The notes under the pieces: generated by a model
Seen by the model: the letters and a program-made list of their open reading frames with translations, nothing else
What the model was told of the DNA's origin: nothing
Database searches by the model: none
In this document: one piece after another, positions 1 through 64,000 of the stretch
How positions within the stretch are numbered: position 1 is the stretch's first letter
Layout: each line of letters begins with the position of its first letter
Origin: Podarcis melisellensis
Lineage: Eukaryota
Direction: 5' to 3' (one strand)
Assembly: GCA_964234715.1 (NCBI GenBank)
Contig: OZ174276.1
DNA: 64,000 nt
Made by a program: the position numbers and the translations under genes

Positions 1-28
1 TTCGGTGAGAAACATTAGTGTTGTATAA

Positions 29-164
29 CAGGCTTAGGCAAACTCCGGCCCTCCAGGTGTATGGGATTACAATTCCCATCATCCCTGACCACCGGTCCCA
101 TTAGCTAGGGATGATGGAAATTGTAGTCCCAAACATCTAGAGGGCCGGAGTTTGCCTATGCCTG
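29..164. mobile_element. Palindromic hAT MITE
   Basis: Near-perfect fold-back; 8-bp TSD ttgtataa/cagtataa. Confidence 0.85.
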
Positions 165-1899
165 CAGTATAAGGTTGGGGAAGAAGAGAGGGGGGAAAGA
201 AGGAGAGGGGGGGTGGGATGATAAAATGTACATTCTTTTATTTAGTATATGTGTGGGGGTTTTGTAAGGCATGCTTTTAATGGTAAGCTCCCACCCTGAT
301 TATCAGTGCGATGGATCCTAACAACGGGTTGGCAGTGGCATCCTTCTCTATTATTTACATTTGTATTGTCTAGAGCAGGAATGAGCTGACTTCAAGCTTG
401 TGGATCTACTTTGTGGTTTTTTTCTTGGATGGGAGAGAAATTTATCTCAGTTTGCATTTAAAAACTTGCCTAATTCGCTTTCTCCAAAACAGTAAGTGAA
501 CTGAAACACAGCCATCCTTCAAAATCCACACGCCTAATTTCACAGTGCAATTCTCTAGCCAGGTAACAATGTGTACAGAAATATGCATATACCAGGGTAA
601 TGTGCAACATGATGGCTTAGAAATAGTGGTAGACAAACATTTAGAATTAAGGAAGATTTATTTTCATTACCAGAAGTGAGTTCACTGACCTTTTACACAA
701 AAACCAATTCCTGGTTCCCTCGTAAGTATTGTTCATTTCAGCATCTCAGTTTGGGGTGGGAGGTGGGAATTGTTCCTATTGTTAAGCCATCTGGAGTCAA
801 AAATCTCTTGCTTATCTACTGCAAATTACCTAGAGATCTACAGGTAGATACTGATCTAGTTTCTGTTCACTCTAAACCTTTGGAACTTGGAGCACAGTTT
901 GGCATGAGAAATACATCTATGTAGCCTTCTGGTCTTGAAAAACCTATAGGGCGCACAGCTAGGAACCAGCCTACTGATGAAATAAGGGCCTAGTTTAAAA
1001 GCCTTTTAAATGCTTTCTAAATTATGAGACGCACATAGTAGCAGCTGGGAAAAAGTACAAAGCAGCCTCTCTCCTTTAATTCCCAACCATAGCTGCATTT
1101 TTGTTTACACATTGCAAATTAGCCTGGGGTGGACTTTTATTAGGGCAAATCACAGGACATAAAAAAATGACCACTTCTTGCATGATCCCCACTTAAAACA
1201 CATCTCGTGGCTTAGCGCTTAGAAGAGCCAGCTCTGTACTGACCAATTGCACAAACAGGATTGTGCTTTCAAGTCAACAGTTAGCGGAATTAGGCTGATG
1301 TATAATCAGACTTGGGAAGCTGTGGGCTTTAGTCTAGGGGTACTTAATCTAAAGATGGTGGGGTCCAATTGTTCTTTCACCTATTTGAGGTACAAACAGA
1401 GGATGCCGGTCATTAAGCTTTTGTCTGGCAGCGAAGGAAATAGGGAGCTGGAGCTTGTTGATATAGCAGGAACTTTACTGACCTTTCCTCACGGGGCTGC
1501 GCAGGGCTCAAATACCAAAACACAATGCTCTCTTGACTTCCACAGCATAGGATATTTGGAGGGCCAAGCTCTAAAGAGACAGAAAACTGGGTTGGGGGGG
1601 GGGAAGGGACTTCAAAGCAGTAATCCAGCCAATTTTATTTTGTGTCCGTGTGGATGAAACACTGAAGGACTGGAGCAAATCGTCTTGTGGCACCATCAAG
1701 CTTATCAGATTTGTTTTCCTTCCCCTGCTATCTGACAACCCCTTTTGCAAATTTTCGTTGCAGACGTTCAGCTGGGTTGGGCTCTGTCTCACTCCTAGCG
1801 GCAACCCCTTTTCCTGTGGGTGGGAGTATTTTTTTTTCCCCTTCGAGAAAAGAGCATGTGTTTGGGAAGAAAGGAGTGCAGGCTTGGCTGCCCGAGCTG

Positions 1900-2010
1900 T
1901 TCTTGCCCATACAGGTGTGCGTAACTCACAGGCATGCCAGACAGACCTGAGTCACGGACAGCCACCCCTCCTCCCCTCTGTGCGCACACCTGAGCTAAAA
2001 TAAAACTGTC
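1900..2010 (+). promoter_or_regulatory. Candidate ITGB4 proximal promoter (AP-1, E2-boxes, p53/p63-like half site)
   Basis: TGAGTCA at 1948-1954, CAGGTG at about 1912, CACCTG at about 1987, AGGCATGCCA at 1930-1939, and a C-rich box, all just upstream of a good donor at 2184/2185. Motif evidence only. Confidence 0.4.
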
Positions 2011-2184
2011 TCTTCAGACTCCACTTGCCTGAGAGCTGTTCCCATTACTGCTCTGCAACTCTTCCATATGCTCTTGGTGAGAGAAAGGCAGCCAGAGGGT
2101 GCTAAAAAGCAGAAGTAAAGAGAGAGGAGAGAGAAGGTGGAAGTCAACAGCATTTGATCAGAAGGAACCAGGAGCCCTGCAAAG
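2010..2184 (+). other. ITGB4: Candidate non-coding exon 1 of ITGB4 (start approximate)
   Basis: Donor AAG|GTATGT at 2184/2185 downstream of the motif cluster. Exon 2 has a splice acceptor 11 nt before the ATG, so an upstream UTR exon must exist. Its identity here is inferred. Confidence 0.4.
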
Positions 2185-3212
2185 GTATGTCACATCCACC
2201 AGTTCCTTCTTCCTGCCTTCCTTCCTGAGGATTTCCATTTGGCATCTAAAATAAAAACAGGAGTTGGGGGAGCTGGGGGCGGGGGAAGAGCCAGGAAAAA
2301 ACCACCACTTTCATTTGGAAATGGCAATGAAGCAGTGAAGTCCTCCCTCCGCACCCCGCACAACTCTTGCCTCTAGAGGAATTTCTTGGCTTGGTGTGTG
2401 GGTGCCTGCTATTTGGATTGTTGCTCAGGATTTGGACTTTGAATCAGACCCAGCACTAATGAGGTTTGTGGAATTAATTCATGTCTGTTCTCAGCCACTG
2501 AGCTTCCTTTATTTTTATGTTTTTGCCTATCGATTAACCAGAGAGACGTTAAATGAAGCGTAGGGCTTCCCACCCAGGTAGGCACTAGGACACTGTGTGT
2601 TCATGTATACTTTCAAAAAGTTTGTAATGTGCTTTCTCTTCTCTTTGCGCCGCTTGAACCTGGCACAAGTTGTTGATCAGCCAGTTTGATGTTGCAGAGC
2701 CAGGCAAGTTTTTTCCTTCTTCCTGGAGATTCGTTTGTTTGAACAACAACCACACAAGAAAGCTGTACTGTATCTGTAATTCATTCACACATGCCACCAG
2801 CACTGGCATGCAACTTGTATTATGAAATAATGGACAGTTTCTAGGCAGATGTTCAGATTGTGGATACTATCCTAGCATGTTGATGCAAATGATTGAAGAG
2901 GCTTAACCTGTTTAATGCCTACCTGCCATGCAACTATGAAATTTGTTAAAGGCATAGGAGCGCTTATAGGGGTGGGCTGGGGAGATGACAGAAGCTGTGC
3001 TTTTGTAAGATGAATCATTTATTAAAGTCTGGGACGATGGACACATACTCAAGCTTCTTATCTAGATAGGAGTTTGTATTTCAGACTAAGAATGTTTAAA
3101 CAGTGTTGTGATGTGATTTCCGTTTAACTGAAAATAAAACATTTGTCCTGATTGCAGATTCTGATGTAGCATGTCCAGGAAAGGAAGGCAAATGTGAGGG
3201 ATGGAATAAGGC

Positions 3213-4075
3213 AGTATCAAGTATCAAACCTTTATTGCATTAGCATACAGCCATAGCAAGATAAGACAAAAATGCTAGAGACAAGCAACCAAACAAAATT
3301 CAAAGCGATATTACTGGCGTTATAACATTTAAATTACCCTAAGACAATAATGTAAAGATTTAGATGCCAGCGCCGGGAATCTAAAATGCGGATGTATATA
3401 AAGCATATAATGGCCCCAAAAAAGGCTCGGCACATTAGGTTAAAAGGTAATAAAAAGAATTCAAACAGGTCCAGGTCTAGGACACACTACCCAGTCAGAG
3501 TAGCCCTGAGTTTCAAAGCCTGCACTATAAAGATTGCCACCCCACGTGAAATTTGGGGATTTGCGTCCACAAGAAGTGATTTCAAACAGTCTTCCTTAGA
3601 TGTGATGGTGGACGGGATCAAGAGGAGGAGCTTAGTTCTTATTAGCTCATAAATAGGGCAGTAGAAAAAGAAATGTATGAAGTCCTCTACTTCATTCATT
3701 GTGCATGGACATAGACGCTGAGTAATAGGGGTCTTAGAGTAAATCCCCTGCAAGAAGGCCGTGGGTATAGAATGGAAACGGGCCATGGTAAACGCTCTTC
3801 TCAAATTGGGCTCAGTCAGGTCTATCAAGTAGTTGGCAAGTGATCTTACCACTTTCACTTTAGGGAGCCACATGGAGAGGCGAGCTGTGGTGGACTGTAC
3901 CCGGTCCATGGCCTCGTCTCTTGTAAGAATCCAGGCCCGGATTTTATGTTGGTCCCAAGATGACAGCATGTCAAGATCTGGGAGGGAGTAGCGTGCAGTA
4001 ATAGAATAAGGCAGGGAAATGGTGTGCAAGAGGTTTTGTGAAGGACTGTCTGAATGCGAGAGACAGCTCGGAACA
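3213..4075 (-). mobile_element. 5'-truncated non-LTR retrotransposon 3' end (RTE-X-like; clade tentative)
   Basis: ORF 3487-4029 carries the C-terminal RLCPC...VEDFIHFFFYCPIY zinc-knuckle; the 3' end has AATAAA followed by (TTGATAC)2. Confidence 0.75.
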
Positions 4076-4163
4076 GAATAAGCAGGAAGCGTGATAGAAC
4101 GACAAATAAGATGGAATTATATGTGATGGGAGAGTAGAGTGGATGTCAGAGAATGGGTTACAG

Positions 4164-4300
4164 CAGGCATCCCCAAACTCGGCCCTCCAGATGTTTTGGG
4201 ACTACAACTCCCATCATCCCTAGCTAACAGGATCAGTGATCAGGGATGATGGGAGTTGTAGTCTCAAAAACATCTGGAGGGCCGAGTTTGGGGATGCCTG
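4164..4300. mobile_element. Palindromic hAT MITE (same family as 29-164; decayed relatives near 6240, 28800, 36110, 46330, 53600)
   Basis: TIR caggcatccccaaactcggccctccagatg; perfect TSD ggttacag. Confidence 0.92.
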
Positions 4301-7300
4301 GGTTACAGTGTAATTTAGAGGTCAGGCCATGCTTCACTGAAGCTCAGCCTCACAGACCTTTATTCAGTGTGAAGGCTCAGCAGTTACACATGCAAAGTAG
4401 CAATAAACAGAATGCCTCTGAACATGTGCAATGAATCATAGTCAGAAGGGACCTTAGAGGTCCTCCAGTCCACTCCCTACTCAAAGCAGGATCTGCAGTG
4501 CAGGATGCATTTACAGCATCCCTGGCAATCCTCTGCCAGGACAACCCCCGACAACCCCCCACCCAAAAAAAGGACAGCATACTACCCTATTGTGAGGCAG
4601 ACAGTTCTCCTACGATTTCGCCAAGATCTGCTTCCCTGCAATTTCCACTCATTCATTTTAGTCCTGCCTTCTGGACCCACAGAGAGCAAGTCTGCTCCAC
4701 TAAACACCCCACAGCATTCAAAGATTAGTGAGCCTGGTATCCAGGCTGGGGATCCATTTTAAATCTCAAAAGAGGGCAGAGGAAGATCCAGCAGGGTCCA
4801 AATGATTGTTCCTGGTTAGATTTTTCTTTCTAAAGGGCAAATAGGCACTGTTTCATTTTTCCCTGAAGAAAAGGGATTTCTGCATTTGCCATGGATATCA
4901 TAATGCACAAGCCCATTTAGCTTTTAACAGCAGAGTTTCAGCAAACCGGGGAATCGCTTGCCTGTGGGCAAGAATACAAGGAAAGAGAGAACTGGCCTCT
5001 CGCCTCTGTAAATGGCAACCAACACCTCCCTTTGTATGTTAAAACACATCTTTCACGTGGGGCTCTGTTCACCCCATACAGCCCACACTGCAAAATGTTT
5101 TCTAGCCAACGTGTACCCTGTGACTTCATTTGTGATAGAAAGGCTAAGTCGTGAGAATGTAATCACCTGGAAGGAAAGAAAAAGAGAGCTAGCAGATGGA
5201 AAGGACATTCATGAAGTGGTGCTACAGGACTAAACAGATAGCTGAGCACTGGGTAAAGGGAACAAGGACAATGGTGATAAGCTGAGCTAAATCCTCAGGT
5301 GTTCAGGTTTTCTGCTGTGTATATTACAAGAGGAAGAAAGAGGCTTACCTCTTAAATATCCCTCATTGTGCTGGTTGTTCCCCACTGGTTCTTCCATTTT
5401 ATCATGATTTCCTGCCATCCATTGTTGGCAATACATAGTACTGCCTGTCCATGCTTCCTCAAGCAGGCTGGTCTTTGCCAAGTGTGCCGTGTGTAGCTTA
5501 ACTGACGGGGTGAGCCTGAAACACAGAATTCCCCCCTGAAAGAGATCAAACCATGGAGAGGCAGCAGGAATCTAGTGAAAAGGTTGCAACTGCTCAAAAT
5601 AATAGTGTGCCTGGCAGAACCTTTTGTAGCAGACACTAAGAATGGAAACAGAAAGCAGAGATTTGCTCCAGGTTAATGAGCTTTCAAGGCCCAAACAGCT
5701 TTATCGTTTGCTTTAGAGACCACTGGTCTCAATTCTGGTCTATGCTATCTCCTCTTAGTGCTTCAGATGTATACAATGCTCTGGTGCCATAAAACTACTG
5801 CTATTGTAGTTCTGTTTGGGGTGGAGTATTAGCACATGTTTGTAGAGTTCCTTGCACAGGCTTCTCTCTCGGCAAGAAATTCTGAGGATGTAGCTACACC
5901 CTGCTGCCATGCAGCCTCATTCAGAAAGATGACAGGGTGGTAGCAAAATATCTAGTAGCGATACCTGTTACACGTACCTCTTTACTGTTGTGTACTTAAA
6001 ATTATACCTTATATTTGAAGATATCCTCTATTGGCCTTTCCCAATCTTTTGCATCTTTCTTTTAAGATTTTATTATGAATTATTATCAAAGTGGGAATCG
6101 TTCAGTTTGGTTCTGGGGTGTTTTATTTATTGTTCACAGCTACTTTTGTTATGTTTGTAACTATGTAAATCTTGTCATGTTGTAAGCAGCCTTGAGCAGG
6201 GTTTTTAATTGTGTGGAAAGGCGGAGTCCTGCCTGGTGCCCTCCAGATGTTTTGAACTAGCACTCCCATCAGCCCCAACCGGCACAAGCAATAGGGGTGA
6301 TGGGAGTTGTAGTCAAACAACGTTAGGAGGGTACCAAATTGGGGGAGGCTGCTTGACATGTATCTACTATGGTGACAAAAGCTGATTCTACTTCTTTAGC
6401 ATCTTCTTTAGTGTAACTTCAAACTACTGTATTTTACAAATATAAGCTGAGAATTGAACTTCTGCAAAACGACTCACACCAGAAATTAGAAATTAAGTTC
6501 TGGAATAATTGACTGTCCTTAAGTAGACAAGACTTCTGGTTCCCCCAATTGACTCTTCTCCCTTCTGATCTTAGAACTGTTTAGTATAGTAAATGAAGTT
6601 CTTCTCCATGAATGCCCAAAAACTTCTTCATGTGTTCAGATGAAGCCAACTGGACCCAGAGTTCAAGTTGGAGTCCAACAACTTCTAAAGGGTCACAGGT
6701 GCCTCACTGCTTTTTTACAAGGAGGTTGTGTAAGAGCTGAACTTCTACTAAGTCAGACAAGACATATTTGTGTGAAGGGCGACTGTGTATAGATTTGATG
6801 TGATGAATGAGAGGCCTGTTTTGTTTTTTGTCTCTGGTGGGAGGGAATAACCAGGAACCAGCTTGTCTGCGACTCAGCCAAAGGTTGTGATATCAAGCAT
6901 TTGGGCTATCTGACATGCCTTCCGTTTTGCTATCTGTATGCCTGCAGTCTCTCTTTCGCTATCTCTCAAGCTGCTCCCTTCTCCTCCTTTAAGCCAAATT
7001 CTTCTAGGAAACATTTCTTTCCTGGGTCATTATAACCCCAGTTTCCCCCACCCAGTACTTCCTCATATTGGTTAACACTTCTCTTATCCTCTGATTCAAG
7101 CTCTGCCCTTTTTCTCCCCTTTGCAACATTACTGTACTTAGATCTCATGCTTTGTCTGCAGAGGTGTTTTGTCTTATAAAACAGTACCAAATAGATGTGC
7201 AAATGTCTCATCTTCACACCTTTTGGGCTTCCACTTCCATGTCCAAAGCGGAATTGTGCACTTGGGGTGGGCATGTGTAGGCTGTGTGTCTCTTTCTGTA

Positions 7301-7468
7301 TTCTGTACGGTGCCAGTAGAGTAGGCTATGTGAAATGGAAGGCATAAGGGTTGAAGATAGCAGTCAAAAAACATGAAGGCAGTTTCTGCCTCAAGGCTTA
7401 GAAACCAGCACTAATCTCAACACAGGTCCATCCCCATTGTCCTAGTTATACATTTATTCTACTGTCAT

Positions 7469-7472
<4 letters not shown>

Positions 7473-7547
<75 letters not shown>
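7473..7547. repeat. Compound (CT)n(CA)n microsatellite
   Basis: Seen directly. Confidence 0.97.
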
Positions 7548-7549
<2 letters not shown>

Positions 7550-8053
7550 TCTGTAGATACATTAAATTTTCTTCCAAAGTTGCTTGCAGAACAAATCTGG
7601 AGTTGGACAAACGTTAACATTTTTGCACACACACACACAAAAATAGCAGCTGCATCAAACTATAAAGGTAAACAGAGATACAGCTGGGTTGCCACCCGCT
7701 GGCCATGCTGGTGCACAAAGGCAAACAGCTCAGAAACAAGACATCGTGGAAAATCCACAATGGGATTAAGCCTGACCTACCACACACTTGCATTTCCCCT
7801 GCTTTAAATAAATGGTATGTGGGAAAGGGTTAAACTCTCTCTCCAACACCCTAATCCTAGTCCAAATAAACCCCATATCGCACAGCAGCTTATATGCAAA
7901 GAGAAAAATTTGGATCATGGACCTCCAATATCACATTTAGCTGGGTGCTTTGCCGCCCTCAACACGTATATTGCTTCTGCAACAATTGGCCAAGATGCTC
8001 GGATCCTTCAAAGTTCAAGTGTTGGAGATGTTCCCAAAATACACATAGACAGC

Positions 8054-8211
8054 CATGGGTGTAGCCAGGATTTTTTGGGGGGGGGCAGCCAAAGTTGTTC
8101 AGCTTTTTTAGGGTATACTAAAAAAGAGGACATTACGGGGATCAGCCTTTTTCAATGCTTTTCAATTATTTTTGTGGGGGGGTGCCCCCCCTTTGACCCC
8201 CTACACCCATG
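8054..8211. mobile_element. hAT MITE
   Basis: TIR catgggtgtag/ctacacccatg; TSD tagacagc/taggcagc. Confidence 0.85.
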
Positions 8212-9200
8212 TAGGCAGCCACTACTGTGTGTAGAGGGAGGTAAGCCAAATGGGCAGGCTGGTACCTTTATTGGGCCAACGTCTGTTGACGTAAACATGT
8301 GCAATCTTCCATATTTCACTAAACATCTACCTCTGCATTCTACTTGAGCGAAAGCTTTGTGTAAGCCCTGAAATCTTGCATTATTCTTTCACCAACTACC
8401 AAAGGGGGTTGGGTTGTGGGGGACCTTATCTGTTTTGATGTTTACATACAGTGTATGTGCTTATAGCCTCTCCTATCACGAGGTTTCAGGATCATGGGTT
8501 GTCTGAAACGGCCAATCAGAGAGAGTTAGGAAGTTGATATTAGCATTGCATCAGACTCAAGAAGAAGCATCAAGCTTCTGGACCAAACGGTTGAGAGAAC
8601 TTGCATCCCGCTAGTTCTGTGCTTTGTACCTGAGCTTTCAGGGATGAAGAGGGAGGTTTGTGGGCCTTGCGAAAACAGAATTCTGGAAGGGTGTGTGCAA
8701 AAAAAAGCCACCACAGAGACAGCACGCAGCCCACAGACAGACAGAGAGGGGAGGGGAGCAAACACAGAGTCCTTTCATATCTTCTGGGATTTGGGTATAA
8801 CAAAAGAGCTGTTGTATCATTTGCTTGCGCTAGCACTGGATGATTCTTGCAGGGCACAAGAAAGAGTTCATCTTCCAGTATCACACAAGCTTAAGGGCTG
8901 CTATCAAGGGACAAAAAACATAGACACCTTCCTGAATGTACAAGTGTGGGGGTGGGGATAAGAGAAAGCGCTCACTGCTTCTCTCTCCCCCCCCCCCCCG
9001 GCCACTTTCTTCTTTCCCCCAGTCTTTCAGCATTGTGTCAAAGGTTTCACATAAACAACAGATTGATTGTTTGTTGCATTTTTATATCGCTCTTCTTACT
9101 ACACGCAGCTTAGGGTAATGTTCAGTAATGTTCAAACAACATCCAGTCTATTGAAATGCATGCATAAAAACATGTTAGAATATCCTCCAATGAACCATAG

Positions 9201-9967
9201 TGTCACGGCCACCCAGGTCTGGTCCCAGCTCACAAGAGACCTCACTCCGTTGCAGCTTATTTACAGGAAAAGTTTATTGAAGATTTCTGCTTCTCATACA
9301 GTTCAGCATTGTGGCCGTACGTCTGCCACGTTAGACCGCTGAAGTCCCCTCTGACTCCTCCCCTCTTCCGCACCAACTTAATAGCCTGGCTCTAGACCAC
9401 CTCTTCCTCTCCTTTCTTTTCCGCAGGGTCTTCCTGCCCCCCTGGGTTCCCTCTCTCCGTGACTCGCCTGAGGCTGAATCCTCTGCCGCCTCTTCCCCCC
9501 TCTTTCTGGCTTTAGGGCCGGGCTCCTCCCCTGAGCTCTCTCCACTTCCGCGCGCCTCTACGTTTGAACTTGGCGCGCGTACGTTGCTGCTGACCTTTCT
9601 TTCGACCGCTACACCACCCCCTGCTCTGCTCTCCACCCTTTCCGGCTGAACACCCTGCTCCAACCCCCTCTCTCTGTTCTCTCCTAATCCTGCTCCCTCC
9701 GAGAGGCTGACGACTCCACCCCCTTTACTCCGTTCCGGCTGAGACGTCTCTTGCTTCCTCTGTCTTCCACTGGGCTCCTCTCCGCTTCTCCCTTCTCCTC
9801 CCCTTTGCTTGATTAAGGTAACCCCCTTTTGAGAATCCTCTGACTCGCTGCTCAGACTCGTGGATTCCCTCAGAATTCCGTCATCTTCTTCCTCATCCTT
9901 CTGCCCCTCCTCCCACTCGCTCTCCGTCTCCTCTGTCATCTCCTCCTCTCTCCCAGAAACCCTGACA
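9201..9967 (-). repeat. 3' LTR
   Basis: Preceded on the - strand by a polypurine tract; AATAAA at 9278-9273. Confidence 0.97.
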
Positions 9968-12900
9968 TCCATCCCCCCCTCGAAGCCCCCCCTTCCCCCC
10001 TCCCGCTCGCCGGGGACCGGTTGTGGAAACTGCGGCTCTTCGGGGGTAGGCTCAGGATACAGGTCGTGTACGTCAATGTTCTCTGCTGGCAGTTCTGTGT
10101 AAGTGTATTCGAAGTCGGGTTCTTCCCCCAAATGCTTCTCAGTCTCTGCTTCCATCGCTACTTCCTCCGGTGCTGCCCGCCAAGGACCTATCAGCCACCT
10201 CTTACGCCATTCCTCCTCTGGCTGCTCCTCCCACCAATAAGGGGTTTCCGTGTCCACCCCCGAGCACGATCCCCTGGGCGGGCTTGATTCTGGTGTTCTT
10301 TCCTCGGGGGAAGAGAAACCCCTGAACGTGCTATCTGACAATGTGGGTGTGAAAAGCCAGTCATCAAAGTACTCAGCTGGCATGGGCCTATGTGGGAAAA
10401 GTGCATGGAACTCTTCTTTCAAAAGGGGTTCGTCTAACTCGTAGCCTGGCACCCAACTATTAGCAGCGGCTGGTGTGCCCTCCCTGGCGAGAAAATATTC
10501 AACTCCCTCCTCCCCCCATCTCGAGTCCAGTATCTCTGTGACCTCGTTAAGAGGTTCTGGTCTTGGCGATTCCCCCCTCTCAGGCGCCCTCCTACGTGGC
10601 TCTGGGGGTGCTCCTGACTCTTGAAACCTGTGTGGGGTTTTGTAGGGAGTGAGCACCGACCTATGAAAGACCGGGTGCACCCTGGAACCTTCCGGAAGGG
10701 CTATACGAAAAGCCACCGGATTGATCTTAGCCTCAACTTGATATGGCCCTAGCTGCCTGTGTCCTAACTTCTTCTTGGCCAATGACCTGGCCGGCATCGC
10801 GTGGGCTGCTAACCACACCCAGTCCCCAACCTGGATGTCCTCTCCCGCCCTCCTGTGCTTATCGGCCTGCACCTTATACGCCTGTTTTGCCAGCTCCAAA
10901 TGTCTCCGCAGCTCCTCGTGCACCTCTTGCAACTCCGCTGCAAACTGGTCGGCATCTTGAGGCCCCCCCCCTCCTGGTGCCGCAAATCTCGGGAAGGTTC
11001 TGGGATGACGGCCATTGTTCGCGAAGAAAGGCGTCACCCCGGTGGAAGCGTGTTTCGTGTTGTTGTAGGCGAATTCAGCCATCGGCAGATAGTCCACCCA
11101 CGCCGCAGGTCGCTGGTTGGCGTAGCACCGCAGGTACTGCTGCATGATCGCGTTGACCCTCTCCGCTTGACCGTTGGTTTGTGGATGCCTCGCCGATGTC
11201 AGGTTGATTTTGACGTGCAAGATGCCCAGAAGCTTTCGCCAGAAAGTGGAAACAAACTGGCGCCCCCTGTCGGACAAGACGGACTGCGGAAGTCCATGCA
11301 CTCTGAAGACGTGATCGATGAAGAGCTTTGCGGTCTGTTCTGCCGTCGCCACCTTGGCACAAGGGATGAAGTGCGCCATCTTGGTGAACAAGTCCACCAC
11401 CACTAACACCGCCGTCTTACCTCTGGAGCTGGGCAGGTCTGTAACAAAGTCCAACGCTACCCTCTCCCATGGTTGCTGCGGTGTCTCCAGCGGTTCTAGC
11501 AATCCCGCCTGCTTCTGGTGCACTGGTTTGGACCTCTGGCAGATATCACACCTGGCGACGTAGTCCGCCACCTCTCCTCTCATCTGGGGCCACCAAAAGT
11601 CTCTAGCCACCAACTCCATCGTCTTTTCTTTGCCGAAATGGCCTGCACTAGGGGCGTCATGCAACTGTTGCAGAACCTTGGCTCGAAGCTCGTCGGTGGG
11701 CACGTAAAGGGCACCCTTACGAGTCAAAAGTCCATCTTGTAATTGAAACTCATCGTTGTGTCGCGACCCTCCGCGTAGCTCCTCCATCTTAGACTGTGCA
11801 AACTGATCCCTTTGCAACGCGCGTCGCACCGCGTCCAGGTCGACTGCGATGGTAGCGCACGTCCACGCCTGCGGTGCGAAAATGTGCTTTGCTGCGATTG
11901 GAGCTGCTTCCTCCAAGTATTGCGGCTTTCGGGACAGCGCGTCTGCAATAACATTGGAGTCTCCTGGGATGTATTCTATTTTGAAGTCGAAGTCCGCAAA
12001 GAACTCCGCCCAGCGCATGTGTCGCTGGGTCTGCAACTTAGCCGTCCGCCAATACTCTAAGTTCTTGTGATCCGTGCGGACCTGCACCGTGTGCTTGGCT
12101 CCTATTAAGAAGTGTCGCCACGCTTTGAAAGCTGCATGAATGGCCAACAACTCCCTGTCCCATATGGTATAATTGCGCTCCGTCTTGCTGAGCTTCCGGG
12201 AGTAGAACGCACCCGGTCGCCAGTTGCCTTGTGAATCCTCTTGCAAAAGAACGGCCCCAACCGCTCTATCCGACGCATCGGTCTCTACCCGCATGGGTCT
12301 GCCGGGATTCACGTGGAGCAGCTGCTCTTCGGAGGCGAAAAGACCCTTAAGCGTCCGGAAGGACCGCTCCGCTTGTTCGGTCCAGACGAACTTCTTCTTC
12401 TTGGAACTGAGGGTGTCAGTGATCGCCGCCGTCGCGTTCGCAAAACCTTTAATAAACTTGCGGTAAAAATTGGCAAAGCCGATGAACCTCTGGACCTCTT
12501 TCCGATTTCGAGGGCTTTTCCAGTCCAACAGCGCTTGAACCTTAGCCCTGTCCATGGCCAGTCCCTCGTCGGACAACTTGTAGCCAAGGAAATCAACCTC
12601 TCTGACATCAAACTGGCATTTTTCCAACTTGGCGTACAGCCTGTGGTCCTTCAGCCTCTGCAGGACCTCCCTCACGTCCTTATCGTGATCCTCCGACGAT
12701 TCCGAGAAAATCAGGATATCGTCGAGAAAGCAGACACACTTCTTGTAGAGGAGACCTGCTAGCACGTGGTGCATAAATGCTTGAAAAACGTGGCTGCCAT
12801 TTTGGAGGCCGAAAGGCATGACTCTGTATTCGTATGTGCCCAGAGGGGTGAACATGGCGGTCTTCCACTCATCTCCTTTCCGGATGCGGATGAGATTGTA

Positions 12901-13851
12901 AGCTCCACGTAGGTCCAGCTTGGTGAAAATCTTGCCCCTCCTGACGGTCGCTAAAAGGTCGTCAATCTTGGGCATGGGGAAAGCTTTGGGCTTAGTCAAG
13001 CTGTTGATGAACCTGTAATCCACTATAAGCCTTTTTTGGGGCGTGTCCTTCTTCTTCACAAAGAAAACAGGGCTGCCTCCCGCTGCTTTAGATTCCCGGA
13101 TGAAACCTCGCTTGAGGTTATGGTCTATGAACTCCCGAAGCTCTTGCATTTCGTCTTCCGACATGGAGTACAGCTTGGCAGCAGGCAATTGCGCCCCTGG
13201 CACTAAATCAATCGCGCAGTCGTAAGGTCTATGAGGCGGCAACTTGTCAGCTTCCTTCTCACAGAAAACCTCCAAGAATTCCTGGTACTTGTGAGGCACT
13301 GTTTGCACCATACCCAGATGTAATGGCTGCTCAGCTTCTCCTCCCTGATCGGTCTGAAAGCAATGCTGAGCACAATACGATGAACAAAAGTTGATCTGCC
13401 TCTGGTACCACGCAACCGCGGGACTGTGCCTCTCCAGCCAACTCATGCCTAACACGATGGGTGTGTCCGATAAGTGGGTGACATTGAAACTAATAAGCTC
13501 TCGATGGTTGCCAATCTGCATCATCATGGGAGGGGTTTGCTGCACCACTTGCCCCCCCAGCAACTTCCTGCCGTCCACCGTGACCACGTTCAGAGGCGTC
13601 GTTGCAGGCAGGAGCGCCATGTTGTGCTGCTTAACGAACTGCAGTCCCATGAAGTCGGCGTTGCTTCCCGAATCGATCGTTATTGGAACCTCGAGGAGTC
13701 TCCCATCAGGCAACTGGAGTGTTGCTGTGAGCAGAACTGCCGGTTTGGGAGGCAAAGGGTCCACGCTCTGCAGTGATGCTGGGGGCTTGTCTACAGATCC
13801 GCCTGGCTGAGCCCCAGTAGCTCTGCTTCCAGCCAGGCACTGTCGTTTCCC
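9331..13851 (-). CDS. pol: Pol (protease, RT, RNase H, integrase, chromodomain, long C-terminal tail), entered by -1 frameshift
   Basis: IDSGS protease; KLDLRGAYN, MPFGL and FLDD in RT; VETDASD RNase H; HHCC, DDE and GPY/F in integrase; no stops until 9333-9331. Confidence 0.97.
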   Translation of the reverse strand, partial: GKRQCLAGSRATGAQPGGSVDKPPASLQSVDPLPPKPAVLLTATLQLPDGRLLEVPITIDSGSNADFMGLQFVKQHNMALLPATTPLNVVTVDGRKLLGGQVVQQTPPMMMQIGNHRELISFNVTHLSDTPIVLGMSWLERHSPAVAWYQRQINFCSSYCAQHCFQTDQGGEAEQPLHLGMVQTVPHKYQEFLEVFCEKEADKLPPHRPYDCAIDLVPGAQLPAAKLYSMSEDEMQELREFIDHNLKRGFIRESKAAGGSPVFFVKKKDTPQKRLIVDYRFINSLTKPKAFPMPKIDDLLATVRRGKIFTKLDLRGAYNLIRIRKGDEWKTAMFTPLGTYEYRVMPFGLQNGSHVFQAFMHHVLAGLLYKKCVCFLDDILIFSESSEDHDKDVREVLQRLKDHRLYAKLEKCQFDVREVDFLGYKLSDEGLAMDRAKVQALLDWKSPRNRKEVQRFIGFANFYRKFIKGFANATAAITDTLSSKKKKFVWTEQAERSFRTLKGLFASEEQLLHVNPGRPMRVETDASDRAVGAVLLQEDSQGNWRPGAFYSRKLSKTERNYTIWDRELLAIHAAFKAWRHFLIGAKHTVQVRTDHKNLEYWRTAKLQTQRHMRWAEFFADFDFKIEYIPGDSNVIADALSRKPQYLEEAAPIAAKHIFAPQAWTCATIAVDLDAVRRALQRDQFAQSKMEELRGGSRHNDEFQLQDGLLTRKGALYVPTDELRAKVLQQLHDAPSAGHFGKEKTMELVARDFWWPQMRGEVADYVARCDICQRSKPVHQKQAGLLEPLETPQQPWERVALDFVTDLPSSRGKTAVLVVVDLFTKMAHFIPCAKVATAEQTAKLFIDHVFRVHGLPQSVLSDRGRQFVSTFWRKLLGILHVKINLTSARHPQTNGQAERVNAIMQQYLRCYANQRPAAWVDYLPMAEFAYNNTKHASTGVTPFFANNGRHPRTFPRFAAPGGGGPQDADQFAAELQEVHEELRRHLELAKQAYKVQADKHRRAGEDIQVGDWVWLAAHAMPARSLAKKKLGHRQLGPYQVEAKINPVAFRIALPEGSRVHPVFHRSVLTPYKTPHRFQESGAPPEPRRRAPERGESPRPEPLNEVTEILDSRWGEEGVEYFLAREGTPAAANSWVPGYELDEPLLKEEFHALFPHRPMPAEYFDDWLFTPTLSDSTFRGFSSPEERTPESSPPRGSCSGVDTETPYWWEEQPEEEWRKRWLIGPWRAAPEEVAMEAETEKHLGEEPDFEYTYTELPAENIDVHDLYPEPTPEEPQFPQPVPGEREGGRGGFEGGMDVRVSGREEEMTEETESEWEEGQKDEEEDDGILRESTSLSSESEDSQKGVTLIKQRGGEGRSGEEPSGRQRKQETSQPERSKGGGVVSLSEGAGLGENRERGLEQGVQPERVESRAGGGVAVERKVSSNVRAPSSNVEARGSGESSGEEPGPKARKRGEEAAEDSASGESRREGTQGGRKTLRKRKERKRWSRARLLSWCGRGEESEGTSAV
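9968..10004 (-). promoter_or_regulatory. Polypurine tract
   Basis: The - strand reads ...GGGAGGGGGGAAGGGGGGGCTTCGAGGGGGGGATGGA directly before the 3' LTR. Confidence 0.9.
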
Positions 13852-14867
13852 TGAAGCTGCTCCCCTGGTTGCACCTCTGCTGTTACAGTTGCCAGCGCTG
13901 CAGTGTGCTTCTGGAGCCTCTGGGGGCACTCTTTCGCCATATGGTGCGCACTGTCACAGATGTAACACTTCCTGGTTCCTCTAGGAGGCTTCGCTTTGGC
14001 TGCACCAGGGACAGGGCTCTGGGATGGCTTCTGAGCCCTAGCACCACCAATCTCCATTGGCTCCTCTCTGTCCTTCCCCATTGGCGAGGGGTGCGCACGG
14101 CTGAAGTCCCTGTGCCCAAAAGGGAGAGTCCTTGCTTGCGCACGCGCTTGGGGCCCGTCCTCCTCATGCCACGGACGCCCCTCATGTCGAATTCCAAGAG
14201 CTAAAGCCCGTTGCACCACGTCTTCTAGGGTCTGGGGTCTGTCCCCCCTAGCGATCTCATCCTTGATGGGGGGGCTCAATCCCTCCCAAAAAAGATCTCT
14301 GACCAGTTTACTGTCCTTTGGCCAATCTAAGGCGGTGAGCAATGCAAAAAATTTAGAGTGGTATTGGCGCACAGTCGCTTTCCCCTGCCTCAGCCCGTGC
14401 ATTTGACGGCGCGCAATGTCCACATCCACAGAGGATTGAAAACAAGAATCCATCGCTTTGATGAACGCAGTTGAATCGCGACGGGCCGGTCCATCTTCGC
14501 GCCACAAATTGCGTAGCCAAGCCCTGGCCTCCCCATGCAGGTGCGAAACAATGAACCCCACTCTCTCCTCCTCATCTTTAAAATCGTGACGGAGTAAGTG
14601 CAGTGCATATACAACGTCCGCTCTGAAATTGGGATAGTCTTGCAAGTTGCCATTAAAATGCGGAACTAGGGCACCCCCCCTCCGTCCAAGCGCAATGCCC
14701 TCCGCTCTGGATCCTGGGGCCCCCGCCTTGTCCGCGCGCTCCCACCTTGCCTGCAAATCCTGGCACGTCTTCTCCAAGTCGTCATTCTTCGTCTGCGAAG
14801 CAATGACTGCCGATGTGAGAGCGGTAACCTGATTCCGCAATGCAACCAGCTGCTCCTCAGCGCTCAT
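13791..14867 (-). CDS. gag: Gag (358 aa: coiled coil, capsid, CCHC nucleocapsid)
   Basis: ATG at 14867 in GCAGCCATG context; LRQG..V.QY...F capsid motif, EPMEIG, zinc knuckle CYICDSAHHMAKEC. Confidence 0.95.
   Translation of the reverse strand: MSAEEQLVALRNQVTALTSAVIASQTKNDDLEKTCQDLQARWERADKAGAPGSRAEGIALGRRGGALVPHFNGNLQDYPNFRADVVYALHLLRHDFKDEEERVGFIVSHLHGEARAWLRNLWREDGPARRDSTAFIKAMDSCFQSSVDVDIARRQMHGLRQGKATVRQYHSKFFALLTALDWPKDSKLVRDLFWEGLSPPIKDEIARGDRPQTLEDVVQRALALGIRHEGRPWHEEDGPQARAQARTLPFGHRDFSRAHPSPMGKDREEPMEIGGARAQKPSQSPVPGAAKAKPPRGTRKCYICDSAHHMAKECPQRLQKHTAALATVTAEVQPGEQLQGNDSAWLEAELLGLSQADL
13801..13851 (-). promoter_or_regulatory. -1 ribosomal frameshift signal
   Basis: G GGA AAC at 13851-13845 in the gag/pol overlap, a 6-nt spacer, then the 9-bp stem GCCTGGCTG/CAGCCAGGC. 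Confidence 0.9.
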
Positions 14868-14914
14868 GGCTGCTCCCGTTCGTGAGCTTCGCAAAAAAAA
14901 ATTTTTGCTTTTTG

Positions 14915-14925
14915 AGAGGGGACTT
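14915..14925 (-). promoter_or_regulatory. Self-priming primer binding site
   Basis: AAGTCCCCTCT begins 2 nt after the 5' LTR and is the exact complement of LTR 15079-15069 (AGAGGGGACTT); no TGG tRNA-type PBS is present. Confidence 0.85.
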
Positions 14926-14927
14926 AC

Positions 14928-15694
14928 TGTCACGGCCACCCAGGTCTGGTCCCAGCTCACAAGAGACCTCACTCCGTTGCAGCTTATTTACAGGAAAAGT
15001 TTATTGAAGATTTCTGCTTCTCATACAGTTCAGCATTGTGGCCGTACGTCTGCCACGTTAGACCGCTGAAGTCCCCTCTGACTCCTCCCCTCTTCCGCAC
15101 CAACTTAATAGCCTGGCTCTAGACCACCTCTTCCTCTCCTTTCTTTTCCGCAGGGTCTTCCTGCCCCCCTGGGTTCCCTCTCTCCGTGACTCGCCTGAGG
15201 CTGAATCCTCTGCCGCCTCTTCCCCCCTCTTTCTGGCTTTAGGGCCGGGCTCCTCCCCTGAGCTCTCTCCACTTCCGCGCGCCTCTACGTTTGAACTTGG
15301 CGCGCGTACGTTGCTGCTGACCTTTCTTTCGACCGCTACACCACCCCCTGCTCTGCTCTCCACCCTTTCCGGCTGAACACCCTGCTCCAACCCCCTCTCT
15401 CTGTTCTCTCCTAATCCTGCTCCCTCCGAGAGGCTGACGACTCCACCCCCTTTACTCCGTTCCGGCTGAGACGTCTCTTGCTTCCTCTGTCTTCCACTGG
15501 GCTCCTCTCCGCTTCTCCCTTCTCCTCCCCTTTGCTTGATTAAGGTAACCCCCTTTTGAGAATCCTCTGACTCGCTGCTCAGACTCGTGGATTCCCTCAG
15601 AATTCCGTCATCTTCTTCCTCATCCTTCTGCCCCTCCTCCCACTCGCTCTCCGTCTCCTCTGTCATCTCCTCCTCTCTCCCAGAAACCCTGACA
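14928..15694 (-). repeat. 5' LTR
   Basis: No differences from 9201-9967 by eye. TATTAA at 15110-15105 and AATAAA at 15005-15000 on the - strand. Confidence 0.97.
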
Positions 15695-16522
15695 CATAGC
15701 ATGGAATCTCAGCATCACCAAATATATAGCCAGGTGCTGAACACCATTATCTCACAAAAGCTTGGGTGAACAAATAGGTCTTCAATTGATGCCTGAACTT
15801 TAAAATCAAAGAAGAGAACTGGAGTCCCAAGGGAAAGGAGTTTCACAGTAAGGGTGCCACCACAAAGAAGGCTCTGTCTTGTATGCACAACCACTAAACT
15901 TTAGCAGGGACTTTAATATTTATGTAACTGTTGATGTCACAGACTCCTGCAATATGAACTTGCTCGTTTTAGCCTAGCCTATGAAGCAGCCTTTGTGGAC
16001 CACACATATCCACCTAGCTCAGTATTGTTTTACACTAACTAGAGGTGTTTTCCGGCTTTACCTGGATATGCCGGAAATTGAATTTAGGACTTTTGGTATG
16101 CAAAGTGTGTGCTCTACTAGCAAGCTATGGCCACTGCCTCCTGGATGGTGGTATTTTCTCTCTAACTACAGAATGAGTGCCGACAGGAAGGAGCCTGCAC
16201 TTTGGACTCTTGCAAAAGCCTCGCCCTGGTCTCCCGGAAGAAGTGAAAGTTATTAAGAAAAGCTACATGTCTAGAGTTTTATTGCTTTCTAATCTCAATT
16301 ATGTTCCTTAACTCATTATGGCTCAGTTGGGTAGCGCAGGGGCTTACAGACCTTTTCATAGTGTCCTTAAAAACAAACAAACAAAAAATGTCTAAGCCAG
16401 GGGTACACCTGCAAACTGAAGTAACTGTTGTGGGTGCCACACACACAATTTCACTTACCCCTCCCCAGTTGTACCCTTCCCCACATTGCAATTGCCTCCT
16501 TCACCGCAGGAGCCTTCTATTG

Positions 16523-16747
16523 TAGTGGTACCTCAGGTTACATACGCTTCAGGTTACAGACTCCGTTAACCCAGAAATAGTACCTCGGGTTAAGAACTTT
16601 GCTTCAGGATGAGAACAGAAATCGTGCTCCGGCGGCGCGGCAGCAGCAGGAGGCCCCATTAGCTAAAGTGGTCTTCAGGTTAAGAACAGTTTCAGGTTAA
16701 GAACAGACCTCCAGAACGATTTAAGTACTTAACCCGAGGTACCACTG
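16523..16747. mobile_element. Tc1/mariner-superfamily MITE, family A
   Basis: TIR (c)agtggtacctc...gaggtaccactg, TA flank; second copy at 17532. Confidence 0.88.
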
Positions 16748-17531
16748 TACTTTCATGGACAGCTTCTTTCAAGCCTAATTTCAGCAGGTGGCAGGGAAAG
16801 GGAATGGGACACTGTGGGCATTAAGGGAGCACCCATTGTAAATTCATGGTTTAGGCTGACTAAACAGAATTTACTCTTTCACATTCTGTCTAGAATATTA
16901 GGTGAGGAATGTCAAGATTCTAAAGCTGCACTCCAGTAACAACCATAAAAAATTACCTAGCCTAAGCTTATACTGGTGAGGAAAAATCTAATGAACCCTT
17001 TCAAGTGGAAGCCCTCCACTAGGGCTTCCACTTTTGCAATGGGGCTTTCTTCCTGCGCCACCGATAACATCACATGGGGAGGGGAGGGAAATTGTTCTGT
17101 CCAGCAAGCTGATGTGCTTGTGCAAGGGGAACATGTAGCATAGCCCAGTGTTGAATTCCACCCCTTGTTAGTACCCATTTGATATTTCAAGATGTGTACC
17201 TATGCTAGTGGCAAGCAATTTCTTTAAAGAGTTTTCTTATTCTTATGGAGTATTTAGAACAGACCCAGAGCCTGAGAGGAAACATGACAAAAGCAGAATT
17301 CAAAACATTCCTTAGATGGAATTGCTCTTCCTTATTAAACTTCTGCCTTCCTCTTTTCTTTTCTTTTTGCCCTGAGGCTGACAGGTGATTTGAACTTCCA
17401 AGTATATTGTTGGATTTGTAACTATATAGCTGAAATCATTCTTGAAATGCCCAGGGTATTTTTCCTGTTAACTGTAGACGTTCTTGTCAGCACAATGATG
17501 CAACTTTAAATTGTGAAAACTGTGGCATATA

Positions 17532-17950
17532 CAGTGGTACCTCGGGTTACATACGCTTCAGGTTACAGACACTTCAAGTTGCAGACTCTGCTAACCCAGA
17601 AATAGTACCTCAGGTCAGTGGCGTAGTGGGGGGGGGTGCAGGGGGGCCGGCCACACCGGGCGCAACATCTGGGGGTTAGGGTTAGGGGGCGCAAATCCAC
17701 GGGTTAGGGGGCACAAATCCACGGGTTAGGGGGCACAAATTACTTGCCTTGCCCCGGGTTATGACAACCCACGCTACGCCACTGCCTCGGGCTAAGAACT
17801 TTGCTTCAGGAAGAGAACAGAAATCATGCTCCAGTGGCGCGGTGGCAGCGGGAGGCCCCATTAGCTAAAGTGGTGCTTCAGGTTAAGAACAGTTTCAGGT
17901 TAAGAACGGACCTCCGGAACGAATTAAATACTTGACCTGAGGTACCACTG
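17532..17950. mobile_element. Tc1/mariner-superfamily MITE, family A, interrupted by a nested hAT MITE
   Basis: TA-cagtggtacctc...gaggtaccactg-TA; colinear with 16523-16747 apart from the insert. Confidence 0.9.
17616..17784. mobile_element. Nested hAT-type MITE
   Basis: TIR cagtggcgtag/ctacgccactg; 8-bp TSD cctcaggt/cctcgggc (empty site cctcgggt). Confidence 0.88.
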
Positions 17951-19059
17951 TACAGTACATCCAAGAGCTCTACATCTGTTTGTGAGAAGGATGCAAGAGA
18001 TTGCGGGGGGTGGGGGGTGGAAAATGCACCTCTCAGTTGCATAACCCAATATTGTAGGCAACTGCCTTGAGGAGTCATGCTTTCATATGCCATATTAGGG
18101 GCTTTTCCTTTTGTTTGTTTCACTCAGAGGAGGGAGTGATATTGAAACCATCACTATGATTAAAAGTTGACAGCAGCAGAACAGCAGGAGGTGAGGGCCA
18201 TACAAGAGATGTAAACACAAGGTAGCCACACAGAGAGCCATTGTCCTGAACAATTTACAGTTTAAGAATGAGAGATTGTTAACGCCACGCACTCAAGCTT
18301 CCAACGGTTCTGTTGTGCAGCAAGGCAAACATTTATTCAGTACTACTGATCACTTACATCGCCTGAAAGCAGAATTCACACACACAAACCTTGTACGATT
18401 TGGCATTCATCCAAGGCATTAAATAACTCATTCTCTCCTCTTAACGGTCGCTTCCTCTCTTTCCCCTGAACAATCTGGGACACCTTCATTCCTCTGCTGT
18501 TTCCAAGCACATAAATATCCATAGAGCTTCAGGAATGGCCTTAGTGATTTGCTTTGTTTCGTTTCCCAAGATTAAAAAAAATAAAAGAAGCAAAGTTGCT
18601 CCCTCACACTGATTTAATCACCTTCTCCTAAACTCCATGCCAACTCCAGACTCCTGTTCCTGGTTTCCCTCCTTCTCCAGCAGTGAGGTAATGTCTCCAA
18701 GGTGACACTGGATTTGCATACTGAGTGCAGGCTTTCTGTGTTAAGTGTCCCAGAGTTGATAATATAGGTTTAGGGATAGAATAACTGTTGTGAGAAAACT
18801 GCAAGCAGGTTGCCCTACCATTAGTGAGGCAGCCATCTAAGGTTCTGAATGCCAGGGCAGGGTGAGGCGGGGAGAAGTAGCAAGGTGTCGAAGGACAGCA
18901 TTGTGTGTGCCAGGTGGCCTACCCTGTGCCCCCTAAACTAGCCTGCTGTCCTCAAGATGTGGCAAAGGACGTTGTCCAGTAGACAACGAAATAAGATTCA
19001 ACTTGGAATGGACGATGGGGGCAACTTGTCCTTCACCTCAGGCAACGAAGTACCTTAGT

Positions 19060-19501
19060 ATGCCTCACGGAGGACCTTAAGGTTCACAAATGACAATATT
19101 TTAGAGGTCCCAAGTCACAAGGTGGTTAGACTGGTCTCAACTAGGGCCAAGGCCTTTTCAGTACTGGCCCTGACTTGGGGGAACACTCTGTCACAAGAGA
19201 CTAGGACCCTGCGGGACTTGACATCTTTCCGCAGGGCTTGCAAGACAGAGCTGTTCCACCTGGCCTTTGGTTTGGACTCAGTCTGACCCTTATGTTTCCC
19301 TCCCCTTATGGTTTTGATCTATGGGCTACTTTTAAAATGAGGCTGCATTTTAAATTGCATTTTAACCTGTATTTTAAATTGGTTTTCCCCACCCCGCTTC
19401 TATGTTTTTACTGTAATTTTTACTGTTGTTAGCTGCCCTGAGCCCGACTCTGGCCAGGGAGGGTGGGGTATAAATAAAATTCAATATTATTTATTATTAT
19501 T
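19060..19501 (+). mobile_element. L2-type LINE 3' fragment
   Basis: Degenerate RAFSV.AP..WN.L motif, then ...gctgccctgagccc...ataaataaa and a (TTA)n tail. Confidence 0.75.
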
Positions 19502-19868
19502 ACCTTGGGCCAATGCTACTGCACACAGCACAGGCTTTTGGAAGAAGGCTGGAGGACTCTAGGTCCCTATCAGAGCCTTCACGCCTCCTTCTCAAAGTCC
19601 AGTGCCTCCTTACCCTGCTTTGGGTAGGCAGTGTAAGGGCTGCAGTGAGGAGGTTGTCAAATGTTGCCAAGGGCCACCAAAAAAAGCCTTGAGGGCCGCA
19701 TGCTGCCCTCGGGCCACGTGGTGGACTACCATGTGCTAGGCCCTAGCAAATGGGGCAGAGTTGTGCCCAGTTGCTGTGTAATTTCTCACATTGTTGAATC
19801 AACACCTGGCCCTATCATTAGGTAGAGTGAGGTGGTTGCCTCAGACATAAAAGGCCATAAATTGTTTT

Positions 19869-20068
19869 CGAAAAATTTAAAAATTTAAAAATTCCTTCCA
19901 GGAGCTCTTGTGTGCATGCACACTTCTGAAGTGTATCTGAAGAAGTGTGCATGCACACGAAAGCTCATACCAATAGCAAACTTAGTTGGTCTCTAAGGTG
20001 CTACTGGAAGGAATTTTTTTGTTTGTTTGTTTCGACTATGGCAGACCAACATGGCTACCTACCCGTAA
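19869..20068 (+). mobile_element. Penelope-like element pLTR fragment with an inverted partial copy
   Basis: Hammerhead core plus ttagttggtctctaaggtgctactgga; an inverted duplicate on the left; flanked by the direct repeat ataaattgtttt. Confidence 0.8.
19933..19970 (+). ncRNA. Minimal type I hammerhead ribozyme motif
   Basis: GTAT-CTGAAGA-A-GTGTG(CATG)CACAC-GAAA-GCTC-ATAC. Confidence 0.7.
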
Positions 20069-20106
20069 ATAAATTGTTTTGTGTGTCATAAAAGACCATA
20101 AATTGT

Positions 20107-20149
20107 GAAGAAGAAGAAGAAGAAGAAGAAGAAGAAGAAGAAGAAGAAG

Positions 20150-20179
<30 letters not shown>
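20107..20179 (+). repeat. (GAA)24 microsatellite
   Basis: Uninterrupted run. Confidence 0.97.
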
Positions 20180-20180
<1 letters not shown>

Positions 20181-21018
20181 TATTATGACTGTTGTTTTAC
20201 ACTTAGAGAGAGATGCTTTAGGGATTTTCTGTTGCAGGTGCGAAACTTAGAGTCTGATGCAAATGGTCTGCAAGGGCACTATTTGTTGTTCCAACTCAGG
20301 CAGAAAAAAGTTGTAGATTGGCCTTGTTGAATCCCCAAGAACTGCAAAGTTCTCAGCTTGTTGGTAGTCAAGCCGATGGCTTTGCTGGATTATAAGTACA
20401 TTTCAGTATATTTTCCCCCCTATCCCAAAACAGCTATCAAGTTTATGAGATGGCGGGAAAGACATCACAAGGATATTATCTGAGAGGTGATACGAGGAGT
20501 TGATACCCAGGGCTTTGATAGGGAGAGAATGAGGCTTGGAGCCAAAACTCTGTTTACATCTGGCATTACAATCTTTTCAGTAGGAGATTTAAGACCTTCC
20601 TTGTTGTCCAGGCTTTCCATATGAAATGTTAAGTTGCAACTGTATTCTCTGTTCCTTAGTTTATTGTTTTTAGCCCGCCTTTTATTATGCTAGTTGCTAT
20701 TTTAATATTTTACTTCTATGCTGTGTCAATTGTTTTCATACTTTTAAACACAACCCTGAAATCTTTTGATGGGAGGTTAAGAAATATTTTAGCTAATTAA
20801 ATAACAGCAAGGGCTCCTCCAGGCATTGGCACAGAGCCTTTCATTTCTCAGTTATTCTTATCTTTGCTGAAGAAAGCCAAAGCTAGCCCAAGATTATCAT
20901 TCAGCTACATGGAATTAATACTGTGGGTATTTTAAATCAGTTTTGAAAAACACATAACAAGACAATACAGTAAATCATTTAAAATGCATGCATAGCACAG
21001 ATTTGTAGAAATAAAACA

Positions 21019-21269
21019 TAGTCGTACCTTGGACGTTGAACAGAATCTGTTCCGGAAGTCCGTTCGACTTCCAAAACGTTTGGAAACCAAAGTGTGGCTT
21101 CTGATTGGCTGCAGGAAGTTCCTGCAGCCAATCAGAAGTCACGGAAGCCCTGTCGTATGTTTGGGTTCCAAAAGAACGTTCGCAAACCAGAACAATCACT
21201 TCCAGGTTTACAGCATTTGGGAGCAAAAACATCCAAGTTCCAAGGCGTTCGGGATCTAAGGTACGACTG
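21019..21269. mobile_element. Tc1/mariner (Tigger-like) MITE, family B
   Basis: TIR agtcgtacctt/aaggtacgactg; internal palindrome ctgattggctgcagga...tcctgcagccaatcag. Confidence 0.85.
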
Positions 21270-24200
21270 TACAGCTGTTTCATACATATGTAACCCAGGC
21301 TGTGAGTGGAACCCAGTGGCATTAGAGGCAGTTGTTTTGGGGAAATAGTAAGGCACAGGCAGTCTGACCAGTGGTCCATCTAGCTCAGTGTTGCTTATAC
21401 TGACTGGCAGAAGCTCTCCAGGATTAGAGGCAGGAAGTCTCTCTCAGCTCAACCTGGAGATTCCAGGAATTGAACCTGGAACCTTCTGTATGTAAGGCAG
21501 ATGCTCTACCACAGATCTATGGCCCAAATATCACCGTGTGTCCCTTAGTTTTGGGATGAGCCTGGCTTCCTCCAGGCTTCACTATTGAAATGACAGATAT
21601 GCGCACCAAGAAACTGAATGCTGGCTGTGCTACCTGTCTTCTTGCTCCTCATGCTTCAGGTGGGCTGCCTGCCTAGTTTATTTTTACAGTTTTGAAAGCA
21701 CGACTTTTTATAGCCAATGCATTTCTCTGTTAATTCGTCTTCTTATTCACAAAAGAGGGGGGACCTTTTAAAGAGTATAAAACTTCTCTGGCAATTCTCT
21801 AGTCTAGAAGGTATCTTGGTGACATCAGAGAGCCAACTGGTGCCCTGCCCTGCCAGTCTCTGCTCCATAGTGAAAGCACTTTCCTGGCAGTGCCACTGCT
21901 AGAAATAATATTGTCTTGTGTGAAGCCTGAGGGTTGCCTGGTTTACATCTAACTCTGCTCAGTAGCAATGACAATAATGGACACGTGTTGTATATTCCTA
22001 GGTTTGATCCCTGACATCACTATTTAAACCAAAAAGGGGGAGCAGAGCTGGAGGTGGGGGAGAGACCATGAGAGAGCCACTGGTAGAAAGGGCCTTGGTA
22101 TATGGCAAGGCCACACATTTTCAACCCAGTGGCAATTTGATGATTTTTTAGAGTTGCACACTGAATGAGCTCATTAGCTGTTTGGCAGCAATCTGTTATC
22201 ACAAAAATCCTTGTTGGTACTGACAGGACCCAGAGAGTGGGAGAGCTTACATACATGTTGGCTTGAAAATTAAGGAGGACAGAGAAGGTATTTGAAAAAA
22301 TAAAAAGTGCTGGGAACTCAGGCTCTTTTCACCAGCACTACAAATGAGAATACTGTAAATGATTACGCACCATGACATAATATTTGAGGGCAAATCAGTA
22401 AGAAATTATGCCTGCGTTTGAGGGGCAAGGAGTTGGCTGAAAACTTTCAATCTTCCGAGAGCTCCCACACAATATCAATTGCAGTCAAAGAAAACCAAAC
22501 TCAAATACCCCCAAACTACAAAACATACAGATGGTACAATCAGGGTAGCAAGGAATGTTTCTTCATATGCATGTTATATATCATTCAGGGTTGTATCAAT
22601 GTTTCTGCATGTTGCAGTTGTGAATAATTTCACAACCAATAACACTTCATGCTTATAGCACTGAAATACCCTCTAATTGCAATGGACAGCAAAAAAGTAG
22701 TCAGTGGGAACTGAAACACAACATTGTGGCTGTCAATTACGCAGCTTGCTTGCGTATAATAGGTACATACATCTTGAGATTTACCATTATAATTGCAGAA
22801 CAGTCTTGCTGATGTGCAAAAATTATAATTATAGTTTACCTTCTCTCTTTTTTATACCATCCCTAGGTCTCTAGGAGAAAGGGAGTGATCCATTCAAAGT
22901 CAAGCATTTTGAGCCCCATTGATTTCAACGGCAGAAACAGCTTTAATTCTTCCATTGAAATAAATGGGGTAAAACTTGGCTAGATTGTACTCATACTGTT
23001 TTCAGGTCTCCTGCATGGGGGGTAACCTATCCTCTAGAGCAGTGAGCTAACCTCTGCACACTAATAAAACAAATTAAAATAGACACAGACCTGGAGTAAT
23101 GGGAGAGGTGTAAACCTCTCTATCCAGTCCAGACCACTAATGGGGACGTAATCTGCTCTCTCCTTGGTCATGAGATTGATCATTCGGTAAGTGTGGAGTT
23201 GGTAATAACCCTGCTCTTCAGCTGGTCTGTGTCCTGTGTGTGCATATGCACTCTATATGTGCACATGTGAGAATTGGGGGAGGGGCAGGATGGGACATGA
23301 TGCTACAAGGTGAATTAATCCTGAAGCACCTGATGGCATCCAGTAAGCTTCATGGTTGAATCTGAGGAAAAATCAGTAAGGCCAGTGTGCTTATGGTGGA
23401 CTAGCCATTGGGGTGGCTCACCCTGTGTTTAGATTAGGGACCAGCAAACAGAGGCCTCAGGGGCCATATACTGCCTCTTCTAAGTACCAGTCACCTCCTA
23501 TCAACCCCCCCACCTCAAATTACAGTACTTTATATGTGAACAGGAAAGGTGGCTGCCCTGTTAAACCTATCTTGGCTCTCAAACAGTAGAACTAAACCTA
23601 TTTAATTGGCAGTAGGCCATTATCAGTGGGCAAATTTATGCTCCCATTCTTGGTAATCCCCTTCTTCCACAAGTGGCTGCTGCAAGGATTAGCACAAGAA
23701 GCAAAGGTAACACATCCTTTTTTGTGTGTAAAAGTGCTCCATAACAAAGCATGCACCGCAATCACATATGAAAAAGCATCCACACAGATTTGAGTTCCTC
23801 CTGCGTTTTCTTTCTTTCTTTTTCTTTTTCTTTATGGGTGGTAATTTCCATTCTGGAACGTTCCACAACATATATTGAGATTACTGAATGATCAGATAAA
23901 CATTGTCAAGGCATGTTTACATGTGCAGGGGAGCTTGGGCCTTTGCGGTGCCAACGTTTTACAGCCAGCATTACCCCACAGAGTTACAAAGGGTGTGTAG
24001 ACTTCCTTGACAAAAGAGGCCTGTGAGAACGTGAGCCTTATTATTCCAGAGCCTGTTGCTGACCCAAAGCAGGGCTTCCTATGGAAGCCTGGCATTTTCC
24101 ACGGCTCCACCCAACATTCTTTTGTTGGCTGGTGCCACTCTGGAAATTATTAGCACAATGGGAAATGGCTGACAGGAGGGGTTTGTTTTGAAACTTACCT

Positions 24201-24803
24201 TGTTTTTCTTCTCCTCTCCGTCTCTGATTAGTCCAGTAGGCCTTAAACGCAGGAAAAAGGAGGTGCTTGTTTTGGCTGTGAGTCACGTATGCAGAGAGAC
24301 GCCTGCCTTAAACTAGCAGGGGTCTGACTTACTGCAGAACCACAAGTCTGATGGATAGTGTATATACAGTAATAGGAAGTCTCACAGTGTTATGCTTTGG
24401 GGTTATTCCTCTTCTTTGAGTAGGCTTGAAGAGCAAAACTATTGAGCATGTTAATGTATTAGGCTGAGTCTTTTCAGCTACTCCGATAAGTTCGCTCCTT
24501 TTTTTGAGGCATTAGTTTGCCTCGTTCATGTTTGCTTTCCTCGTCTGCTCAAGTTACAGAAGTTAATGTGCTTCGCTGAGGTGTCCTAAATGATGTCATT
24601 AAGATAAGGTTTGCATAATGTCAGGCGTGCTACATCGAGTCAAAATACATTCCTCTGCACCCCTGCAAGTTAAGGTATGCATAATCTTTAGTAAATTTGA
24701 CCTGTTAGACTGCTTCTTGCAAAAGAAAAAAGAATCTTCTGCATCAAACATCACAAAGCTTGAACTGCTAGACTAAACACAAGTTGGAACCAGTTGATTA
24801 TAC

Positions 24804-25379
24804 CAGTGGTTTCAACCAGCGTGCCATGGCACCCTGGGGTGCCTTGAATGATGGTCAGGGGTGCCAAGGGCAACATTGGCTTCTGTCCCTCTTTCCTCCC
24901 CTTCCCCCTTTTGATGTCCTCTTGCGTCTCTTTCCTGGCTACAAGGTCTGCAGGCGAATGGTGCCCCTGGGGCTGGCCAGTGGGTGCTGGTTGCCAGGAG
25001 CTGAGGCGCCTTGGAGTAAGCAAGCAAGTGGGCAAGGGAGCCCAGCCAGCCAGTCTGCCAGCCCTTGCTTTTGGGAATGGACAGACATGTACTCGGCCCC
25101 TGTGGACAGTGTGAGGAGGCACCTCTCTTTGGGGTAGGGGTGGGGGCAGTTCAGAGATCTGGGGTGGCTGCAGCGGCTGCCTGGAGCACTCCCAAGGAGA
25201 GGGGAGAGGAGAGGAGGCTGAAGGAATACTCCACAAGGGAGGGTGTTCGAAAAAGAGTGAGGGGCTGCCAGCTCTGCAGGCAAGGGGTGACATAACCGGG
25301 CTCCTGAGCCCCACAGGGGTCCCGCAGAAAGAATGTAGTTGGTCAAGGGAGCCGTGGACTCAAAAAGGTTGAAAACCTG
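24804..25379. mobile_element. Non-autonomous hAT (Charlie-like) element
   Basis: cagtggtttcaacc...ggttgaaaacctg; perfect TSD gattatac. Confidence 0.82.
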
Positions 25380-25969
25380 GATTATACTATCAGCAGCACC
25401 AGGTAGCAACACACTGGGCCACCCTTTTGGGGTTGCACGCACAGAATCTGTGTGTTTTAATACCACACCCCTGCACGAATGAAAGTTGTCCACAGAAAAA
25501 CAGCATGTCAAGGAGATGAGTTCAGCAGTGGCATTTTTCCCTGACATGCTCCGTTTCTGTGTGAAGAGCAGGATGCTTTTTTTTGGTGGTACAGTTCAGG
25601 AAGGCTTTACTGTGATTCCCCTGATTGTATAATCTGACTCTTACAGACGTGTCAGAAATAGAGAAGTGCTTACAGAGAAGCCAGCCAACAGAAAGGATGA
25701 ATTATCAGTGACTTTATTTTGGGTTGCTTCTGAAGCTTCTTTTAGCTCTTCTAGAGCCATGCCAGCTTCCTACAAGCCAACTTGGCTGTGCCTCTTTGGT
25801 CTAGCAGCTGTGATGGAAGTGAGCAAAGACAGATGGGGTTCTCACCAAACATGGAGCATCAGCAAAATATTTCATCAACATTCAATACTGAGCTTAGAGT
25901 ATAATATGAGCATTCCAGGAGCGGGGGAGGTAATCTACTTTAATTACTACATAGTAAACTCTTGGTATT

Positions 25970-26320
25970 GGGATGCTGGTGGCGCTGTGGTCTAAACCAC
26001 TGAGCCTAGGGCTTGCCAATCAGAAGGTTGGCGGTTTGAATCCCCGCAATGGGGGTGAGCTCCCATTGTTCAGTCCCTGCTCCTGTCAACCTAGCAGTTC
26101 AAATGCATGTCAAGGTGCAAGTAGATAAATAGGTACCGCTCCGGCGGGAAGGTAAACAGCGTTTCCGTGCTCTGCTCTGGTTTGCCAAAAGCGGCTTAGT
26201 CATGCTGGCCACATGACCCGGAAGCTGTACGCCAGTTCCCTTGGCCAGTAAAGCGAGATGAGCACCGCAACCCCAGAGTCGTCTGCGACTGGACCTAACG
26301 GGCAGAGGTCCCTTTACCTA
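25970..26320 (+). mobile_element. Sauria SINE, full length
   Basis: tRNA-like head ggtggcgctgtggtctaaacc...ggtttgaatccc, core tagtcatgctggccacatgaccc, ACCTTT-type tail. Confidence 0.92.
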
Positions 26321-28433
26321 AACTCAATCAATCACATTGATTCATAATCAAGTCCTACCACTTCTTTGCAAAACGGCTGATGATGCTTTTCTACAATTTG
26401 GAGTAGTTTATAAGAATAGTAAGCTAAAGCAAAAACAACAACAAAGATAAAATTAAAAACAAAATGATTATGTAAAATAGCAATATTAGCAGCAATTGAA
26501 CTTCAAAGCAACAATTGCAAAAGCAAGAATCGCAAAATCTCTTATAGGCCTGCCATATGGAATTTCCCGGACATTCGGCTGTCAGAAACAGTGTCCGGAT
26601 GCAAATTGCTGAAAACTGGAGGAAAATACATACGTATGGCAACCCTTAAAAATAGCTCCAAAACTACTTTAAAAAAAAAGTTTTGCAAAGAAAGCTCAAC
26701 AACTGGATTTTCATTTTTTGAAATATGGCACCCTATTTGTCTATGGTAGTCTTCAGGTGTTGGTGCTACATAGGCCTTCACAATCACCTTAAACCCACCC
26801 CAGCTCCTTTTTAAAGTATTATCCCTACTGCAGAAGTCTTAACCATTCCTCCATACAACTTCCATGTGGACACTCTGATATTAGTACTTTTCTTGCAAGT
26901 CTGAGATAATCACATGGACAGTATGATTCATATGAACAGGCCCCGTGATTCTGTAGTCTTACTGTCCCATGTGCACCATTTTGTATTGGGCCTGGAATCC
27001 ACCCTTTTATTCCATTTAAAAAGAAAAGCCAGTTTCTAGCACTTCACACCTGTGAAAAGAGGTTCGCAAGTAAGCAATGCTTTGGGGGGATTTATAGCAT
27101 AATAAATTATGGAATACACACACACACACACACACACATACATAATATGTGCAGGTAAGATAATTGAAGAGCTACTTATTTGGCACACACGTATATAGTT
27201 TAGATGAAAGACAGCCTTGCAGACACCTGTGGTTGTTGACTAAAGACTCTTAAAGAGATTCCATGCTGCTTCAACCGCATATCCATGCTGACTGTCTCAG
27301 GTTATTCCCAGGTCACTTGTGTTTGTAGCAGGGAATAATGCTCTCTAGACGCCTCCAGACATACCAGTAGTATTAATCTGGCTAGTCTTTTGCATGATCA
27401 ATTGTGAGAAGGAGGTGAGTCAAACACAGATTTTACCACCAGAGTTCCCCCCCACACACACACTTTGAACCCACATTGCTTGATTATTGAACACCTGCAA
27501 CAATCATAGACTAAAGATGTATAAGGAACATAATGACTCCTGCTGTATCAGACCAAAGGTCAATCCACTCCAGCATCCTGTTTGCAGAAGTGGCTACCCA
27601 GATGTTTCTTGGAAGCTCACAAACAGGACATGAAGACAGCAGCTCTCTGCTGCTGTCTGTTCCCTGCATCTAAGAGGTACCCACTGAGCTGGTTTACATG
27701 TAACACTAAGCCAAACCATGACTTAACACAAATGCTTGAGCATGGAGGCTCCTGGAGAGGAGATTGCAGTTGATTGCAGCCACTTTACTCCTCCTCTGTT
27801 CCTACCGCTGCTTCCCTGCAGTGAGCTAAGCCATGGTTTGACTTGGCACGTCATCCAAATCCAAGTGTGTGGTTTATCTCCTACAGACAAACCATGAGCA
27901 ACAAGGCACAGAATAAACCTTCATCTATACATAGAAACTGTCCTGTGCAAATGTTATAGAAATCTGTGTCCTATATTGCCCTCTATTTTGTCAATACATT
28001 CCTTCTTTTTCTGGTGATGCCTAAGTGACTAGCTTACCTGTAGACGGACCTATCCTCCATGAAGGTCTCTAACATTTTTGGAAGTCATTTAAGCTAGATG
28101 ACTTGTTAGGCTAGTGAATTTTATGTTAAAACGTTGTTTATGTGAAAAAGTTATTTAGGAATGTTGCCAAAATATTTATGGATAATTTGCCTGTAGTCAG
28201 AGGTAGATAATTTGCCTGTAGTCAACTAAGTTTAACTCGGAGCACAACCATTAGAATAAATGAACATGACTAAGTTAGTTCCATTAATTTCAACGGGTTT
28301 ACTCTGATTAAAACATAGTTGAATACAAGAGAACAGGAACACGGGAATTATTGGCTGGGACTAGGCTTGCCTAGCTCTCATGCTGGTGATTATGACACTG
28401 ACTGTTGACTATTGAATTTCAGGAATTAAAAGA

Positions 28434-28512
28434 ATGGACAAGGTACTACAAAGGACTTTGCTTCGGCTGTTGCTGTTATCACTGCTTCATACCTTGAGCC
28501 AAGGAAACAGAA
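28434..28512 (+). CDS. ITGB4: ITGB4 exon 2, coding part (signal peptide; exon starts at 28423)
   Basis: tttcag acceptor, ATG at 28434, [26 protein letters not shown], donor gtaagt; 79 nt coding. Confidence 0.9.
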
Positions 28513-31500
28513 GTAAGTTCCACATATATTATAGATATCCCTTTACCACCAAACAGTGCTATTGTTTTCAAACCACTGATAGATAGACAAATTGGCGCCA
28601 TTTTGTGGGATGTGTCTTGATGCTCTGCAAGAAAGATGGTGGAAAGATCTATTATTGTCTTCCTGAGCAACACTGAGTAGGCATAGTATATCTCATTGCT
28701 TGCCAGAATAATTACAAAATATAGTGGGCTTAATAGACGGTGCAGACAGTACAGGGCAGTGGCTTAAAGTCTATTTTTGGCATTGTATGTAATGGATGAA
28801 CCCAGCCTTCCACATCCTGACACCTTCCATAAGGTTTGGACTCCAAATCCATCATCCCCAATCAGCATGGCCAACAGTTGTAATCCAAAACATCTGAAGG
28901 GCACTAGGACAGGGAAGGCTGGTACCTATGATTTAGATCCGCAGTTGCAAAACAAAACAAGCTTATTTCTGCAGGTGAAATTGGTATCTGTATTCTCCTT
29001 GTATTGCATTTCTCACTTGAAATTCTTCTTATCTGCACCAAAGCCCTGAAAAACAGTTTTCACATTGGCCCAGTTCACATATAATACTATGCCGAACTAT
29101 GGCTAAATGTGAATGAGGGAGTCTGCAAGTGCATGGAGCAAACATCTTGGCCATCTCATTCCTCTCCCATTTCTCTTGCTTCCATGGTACCTGGAGTTAA
29201 GTCATGGTTTGGCTTAGCATTGCATCTGAACCTGGGCTCATGGTTTGTCTCACTGCTAACAAACCACGAGCTGTAACTAAGATTTGTTCTTGACTAACAC
29301 TGTGTGTGTCCTGCAAAGGAAATGAGAAGAGAGCCAGAATGGGACTAGGACAGAGTCCCCTTCTTTCTCCATTGCTAGACCAGTCTGGTTTCCTGCGTTT
29401 CTGACTTGTTGCTCTTGTCTCCTAGATAACCGTTGTGTGGCTTCCAGGGCAAAAAGCTGCACTGAGTGTATCCAAGTGAGCAAGGACTGCTCTTTTTGCA
29501 GTGATGAGGTAGGAGCTTTTTATAACTGTTGGATTGTTGTCTTGATGCATACACATCTCAAAGCTCCAAATTTCACCTGAGTTTGGGCCACAATCTCACA
29601 GCCTCCAGTGCTGCATTCCTGGGCAATATCAATCCTGATTACACAGGTGATGTGTGTTGAGCCTCTACTCTTATGGCCTTGCCTACTCTTATGTACCTGC
29701 ATGCCTTTGGATGGGGATGCATAACGTTTAGTTTCACCCCTCTCACTTCTAAATAGATTATTGCTCTACACACTCTAAGGAGTCCTTGACATGTGCATGC
29801 TTATCATCTGATAACTACAACATCAAGTACTAATTTGTATGTGTGTATGAGCAAATGGAAGTTTCATATCACTTCAAACACAATTCTCTTCTGTGGGCTA
29901 AATTCACACATTAAGGCTGCAATCATAACCACTTTACCCGAGAGTAAGCCTTATCAGATTCAGAGGGACTTATTTCTGAGTACACATGATTTTGGATTAC
30001 AGCCTAAACTGCTAGTCTACAGGGCTACGTTGCAGGGCTAGTTCATACAATGTGTGTAAATTACTTGAGTGTAGTCTTCCCCAGTGTCCAGCATCCCCAG
30101 CCAGCAGGATCAAGGTTGATGTGGATTGTCTTCCAACAACATTTGTTGATGTGGATTGTCTTCCAACAACATTTGAAGATCAAAGGTTGGGGAAGGCTGA
30201 TTAGTGCCTCAGTGATTGGTAGCGGAATTGCGCCCCCCCCCCATTTAAAAGCACTGTGTGAGAGAGATGATGTGAACTTTCCAGCTCTGATGTTCCAGGT
30301 TGTAGCCAGGTGGTATGTTAGTGTCATATAGAGTAAGGATGGAGAGGAAGAACTTGGATTTACAATCATACCTTGCATCTCAAATACCTTGGCTCCTGAA
30401 CAAATCTGCTCCCGATCGATCGAAACCTGGAAGTGAGTGTTCCGGTTTTCAAACAATTTTCGGAAGCCAAACATCTGGCGCAGCTTCCACAGCTTCCAAT
30501 TGGCTGCAGGAGGCTCCTGCAGCCAATCAGAAGCCGCGTCTTTGTTTCTGAAGGGTTCCGGGAATCGAACGGACTCCTGGAATGCATTCTTTTTGAGAAC
30601 CAAGGTACGACTGTGCTCTCTTCACACTGTTGCAAACCTACCTCTCTTAACTTGCAGTTACAGGTAGATGTAGGAATTTCTCATGGGACCACCACATTCT
30701 ACCCTCAGTCTAACATGGAGGCAGATAGTAAGGTAAATGCTTAAAAATAGAGAATATCATGTACAGTATTTTCTAAATGTGTGTGTCATTCTTTTGCCCT
30801 AGAACTTCAAAGAGTCCCGCTGTGATTTCAAAGACAACCTATTAAGATACGGCTGCAGTCAGACCAGCATAGTCTTCATGGAAGGAGAGATGCTAACAAA
30901 ATCAGTGAGTGAAGAGGAAGTCATGTAAAGATGGGATTTGTTGTTGTTGTTTAGTGGTTTAGTTGTGTCCGATTCTTCGTGACCCCATGGCCAGGCACTC
31001 CTGTCTTCCACTGCCTCTTGCAGTTTGGTCAAACTCATGTTAGTAGCTTCGAGAACACTGTCCAACCATCTCATCCTCTGTCGTCCCCTTCCCCTTGTGC
31101 CCTCCATCTTTCCCAACATCAGGGTCTTTTCCAGGGAGTCTTCTCTTCTCATGAGGTGGCCAAAGTATTGGAGCCTCAGCTTCAGGATCTGTCCTTCCAG
31201 TAAGCACTCAGGGCTGATTTCCTTCAGAATGGATAGGTTTGATCTTCTTGTAGTCCCTGGGACTCTCAAGAGTCTCCTCCAGCACTATAATTCAAAAGCA
31301 TCAATTCTTTGGCGATCAGCCTTCTTTATGGTCCAGCTCTCACTTCCATACATCACTATTGGGAAAACCATAGCTTTAACTATATGGACCTTTGTCGGCA
31401 AGGTGATGGGCTTCAGACATAATAAAACAATTCCACACACCTGAATCACTGTCTAGAATTGCCAAAAGCCGAGTTTGCTTGGACAGCCTCCCTAGCTTCT

Positions 31501-34500
31501 TTTTCTAAGTCAATAGGCTTAAGGGGAGGGTTACATAATTGGTCCAGACACCTTGTACATACATATAAATGATGTTTCTGTACACTCTGGCTTCCATCAC
31601 GGTGTTCTGTTGCACCAGAAGCAATTTAGTCATGCTGGCCACATGACCCAGAAAGATGTCTGTGGACAGACGCCGGCTCCCTAAACCTGAAGCAAAATGA
31701 GTGCCGTACCTCATAGTCACCTTTGCCTGGACTTAACCATCCAGGGGTTCTTTACCTTTACCTTTTTTACATATAGGGTAAAAGGTAAAGGTAAAGGCAC
31801 CCCTGAACATTAGGTCCAGTTGTGGCCGACTCTGGGGTTGCAGCACTCATCTCACTTTATTGGCCGAGGGAGCCAGCGTACAGCTTCCGGGTCATGTGGC
31901 CAGCATGACTAAGCCACTTCTGGTGAACCAGAGCAGCACACGGAAGCATTGTAAATTTAGTTAATCTCTTGTTTGTCATGAATTAGCTCTCTCCCTCTCT
32001 GATCTCTTGTTAAAACGAAAAATGCAACATGACTGCTAAATCTTCTGAGGATTATTGGTGTCTCCTCTGGCAGGAATTTAAGATTGATACATCTCTGAAG
32101 AAAACACAAGTATCCCCGCAGAACATAGCAATGAAGTTGAGAGCTGGCGAGGAAGCTACCTTTGACGTGGATGTGTTTGAGCCCAGTGAATCTCCTGTGG
32201 ACCTCTACATTCTCATGGACTTTTCCTATTCCATGCGTGATGACTTGGACAACCTTAAAACAATGGGCCAACAACTGGGTGAGAATTAAAAACTTATAAG
32301 CTGTGGGAAACAGCGGTCTGCAACGTCATAGTGCACTTGGCAAAAGACAGGGCTGGCCCTACCTTTAGGCTGAATGAGGCAACCATCTCAGGCAGCAGAT
32401 CCTGAGGAGTGGGGCATCCTTTCCCCTTTGTTGGAGGACAAAGGTGTGGGCATACAAGCTCTTTTGAACCCCCAAACTAGCCTGCTGCCCTCATGTGCAA
32501 TGGAAGTGTATTATGTAATTGGACTACATTGTGGGAAAGTACCGTATGTTTCAAGCAGAGGACTAAGGCTGCAATTCTAACCCCACTTACCTGGGAGCAA
32601 CCTCCATCTAATTCAACAGGATTTATTTCTGAGCAGACATGGTTAGGATTGCAGCTTTAATCTAGGTGTGCCAGGACATCTTCACTTACTTGCTCCTTTC
32701 CCACTTTCTTCCTGCCAGCAAATTTTTTGACTCAGCTAACCAGTGATTATACTATTGGCTTTGGCAAGTTTGTGGATAAAGTTTCAGCCCCACAGACAGA
32801 TATGAGGCCTGAGAGGTAAGTGAAGGTGATGCACCCAGAGGATACATTTGTGAATTAACTATTTAGGATCCATAGGATCCTAAATATATTGTGAATAAAC
32901 TATTTAGGATCTTCTTCGTTGTTTTTAGTGGGTGGGTGTGAAAGCTTTAAAGTGAATAAGCCTTGTAGCTTAAGCTAGCCTGTTTCTAATACCTATGACT
33001 ATGCCCCTTCTCCAAACCGTGCTGTCTTACTTCATCATATCCATGCATGACTGAATCTTGTGTATGTCAGTTGACTGACTCCTGATTAATATCTGTTTTT
33101 AATATGTGTTAATTAATTTTTAAACTTCTTTTGCAAAACAGTTGTGCACCCCAAATATAAATGGGGGGATTACATTTATATCCCATCTTTCCTCCAAAAC
33201 GAAGGAAAACAGTCTTTCTGCATCTGATGAAATCAACTTATGCCTAAGAACATTTTGGTCACAACTCATTTGTTAATCTTTATTTTGTTTTTGGTTTTTT
33301 TTTTGCTGTTTCAGATCACAACACATGACTGTTCTTCTATAATTAATTTTATTAAACTGTATGGCAGATGACTGAGGTCTTTCCCTATAAGATACAGAGG
33401 AGGTGTTTCTGATATCAACTTGCTGGTCGTTGATTATAAAGCCTTTGCTGTTCTTTTTACATTCAGACTCCGTGAGCCTTGGACTGGTGCTGACCCACCC
33501 TTCTCCTTTAAGAATGTCATCCGCCTAACCCATGATATCAATAAATTCAGCCAAGAGTTAATGATGGAGCAAATATCAGGGAACTTGGATGCCCCAGAAG
33601 GTGGATTTGATGCCATATTACAAACAGCTGTTTGCAAGGTGAGCCAAGAGGTCGCTGAAGAAGGCATAGATAGATAAAGCAATTAACTGAGTGTAAGATG
33701 GATATCGGCCTTCTTAGCGCCTCATCAAACTGTGAGATCAATGAGAATATTTAGGCCAAAGCTTTGCTTTAATTATCAGCACATGGTAAAGCTTGTGTCT
33801 TGCTAGAACCTGGTTGAGTTTTAGAATGGACTAGCTGTTATCAAGCCATAGCTGGAGTTACAACATTACAATTTAAATAAACTCCAAAATTTGTAGTTCA
33901 GCTGGAGCTTTATTGGGACCCACAACAGTGTGGCGGGTTCTCTAGAACTTTTCATCAAGCAGGCAGTGAGAGATGAGTGAGGAAAAATGAAAAACCAAAA
34001 CTTATAAAAATTAGACTGATGAAGTAGCCATGAGGTCAGCTTGTAGACTCTTTTTCCAGGATAGAGAATGCAGACTGAATAAGTCCCTCCCAGGTGTAAC
34101 AGATATCAGGTTATACACCTGGGATTCTGGGTGTATTTTATGTTTAATTTTCTGGAAATGTTTTGAAGATATAATTTAAAAAATGGTTAATTATTGCTTA
34201 ACAATGATAATTATTAAATAATTGTTAATAATTGTTATTAAATAATAATTACAATTGAATTGTTACTTTAGTGTAAATGGTGTTTTAATTATGTACTATG
34301 GTTATTGTTTTTCAACAGCTATTGTGTTGTAACCCACTTTAGGTACAAACTTGTGAGAAATGTGTTGTATGCATAAGGATGGAGATAATGGTTTGATTAG
34401 CAGCTGAAAGACATATGAAGGTTAAAAATAAATAAATACCAAAAGTGCCTTAGAATGGAAGCAGAAAACATGGTGAATTCAGGGAGCTATACCTTGTCAA

Positions 34501-37500
34501 TAGTTAAGAGATAAGAGCTGAGGAGACAAGATAAGAGAGAAGTGACCAGACACTGTCAACATCATCACAAAAACAATGGATGAAGTTTCCAGACCTCTCA
34601 GCTAACCTTGGACTGGTCTGCAGTTGAAAGTGACACCCAGTGGCTGCAAGCTTTATTGATGTAGCTAGAGAAGGGGTTGCCACAGAAACTTCTGCCATGG
34701 TGTGAATGGCCACAGCACTCTCCTCAACCTGTTTCTGGGGAACCTGCTTCATCTCTCTGAGTAAATTAAATCCCTCCACAATGTTGAATCTACACCCTTT
34801 TGTTTTTCTCTTTGCCCACAGGACCAGATTGGCTGGCGGGAAGACAGTACTCACCTCCTGGTGTTCTCCACTGAGTCCGCCTTCCATTATGAAGCTGACG
34901 GTGCCAATGTCCTTGCAGGAATTATGAGGAGGAACGATGGATACTGCCACCTGAACAGGACAGGAAGTTACACCTTTGACACAAAGCAGGATTACCCCTC
35001 CGTACCCGCACTTGTGAAACTGCTGAGGCAGAGCAACATCATCCCCATATTTGCTGTCACCAACCACTCTTATGATTACTATGAGGTAAAAATGACATTG
35101 GGAAGACAGTGGGTGTTGGGTGCTTGGATGGTGTCGGAGGAGAAACCAAGAGGTGTGTTTTTAAGCCACTGGCAGTTGACACTGGCCACCATTGCCTGCA
35201 GACAATGACCTTACAAGGAAGCCAGTTTAGGCATTTACTGCTGGACAAAAAGCTCTGCTCTCCTCCTCCAGCAGCAAAAGGGCTACATGATCTGACTAGG
35301 GAAAGGAGGCCATCACTCATTGTTGTTTGGGAAATACACTTTGAAAGTTATCCAAGAGAGCTTCAGCAGACGAGCTTTTTTCATTTTTTCATCATCTCCT
35401 TAGTTTCCACATTGAAGCGGAGATATTGTGGGTTTTCACCATCTTCTCTAATATATGTCCAAATATATGCATCTAGTGTTTTCTTTTATATGTTCCTCAT
35501 CCTAAAAATGTTATTCTGCTGTTCACTTTCTTCTCTGTGAAACACTACAATATATTCCCATAGGAATATATGGGTAATGCGACACAGGTGTAGGAATCAG
35601 ATTACCTTCAGGTACTGCATATTTCTCACCCAACAACTTGGTAACAGCAGAAACAAGAACATAACCTATTTCAAAGCAGCTGTGCAATCTATTTTTGTAA
35701 TCCAGTGGGGACACCCAGTGGTTAGTTGGATAATCTCAGTCAGGAATCAGACCAAGATCTCTTTTATTTCACACAACAGATTTCCATCCGCAAATGGACC
35801 AAGCTACATGTTACTCCAATAAATCCATGACTGATTATCTGATAAGTTTTATTTGAAGAATATAGAACAAGCCCTACTGGATCAGACCTAAGGGCCATCT
35901 TAGCTAGCATAAGGTTACCAGATGTCCCCATTTCCCGGGGACAGTCCCCGGATTTACAAATCAGTCCCCATACAAAATCCATTGAAGTTGAAAAGTGTCC
36001 CTAGATTCATTGAAAAAAAATTGGTAACCTTAAGCTAGCATCATGTTTCCTTCAGTGATCAGCCAGATGTTTCCAAGAAGCTAACCTGCAGGGCAAAAAG
36101 GCAACAGAGCAGGTGTGGAGAACATTAGCGCCTCCCCAGAAGTTGCTCCTCCCAGAAGTTCCTAAACTATAACTCCATGATCCCTAACCATTGACCACGA
36201 TTGCTCGTTGCTAGGGCTGATGGGAGTTATAGTTCAGCAACATCTGAAGGGGCTTTAAGTTTCCCCACCCCCGCATTAGAGTGAACAAATGCTTTATCTT
36301 AAATCTAAGTCCTAGAAGGATAGAGGTTTGAGGGCCAAACTAGACATGTCAACTTTGCAAAGGAAATTAACTTGCATGCTGATTGTTATGAGAATAGCAG
36401 TCCTGGGGAAGGCTATGAGGATGGAGAGGGGAGGATTTAAATATTTCTCTTCCTGCCATGATCCTGGCAAAAATGGCCTCTCCAAAGCTGCTGTTTTCAT
36501 TTCAAAGCAAGTTCCCATTGGTCCCACTGAAATGCACATTGCAGTTTCCAAGAGATGGTTTTGAGGATTGTGGCCAGAACAGAAAGAGTTAAACTTTCCC
36601 TTTCTCCCCAGCCCCCATGCTCTTGAGGCTGCTCAGGCTCCTCCTCGGCTACAGTTTCCGTAATAAAAAGCAGGTACATTAATTGCATTTATGCAATTAA
36701 CATTACAGTTAGCTTGGCCCTAAGAATATTTTTTTCTCTATCCACTTTCTCTGTGCCATGGATAATTTAAATATTTTTCAATTAAAGATGCACAGAGAAT
36801 GAGAGTATTTTAACTCCTTCCTTCCAGGCCATGTTCCCAGTCTAAAGCTCCTGCTAAGCTGCTATTTGTTCCATGGGGGGAAATTTCAGATGCGTGATAC
36901 AGATTTGTGTTTTCCTCTTGAAAAGCAACTCACAGCTTGAGGGTGTTGGGCAGGGGATAGGGTTTAATGTCCCAGCCTTCACACCACTTTCCTAATTAAA
37001 TTAGCACATGCATATATTGCTGTGTGTCTGTTTAAAAGACCAATGGAAGAGCAGTCCTGGATCCTCATGGCATAATGTGTGCTTTGGCCCTAAGATTCTT
37101 AACCTTCATTGGACTTCACTGAGTGTTGGCTTGACTTACTGGCATGAGGCTCCCCAGGATAATTGCTAAGATGCTGCAGCTAAAAGAGTGCATTGGCCAG
37201 TGTGGGTAGCATCTTCAGTTGGTATTATGACAGTTGCACTGGCTGCATACTAGCTTCCATGCTCGCTTCACTGTACTGGTGGTGACTGATAAAGCCTTTC
37301 ATGTCCTATCCCAAACAACTAGCCTCTGCCCACAAAGCCCCTTTTCTCCACCTGTTCATTAATATCAGCTAGGGAGGCCATTAATCAGAATGGCCTCTTT
37401 GAGATGGGTTAGAATGGGTACAGGATAGAACCATCCCTTCACAACAAGAGGTTTTGCTACTGTCTTTGAAATGCACATTCCATTGTAGAGACCCAACACA

Positions 37501-40500
37501 GTGAAAATTAATCATAACTACATCCTGTTGAAATCAATGGGAAAACACCACAGCTAATATTTGCTTTGTTGTTGTGACCTGTGTCTAGTGTTTCTCAGCA
37601 GCAAAAATTCAACTACAATAGTAAGATAAAGGTATATGCTCAGTTACTGTGTATAACAAGGTACTTAACTATGTTGCTTTCTCTGTTGTCCATTTAAGGT
37701 TGTAACAGAACTTAAATATTTAACTAATTCACTGCTTTTTCTTTTTTAATAGAAACTGCACACATATTTCCCAATTTCTGAAATTGGGAGGCTGCAAGAA
37801 GATTCCTCTAATATTGTGGACTTGATTCGTACGGCTTACAATGTAAGAGGCAACATCAGGAATCTGTCCTATCTAGGAATGGAAAAGAAATTCAATTTTG
37901 TGTGCATTTTAATGAGAAGCTGCATAATTTTCACTTCTTAAATCAATATGTGAACCAAAACACAGCTAGCCTTTGACATTTGTACTTCACTGAATTTTGC
38001 GGTGACAATACAACTCAAGGAGCAAATTAATAGAGCCATCCTCTGTGGACATGGTTGGACGTTATAATGTGCAAATCCTATTATTATAATCTAGGGGGAA
38101 CCTCTGAATTTGGTATGCTTCAGTTTTATTAATTTATTCCCTCCCTGCCTTTCCCAGCGTATTAGTTCCAAGATGGACATTCGAGCTTTTGGAACCCCAA
38201 AAGCCATGAAAACAGAAATAACATCTGAGATGTATGAAAAGACAGAGTCTGGCTCATTCAATATTGTCCGTGGTGAAGTGGTAAGGCCTACCTCCCCTTT
38301 GTATTTCTGTCTTCCTCATTCACTCACTCTTGACAGGGCCAGGGCCGGCCCAGCCTAGTGGTAAAGTGACAGCATTGGCACCGATTTTAAGCGTGATCTC
38401 CCCCAAAATTGGCAAGAACTCACATGAAAGCCGTTCTGATGCCAGCACTGCTTCTCTGCCAGTAGCAGCAGTGGTAGGGTGGGTAGAGCAGGTGTAAGGA
38501 GCAGCAAATATGGCAGTGTTGGTGGCGGCAGCAGCAGAGCATGGCAGCACTTCCTGTTTTGCCTCAAATGGCAAAATGCGATGCACCATCCCTGACCTGG
38601 GCATTCAGATGATGGCACTGAGTCCAATTATTTCCAAAAGAATGGAAGAGTAGAGCAGTCTCCATAGATACAAATGGCTTTGGAGCTGCTAATTGTTTGA
38701 AAATGGTGGCGTTTTGACATGGATGAAACACATATTCAACATGTTTTCATCATAAGTGGTTGCTGCCATTTTAGGACCCCATTTATGTGTGTTTTATTAA
38801 ATCAAACTTTTAATTAGCACTAAAATACTTTCCTTTTTTTAAATAAAGAAGTATAGCTGTACAATGTTATAATGTCATGATGATATCTATCCATCCATCC
38901 CTTTCTGGTAACACTCATTAACCAGGTTGCTAAAAACGTGTTGTTGCTGCTGCTTCTTTGACAATCACTCATAGCCGAGTAAGATTGTCTTCCATGAACA
39001 CAGTCTTCACAATGAGTCCATATGTGACTGTGGAGGCCAATTCTGGATCCACATATCCTTCCACATCAGGGACATAGGTTTTCGGGTGCGAGTTGATCAT
39101 GGTTAGGGTTTGGCAAATGTACCTTCCTCTTAGCACGTTTCTCTCTTTCATGAGTTTGAGCGTCTGCAAAGTTCACGACACCTTTTGTAAAGGCTGTTCT
39201 CCAGTTGGAGTGCTCACAGGCCAGTTTTTCCCACTTGTCGGTGTTTATACTTCATTTTTAAAGATTTGTCTTGAGAGAGTCTTTAAACCTCTTTTGTTGA
39301 CCACCAGCATTACGCTTTCCATTTTTAAGTTCAGAATAGAAATTGCATTATACTGTTATAGCACTGTAAGACAAGCAGCAGCAGCAGCAGCAACATAGCA
39401 TGACTGTATTAAGAGTTATTCCTCCATTTCAGAAAAAAAGTCAGGAAAGTGTTTTACTGCTAATAAAAAGATTGATTTTGAAAACAGGGTTAAAGAAAAA
39501 GCCGCTCACCACAAGCTGCCCTGGTTTCCCTCCGGAGGAAGGGCAGGATATAAACTGAATGAATGAATAGCGAATGTGTGTTGCTGACCTTCAAATGGCT
39601 ACGTCACACCTGATAGGATGGGCAGGACAAAGTAAGACTCACACAGAAGCGCAATACTCCTACTAGTGTGGAAAGTCAATTGCAATTCACTTTTAGTTCA
39701 GAACTTGAGAGCAATGATTAGGTAGCACCATCTGGAAGCAGCCATTAACAATAACTGTTCAGGACAGGAAGAGCAGAGCCCCATATCCCAGACCACCACC
39801 ACGTCGTGTAGGTTTTCTGGTTGTATCTCCATCCCACCCAGCTGTACATGGGGGAGGGGGATGCTGCCAGCCAGTGTGGTGCAGCATCGGGAACATACAC
39901 TTCTTATCTATCTTGGAAGCAAGTTAGCAATATCCGTTTCCTTGTTTCTACGTCTTCAGCCTTGTGCCTAGCCGTTCACCTTCCAGGTTGCTGTTTAAAG
40001 TGGCATATCTCTCTTGTCTTTCTCTCTTTGGATCAATCCAGCAAATGAACAGGACTTCTCTCTTCCATCTAGGGCAGATTCAAAGTACGTGTGAAAGCTC
40101 ATGAGCAAGTGGGCGACAAGCATGTCTGCAGTCTCCCGGAGAAAGATCGGGATGGCGTTTTCCACATTAAGCCCTCCTCTTTCGGTAACAACGTGGAAGT
40201 AGCAGCCTCAGTCATTTGCGACGCCTGCCCCTGTGAACTGGTACTTTTTTGTTCTCCTCTTTGGTTGTCCTACCCCAAGAATGGCTCTAGATATTAATGT
40301 TATAGGAAGCCTGACTCTTGTATGAGCTCTTTAAGTTTGTATATAGAAGCAAAAGTAGAGGCTACCATTATTTTTTTCTCTGAAGGACATGTGACTAAAT
40401 CTGATCCCCTAGAATAAAGTTCAGTAACATCTCTTCTCTTGTACTTTGCAGCAACAGGAAGTCCTATCACCTAGGTGCAATTTCAGGGGGAACTTCGCCT

Positions 40501-43500
40501 GTGGAGAGTGTGTTTGCAATGCAGGCTGGTAAATACCTCATCCTTATTTTTTATTAAGTGGGGTGTGTGTTTTCTGTTTCCTTCAGCAGAAAATATCAGT
40601 TGGTTGGTTGGTTGGTTGGTTGGTTGGTTGGTTGGTTGATTGATTGATTTGTACCCTGCCCTTCCTCCAATCTGGAACACAGTGCAGCTTTGAATAACAA
40701 GCATAAGGACAACTGTATAAAATAAAACACAAAAACATCAGATATCAATAAAATGCAGCAGTGTAGCAGCAATATATAAATAAGAAATCTGTGGGACCAG
40801 CAACCTAACCCAAACAATTCATCCTCCAAACTACTGGACAATAAACTACTGGTTTATTGTTGTTTTATAAATCTTGGTTAATGGTAACCATGGTTCAATG
40901 TTATGTTCCAAATCAACTACAAATAGGAGGCAGGAAATTTTTAGACTCAAATATATGTTGGACTCATGCTGTCTGCTTTTCTCTAAGCCACACGTTCACC
41001 TCTCAATAGTCACTTCATGGCAAAGAAAGGTTGAGCTGTGACCAATTATTATCATTTCTTTGCACCATGCCTTCTAAGCAAGATGTCAGACCTTTGAGGC
41101 CTTTCTCAGTCTTTGTCTTGACTTCCTTTCTCCTTGACAGGCGAGGGGCTACGTGTAACTGCTCTACCACCTCCTCTACTGACGATGCGGCCTGCATACG
41201 ACCAGGGGATACAGAGCCCTGCTCAGGGCAAGGTGAATGCCTCTGTGGGCAGTGCGAGTGCTATTCTGAGGGTCGGACCCAGCGTTTTGAGGGCCGCTTT
41301 TGTGAATTTGACAATTTGCAGTGTCCCCGCAGTTCCGGATTCCTCTGCAACGGTGAGTGAGGCCTTCTGGAGCAGTGACCAGGCTTCAGGTCTGCCCTCA
41401 GGTGGTTACAACTTTCTGCTGCAGGCTAAGGCTACACACCTGAATCCATTTACTTGAGAGTAAGCTCCCTTGAATCTGATAGGTCTTAGCAGGCACAATT
41501 AGCATTGCACCATAAACTGTCGTTCTCAGATGCTTGTGAAATCACACAACTAGATCATAGATTATAGAGGATTCACTATTGTGTTAATGACTGAATAGAA
41601 GAGCCTCCCCAAACCTATTGCCCCAGTTATAAATTTTATAGTGTTTGAGTTTTTCTGCAGGCTATCACACCTTCCTCATATTCTTTGCCTTTGAATCCCC
41701 CTAGGCTTGTGCAGCTAATGCCAAGAAAAGCCTTTAGTGGTTGGTCATAGATCTGTCATCTTCTCTTTGAAAGCCTCTAGAGGGCATCAGTTACACTCTC
41801 AAGTGAAGGGAAAACAAAAGGTGTTTTCGTGATCCATTTCCGTACAGATTAGCCAAGTGACAGAGTGGGCAAAATACTGTGTTTTAAACAGATTCCCTGC
41901 ATTCACTGTGTCAGGCTGCAGCCAGGGTCAGGTTGATGTTGACCTGAGCATTATTGGTTTCCTAAAAACTATGTCTGCATGCCAAGTACTCTGAAGTTAA
42001 GTCCCAAGTATGTGTGGTTAGGTCAGGAGGACTGTAGTGTGAATAGAAACATACTATGGATTATCTGGTTCACCTTTCCCTTTCCAGTACTTGGCCTTTC
42101 TTATTGCAGCAAACAAGACCATGTTGTTGTCTTTGTGCATCAACCTTTATAAAATGTTGGAGGCATACTTAATGAATCCATCAAGTAGAAAACACAGTAG
42201 CTTAACATTCCCCAATTCTTTGTCTTGATTATAGTCATTTAAAGCTTCTGAATGGCTTGCACTTCTACCACATTTGGATAAAGACACCATTAAATGCTTC
42301 ACGACACAGATTTTCTCTACGCCTGTTGTATATACATCTTCCATGGCCTTGTTGTATAGCTGTTTTCCAACAGTACTCACTTAATGACTGACCCAAAATT
42401 GTGATCCTTCGATAGATAAAAATGTTAGGACTTCCCTCCTTAATTTCACATTACTGTACTGTACAGACCTTTATTTGACGTCAACATTTGTTTCTACCTT
42501 ATAACGCTCCTGCAGCCACAGCGTGAAATGGTGTTGTATTTATTGCAATACATTTTATCGTTTTCATTTCATTCATAATTTTTAAAAGCACAAAATATCT
42601 AAGATACAAAAAACAACAACACAACAACAAACCCCCAAAAGCTCCCGACATAACTATGGGCATTGTGGCACTTTGCCAAAGATGTGAATCTTGAGCTATG
42701 GCATATAAGCCATGTAAGTGTAGGCTGAGTTCTATGAAACCCTATCCTTTCCTCTGTGCAGATCGGGGGCGCTGCTACATGGGTCAGTGTGCATGTGAAA
42801 GTGGTTGGGAAGGCCCTGGCTGTGAGTGTCCCACAAGCAATGAGACCTGCATCTCCAGCAGTGGGGTAAGTTATTCCCCCCTGCCCTTCTTAGAAAGATA
42901 AACAAGGGAGATAGGAAGCTGTATTCCTTCATGTACAACAGCCTGAAGATCAGAGAGAGTTCTGTTTAAATAGATGGCTGGTGACTTCAAAGTTGATGTA
43001 GCTGGCCTCATGCTTTGCATTGGGATGTTCCCAAATTCAAGTCCTCACTTCTCCAGGCTCTCAGGAAAGTTCTTTCTGAGACCCTGGGCAAGGTGTTGCC
43101 AGTCAGAGTACACAATAATGGACTTGAGCTGGTAGACTGATTAATGGATTTAAGGCATCTTCAGAGATGGGGTAGGTAAAGGTAAAGGGTAAAGGGACCC
43201 CTGACCATTAGGTCCAGTCATGGCCGACTCTGGGGTTGCGGCGCTCATCTTGCTTTATTGGCCGAGGGAGCCGGCATATAGCTACCGGGTCATGTGGCCA
43301 GCATGACTAAGCCGCTTCTGGCGAACCAGAGCAGAGCACGGAAACGCCGTTTACCTTCCCGCCGGAGCGGTACCTATTTATCTACTTGCACTTTGACGTG
43401 CTTTCAAATTGCTTAGTTGGCAGGAGCTGGGACCCAGCAACGGGAGCTCACCCTGTCGCGGGGATTCGAACTGCCAACCTTCTGATCGGCAAGTCCTAGG

Positions 43501-46500
43501 CTCTGTGGTTTAACCCACAGAGAGGGGGTAGGACACAGAAAACTCCCTTATGCTGAGTCAGACTGTCAGGGAACTGCCATCAGCTCAGAAGCGAGAGGTG
43601 GAAGGGCCGTTGGATTACAGGGAGCCTCCAAAGATTGTGAGAAGCAGCACTTCCTCCCTGGAGGAGGGAAGCCACGCCTCCAGTGGGGAAGGGATGCAGC
43701 GCTCGGAGGATGCAAGGGAGAGCCACAGCACCGAGAAGGAGCAAAGCGGGGGGGGGGGGGAGAGGCAGGTCCCCCTTTGCCCACGCCCTCTCTGCGCAGT
43801 AGGTTTACGCGCAGAGAGGGGAGGCGTAGGATGGGGGTCAAGATACTACTCTGCTGGGGAAAGTTTAAGGACTGCCCACTCCCAGATTCTGCTAGTGACT
43901 GAGCAAGACATGGAATTGAAACGGCCTGCACTGTGAATGTTTTTGCACTGATAATAAAGCCTTTGAAAAGACCAGTGGGGGTCTTGCCTGTTCACTCTTG
44001 AGCAACCACGCCGGCATACATAACACAGACCTAGGACTTTCTGAATGCAAAGCAGATGCTCTACCACTGAACTATGACGCTTCCTGGGATGAAGTGGTGT
44101 TTTGTTTTGTTTTTTGCTCAGCATTATGCTGTATAGAAGAGACAGCAGAAAAGTTTAGCCACAAGTGTCCAGACATGGGTGGGAGGTGAACATGCCTCAC
44201 AGTCTCACTTTCGATAACCCAGTTTACTCACAGAACAGCCACCTTCTGTGGCTTGGCTTGTTCGCCAAACTCCCAGGGAATTGTATCTACCCTGCAAAAC
44301 TGCATGAAATTGCACCATTCAGTTGCCTCTTTGCATCCACCCTCCATCTGCTGATTTGCCCACTAAGGCCATTTCCTACTCTACTTTTGTGCTCTGAGAA
44401 CTGTGGGAACTCGACTAATAAGGGAGAAGTAAGGCACTGGTATGAAGTCTGTTTTTAGCTTATTTTGTCAGTTTTTGCAGCAGTTGTTAAGGTGGAGATA
44501 GTGTTCAGAATATGCAACCTGTTTGTTTTACACACATGAGGAATACGAAGGCATTTTAGTCCAAACTCTGATCTGCTCTCTTGAGTAATCTAGGCCACCA
44601 TGTAACTATTATGAATTGTTTGCTTAAGTCCACCTTCTTCCCAAGATACAGACCCTATCACCCTTTGCACGCTTTTAAAAATCCTTACCAACTTTTAAGA
44701 GATGTAAGGAAAGAGCCCTCTGATTATCCAAAGGGTTCTTTCCCCCATGTTTAACTTTCCTCTTGGCTGTGGGGGAAGAAATATCCTCAACTGAATTTGG
44801 GTAAGACTTTGCCATTTCAGAATAGAAGATGATGTATCACCTGAAAATGAACTTTCAGTGCTTGCCCTTGTCTTTTGCAGATTCTTTGTAATGGGCGCGG
44901 GAGATGTGAATGCGGCAGATGCATCTGTAGTAACCCTACCCTCTACATTGAACCCACCTGTGAAACCAGTTATGCGCTGGTAAGCTCTTAGATGAAGCCA
45001 GTGACTTTAGGGGGTCAGCATGCTTAGAGTGTTATATAGCCGATGACTAGGAATTTGGGTCGATTCTTATGCTATATTTGAAAGATTATTCTTTGTGCTT
45101 TTAAAACCACATTTACTCTTCCTTATGCATATTTGACAAATAGAGATCACTGCAAATGTAGCCACACATGGTCACTCCCTTGCTCCCGCTTTCCCCTGTT
45201 AATATGAACTTCCCTGGCAGCCCTTACTTATGATATCTCCATTACAAGCCAAACCAAGCAAAAGATGAGCACACTCTATCTACAACAGCGAATTTCTCTC
45301 TTTTTTCTACTTTTTATCTATGATTTTCAATTTTATACATTTCAATAATCTTTCTGCGTTTTTAAAAAAATATTTTCCTCATATTCCGAATTAACAGAAC
45401 GTAATCATTTATTCATCTACTTTAAATGTATACAGTCATACCTTAGCTGACGAACACCTTAGCAGTCAAACGTTTTGCCTCCCGAACACTGCAATCCCGG
45501 AAGTGAGTGTTGCGGTTTGCGAACTTTATTTGGGAAGCCGAACGTCCAGTGGGGCTTCTGCGGCTTCCAATTGGCTGCAGGAAGCTCCTGCAGCCAATTG
45601 GAAGCCACACCTTGGAAGTTGAACAGATTTCCAGAACGGATTCCGTTTGGTTTCAAGGTACAACTGTACTCTTATAAAATTGCAGGTTATTACAACAATC
45701 CTACCAATGTTCTGATCTGTTTACAGTTTATTTGTAAATTTTCAATAAGCCATTTCCATTCTTTGATTTAAAAAGTTTGTTATCTTGATTTCTTATTTTT
45801 CTGGCAAGTTTTGCCATTTCTGAGTATTCCATTATTTTTTGCACCCATTCTTCTTTCGTCGGGACTGCAACAGGGAACATTTCTATTATTTATTTGCCGC
45901 AGTAACAGCTTCTTTCACAAGAGAGTTCTCTGCAACTCACAGCGCAGTGATTAACTTAGCCCTGTGTGTCTTATGTATTCCATGCAACAACTTGTTCCTT
46001 CTCTCCTTCCTGTTCTCCGATGAGATAAGTGTATGTATTGCTTTCAAGCACTCTTCCGAAAGTCAAATGTTCCACCTCTGCTGGTCTTTCACTCTGTCTC
46101 TTCAATACTTCTATAGACTGATGTCCTCTCTCTGGTGAACAGGGCTACCGACATGTGTGTGGAGAAGATGTCCGAACCTGTGTTCAGTGCCAGGCTTGGG
46201 GGACTGGAGAGAAGAAGGGAAAGAAATGTGAAAACTGCCGTTACAAGATCCGAGTAGTGGATGAACTGGAACAAGGTACCATGATTTCCTTGATGTTCAG
46301 CTGTAGGCCAAAGAGTATGAGTGGTCAACTTGTGGCTATCCATATGTTCCTGGACTATAACTCCCATCCTCCCTAGCCATAAGGTTTGTGGCTGGGGTTG
46401 ATGAGAGCTGGAGTCCAGCAACAACTGGAGGGCCACAGATTCTCTATCACTGGCATGGATAGCAGTCCTCCTCTTACAGTGCATTGGTGGAAACAAAATT

Positions 46501-49500
46501 GTGTTCAGATGTCCTGTACAGAACTTCCTTATCAACTGAACCCACTACTTATTTCAGGAGACATATTGATCAGTGTTCACCAGCTTGTGTATTGCTGACT
46601 CTTGCAGAAGCAACTGTGGGCCATTTCATCGCAAAGTGTAGTAGAGTAACTATGGAATGAGCACAGGGCCATGCATCACCACACACTAGTTGGGCCTCCT
46701 CCTACCCCATCTTGCACTCACTTCTAAACATGGTGAACACGCTTGCATCACTACCTATGTATGAATAATACACATTATGCTTCCTTCACCTATTTTCAAA
46801 GGATAAATGTGCACACAGTTGCACATCGGGGTGTCCACACATTCACCATATTAAGATGGTTCATCAAATCAAGTGTGTCTCTTGGTTCCAAGGGAATAGC
46901 CTTCAGTTCATACAGTTCACCAATAGTGTGAACAGGCAAACCTTAACTGTAGAGAACGGTTGCCTTGTTAAAGACAGCGTGCACTGTATCACATTTCTGA
47001 CTAAGCTACTGCCTTCTGGACAGTGGAACCTCAGCCTGCTGTTTCTCACTGCCCCAAATACTGGTGTAAGAGTTCAATGAAGCCCTGCCTGACGTGGCTC
47101 GCAAAGTCTTCAGAACTTTGCTCCTGTGTTGGTGACAATAAAGACAATCTCAGGAATGTTGAAGATGTTTTGGTAGCATTTTATAAATTTTCTTTGTCTC
47201 TGCAGAGGAAGATCTAAATACAATTTGTTCGTACCAAGATGAAGAGGATGACTGCAGGTACCACTACCGCATGGAAGAGGATTCCAACCCAGAGCTTAAT
47301 GGCACCATTATTGTGCAAAGGAAGAAAGGTAAGTAATGATGTTCTAGGGAGAGATGCAAGACTGAGGCAGCTCTTTTCTCTCTTTCCAGAATCGTAGTCA
47401 GAGTCGTACACTTGCATAGTCTGAGATCTTCTGAGGCATGTTTTAAAAATGAAGGCTTAACTAACCCCATTATGCAGATTTCTAGACAAAGTCAAATCTG
47501 TGAAACTGATTTCTGATCATAACAGGATCTTCTGCCCCTTAGAAAGCTATCTTAGACATTTGGTCCATCTAACTTGACTGGCAGTGGGTCTCTGGGGTGT
47601 CAGACAGAAGTCTTTCCTGGCTCTTCCTGAAGATCCCAGATCCTGTGAGCTTCTGCATGGGAAGTAGGAGCTCAATCACAGAGCTTAGAGCCTTCCCATC
47701 ATCTTGCCCCCTCACCTGCAGAAACAGCCCTATACTTAGGTAAAATTAGGTGGCAGACACTGGAGAGAGGCAGTGAGATTCTGGAGGACACAGCTTTCTG
47801 CCTTCAAGCATGATGGAGGACGTTGCCTCTTCTTTGTTGTTGAAGTAAGATTCATTTGCCAGTCTAATTGGATTCTGTAAGTGGAATCAAGAGTGGCTGG
47901 GGGACAATATTATCCTCTGCCTCAGGCAGAAAATTTCTTAGGCCAGCCCTGCCATAAGGAAGGGCCGTAATTGGGTGGTAGAGTATCTGCTTTGCATGAA
48001 GAAGTTCCGAAGGCAAATCCCTGGCACCACCAGGTAGGGTTGGGAGAGAGCCTCTGGGTAGGCAGTACTGAGCTAGATTGGCCAATGGTCTCGCTAGATT
48101 GGCCCATGGTCTCACTTGGTATAAGGCAGCTTCCTCTGACCTTCCTCTGTTTTCCCTGCGGTGCCCAAATCCCAGCTACCCCTGCCTAACCATGAAGGTT
48201 TTCCTGTTGTTACAGAGTGCCCATCAGGAAGCTTCCTTTGGCTTATCCCATTAGTCATTTTACTGATGCTCCTCCTGGGGCTGCTGCTTCTGCTGTGCTG
48301 GAAGTTCTGTGCTTGCTGCAAGGTAAGATCCAAGACTTCCACCCTGCAATGAGAAAGGGGAACTTGGTGGCGTGGGTGTGATCTAGCTAGCCAAGGGCGG
48401 CGAATGAGAGAGAACTTGCCTAATGTAGAGTTCTGGGGAAGTGAAGGCATGTGCCAGGCAAGAGTCTAGAAACGCCAGTGCAGATACAGTTCAGGATGCA
48501 AGAAATAAAGGCAGGTCAGGAAACAGTCAGGTTCCAGCAAGGCAGTTCAGGTAGAACAAGAAAAGCTGAGGGCCAAAGGACAACTAGGGAGGGAGCAGCC
48601 TGGATAGCTCTAAGTGTCACCTAGGCTGAAAATCAGACCAGGCAGGCTTGAATGTTGATGTGTAGCAAGTCCCATCCCTGATGAGTGGATCTTCTGGTCT
48701 CAACTACCCCGGGGAAGATGTTTGTCCTCCTACCCATAGTTTTGTTTTTCATCGTCACGTTCAAAAGAATTCCCTCTCCTAACTATTGCTGTTTTTCTTT
48801 TCGCCACTTAGGGTTGCCTGGCTCTGCTACCCTGTTGTGCACGAGGTACCTTCTTTTGAACTTATATGTGGTCTTTGGGGTGGGCGAAGCATTGCATGGG
48901 GACGGGGAGAGGAAGACCTAGATAATGTAAGGTTGGCAGCTGAGTTAGCCACTTGTTTTATCTGCCCCTGAACACTGCTAGGCAACTGCTGTCTGTGGTC
49001 TTAAGGCAAGCAAGGATTTTCTAAGCCCGTTGCCAGATGCCCTTTGGTTTTGGAGATGTGAAGTATCGCTATCTGAAGCCGCACATCATCAAAGCACACA
49101 CATGGCATTGAATCGTGTGATTCCCTAGATAGTAAAAAATAAGGCCTGAGGCAAAATTCTGAAGCCTGTCTTGTTAGGCTGAACAGAGCCATGACTACTA
49201 CTGGAACTCTGATTACAGCATAGGTGTCAACTTTTCCCTTTTCTTGCGAGGAATCCTATTTGGAATAAGGGAATTTCCCTTTTAAAAAAGGGAAACGTTG
49301 ACAGCTATGGGTTACAGTGTCCTGGAACATGGCAGAGAAGCTTCTGTCACACAAGAATCTACATCAACAGTAATCTGAGTTTAAGCCATTTGTGTGCAAA
49401 TTTATTAGCTTCTATTTTGGGGGCTTGCTCCACACTAATCTCTTAGCAGGTAAGCCTGTAGACTTTTCTTACTCTCAGTCATGTTCCATGATGGGCACAG

Positions 49501-49678
49501 GGGTGGGTAGGATGGGCTCTACGTTCATTCCCTGGAAACCAAGCAGCCAGACATGACTGACATTTGTATCAGGAAAATATTGAAGTATATACTGTAGGGA
49601 ACCAGGGTCAGTCAGGAGTGCTCTTTACCATGTACCCATATTACCAACCTGAGATCTACCGATGAAGGGTGGTATACA

Positions 49679-49709
<31 letters not shown>

Positions 49710-52700
49710 GCAGTGTGTGTGTTTAAAAAAGTATCTCAGTACACCAAATGTTTAGTTTCTGGCATATATAATATGCGTAAAGGTAAAGATAAAGGGACCC
49801 CTGACCATTAGGTCCAGTCGCGGACGACTCTGGGGTTGCGGCGCTCATCTTGCTTTATTGGCTGAGGGAGCCAGCATACAGCTTCTGGGTCATGTGGCCA
49901 GCATGACTAAGCTGCTTCTGGCGAACCAGAGCAGCGCACGGAAACGCCATTTACCTTCCTGCTGGAGCGGTACCTATTTATCTACTTGCACTCTGACGTG
50001 CTTTTGAACTGCTAGGTTGGCAGGAGCAGGGACCGAGCAACGGGAGCTCACCCCATTGCGGAGATTTGAACTGCCAACCTTCTGATTGGCAAGCCCTAGG
50101 CTCGGTGGTTTAACCCACAGCGCCACCCGCGTCCTATAATATGGGTACATGCTAAAAATGTAAGATGTGAATCAAACAAAAGGCATGGAAACAAGGACCA
50201 TTGTTGTGTGAGCATAGAGACCCACAGGTCAAAAGAGAGCAGGTGTTTGGCAGCAGTACACAATAATACAGCCTGCTGCCAGCAACCTGAATTCCATTTA
50301 CCCAACTAGAAGCGGCTCTCATCTAGAAAAAAATCCTGTGGAAACCTTGCTTAGGTAGGTAACGTTTCTGCATTTGAAGTGAGGTCCTCTTATTCCACTT
50401 ACTCTTGTCCTTGGGAAAGATGTAAAGCTTGAACAGGGCCGTTGGCGTTTCTATGTTCTAACTCCTCTTCTTTCTCCAAAGGCCGCACTGTTGGTTTCAA
50501 GGAGGACCACTACCTGCTCAGAAAAAGCCTCATGACCTCGGACCACCTAGACACTCCCATGGTTCGCAGCGGCAACCTGAAAGGCAGAGACACAGTTCAC
50601 TGGAAGATCAACAACAATGTGCATAAGGAAGGCTTCTCTTCCTTAGCTCTCAATCCCAAGGACCTGAGTAAGTGCCAGTTTTGCAAGGTGGAGAAGGGGC
50701 TAACTGGAGCCAAAGATGGTGGGGGGAAAGTGGTCCCTCGGTCCTCTCAGAATCTGATCCTAAGCTGATTCTAACATGCACATTCCTCTCACATGAATGC
50801 ATGTGGGAAATTACTTCTTAGAACACTTCCCCATGTTGTAATCTCTCTCCAGTTAAGTAAGTTGTCTGTGTAGCTTGAAACCTTATCCCTGAGGGCTTGA
50901 AACCTCTTCCCTGCTAGCTTTCCACTTGAAATGGGATTTGACACTGGAGCTTCTTCAAACAAGGGGCATTCCCTCACCCCTGGCTTTCTTTCTGAGATGA
51001 TACAGCCAGACAAGAGAACAGTATCATCATGAGCAACTGTGCTGATAATTTATCTGTTAAGAGATCCCTAGGTCTCTCACGCAACTACAGTTGACTGATG
51101 GGAAGGAAACAGGATCACTATTAAATCAGATTATGTGTGTTTGACAGACATGTCCTAAATCAGATTCTAGCCTTTGATTTCAAAATTCAGCTAACCATAA
51201 TAAAATGGCTCTACTGCTTCTGCCCAACCACCCACATTGCTACATCTCATGTCTCCATATGCATGCTATTTGCTGGTAGTGTTTCTTGCTGATTGATTTG
51301 TTTCCTTGAATCCAGTTCCATATGGAGTGTCTCTGAGACTCGCCCGGCTCTTCACCCAAAACCTTGCAAAACCAGATAGCCGTGAGCATGAGCAACTGCA
51401 AAAGGATGTGGAGGAGAATGTAAGGAGCAGGAATAATGCTGCCTACTGGGTTTGCGACTGAGGAATGGGTGGGCAGGGGGGAATACAATCAAGCCGATGC
51501 AAGCTTCCTTTTCTTGGATTTGAGTTAAGAGACAGCATATGGTTGTTGTCTGCTCAACATAAGGAAATCAAGTGGGATTAACTAAACCCCTTAATCTGAA
51601 CATTGGGATGAACACCAGGAAATCTGAGTTAGTGAAACTCTCTCTTGCTCTTCACAGCTCAATGAGGTTTACAGGATTATCCCTGGTGCCCACAAATTTC
51701 AGCAGACAAAATTCAGGTGAGTTACTTTGGGAGGGGGCAACTGGCATGTAGAGAAGCAGTGAGATCTCTTCCAGTGGGTGCTCCTTTTAAAGATGAGAAT
51801 GGGTAAAAAATGGCTGAACGTCTGGTGTGATTAAGTCTAGGGGGCATCCTTGGAAGAATATAGAGAATATAAAGTAGTAGGATTAGAACTCTTGTCCCAA
51901 CAGCTTTCCCCAGGTCAGAGTGTGTATGAAGCTTGAAAGGCCAAACCAAAAAATCTATGTATTTCTCCTTGGATTGTAATTAAAATTATGCATATTGTCT
52001 GTTTACTCTCCAGGCTGCAGCCAAATGCTGGGAAAAGGTAAGGAATTCATTTCTTGCTTTCCATCTAGGTGTAGACGTGTGGATACTTTCCATTGCTGTG
52101 CTTATTCTGTGGGAGTTTTCACTCACTACTCAGAAACTGCGATGTCTTCTTACAACTGTATCATTAGCATCGTTGCTCTCTGCACTGCAGAGATCATCAT
52201 CTTCTTCGCCAGTTAACTTCTCACTGTTTGTGGGATGGAAAGTAGATCGATGTTAGCCCTTCCTAAGCAGAACTAAGAGGTGCATTCAAACTGCCCCTGC
52301 TGCGTGAGCAGAAATGGTCATTCTATCACCCCTTCCCATGCCCTCAGAGTTTTTGATTTGATGTCATGTTTGTATCTCAACAACAATGCTGAACTCAAAG
52401 CAGCTCACAATTTGTCTACCATGTTTCTCTGTGACGAACGCTGTAGCAGAGGAAGTGGATTCACTTATGCCAGGGAACTGTGACTGGCCAATAGTTTTTG
52501 CAGACCTGTGTTACCCCTTTAGTGTGGCAGCAGTGTTTATTCTATGGATATGCTGCAAGCACTCCCTATTTGAGTGGTGTGAAGTAGCCTTCATCTGGCC
52601 CCATTGCTGTGGAAAGAGTCTTCACACTGGCACCTGTTCCAGATCAGTGGCTGAAAATCATTGTGCATAAAAGTATGTGAGCAGTGACTTTATATTGCTA

Positions 52701-55700
52701 ATAGCCTAGGTAAACAGACCCTGGTCTTCCTTTCCTGCCCCCCAATCCCACCCTGCCTTCTTCAGACAGGACCACACAATCGTAGACACAGTGCTCCCTG
52801 CTTCCCGCTCAGCCAAGAATGAGATTGTGAAAGTAACAGAGAAGCATGTCGCACAAGAGGCTTTCAACGATCTGAAAGTGTCCCCTGGGTACTACACTGT
52901 AATCTCTGATCAAGGTAGGTGATGATGAATGCTACTAGTTCTCACCAAGGTTGTAAACCTCTGTCTGGACTTTATCATGTCATACAGCAGGTGGGGGCTC
53001 ATAAGATGTTAAGCTCTTCGGTACAAAACATTCCCTCCGCATAGAAAACCAGAAGATTCTACTGTAGCCTTCTCACCCACATATTGTGAAGGGATTTGTT
53101 TATTTTTATTGAGGAGCAGTCAACAAGGTGGGATTCCACCTGCAGTCGGAACTAATGCCGCCTAGACACAGGTTTACAACCAGCTGATGGCTAGGCCTCC
53201 AATAAAAGCCAAGAGTTGCATGCTTTCCTAAATAACTCCTTCTCCCCTCTAAATGTGCTTTTTTGTGCTTCCATCCCTACCCAAGATGCTCACGGCATGG
53301 TAGAGTTTCAGGAAGGAGTGGAGCAGGTGGATGTCCGGGTTCCCCTCTTCATCAGGGAAGAAGATGATGATGAAAAGCAGCTGCAAGTGGAGGCCACTGA
53401 TGTCCCTGTGGGAACTGCAGAAATTGGGCGCCGGCTTGTCAACATCACCATTATTAAAGAGCAAGGTAAATGTGTCTGTAGGCCAATCAGGTAAAGATGG
53501 CACATTCAACTCAGGCAACATTCTCAGAGAAGGTCTCTGGACAGTCTGAAAACTCCAACAGGATTCCTGTAAAGCAGCAGTAAGCTAACTTCTCACCCTC
53601 CAGATGTTTCTAGACTACAACTCCTATCATCTCTAACCATTGGTTATGTTGTCTGGGACTGATAGGAGCTATAGTCCAACAACAGCATATGGGGGAGGCA
53701 CAGGTTGTTCATACCTCTTGTACAGCCATATGTAGAGATGGACATCACTTTCTATGTCCTGCAGATGAATATGGTGACCTTTTGTGGATTGAATTTTAGA
53801 TCTATATCATGGCAGTGCATTGACTACCTTTCTCGGTTCTACAGAGTATCCTTGGGTGATTAATTGTCATGTTGGAACTAGTTAGCCACCAAATGTTAGG
53901 AAACAAGTTAGGGTAATATTGAAGTGTGGGTTTTGTTCTATGAGTTGTGGCACTTAGAAGACACCATATCACCATTACCACTGTCTCTGTATCCCTTTAG
54001 CAAACAGCATCATTCGCTTCCAGGAGCCAGCTTATTCATACAGCCGCTTCGACCAGGTGGCTAAGATCCCTGTACTTCGTGACATACTGGACAACGGGAA
54101 GTCTCAGATAACATACAGGACACGGGATCTCACTGCCCAGGAAGGCAAAGTAAGCACAATAGAGCTGACTAATAGGGGGAGAGCCTTGATAGCCATGGTT
54201 ATAGGAAGACCCTTTGACAGTTGTGCAGCCATTATATGATCCTAGAGACGTAGAAAATATTTGTGTTGCATCAGTACACTGTTTAGCAAACTCTTTCTCT
54301 TCCCAAGGATTATGTTTTTGCGGAGGGTGATATAGTCTTCCAGCCTGGGGAAAAGCGGAAAGAGGTGCAGGTGAAATTGCTGGAGCTGACGGAGATAGAC
54401 TCCCTTCTTCGCAATCAGCAGTTGAAACAGTTTGCGGTGGATCTCATCAACCCCAGGTTCGGTGCAAAGGTTGGCAAATACCCTCAAACCATTGTGACAA
54501 TTGCTGATCCAGGTGAGCTTCATCAATTTCTGAGGGCAAGCACCTTTTTGATATCTGTTTATCTGCCAGTTTGTTGTTCTGTTTGGTATAAAAGCTTGAA
54601 CCTGTCAGACAAACATCATTGCCGAGACTTCAGCAAAAAAGCTGGTGCATACCTGCATACTGAGCTGCCAGTGTAGTCCAGTGAGTAAACAAACAAACCC
54701 CGGTGTTGCAAAATATGAGTCAGCAATATCAAAAGCAACACGATCGCCAGAAACAATTAGAATGTGAAAAACTTTATGGACCTATTCAAAACTTCAAAAC
54801 TAGCAAACTGAAGTCTCTGAAAGTCTCTGAAAGTCTCCGGTGCCAGACTTTACCCAGCAGAGTGCAAGCTGTGAAGCTTTGTATAATAAGCAAATGTCTG
54901 ATTCTGAACTCTGCTGAACAGTGTTTCCGGATAACACCTAGTGTTTCATTGAATTCTTCATCAGCCAGTTAGTTCAACACTCGTGAGTAGAAATAAATGT
55001 AATTTCTTCATTAACCAATCTTTTTTCGAATAGATATAATATACTGCTGGGTAAAGTCTGGCACCGTGATTCATTTAAGGACTTTCAATGTAGTCCAGTG
55101 AACAGAGAGCACTGGAGTCCTGGGTTCAAGCCTCCCCTCTGCTGTGTTGCTGTACACTTCAGTGGGATATGCCTTACCATGGGTGGCCAATGATATATTT
55201 TTGAATGTTCTAGTTGTGCATGATGCATGTGCAACAAGGCAGTGAAGTCCAGTAACCAGATGTGTTTGGTCAGAGACTCAACACTGCTTGCTTGCAGGAA
55301 TGAATTAGTCTTTAGGTGGTTGCTAATATTCTACTGCTTCTCTAACTTCTTCTACACTACTCTTCTCATCAAGTCCCCTAAGGAGAAATGTTCTATGAGG
55401 AAATTTGGTAGTTTTGCCCCTTGGGTTAGTATTTCAGCTCTGATTACCTAGTGCAATCTGTACTGGGGGAACTTCCCCATCAGACCAGGCAAGCAATGGC
55501 TCGTGTGATGTTCTAAGAATTACCGTAATGGCTGTAAACAGGGTAGCATCTTTTTAGACAAGGACAAAGGCAGACTTGTAAATCTACCTGCAGAAATCAG
55601 TTATGCTCTGAAAATGCTGTAGTTGTGCTAATCCACATTAGGGAGTGAATTAAATGTTGTGCTCTACCAGTCATTCTGTGATTGCAAGCACTTCAATTTG

Positions 55701-58700
55701 CCCAGTGGAACAATCTCCCCTCTTATCCACCTGCTGCTCTCCTAGGGGGTCTCTTAACTCCCAGAGTTGTTATGGGGGGGGGGAGGAGCAGAGGGAGGAA
55801 AGGAGAGAAAGTCCCATCACCTTAACAGGACTCATTGCACTGGCTTCCACTAGTTTGCCTACTTAGCAGAATATGGCTTAAATTGTTGTCTGCATGCAAA
55901 AGGTTTCATTTATTTGCACTCATGATAGACTCTGAAGAAGCAACCTCAGCTGCTTTGTAAAATAAGAATAAAATGCTAAATTTAGTCTGAAAGGCTACAG
56001 GTTTTTTTAAATTGCATAACCTCCACCTGGATACACTTAAGGTGATTTCAGAAGTGCATCCTAATATGTTTATTGTTAGAGTGGCTTCCCCCCTCTCCTC
56101 CCTCCACCCCACCCCCAAATTGGCTGGGGGGGCATCAGGAGAACTCCCAGAACATTGCAGGTGGGGAGAGGGGGGAATCATGTGCCTTAGCACAACATTG
56201 AATTCCTCTCTTCATCTCCTTCGTACTGTACACAACTCTTTATTAATAGGCAAGAGTGCTTCTATGAAAAGCAAACCGCAACAAAGTGGTAAATATTTCA
56301 CAAACCACAGAAAATAGTTAACAACGAGTTTGATCCAGATATAGATGTGTGGAACTCCACTCACACAACTGACTTTTCCAGACTTATTCTACATTAGCCC
56401 AAGGACTCTGTTAGCCGGTGATTGATTCCAGCTAGCTATTTTTGTCTAATGTTCTGTTCAAGTTTATATACTAGATGGGTTAGTTGGAGGCAGCCATGGT
56501 GGTATGAGTTGACAGAGTCACACGCCTGTGGTACTTGAATCCACAACTTTTAAGGGATGCAATCAAGCGCCTTTACCATTCAGTCCACATGCCTCTCTCT
56601 TGGGACGTGGTTAAAGAGACAAACGAAGCCGTTCTGTTTTCTTTCTCCTGCAGAAGCTGTTGATGGCTTAGCATCAGCGAAACTCCTAGGCCAGCAACCG
56701 CAGCCTCCCAGAGGCATACTTGCAGCTCCCCTTAATCCAAATGCACAGGCACTGACCTCTAGGAAGATCCGATTCAACTGGTTGCCACCTCCTGGCAAAC
56801 CTGCAGGGTACAAGGTATGGACCTGCCAAGCAATAAACCTAATTATTATGAATGTGGGGGTACAATCTTGGTTGACCCTTGCACTGAATTCAGGGCCTAG
56901 AGTGGCTTCCCTGCAGGTCTGTGTAGTCCTGCCCTCCTATGTCATGTCAGCCCAGCATTGACTGCTGCTGCTGCTCTCCTTCTCATGATACATCACATCA
57001 AGCATAGCACTCTGGAGTCATTCAATATCTCCCAAGGTTTATGAAGATGTGGATGTTCTAAAATGGGGGACAGTCATGAATTGCGTTCTGTGGATGTCAT
57101 GTTTTAGAATGGGGACTTAACTGATCACATGGTGGTTTGTTATTCTTGATGATGTAAGCAAGACTTTGAAAGCAAATGGGATTCTCTTTGGCCTCCAGGT
57201 GAAGTACTGGATCCAAGGGGACCCTGAGTCAGAAGCTCGCTTGCTTGATTCGAAGGTGCCATCAGCGGAGTTGACTAATCTGTATCCCTACTGTGATTAC
57301 GAGATGCAGTCCTGTGCCTACAACGATATGGGCGAGGGGCTTTACTCCGAAGTGGTCCACTGCCGCACACTAGAGGACCGTAAGTAGGTGTATTCCATGG
57401 CAGACAAGGAGGCAGGAATTCAACATCGCACTAAGGTGCTGTTGGGGCAAGCATTTCGGCTTGCCAGAAGCGGCAAAGTGTTTTAAATGTGCTTTAAATT
57501 TGGTCTGCATACACACCATGCATCTAAAGCACATTTGAAACATCCCCTAAATCATCCTGGGACCTGTAGCTTGTTAAGGGTGCTGGGAATGTTAGCTCTG
57601 TGAGGGGTGAACTATAGCCACCAGAATTCTTTAAATGCAGTGCTTTTTTCCTAAAAAAATGTTTAGGGGGTACTCTCATTTTGACTCAAGAAAATCACCA
57701 TTTTATAGTTCAAATTGGGGGGAAATAAATACAGTAAATGGACAAAAGTACAAAGATTCACAAAATGTTTAGGGGTATGTGTACCCCTGTGTACCTCCAG
57801 AGAAAAAGCACTGTTTAAATGTATGACGTGTACACAGCCCTGCTTTAAATCTATGATGTGAATGTGACCATAGAGCCTTGGGCAGTCTAGGCAAGACACT
57901 ACACAACAAATGCTGTGTTTATAAGGAAAGGAAGCATGAAAATAAGAGAAATATTCAGCATATCAAAGTAATTCTGCATGTCAACTTCATTCTGAGCTCT
58001 CTGGTCCCTGATGCTAAGGGTAACATTGATGAATGAATACTAAGAAACAGGTTCAGTAAGAAAGACTGAGACTGCAATCCTGTGCACATGTACCTTTCTC
58101 TCATTGAATTCAATGGAACTTGCTTCTGAGTAGACATATCTAGAATTGCACTGTTGGTGATATAAAGTCTCATTGCTGCGCTTTAGATCAATGTTACCCT
58201 AGAAGCATAGAAAAAGCAATCATCTAATCTGAGCTGTTGTTCAGTATAGAATCTACAGGGCTGGATGATGATGCAGCATCCCTGGCAGATGGCCACCTGG
58301 AGATAGCTCAGTCTGTAGAGCATGAGACTCTTTATGTCAGGGTTGTGGGTTTGAGCCCCATGTTGGGCAAAAGATTTCTGCATTGCAGGGGGTTGGACTA
58401 AGGTGAATCTCATGGTCCCTTCCAACTCTACAATTCTGTGAATCTATGAAATACTGTTAAATAAAGCAGGCTTGTTTTCTCTTGCTCTAGAGGGCAGGAC
58501 TAGAATGAATAGGTGAAGATTACAAGAAAACAGATTTTGGCTAAACCAGAGGTTAACCTTTTTTACTAGTGGAATTTTGAGAAAGTGCCCTGACTGTCGG
58601 TTACAAAATGTCTGTTGGGAAGGTATGGCATGGCACATCAAAAAGAACAAAAATGGGGACAGGATCCCAAAATAGTGCAGGCATGCCACTTCTTAGTCCC

Positions 58701-61700
58701 GCATCAATGGGAGAAAAGCACCTATATCAGCCACTCACTCGTAGAGAGAAGCTCTTTGTACCTCCCCTCTAATGAGAACAGAAGGGAGGGTGGATGTCCA
58801 GTCCTGGCATCCATTGAAATGTGGGCATGTTCAAGGGGGCATGTTCAATGCAGGAGAGACCAAGCCAGTGCAAACTAAGCAGGAAGAGCACAGTTTCTTG
58901 ATCATTGTGGATTTATGAGGACATATTTGCTAAGACCTTTCATGGGCACCAGAGGAGATATTGGTGGGCACAGTGATGACCACAGACACCATGTTGGTGA
59001 TCCCTGGGCTAAACACTAGGAGAATGGTAAGAGTGGTTCAACAGTGGACTAGACTACCTAGGAAGCGATAGATTTTATGGGATTTGTTTTAAAATAACTG
59101 TCCATAGTTTAATTTGAGATATTACCAGCCTCATCCGGTGGGGTTGTCGTTCACATTCCATTAACTGCATTAAGTGTATCCAACTGCTCCCATGTTCTTG
59201 CCTTTCTTTCAACTTCACAGTTCCTAGTGAGCCTGGGCGCTTGGCTTTCAATGTAGTCTCTTCCACTGTGACACAGCTGAGCTGGGCTGAGCCTGCCGAG
59301 ACTAATGGAGTTATCACAGCCTACGAAGTCAGCTATGGACTTGTCAACGAGGTCAACAGTAAGCGTGGATTCTGTTTGCTACCCTTATCATGCTGCAACC
59401 TTGCAAGCTATTATTCCAGGCTGAACTAGTCAGCATCTTTTTGGCAATTACTCAGTTGTGTGCATTTAGAGAATGCCAACGGAGTCTGCCGTTGTCGAAT
59501 CTCACAGTGGTAGAGCTGCAGACAAACCCCAAATCATGGTGATTAGAAGCAAAACATAGATCTATTCCCCAGCCCCATTTTATCCTCACAACACACGCCT
59601 GGGAGGTTGGCCCAAAATCATCCAGTGAGCTTCATAGCAAAGTGGGGATAAGATCATAGGAGGAGCACTACTGGATCAAAACAAAGGCCCATCTAGTCCA
59701 GCATTCTGTTCTCAAAGTGGCTAACCAGATGCCTATGAGAAGCTCCTAAGCAGGACATGAGTAGTCTTCCCACTTGTGATTCCTGGATGCTAGAAAACCT
59801 TGACCAGTTCAAGCCACCTGCATGCACGCTGTGGCATTAATATCTCCCTTTGTTTTGAGTTTTGCCCTCAAAAATATTACAACACTGTTTCAATGGGGTC
59901 AGCAGAAAGCTGGGATATCATTGGAAAGGCATACTGTCTTTAGCATAAATCAAAGATGGTCAACATGGAACGAGGCAAAAACAGCAGTTGAATGGAGAAA
60001 GGTATTTACATATACATTCTGTTTACAGGACCCGTTGGGCCCGTAAAGAAAGTCATGGTGGAGGGTGCCAAGAAGCGAATGGTTCTGATTGAAAACTTAA
60101 GGGAATCACAGCCCTATCGCTACACAGTGAAGGCCAAAAATGGAGCTGGATGGGGTCCTGAACGAGAAGCTACTATTAACTTGGCCACACAACCCAAGCG
60201 CCCTATGTCCAGTGAGTTATATTGCCAAGCTTGTGCCGTGCAGATCTTGTTTTTCACTTGCAATGATTCTCATTTATTCGGCATGCTTGATATGTCCACC
60301 ATAGAATTTTCATTTCAACTGTGTGTGTGTGTTGCATGATATATTTTGTTCTTGGGGGGAGCATGTCCCATAGAATGTAGTTGCACAGGTGTCATGGACA
60401 CCTTTTGACTGGTGATCGTGATGACATTTGGTAACGCGTATCAAACTATTTATTGAACTTTTTAAAGCGTGTGCATTAATTAGTAGTTGTCTTATCCTGT
60501 CATGCAACCCTAGTGCTGGTGCACACATCCCTTTTTTTAATGAACACCAATGAGCTACATAGTTGTCTGTTATCCATCCATTCCTCTCCATTACCACAAT
60601 GAAACTATCCCCCGTCACTCAATCTGAAATATCACAGGAACTAGATTGAAGCTTATGCTGCTATCACTTTAAAATGTGTTTGGGGTACATTAGTTCAAAA
60701 TGTATAGAAAGCTCTTAGTATACGAATACTTTCTGTTTTCTTGCAGTTCCCATCATCCCTGATGTGCCAATAATTGATGCTGAAGGAGGAGAGGACTATG
60801 ATAGCTACCTGATGTACAGCGCAGATGTCCTGCGCTCACCAGCTGGTAGCAAACACCCCAGCGTCTCAGATGATTCTGGTACAGTGCATTGCTGAAGTTT
60901 GCAAAAATGTTTTGTTTTGTTTCTTGGAGCCTTAGATTTCTGGAGAATGTGAAACCAAAAACATATTAACAAGCAATTTCTAGCCACAAGTCAAATAGGT
61001 TTTCTTATTTCAAGGCAGAGAAACCCCTACTTGTGGAAACTTAAGGCGTGCTTTACATCTTTTGCTTCTAACACATTTGGATTCACTAGGGACTTGTATC
61101 GAAGTGCATCCCATGACATCTGTGAATGCAATGCAGTGGCTTCTGTAGACTGTAGCACTTAAGGAAATGCTGTGATGAGTACCATCCGCTGTCATGTGGC
61201 TTAGTTAAGTGCAGAGCCTAGGTGCACTCGCAGAACCTTATGATGATCAAGTATTAGGCCATGTGACTGTGTTGCAAGCAAATAACAGGACTGATTAAGA
61301 TGTGCCGTTAGTCCACCTCTGCTGAGGAACACGTTCTGTGCAATAAACACAGAAGGCTCAATGTGGGGCTCACGCCTCACAAGGAGGGACAAAAAACAGG
61401 AAGACTTCACCAGCCAACAGGTCCTGTGGGAGAGCTACCTTTCTGACCTGAAATATGGGGCACTGGTTAACAGAGTCTGTCTTCCAAACTCCATAAAGAA
61501 ATATGTGCATTATTTCAGCTTCAATTCACATTTACGTATAAAAATTCCACCCCTTCCCCACCTTTAGCACTGTTGCTCCCAGCAATGTATGAGAAAATGT
61601 TATAGCGAGAGGAGAATATTTAAAGTTGCTACTGTCCAGGTGGAGAACAGCTAGCAGGCTACAGGCCATCAAAGAATCTGGCACACTTAAGTCCATTGAA

Positions 61701-63889
61701 TTAATGGGCTGACATATGCATCTAAGTTTGTGTTGGACTATGTGCATAGCATGTGATGCCCAGAACTACTGTATTACCGCCAGGAATTAGAGGCAGCAAG
61801 CATCTGAATATCAGTCACTGCGGGGTGGGTGCCGGCAGGGCGATTCTGTACTTATGTTTTGTATGAAGGCTTATGTAGGCATCTGGTTGGCTACAGTGTG
61901 AGATAGGATGCAGGACTAGATAGGCCTTTGGTCAGATCCAGCAGGGATCTTCTTTTGTTCTTATGAATGGTAACTGTATTCTATAATATATAATGAACCA
62001 GAGAGCTATAACCTGTTAGTTATAATCTGAATATAATTTTAAGGAAGCTTTCTTAAAACCGAGGGCAATCACAGCAACTCTCTTGGAACAGCTTTGCCAT
62101 TTGTTTCACTGCAATGAAGGACGTGCACACAAATTTGAGTGTATGTGGATCTCTGGTTCAAGGCTTCTATTCCTGATGCTGTTTAAATTGGCCAAAGCTT
62201 CTTGTTGACACCAGCTGCAGTTACTTCTCTGAAACCATTCACCTTTGACTTTGCTGTGTTATCATTTCCTTTTCCTTAGTAAACAATGCTTTCAGAAGCT
62301 GAGGATGTTGCAGTGAAAAACCCACTAATATTGCCCATCATAATTGCAAAATACTTGCTTTTTTCTGCAGAGATTAGGCTACATAAATAAAAACAGAAGT
62401 GACAGCTACTTTTGGAGTCTTGAAAGCCTTATGTACTTGACTAGATGGTTGATTTTTACAAAGAAAGGTTCTGGATCTAACTTTCTGTTGCACTTTCTGG
62501 TCTTGAAGCCTTGTCCCTTAATTCTAAACAAATGGGCGGTGGGGAGAGGTGGCTGTAGCTATGCAGTGCTTCACATGCTCAGATGCCATCTATTTAAAAT
62601 TGCATTTACGGTATTTATTTTAAAACATTTTTATACTGCTTTATATATAAATTGTCCGAAGCCAGTGTACAACCGTAAAACATAGCAACAACTGAAAGAA
62701 CATTGTTAAGATAGTCATATTAAAACAGTTTCCAATAAGCTGTAGCGTGTACAATTAATACCAAGTATCAGGAAACACTGGATAAGTTTCTAACATTCAT
62801 TGCAAACACAGGTGGAGCATGCTGTGTTTTGTAAGGAGGTTGTTCCTGCTCATGTAGTCAAGGCTTTTTTTACTGTTGGTTTGGGGCTGGATTTCCAAAG
62901 GCTGTGGTACTGAACTCAGTGGGACTTGCCTTATAAAAAGGAAACATGCATAGGATATTGGCATTCTGTACAAACAGGTAGTGCCCCAGGTGTGGGCTTC
63001 TTAAATGGGCAAGGGGCAGATCCAAGGGAAGCCTACCTGCTCTCTCAGCTCTGCCCCCTGGCGCAGCCCAAGTCCCCAGCCTGCATCCCCATTAGCCAAA
63101 GCCGGGTGCAGACTAGGATCCAGTTCCTGATAGGAGAAGGGGACTTAAACCCCCACCACTTATAAGGAAGGGCATCACTGTTCCAGTTCCCTTGTTGGGG
63201 CCCCAGTGAAGTTTCTTCTGTCCTGCAACGCTGCCACACCAAAAGGGGTAAGCGGTCTGGAGTGAAAGGGGAGGAAGCAGAGGGAGGCCACTCCTTTTAT
63301 CTTTTGTGTGACAGCCCCCTTAGCTACTGTTTTGAAAGTGTGTGTGTGTGTGCATGCGTGCATGCGCCGGTGCGCAACATAATTTGACTAAACTTGGGAG
63401 AGTGGGGCTTGTGGATTTCACTAAGAAACATAACCTCCATATTCTGAGCACTAATTTCGTTGGCACAGTACATGAGTGAGGCAGGCCACTTACCTGCCTG
63501 GCAAGGCAAATGCTGCTGTTGATGAGCTCTGTGCTGTCCCCGTAAGTCAGTGCTAGGACTAGGTGAATAACGAAGGGCTGCAGTAGGTAGCTTGCAGGTG
63601 GCGGGCTGCCTGCTTTTATTGCGCCCTTCTGATTATGCCAACGCAAGTGCTTGACTTGTTCCAAAAGGCTCTCGGTGGAAATATGTGCAGCTGCTAGGGG
63701 AGGAGCTGGACCTTCGACGCGTCGCCTGGAGGCTCCCAGCAGAATTGATCCCTCGTTACTCGGACAGCAGCTGCTTTTCCTCGGACACAGAGGGTCTCCT
63801 CCATGAGGATAGCACCCCCTCTGAGCTGGTGGACAGTGATGCAGCCAGTCGCAGTCTACTAAGGAGTGGGACTCCCCTGCCCCAACCAG
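28434..63889 (+). CDS. ITGB4: Integrin beta-4, multi-exon CDS (32 coding exons in window, 3'-incomplete)
   Basis: The spliced translation gives a signal peptide, PSI, beta-I/VWA ([14 protein letters not shown]; [14 protein letters not shown]), hybrid, Cys-rich EGF repeats, TM with Cys cluster, the long beta4-specific tail, Calx-beta, FnIII-1/2 and the connecting segment. Exon sizes largely match those I recall for human ITGB4, and phases are consistent throughout. Confidence 0.98.
29426..29508 (+). CDS. ITGB4: ITGB4 exon 3 (PSI)
   Basis: [27 protein letters not shown]; ag/gt; 83 nt. Confidence 0.95.
30115..30174. repeat. Exact 30-bp tandem duplication
   Basis: gttgatgtggattgtcttccaacaacattt twice. 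Confidence 0.9.
30363..30613. mobile_element. MITE family B copy
   Basis: Same TIR and internal palindrome as 21019-21269. Confidence 0.82.
30803..30904 (+). CDS. ITGB4: ITGB4 exon 4
   Basis: [18 protein letters not shown]...; 102 nt. Confidence 0.95.
30938..31404 (-). mobile_element. Bov-B LINE 3' fragment
   Basis: [47 protein letters not shown]; (CAA)n tail; possible TSD gatggg(a/c)tt. Confidence 0.93.
31575..31768 (+). mobile_element. Sauria SINE 3' fragment
   Basis: Core plus (TTTACC)n tail. Confidence 0.85.
31777..31946 (-). mobile_element. Sauria SINE 3' fragment
   Basis: (GGTAAA)n followed by the reverse-complement core. Confidence 0.88.
32074..32278 (+). CDS. ITGB4: ITGB4 exon 5 (MIDAS)
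   Basis: TQVSPQ...[19 protein letters not shown]; 205 nt. Confidence 0.97.
32719..32815 (+). CDS. ITGB4: ITGB4 exon 6
   Basis: [26 protein letters not shown]; 97 nt. Confidence 0.97.
33467..33638 (+). CDS. ITGB4: ITGB4 exon 7
   Basis: [18 protein letters not shown]...[22 protein letters not shown]; 172 nt. Confidence 0.97.
34822..35085 (+). CDS. ITGB4: ITGB4 exon 8
   Basis: [27 protein letters not shown]...[17 protein letters not shown]; 264 nt. Confidence 0.97.
35910..36032. mobile_element. hAT MITE inserted in an older repeat
   Basis: TIR taaggttacca/tggtaacctta; perfect TSD agctagca. Confidence 0.88.
37753..37842 (+). CDS. ITGB4: ITGB4 exon 9
   Basis: [30 protein letters not shown]; 90 nt. 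Confidence 0.96.
38158..38280 (+). CDS. ITGB4: ITGB4 exon 10
   Basis: [10 protein letters not shown]...[10 protein letters not shown]; 123 nt. Confidence 0.96.
38955..39350 (-). mobile_element. Degraded RTE-clade LINE 3' fragment
   Basis: The - strand reads [18 protein letters not shown], the typical RTE C-terminal zinc finger, with stop codons. Confidence 0.75.
40073..40240 (+). CDS. ITGB4: ITGB4 exon 11
   Basis: [23 protein letters not shown]...ICDACPCEL; 168 nt. Confidence 0.95.
40452..40528 (+). CDS. ITGB4: ITGB4 exon 12
   Basis: [25 protein letters not shown]; 77 nt. Confidence 0.95.
40600..40650. repeat. (TTGG)n(TTGA)n microsatellite
   Basis: Seen directly. Confidence 0.93.
41141..41352 (+). 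CDS. ITGB4: ITGB4 exon 13 (EGF-like)
   Basis: RGATCNCST...[14 protein letters not shown]...[10 protein letters not shown]; 212 nt. Confidence 0.96.
42762..42865 (+). CDS. ITGB4: ITGB4 exon 14
   Basis: [35 protein letters not shown]; 104 nt. Confidence 0.96.
43177..43517 (-). mobile_element. Sauria SINE, near full length
   Basis: Matches the other copies; 15-bp TSD cagaga(t/g)ggggtagg. Confidence 0.93.
43564..44025 (+). mobile_element. Solo LTR of a second Gypsy-like family (462 bp)
   Basis: TGTCA...TAACA ends, perfect CAGAC TSD (43559-43563 and 44026-44030), AATAAA at 43953-43958. Confidence 0.85.
44881..44979 (+). CDS. ITGB4: ITGB4 exon 15
   Basis: [16 protein letters not shown]...; 99 nt. 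Confidence 0.96.
45433..45666. mobile_element. MITE family B copy
   Basis: TA-cagtcatacctt...aaggtacaactg-TA with the same palindrome. Confidence 0.82.
46143..46275 (+). CDS. ITGB4: ITGB4 exon 16 (beta-tail)
   Basis: [27 protein letters not shown]; 133 nt. Confidence 0.93.
47206..47328 (+). CDS. ITGB4: ITGB4 exon 17
   Basis: [14 protein letters not shown]...IIVQRKK; 123 nt. Confidence 0.95.
48216..48322 (+). CDS. ITGB4: ITGB4 exon 18 (transmembrane)
   Basis: [36 protein letters not shown]; 107 nt. Confidence 0.97.
48812..48845 (+). CDS. ITGB4: ITGB4 exon 19
   Basis: [11 protein letters not shown]; 34 nt. Confidence 0.93.
49219..49309. mobile_element. 91-bp hAT MITE
   Basis: TIR catag(g/c)tgtcaac; TSD gattacag/ggttacag. 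Confidence 0.82.
49675..49708. repeat. (ACAT)n microsatellite
   Basis: Seen directly. Confidence 0.9.
49780..50134 (-). mobile_element. Sauria SINE, full length
   Basis: Matches the other copies; TSD tataatatg(c/g)gta. Confidence 0.93.
50482..50667 (+). CDS. ITGB4: ITGB4 exon 20
   Basis: [37 protein letters not shown]; 186 nt. Confidence 0.96.
51316..51419 (+). CDS. ITGB4: ITGB4 exon 21
   Basis: [23 protein letters not shown]...VEEN; 104 nt. Confidence 0.96.
51658..51716 (+). CDS. ITGB4: ITGB4 exon 22
   Basis: [19 protein letters not shown]; 59 nt. Confidence 0.95.
52014..52037 (+). CDS. ITGB4: ITGB4 exon 23 (24-nt microexon)
   Basis: LQPNAGK; ctccag acceptor and gtaagg donor. Confidence 0.92.
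52766..52914 (+). CDS. ITGB4: ITGB4 exon 24
   Basis: [10 protein letters not shown]...[15 protein letters not shown]; 149 nt. Confidence 0.96.
53286..53465 (+). CDS. ITGB4: ITGB4 exon 25
   Basis: [24 protein letters not shown]...VNITIIKEQ; 180 nt. Confidence 0.96.
54001..54149 (+). CDS. ITGB4: ITGB4 exon 26 (Calx-beta)
   Basis: [13 protein letters not shown]...[12 protein letters not shown]; 149 nt. Confidence 0.96.
54308..54512 (+). CDS. ITGB4: ITGB4 exon 27 (Calx-beta)
   Basis: [27 protein letters not shown]...; 205 nt. Confidence 0.96.
56654..56814 (+). CDS. ITGB4: ITGB4 exon 28 (FnIII-1 start)
   Basis: ...[32 protein letters not shown]; 161 nt. The CAGAAG tandem acceptor allows a 3-nt shift. 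Confidence 0.94.
57199..57379 (+). CDS. ITGB4: ITGB4 exon 29 (FnIII-1)
   Basis: [13 protein letters not shown]...[12 protein letters not shown]; 181 nt. Confidence 0.97.
57638..57813. mobile_element. hAT MITE
   Basis: TIR cagtgcttttt/aaaaagcactg; perfect TSD tttaaatg. Confidence 0.88.
58295..58447 (+). mobile_element. Short tRNA-Lys-derived SINE with CR1-type tail (Squam3-like)
   Basis: tagctcagtctgtagagcatgagactct...gggttgtgggtttgagccccatgttgggc followed by ggtcccttccaactctacaattctgtga. Confidence 0.8.
58465..58575 (+). mobile_element. Degraded CR1 LINE fragment
   Basis: cttgttttct...gagggcaggactaga...aagattacaagaaaacagattttggctaaac resembles the end of CR1 ORF2. Confidence 0.55.
59221..59358 (+). 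CDS. ITGB4: ITGB4 exon 30 (FnIII-2)
   Basis: [29 protein letters not shown]; 138 nt. Confidence 0.97.
60029..60211 (+). CDS. ITGB4: ITGB4 exon 31 (FnIII-2)
   Basis: [42 protein letters not shown]; 183 nt. Confidence 0.97.
60747..60878 (+). CDS. ITGB4: ITGB4 exon 32 (connecting segment)
   Basis: [10 protein letters not shown]...[18 protein letters not shown]; 132 nt. Confidence 0.97.
63668..63889 (+). CDS. ITGB4: ITGB4 exon 33 (beta4C-type cassette exon)
   Basis: [30 protein letters not shown] resembles the human beta4C insert; 222 nt, symmetric phase. Confidence 0.88.
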
Positions 63890-64000
63890 GTGAAGGACGA
63901 CTGCCTTCTTCCCTCCCTCCCAGTAACTTGTGTCTCGTCCTCCTCCAAGGGCCTAGAACCAGATTTTAGCCTTCCCATCACTACAGTAGATACATGTTGG

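Follow-up and report, generated by a model that had tools for sequence, protein, structure and literature searches.

The stretch of DNA analysed here (the window) comprises 64,000 nucleotides of contig OZ174276.1 of Podarcis melisellensis (assembly GCA_964234715.1) and contains a complete LTR retrotransposon at 9201-15694 on the minus strand, 6494 nt long and flanked by a 5-bp target-site duplication. Both LTRs measure 767 nt, have TG...CA ends and show 0 mismatches to each other (9201-9967 versus 14928-15694). The element is an intact Tf1/sushi-type (V-clade-like) chromovirus: the order protease, reverse transcriptase, RNase H and integrase between the LTRs, together with the target duplication, is that of the Ty3/gypsy chromoviruses, and its primer site is complementary to its own 5′ end over 11 nt, self-priming being described as typical of the Tf1/sushi group (PMC4600332, PMC6317226). 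Anolis and Rhineura proteins group with it (support 0.96) in a tree made without named Amn-ichi or Sushi-ichi sequences. The family is very young and abundant, the same 1540-codon frame being present in 130 of the best-scored 150 copies. Its homologues that bear a name are Podarcis proteins. Further interspersed repeats with 84-92% identity were seen in the window at 16583-16750, 17785-17953, 26052-26319, 31777-31945, 43175-43484 and 49775-50084. The features of the element are the following:

14928..15694, minus strand: 5′ LTR, 767 nt, same sequence as the 3′ LTR
14915..14925, minus strand: primer site behind the 5′ LTR, covarying with the paired LTR segment across subfamilies
13791..14867, minus strand: gag (capsid, zinc knuckle), overlapping pol
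13851-13845, minus strand: candidate −1 slippery heptamer in the gag/pol overlap, site of a putative frameshift
9331..13953, minus strand: pol (protease, reverse transcriptase, RNase H, integrase, SH3, chromodomain, 352-aa tail)
10390..10548, minus strand: degenerate chromodomain with Asn, Arg and Thr at the three aromatic-cage positions
9968..10389, minus strand: pre-LTR acidic/aromatic tail, 141 codons, dN/dS 0.37-0.59
10315..10380, minus strand: TIM-like motif and candidate site for LEDGF/HRP2, in which Phe closes a short putative helix and a Ser/Thr linker of 8 residues leads to FxGF
9968..9980, minus strand: polypurine tract, forming codons of the pol frame
9201..9967, minus strand: 3′ LTR, with the pol stop at 9333-9331 and AATAAA at 9278-9273
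9334..9966, minus strand: LTR-coded tail, 211 codons, acidic/Ser-rich then basic, dN/dS 0.18-0.30
9373..9435, minus strand: stretch rich in Arg and Lys, with LLxW, which distant sister families also have, candidate nuclear localization signal (NLS) or nucleosome/DNA contact
9342..9352, minus strand: start site (9352) and 11-nt self-primer as copied in the 3′ LTR, also coding (self-priming pair)

Between 13953 and 9331, pol has an uninterrupted frame of 1540 codons from stop to stop, and the tail beyond the chromodomain comprises 352 codons. The earlier note had claimed that pol runs through the polypurine tract and the entire U3 of the 3′ LTR, with about 140 residues before the LTR and about 211 codons inside it; the frame is indeed open to 9331, all peptides quoted there are present, and the count gives 141 and 211. 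A 54%-identical protein of another Podarcis record terminates at the same place, and the remaining two sense frames of the LTR contain 9 and 11 stops. Such an open frame might be a by-product of purine-rich promoter DNA, conserved for its DNA elements only; U3 is 73% G+A, and the last codons overlap the TATA-like box and the self-primer. Shuffling left the U3 frame open in 14 cases out of 5000 by dinucleotide, in 2 out of 5000 by mononucleotide and in 4 out of 3000 by block, and the whole tail in none (0/5000, 0/5000 and 0/3000, respectively), so composition fails to explain the open tail.

Further evidence on this point comes from related copies. Forty diverged copies were chosen for spread from 150 matches listed for a query that consisted of residues 1-245 of the tail of a relative, and the frame was open through U3 in 24 of them and broken in 16. 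Pairwise dN/dS, calculated from 18 sequences in which integrase and tail are both open, was 0.18-0.30 for U3 in each of 12 subfamily pairs (bootstrapping of four pairs gave upper bounds of 0.37-0.50) and 0.19-0.41 for the distal U3, which lies outside the search query. The corresponding values were mostly 0.05-0.15 for integrase and 0.37-0.59 for the pre-LTR tail, while the shifted sense frames of U3 gave 0.85-1.62 in six pairs. By codon position, U3 variation was distributed 109/115/193, a third-position excess. Maximum likelihood estimates of omega were 0.35 for U3 (12 copies) and 0.48 for the pre-LTR tail, and freeing omega instead of fixing it at 1 improved the likelihood by 2dL 88, a value that the treatment of kappa may affect.

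For the counting of indels, 44 of the 46 copies were aligned as DNA, including broken ones. Of the indels common to at least two copies, five of the six in the coding tail, with the polypurine tract set aside, were in frame, the exception being a G-run slip, as opposed to none of four after the stop; single-copy U3 indels were in frame in one of nine cases. The U3 indels of the window lineage itself (+10, +9, +1, −20) were omitted because the middle part aligns poorly. As judged from these comparisons of sequences, purifying selection has acted on the U3 frame between subfamilies. The shuffles, the third-position excess, the frame specificity of dN/dS and the in-frame inherited indels argue together against a purine-rich by-product, an explanation that is largely refuted and that we hold to be very improbable. 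They are also the comparisons proposed in the earlier note (openness of the frame in relatives, indels in multiples of three, dN/dS below 1, shuffled sequences). The outcomes listed there as speaking against it, namely intact relatives mostly stopping right after the chromodomain, frame-random U3 indels and shuffled U3 sequences often open over 200 or more codons, did not occur among close relatives.

No match to the 352-codon tail was found in Pfam, PDB sequences or the ESM Atlas, and a profile search returned only ten close relatives of it. An AlphaFold model of the chromodomain plus tail had a mean pLDDT of 43.5, and the tail is likely to be mostly disordered and of low complexity. This agrees with the first of two forms suggested earlier, a roughly 350-aa disordered integrase extension; in the second form, a cleaved accessory protein, a separate protein with its own start is unlikely, since the Met inside U3 is not conserved among the open-tail copies compared.

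The boundary of U3 could be placed by means of self-priming. Eleven nucleotides at 9352-9342 are complementary to the primer site behind the 5′ LTR; of 54 elements whose two LTRs could be aligned, 45 have a pair of at least 9 nt, and its two sides change together between subfamilies. According to this pair, the start site is 9352, the TATA-like box (TATTAA, 9383, position −31, only loosely kept in other subfamilies) being 31 nt ahead of it, and the pol stop falls at +20, as the earlier note had predicted with an end about 20 nt beyond the start of transcription. With a start at 9352, the pol frame covers the entire U3 and the self-primer, and the same sequence works as coding region, as promoter and as self-primer. 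The dual promoter and coding constraint proposed for U3 is borne out by dN/dS, indels and the start-site pair alike.

Young copies add to this picture. Among 20 young copies with shortened frames, four carry U3 deletions ending exactly at 9341, and one further U3 deletion ends at 9352. Three of the four share an identical junction, which occurs on two or more SNP backgrounds. Position 9341 was considered as start site and dropped, as the self-priming pair gives 9352 and 9341 is the first base past the 11-nt primer; it matches the self-primer cleavage of Tf1, which we take to occur after base 11. Recurrent U3 deletions that end past the self-primer or at the start were observed in both LTRs (L113, L115, L122, L124, L125). 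They may represent the genomic record of mis-transferred strong-stop DNA in a self-priming element. Contigs of four sequencing runs contain the 9341/9612 junction, contigs being silent on expression; a search across sequencing runs listed no RNA run as containing the sequence. A tail lesion is present in 10 of the 20 broken young copies; errors of reverse transcription that follow packaging should produce lesions of this kind, which are no proof of dispensability unless the copies multiply, a point examined for the three identical deletions.

The chromodomain preceding the tail gives weak matches (Pfam E 0.056, CBX3 E 0.0016) and aligns with the canonical domain of a sister family. Three aromatic cage residues, whose role in chromodomains is discussed in PMC3059260, characterize type I chromodomains; the window element has Asn, Arg and Thr instead. 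The cage comprises 0/3 residues in the window family, 1/3 in a sister lineage (family B) and 3/3 in another (family C). The degenerate domain is still conserved, with dN/dS mostly 0.04-0.12.

The most specific feature of the tail, overlooked in the earlier note, is the FxGF motif at 10380-10315, upstream of the LTR and outside U3. A TIM (TND-interacting motif) consists of a helix with a hydrophobic residue, a linker and FxGF, and FxGF is described as marking the partners of LEDGF and HRP2 (PMC9987994) and as present in all known ones (PMC9987994, PMC11740969). Of 46 copies of the window family, 44 retain FxGF, and a Phe of the preceding segment is conserved. The 25-residue block that holds FxGF shows 6 amino-acid versus 16 silent variants, which is near the chromodomain level. 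The linker has 8 residues and is Ser/Thr-rich, within the range known for TIMs (8-16 residues, acidic or Ser/Thr-rich). With one Asp it is not Glu/Asp-rich, so the window motif would need phosphorylation; linkers of relatives have 7-10 residues and are Glu/Asp-rich. The helix before FxGF comes solely from a model of low confidence (pLDDT about 45). The pattern Phe-(7-16)-FxGF arose in 37 of 20,000 tail shuffles, an optimistic value because the pattern was picked after viewing the sequence. A complex prediction of the lacertid LEDGF IBD with a 37-aa motif peptide scored 0.01 and 0.00, but it was run without alignments on a peptide outside the tested range of the tool and counts neither way. For the U3-coded part, a role can be named less specifically than for the motif. 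Its LLxW stretch is common to distant relatives, a conservation that may act at the DNA level since the stretch overlaps the TATA-like box at 9383.

Related integrases mostly end shortly past the chromodomain (median 12 aa, 104 proteins). Tails of at least 100 aa occur in 14 of the 104, ten of which are from squamates, and the squamate long-tail proteins form one clade (support 0.96). In family B, pol enters a 408-nt LTR by 100 codons and carries two FxGF motifs with Glu/Asp linkers, both at 5/5 loci (L071-L075); in one of these copies (L073) no AATAAA was found by eye in the LTR. One or two FxGF motifs are also present in each of five further diverged proteins, which the profile search returned. 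The FxGF lineage is the lineage with chromodomain cage loss, whereas the cage is intact in the lineage without FxGF.

That lineage includes the lacertid family C, whose frame extends about 117 codons into the LTR at 10/10 loci. An RRSAR core is found in its LTR-coded tail at 24/30 loci, against 27 of 20,000 shuffles, a pattern likewise picked after viewing the sequences. Anolis proteins also carry RRSAR; their LTR overlap is a probable one, as only the proteins were seen. The core is absent from the tail of the window element, which has a different Arg-rich end. At 20 further family C loci, the tail was full in ten and lost by a slip in the polypurine G-run in five, four of which have LTRs more than 99.7% alike. 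Gag and pol of this family apparently form one frame of about 1575-1625 codons (L076-L085, L091-L110). The frame ends just before a TATA-like box, and R-U5 has a variable tandem repeat. One copy sits in telomere-type repeats (L095:6833-7772 and 25-960).

Chromosomal distribution was compared in lists of top-scored copies, which are not random samples. In these, 8 of 135 chromosomal copies of the window family lie near chromosome ends; in a very young sister subfamily with a 1542-aa frame (e.g., L052, L053, L054, L066), 30 of 57 lie within 1.5 Mb of the ends. Small scaffolds hold 27 of 90 copies of that subfamily versus 6 of 150 of the window family, again among top-scored copies. FxGF alone does not set target sites, as both groups share the motif and differ in placement. 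Among the listed copies of an older subfamily, 35 of 59 are on one 39-Mb contig (C19), many as near-identical pairs (L031, L033, L035, L036). As a guess, this contig could represent a W chromosome that carries large duplications.

These observations can be combined into a mechanism that we consider probable on balance, the tail being a disordered integrase arm for LEDGF/HRP2 docking and for nuclear import or nucleosome contact. Gag-Pol would be made by a −1 frameshift, and translation of pol would continue for 352 codons after the chromodomain, crossing the polypurine tract and the whole of U3. The tail would stay on the mature integrase as a docking arm, its first part binding the TND/IBD of the H3K36me3 readers LEDGF or HRP2 by means of a host-type helix, linker and FxGF, probably tuned by phosphorylation. 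This docking would take over from a chromodomain lacking the methyl-lysine cage and may influence target sites, and the basic LTR-coded end would supply nuclear import or nucleosome/DNA contact. LEDGF is the protein that HIV uses to find genes. Points that speak against this mechanism are the Ser/Thr-rich linker, the differing placement of two young subfamilies that both have the motif, the position of FxGF outside U3, the overlap of LLxW with the TATA-like box, and the copies damaged in the tail (16 of 40 diverged ones, 10 of 20 broken young ones, 5 of 20 in family C).

The tail may instead be functional solely in nuclear import, solubility or particle assembly, with FxGF coincidental or binding something else and no host tether. 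Basic clusters close all long tails, most of the tail evolves fast, and subfamilies sharing FxGF differ in placement, all of which would fit. However, families whose tails are otherwise little alike have helix-Phe, linker and FxGF in the same succession, and the motif is doubled in one family and coincides with cage loss, so that we rate such a purely auxiliary tail as rather unlikely. The element protease might also cut off the tail as an accessory protein, e.g., a decoy for TND proteins or an enhancer of transcription. The region is long, disordered and of low complexity, and retroviruses do have LTR-coded accessory proteins. This seems improbable to us, given the missing conserved start codon, the FxGF motif lying within 4 residues of the chromodomain in two families, and the CRM and Ty1 tails, which are described as acting as parts of the integrase.

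More tentatively, the docking arm may be one case of a wider pattern in which the LTR and adjoining DNA of squamate chromoviruses have become a platform on which short linear motifs imitate the chromatin tethers of the host. The cage-less lineage would have gained an LEDGF/HRP2 FxGF motif and the cage-intact lineage a U3-coded HMGN-like anchor, and differences between tails would explain the placement of sister subfamilies. For the question of how LTR retrotransposons of vertebrates get to chromatin and select their sites, this young, high-copy family offers named, short and testable motifs. Family B, with two textbook FxGF motifs, is the best subject for a binding test, and the 1542-aa subfamily and the window family form a natural contrast for targeting. 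If FxGF binds LEDGF/HRP2, it is a mobile-element mimic of a cellular TIM, of which we found no report; our literature search, which did not extend to the repeat libraries Repbase and Dfam, returned none on this tail or on FxGF motifs on a retrotransposon.

Among known elements, the V-clade (Sushi-ichi, and Amn-ichi of Anolis), as described, shares with the window element the Ty3/gypsy domain order, chromodomain and self-priming (PMC6317226, PMC2774666) and has the same TGTYA...TNACA ends (PMC3601003). Unlike these relatives, the window element has a 352-aa tail across all of U3 and a cage-less chromodomain. The earlier note had held U3-coded proteins to be known mainly from retroviruses, which does not stand: in plant CRM group A and some Beta chromoviruses the polyprotein runs on into the 3′ LTR, and this LTR in CRM group A codes for a targeting (CR) motif (PMC3059260, PMC3605345). 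An open reading frame running into the 3′ LTR is common to CRM group A and the window element, and the read-through layout is a variant of this known arrangement. In the CRM elements, as described, the CR motif replaces the chromodomain and the primer is tRNA-Met, whereas the window element keeps its chromodomain and, in place of a tRNA-Met primer site, has a self-priming site; it is therefore not a CRM. It also belongs to a dispersed family of a lizard host, CRM being described as centromeric and from plants, and its LTR-coded tail probably arose independently. The use of U3 as codons, promoter and self-primer parallels the plant case, and the many subfamilies allow the trade-off to be measured.

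Regarding the motifs, the RRSAR(LSA) core of HMGN and Dsup is described as binding the nucleosome acidic patch (PMC12487698), and RRSARL/I in the tails of family C and of the Anolis proteins is a candidate anchor of this kind. The integrase tail of Ty1, a copia element whose partner is AC40, has a short targeting domain within a bipartite NLS (PMC7459421); what that source says of the domain does not place it in the LTR, and the likeness lies in a host-binding motif and NLS in an integrase tail. The TIM/IBM of MLL1, JPO2, IWS1 and MED1, with a helix with Phe, an acidic or Ser/Thr linker of 8-16 residues and FxGF as described, resembles the window motif. Known TIMs are on host proteins; here a TIM-like motif is found on a retrotransposon integrase as a putative binder. 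Lentiviruses also use LEDGF (PMC9987994), and HIV integrase is reported to bind the same domain via a structured site and not via an FxGF motif (PMC10854676). If the platform reading is true, squamate chromoviruses have converged on a lentiviral host factor by a different mode of binding.

Follow-up and report, generated by a model that had tools for sequence, protein, structure and literature searches.

Protein-coding sequence that overlaps the U3 of the 3' LTR is familiar from retroviruses, with HIV nef and MMTV sag as examples. Each of these is an accessory ORF in its own right, with expression from mRNAs that are spliced or start in the LTR, and neither is a continuation of pol. A polyprotein that itself runs into the 3' LTR is already established for the plant CRM clade and for some Bingo families (PMC3059260, PMC3605345). 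In group A of the CRM chromoviruses the polyprotein ORF passes beyond the polypurine tract and enters the 3' LTR, which encodes a putative targeting motif at the integrase's C-terminus (Neumann et al. 2011, PMC3059260). The Bingo (Tekay-clade) chromoviruses of Beta vulgaris carry their chromodomain upstream of the polypurine tract, and in several families their gag-pol ORF reaches into the adjoining 3' LTR (PMC3605345). In the literature searched we found no report of a vertebrate chromovirus with a polyprotein running into the 3' LTR. A further system of interest is the integrase of Ty1, for which the sections of the reports used here describe a long disordered tail and a short basic C-terminal segment that serves both as nuclear localization signal (NLS) and as tether to a host complex (PMC8487063, PMC7459421, PMC10050235).

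Here we describe a solo LTR of the lizard Podarcis melisellensis. It is located in a window of 64,000 nt (the whole stretch of DNA that was analysed; contig OZ174276.1), which also contains an intact Ty3/Gypsy chromovirus. Coordinates of all features are provided in Table 1. Very probably the solo LTR was left by a Ty3/Gypsy chromovirus family whose pol frame ran through the polypurine tract and the U3, the copy at hand now being dead.

Table 1. Features of the solo LTR and of the intact element used for comparison (positions are those of the window)
Feature	Position	Strand	Remarks
Solo LTR, 462 nt, TGTCAGG...ACA	43564..44025	+	Depth of family copies bounded exactly at both ends
Target-site duplication CAGAC, 5 bp, left copy	43559..43563	+	Read directly
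Target-site duplication CAGAC, right copy	44026..44030	+	Read directly
Remnant, first part of LTR-encoded integrase tail, frame 2 (VRELPS...GEGMQR...)	43565..43735	+	tblastn of P0006
G13 homopolymer	43748..43760	+	Frame-break interval 43735-43756 overlaps it
Remnant, final 48 tail codons, in frame 1 of the LTR	43756..43899	+	67% identity to P0006 C-terminus
Basic run RREGRRR	43810..43830	+	P0006 equivalent at the same place: RREHRRR
LLCW codons CTA CTC TGC TGG	43846..43857	+	Diverged copies: synonymous differences only
TGA stop of tail ORF	43900..43902	+	Inter-subfamily similarity ends here
AATAAA polyadenylation signal	43953..43958	+	50 nt past stop, 67 nt before LTR end
Intact Ty3/Gypsy 5' LTR	14928-15694	-	767 nt
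Intact Ty3/Gypsy 3' LTR	9201-9967	-	767 nt, 100% identical to 5' LTR
Intact element pol, 1,532 aa	13929-9334	-	Stop 9331-9333
211 LTR-encoded codons ending intact pol	9334..9966	-	Comparison element

An intact element with a coding LTR

In the intact element a single ORF across integrase, polypurine tract and LTR can be seen directly. The gag of this element contains a Ty3 capsid and a zinc knuckle, and its pol contains protease, RT, RNase H, integrase and a Tf2-type SH3 domain. Pol enters the 3' LTR as xxT GTC AGG (giving VR) and runs on for 211 codons; its stop lies 52 nt before AATAAA, which in turn lies 72 nt before the LTR end. An LTR open frame of this length has P = 0.005 in dinucleotide shuffles, and the other two frames hold the expected stops.

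Close relatives of the intact pol are present among the Podarcis muralis proteins in UniRef. One of these, P0002, shares 78% identity with the intact element across pol and 48% across the tail that the LTR encodes. Its tail frame is open for 209 codons and ends in RRKRWSKARILSWCTRGGDSDGASPV, against ...RKRWSRARLLSWCGRGEESEGTSAV in the window element, so that the C-terminal motif and the final residue are shared. Judged by this protein comparison, the coding LTR is conserved in the intact lineage.

A solo LTR from a high-copy family

The solo LTR has TG...CA termini with a short inverted repeat (TGTCAGG...ACATAACA), and its first 7 nt are those of the intact element's LTR. The length of the target-site duplication is 5 bp in both cases (CAGAC for the solo LTR, CTATG for the intact element). 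Related contigs from three lizard DNA runs, covering three species, were placed on the solo LTR at a likeness of at least 80%. This yielded 937-1,555 related contig pieces per run, the depth of which jumps at 43564 and collapses at 44025. Given these numbers and the sharp bounds of the depth, 43564-44025 is a true solo LTR belonging to a family of high copy number, which confirms the 462-bp element delimited in the initial annotation.

Loose ends of contigs upstream of the LTR start share no common sequence (agreement 0.38-0.40), and therefore most family copies are solo or 5' LTRs. A full-length member of the family was not seen among the related contig pieces. The flanks of the solo LTR gave no pol or gag match and no internal retroelement sequence adjoins it. 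Within the window there is no second copy, and a scan for further LTRs starting with TGTYARR and bounded by a target-site duplication returned none besides the solo LTR.

The two LTRs of the window have little in common at the DNA level, as had been stated before: blastn with a word size of 7 finds no match between them, and in a MAFFT alignment the likeness is limited to the termini and AATAAA. At many sites the solo copy differs from the family majority. Because of these differences, because it is a solo LTR and because its coding parts stand in different phases, the copy is dead. An RNA run of one lizard gave 70 reads, mostly less than 90% alike to the solo LTR; these reads stem from related subfamilies and are uninformative on the expression of the solo copy.

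Reading frames of the solo LTR and the composition of U3

Two of the three frames of the solo LTR are open over long distances. Frame 1 is open for 112 codons from the first base of the LTR and frame 2 for 123 codons; frame 3 is the only one with stops (seven). Frame 2 reads xxT GTC AGG at the LTR start and hence VR, in the same phase as the intact pol, exactly as the initial annotation claimed. In dinucleotide shuffles the best frame reaches at least 123 codons with P = 0.034, and the second-best frame at least 112 codons with P = 0.0002-0.0004. Two open frames of this length are unusual. T is evenly distributed across the three phases, and therefore a simple phase bias does not account for them. 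When a real coding frame is granted for each half of the LTR, the residual coincidence of two frames amounts to about 0.2 x 0.065, which makes the remaining coincidence mild.

Composition needs to be taken into account here. The U3 is poor in T (15.6%), and therefore long open frames arise easily. Also, the wrong frame of the solo LTR closes 32 nt beyond the tail stop, for which reason the matching stop position may just mark the end of the T-poor U3. The spacings reported earlier are correct: stop and AATAAA are 50 nt apart in the solo LTR and 52 nt apart in the intact one, and AATAAA precedes the LTR end by 67 and 72 nt, respectively. We nonetheless rejected them as support for coding: the conserved AATAAA signal and the terminal repeats belong to the generic layout of LTRs (PMC3601003), which accounts for the distance from AATAAA to the LTR end, and the stop may stand where it does because the T-poor U3 ends there.

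A relative that reads the LTR in one frame

The decisive evidence for a coding U3 comes from a database protein. Using the frame-1 peptide as query, a HMMER scan of 1.84 billion representative proteins returned P0006 (E 1.5e-8, 65% identity). The alignment pairs residues 64-112 of the query with residues 426-474 of P0006, which form its extreme C-terminus. None of four other matches spans the C-terminal block of the solo LTR or its own protein end, and the three of them that were checked against Pfam fall into scattered, unrelated families; these four look like low-complexity noise. P0006 has a single member, which originates from one Logan contig of 1,528 nt, and is the only database protein with this tail. 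A word-index protein search with the P0006 tail retrieved P0006 itself only, and the same type of search with the frame-1 peptide of the solo LTR gave no match.

According to Pfam, P0006 contains SH3_Tf2-1 (residues 134-195, 6.7e-20) and Chromo PF00385 (residues 221-269, 3.4e-11). It is the one protein that links the LTR type of the solo copy to a chromodomain integrase. Over 274 aa of the integrase C-terminal/SH3/chromodomain stretch P0006 is 45% identical to the intact element; it therefore belongs to a different family of the same clade. The order of its segments is an acidic stretch, GGEGGPGEEVD, VRELPSE, about 100 residues and finally LGVKQLLCWKRFKRRPLSDSASD at the end. The codons for GGEGGPGEE probably correspond to the polypurine tract of the P0006 element.

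Using tblastn, residues 373-413 of P0006 are placed on frame +2 of the solo LTR (LTR nt 2-172, E 1e-4) and residues 427-474 on frame +1 (nt 193-336, 32/48 identical, E 3e-20). VRELPSE is the frame-2 start of the solo LTR and LGVKQLLCWKRFKRRPLSDSASD is its frame-1 end, and both are found in one frame of P0006. Since a single P0006 frame spans frames 2 and 1 of the solo LTR, the family has a coding U3. This bears out the claim of a second, different chromovirus family with a pol that reads into the LTR.

The alignments put the frame break of the solo copy within a 22-nt interval (43735-43756) that overlaps the G-run. The run at 43748-43760, the frame-1 peptide that follows it and the stop at 43902 had all been given exactly in the initial annotation, which obtained its peptide by shifting frame at the run. 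As a requirement for an ORF we rejected such a shift, given that frame 1 is open throughout to the stop; the shift is needed only to reproduce the real ORF of the family. The family depth at the G13 run is the lowest of the LTR and no indel call was returned from the thin contigs there. The run could be a homopolymer error of the assembly.

An AlphaFold2 model of P0006, based on a 7-row alignment, has a mean pLDDT of 40.6, with values of about 30 for the tail (residues 273-474). The low values of the tail in this model are consistent with disorder and are otherwise uninformative.

Constraint on the C-terminal block

Family copies are not spread evenly over the solo LTR. Their depth peaks over the first 40 nt and again at 43840-43893, and drops approximately 10-fold after 43911, just beyond the stop codon. 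In diverged subfamilies, loose ends set in at 43903 and 43905, directly past the TGA. Other loose ends, upstream of these and limited to the best-supported ones, show the adjacent codons of diverged copies and were read in frame 1. RNA reads of one lizard species give the reading GVKQLLCWKR, identical to P0006, and the other ungapped readings are VSVKELLCWR, RRLGIKKLLCW and LLCWGRTRKR.

The codons for LLCW occur as CTT TTA TGT TGG, CTA TTA TGT TGG and CTG CTA TGC TGG, next to CTA CTC TGC TGG in the solo copy. All of these differences are synonymous and follow the pattern CTN YTN TGY TGG (a hand count on 30-nt loose ends, and thus a small sample). Between the solo copy and RRLGIKKLLCW, 5/8 differences are synonymous and 3 non-synonymous, again counted by hand, and differences in RRxGVK among diverged copies are mostly synonymous. 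The C-terminal block is conserved at the amino-acid level. No excess at the third codon position was found among the listed variant sites (hand counts of 5/8/6 in the first part and 5/2/4 in the last part); these flat counts are taken to reflect the random decay of about 1,000 dead copies and are uninformative.

It may be argued that the ORF is real but that its C-terminal block is kept as a core promoter, with a TATA-like box and an initiator at the U3/R border, the peptide being a passenger. We consider this possible, though on balance unlikely. The block's position, about 95-45 nt upstream of AATAAA, is that expected of an LTR promoter (PMC3601003). Within the U3 only the Leu-Leu codons are AT-rich. 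They precede AATAAA by about 95 nt, a distance at which a TATA-like box is expected, and resemble such a box: TATTAAG in the intact element, TTTTATG and TATTATG in transcribed or diverged subfamilies. Moreover, the end of conservation near 43903 could equally mark the transcription start. A TATA box, however, leaves the basic run and the Trp codon unexplained, and the four variable sites within the 12 nt of LLCW track codon degeneracy exactly. The solo copy and the CTG CTA TGC form drop the TATA-like string but retain LLCW. Preservation of LLCW where the TATA-like string is lost favours constraint on the protein, and a dual constraint on the LLCW region, by promoter and protein together, is possible.

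The C-terminal motif in the two families

The initial annotation had also proposed that a basic-LLxW motif is conserved across families. Our comparison involves two lineages, both of which show the same order in a C-terminal alignment: a basic cluster, [RKI]-L-L-[SC]-W, 13 or 14 residues and the stop. The statistical outcome depends on the method. BLASTP of the tails across families gives E 0.8-2.6, which is not significant, and a profile HMM of the intact-lineage tails reaches P ~0.11 against the C-terminal piece of the solo LTR, which is not significant either. Smith-Waterman comparison of the last 45 residues against shuffles yields P 0.016 and 0.035 for the intact element, and 0.24 and 0.37 for P0002. 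With gaps disallowed and the C-termini as anchor (offset ±2) the values are P 0.003, 0.003, 0.033 and 0.06, where 0.033 belongs to P0002 against P0006, the anchored pair that is independent of the sequences used in the earlier proposal. Statistical support for this part of the proposal is modest; the anchored values are suggestive. Homology of the basic-LLxW motif across the families is plausible at the level of these alignments.

A second explanation accepts that the tail is translated and denies it a function: the frame would stay open through a purine-rich, T-poor U3, and the likeness to the intact tail would be chance between low-complexity basic peptides. This we regard as improbable. It would fit the lack of significance in the BLASTP and profile scores between the two lineages, the probability of about 0.2 that a given frame is free of stops in the first half of the LTR, and frame-shifted relatives such as P0004, which remain open in another frame. 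Yet a functionless tail would tolerate early stops, whereas P0002 retains its 209 codons together with the end-motif and the final residue; retention of the stop and the end-motif is not expected of such a tail when its identity has fallen to 48% (against 78% in pol). The 67% identity between P0006 and the solo LTR over the last 48 residues, the restriction of LLCW changes to synonymous ones and the anchored test (P 0.003-0.06) argue in the same direction.

A third reading denies any coding and takes the open frames for an artefact of composition and P0006 for one of the gene caller on a mis-assembled contig; it is very improbable. P0006 indeed has a single member on one short contig, and no match came from the word-index search with the solo peptide. 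But the HMMER match extends to the last residue of P0006 and lies behind a bona fide chromodomain, the same architecture stands uninterrupted in the window's intact element with its identical LTRs, and RNA reads of one lizard species carry the P0006-type codons for GVKQLLCWKR.

Proposed origin and working of the LTR-encoded tail

Very probably, recombination between the two LTRs of one element left the solo LTR at 43564-44025, and in a complete element of this family the integrase frame has no stop before the polypurine tract; it crosses the tract and the U3 of the 3' LTR, and ends about 50 nt before AATAAA. Its working would be as follows. As genomic RNA has the U3 at its 3' end only, ribosomes translating pol would run into it via the polypurine tract, which would be read as Gly and Glu codons. 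Translation would end at the U3/R border or slightly ahead of it, so that only a short 3' UTR remains. The LTR-encoded part comprises about 100 residues: VRELPS, a fast-evolving acidic Ser/Gly-rich stretch that is probably disordered, a basic cluster, LLCW and approximately 14 further residues.

We infer that the tail was produced as part of the integrase. The product would be an integrase with a chromodomain, a disordered acidic Ser-rich spacer and a basic/hydrophobic end-motif. By analogy with Ty1 and with the CR motif in the LTR of plant CRM elements, the basic/LLxW end may serve as a short linear motif in nuclear import and/or tethering. A more far-reaching idea is that two or more lacertid chromovirus families have in common an end-module of the integrase, encoded by the LTR and consisting of a disordered spacer, a basic cluster and LLxW at 13-14 residues before the stop. 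Such a module would act as a short linear motif for nuclear import or chromatin tethering, with the Leu-Leu codons doubling as a TATA-like box, and would be a vertebrate counterpart of the CR motif of CRM. We put this forward tentatively, as a conjecture that may well prove wrong.

Comparison with described systems and implications

The lizard arrangement is not that of CRM, because upstream of the LTR there is a normal chromodomain; the likeness is one of working and not of membership. In CRM the LTR-encoded part is a diverged, chromodomain-like CR motif, whereas in the lizard elements the normal chromodomain precedes the polypurine tract and the LTR adds a low-complexity tail of 100-210 residues ending in basic-LLxW. 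Hosts differ as well (a lizard against plants for CRM). Position of the chromodomain and extension of the ORF are shared with Bingo, but these are plant elements, and the part of the report used here names no motif for the LTR-encoded part (PMC3605345). Ty1 integrase provides a working model for the basic-LLxW end through likeness of mechanism, by analogy only. As described in the sections of the reports used here, Ty1 is a yeast element of the Pseudoviridae and its segment binds Pol III subunits (PMC8487063, PMC7459421, PMC10050235).

LTRs are usually annotated as purely regulatory DNA, and here a second lizard chromovirus family has the end of its integrase in the U3. Three things follow. 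A solo LTR from a family of this kind can pass for a short gene. Where pol is cut at the polypurine tract, the boundaries and ORFs called for these retroelements will be wrong. And the LTRs of these families evolve under protein constraint in addition to promoter constraint. If basic-LLxW is a targeting or import signal, it would offer a handle on the choice of integration sites by vertebrate chromoviruses. For yeast Ty1/Ty3 the choice of integration sites has been elucidated, and for plant CRM there is a proposal; nothing comparable for vertebrates was found in the literature searched.

Surroundings of the solo LTR

The solo LTR sits amid SINE-like sequence. One lizard contig joins 43557 to 44029, although this observation is weak as the shorter side measures 24 letters only; the contig stems either from an empty site or from a paralogous SINE without interruption. 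Approximately 80 nt upstream of the solo LTR, at 43484, lies the end of a SINE whose family has two more copies in the window.

Open frames in the solo LTR and in relatives of the intact chromovirus

Between 43564 and 43936 of the window, the solo LTR shows two open frames: frame 1, which carries its C-terminal tail, is open for 112 codons and frame 2, which holds the VRELPS start, for 123 codons. Once the true coding frame of each half is allowed for, the coincidence left is about 1%. Among relatives of the intact chromovirus, the annotated Podarcis muralis proteins P0001, P0004 and P0005 all depart from the frame of the conserved tail, either close to the polypurine tract or within the LTR. 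After leaving this frame, P0004 has tens more codons open in another one, showing that alternative frames easily stay open in these purine-rich LTRs.

RNA reads of one lizard species (X23) match the solo LTR only at a 40-nt block (window 43863-43903). Upstream of this block the reads contain codons of the type seen in P0006 (a database integrase C-terminus with chromodomain), and directly past the stop their sequence is unrelated. Most first mates are on the plus strand.

Genomic surroundings

The LTR pair of the intact chromovirus (767 nt each) does not differ at a single base, and the element is a very recent insertion.

Features located in the window
Feature	Position	Strand	Length	Characteristics
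Complete chromovirus	9201-15694	-		Two LTRs, duplication CTATG, gag and pol without interruption
tRNA-derived SINE family, three copies	43175-43484, 49775-50084, 31777-31945			88-91% alike
Segment with LTR-like ends	24619-25546		928 nt	Bounded by TGTCAGG...CCTGACA

More SINE-like sequence lies on either side of the solo LTR. One contig of a DNA run of another lizard species (X1) joins window position 43557 to 44029 with the LTR absent (471 nucleotides skipped), the shorter side of the joint being only 24 letters. This joint represents either an orthologous empty site or else a paralogous SINE copy.

The 7-nt ends of the segment with LTR-like ends are identical to those of the LTRs; no matching pair was seen around it as a target-site duplication. 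Its composition, pyrimidine-rich on the minus strand, is quite unlike that of the LTRs. A minus-strand ATG ORF of 202 codons runs into the segment; its start lies a single nucleotide upstream of the end at 25546, which reads TGTCAGG on the minus strand.
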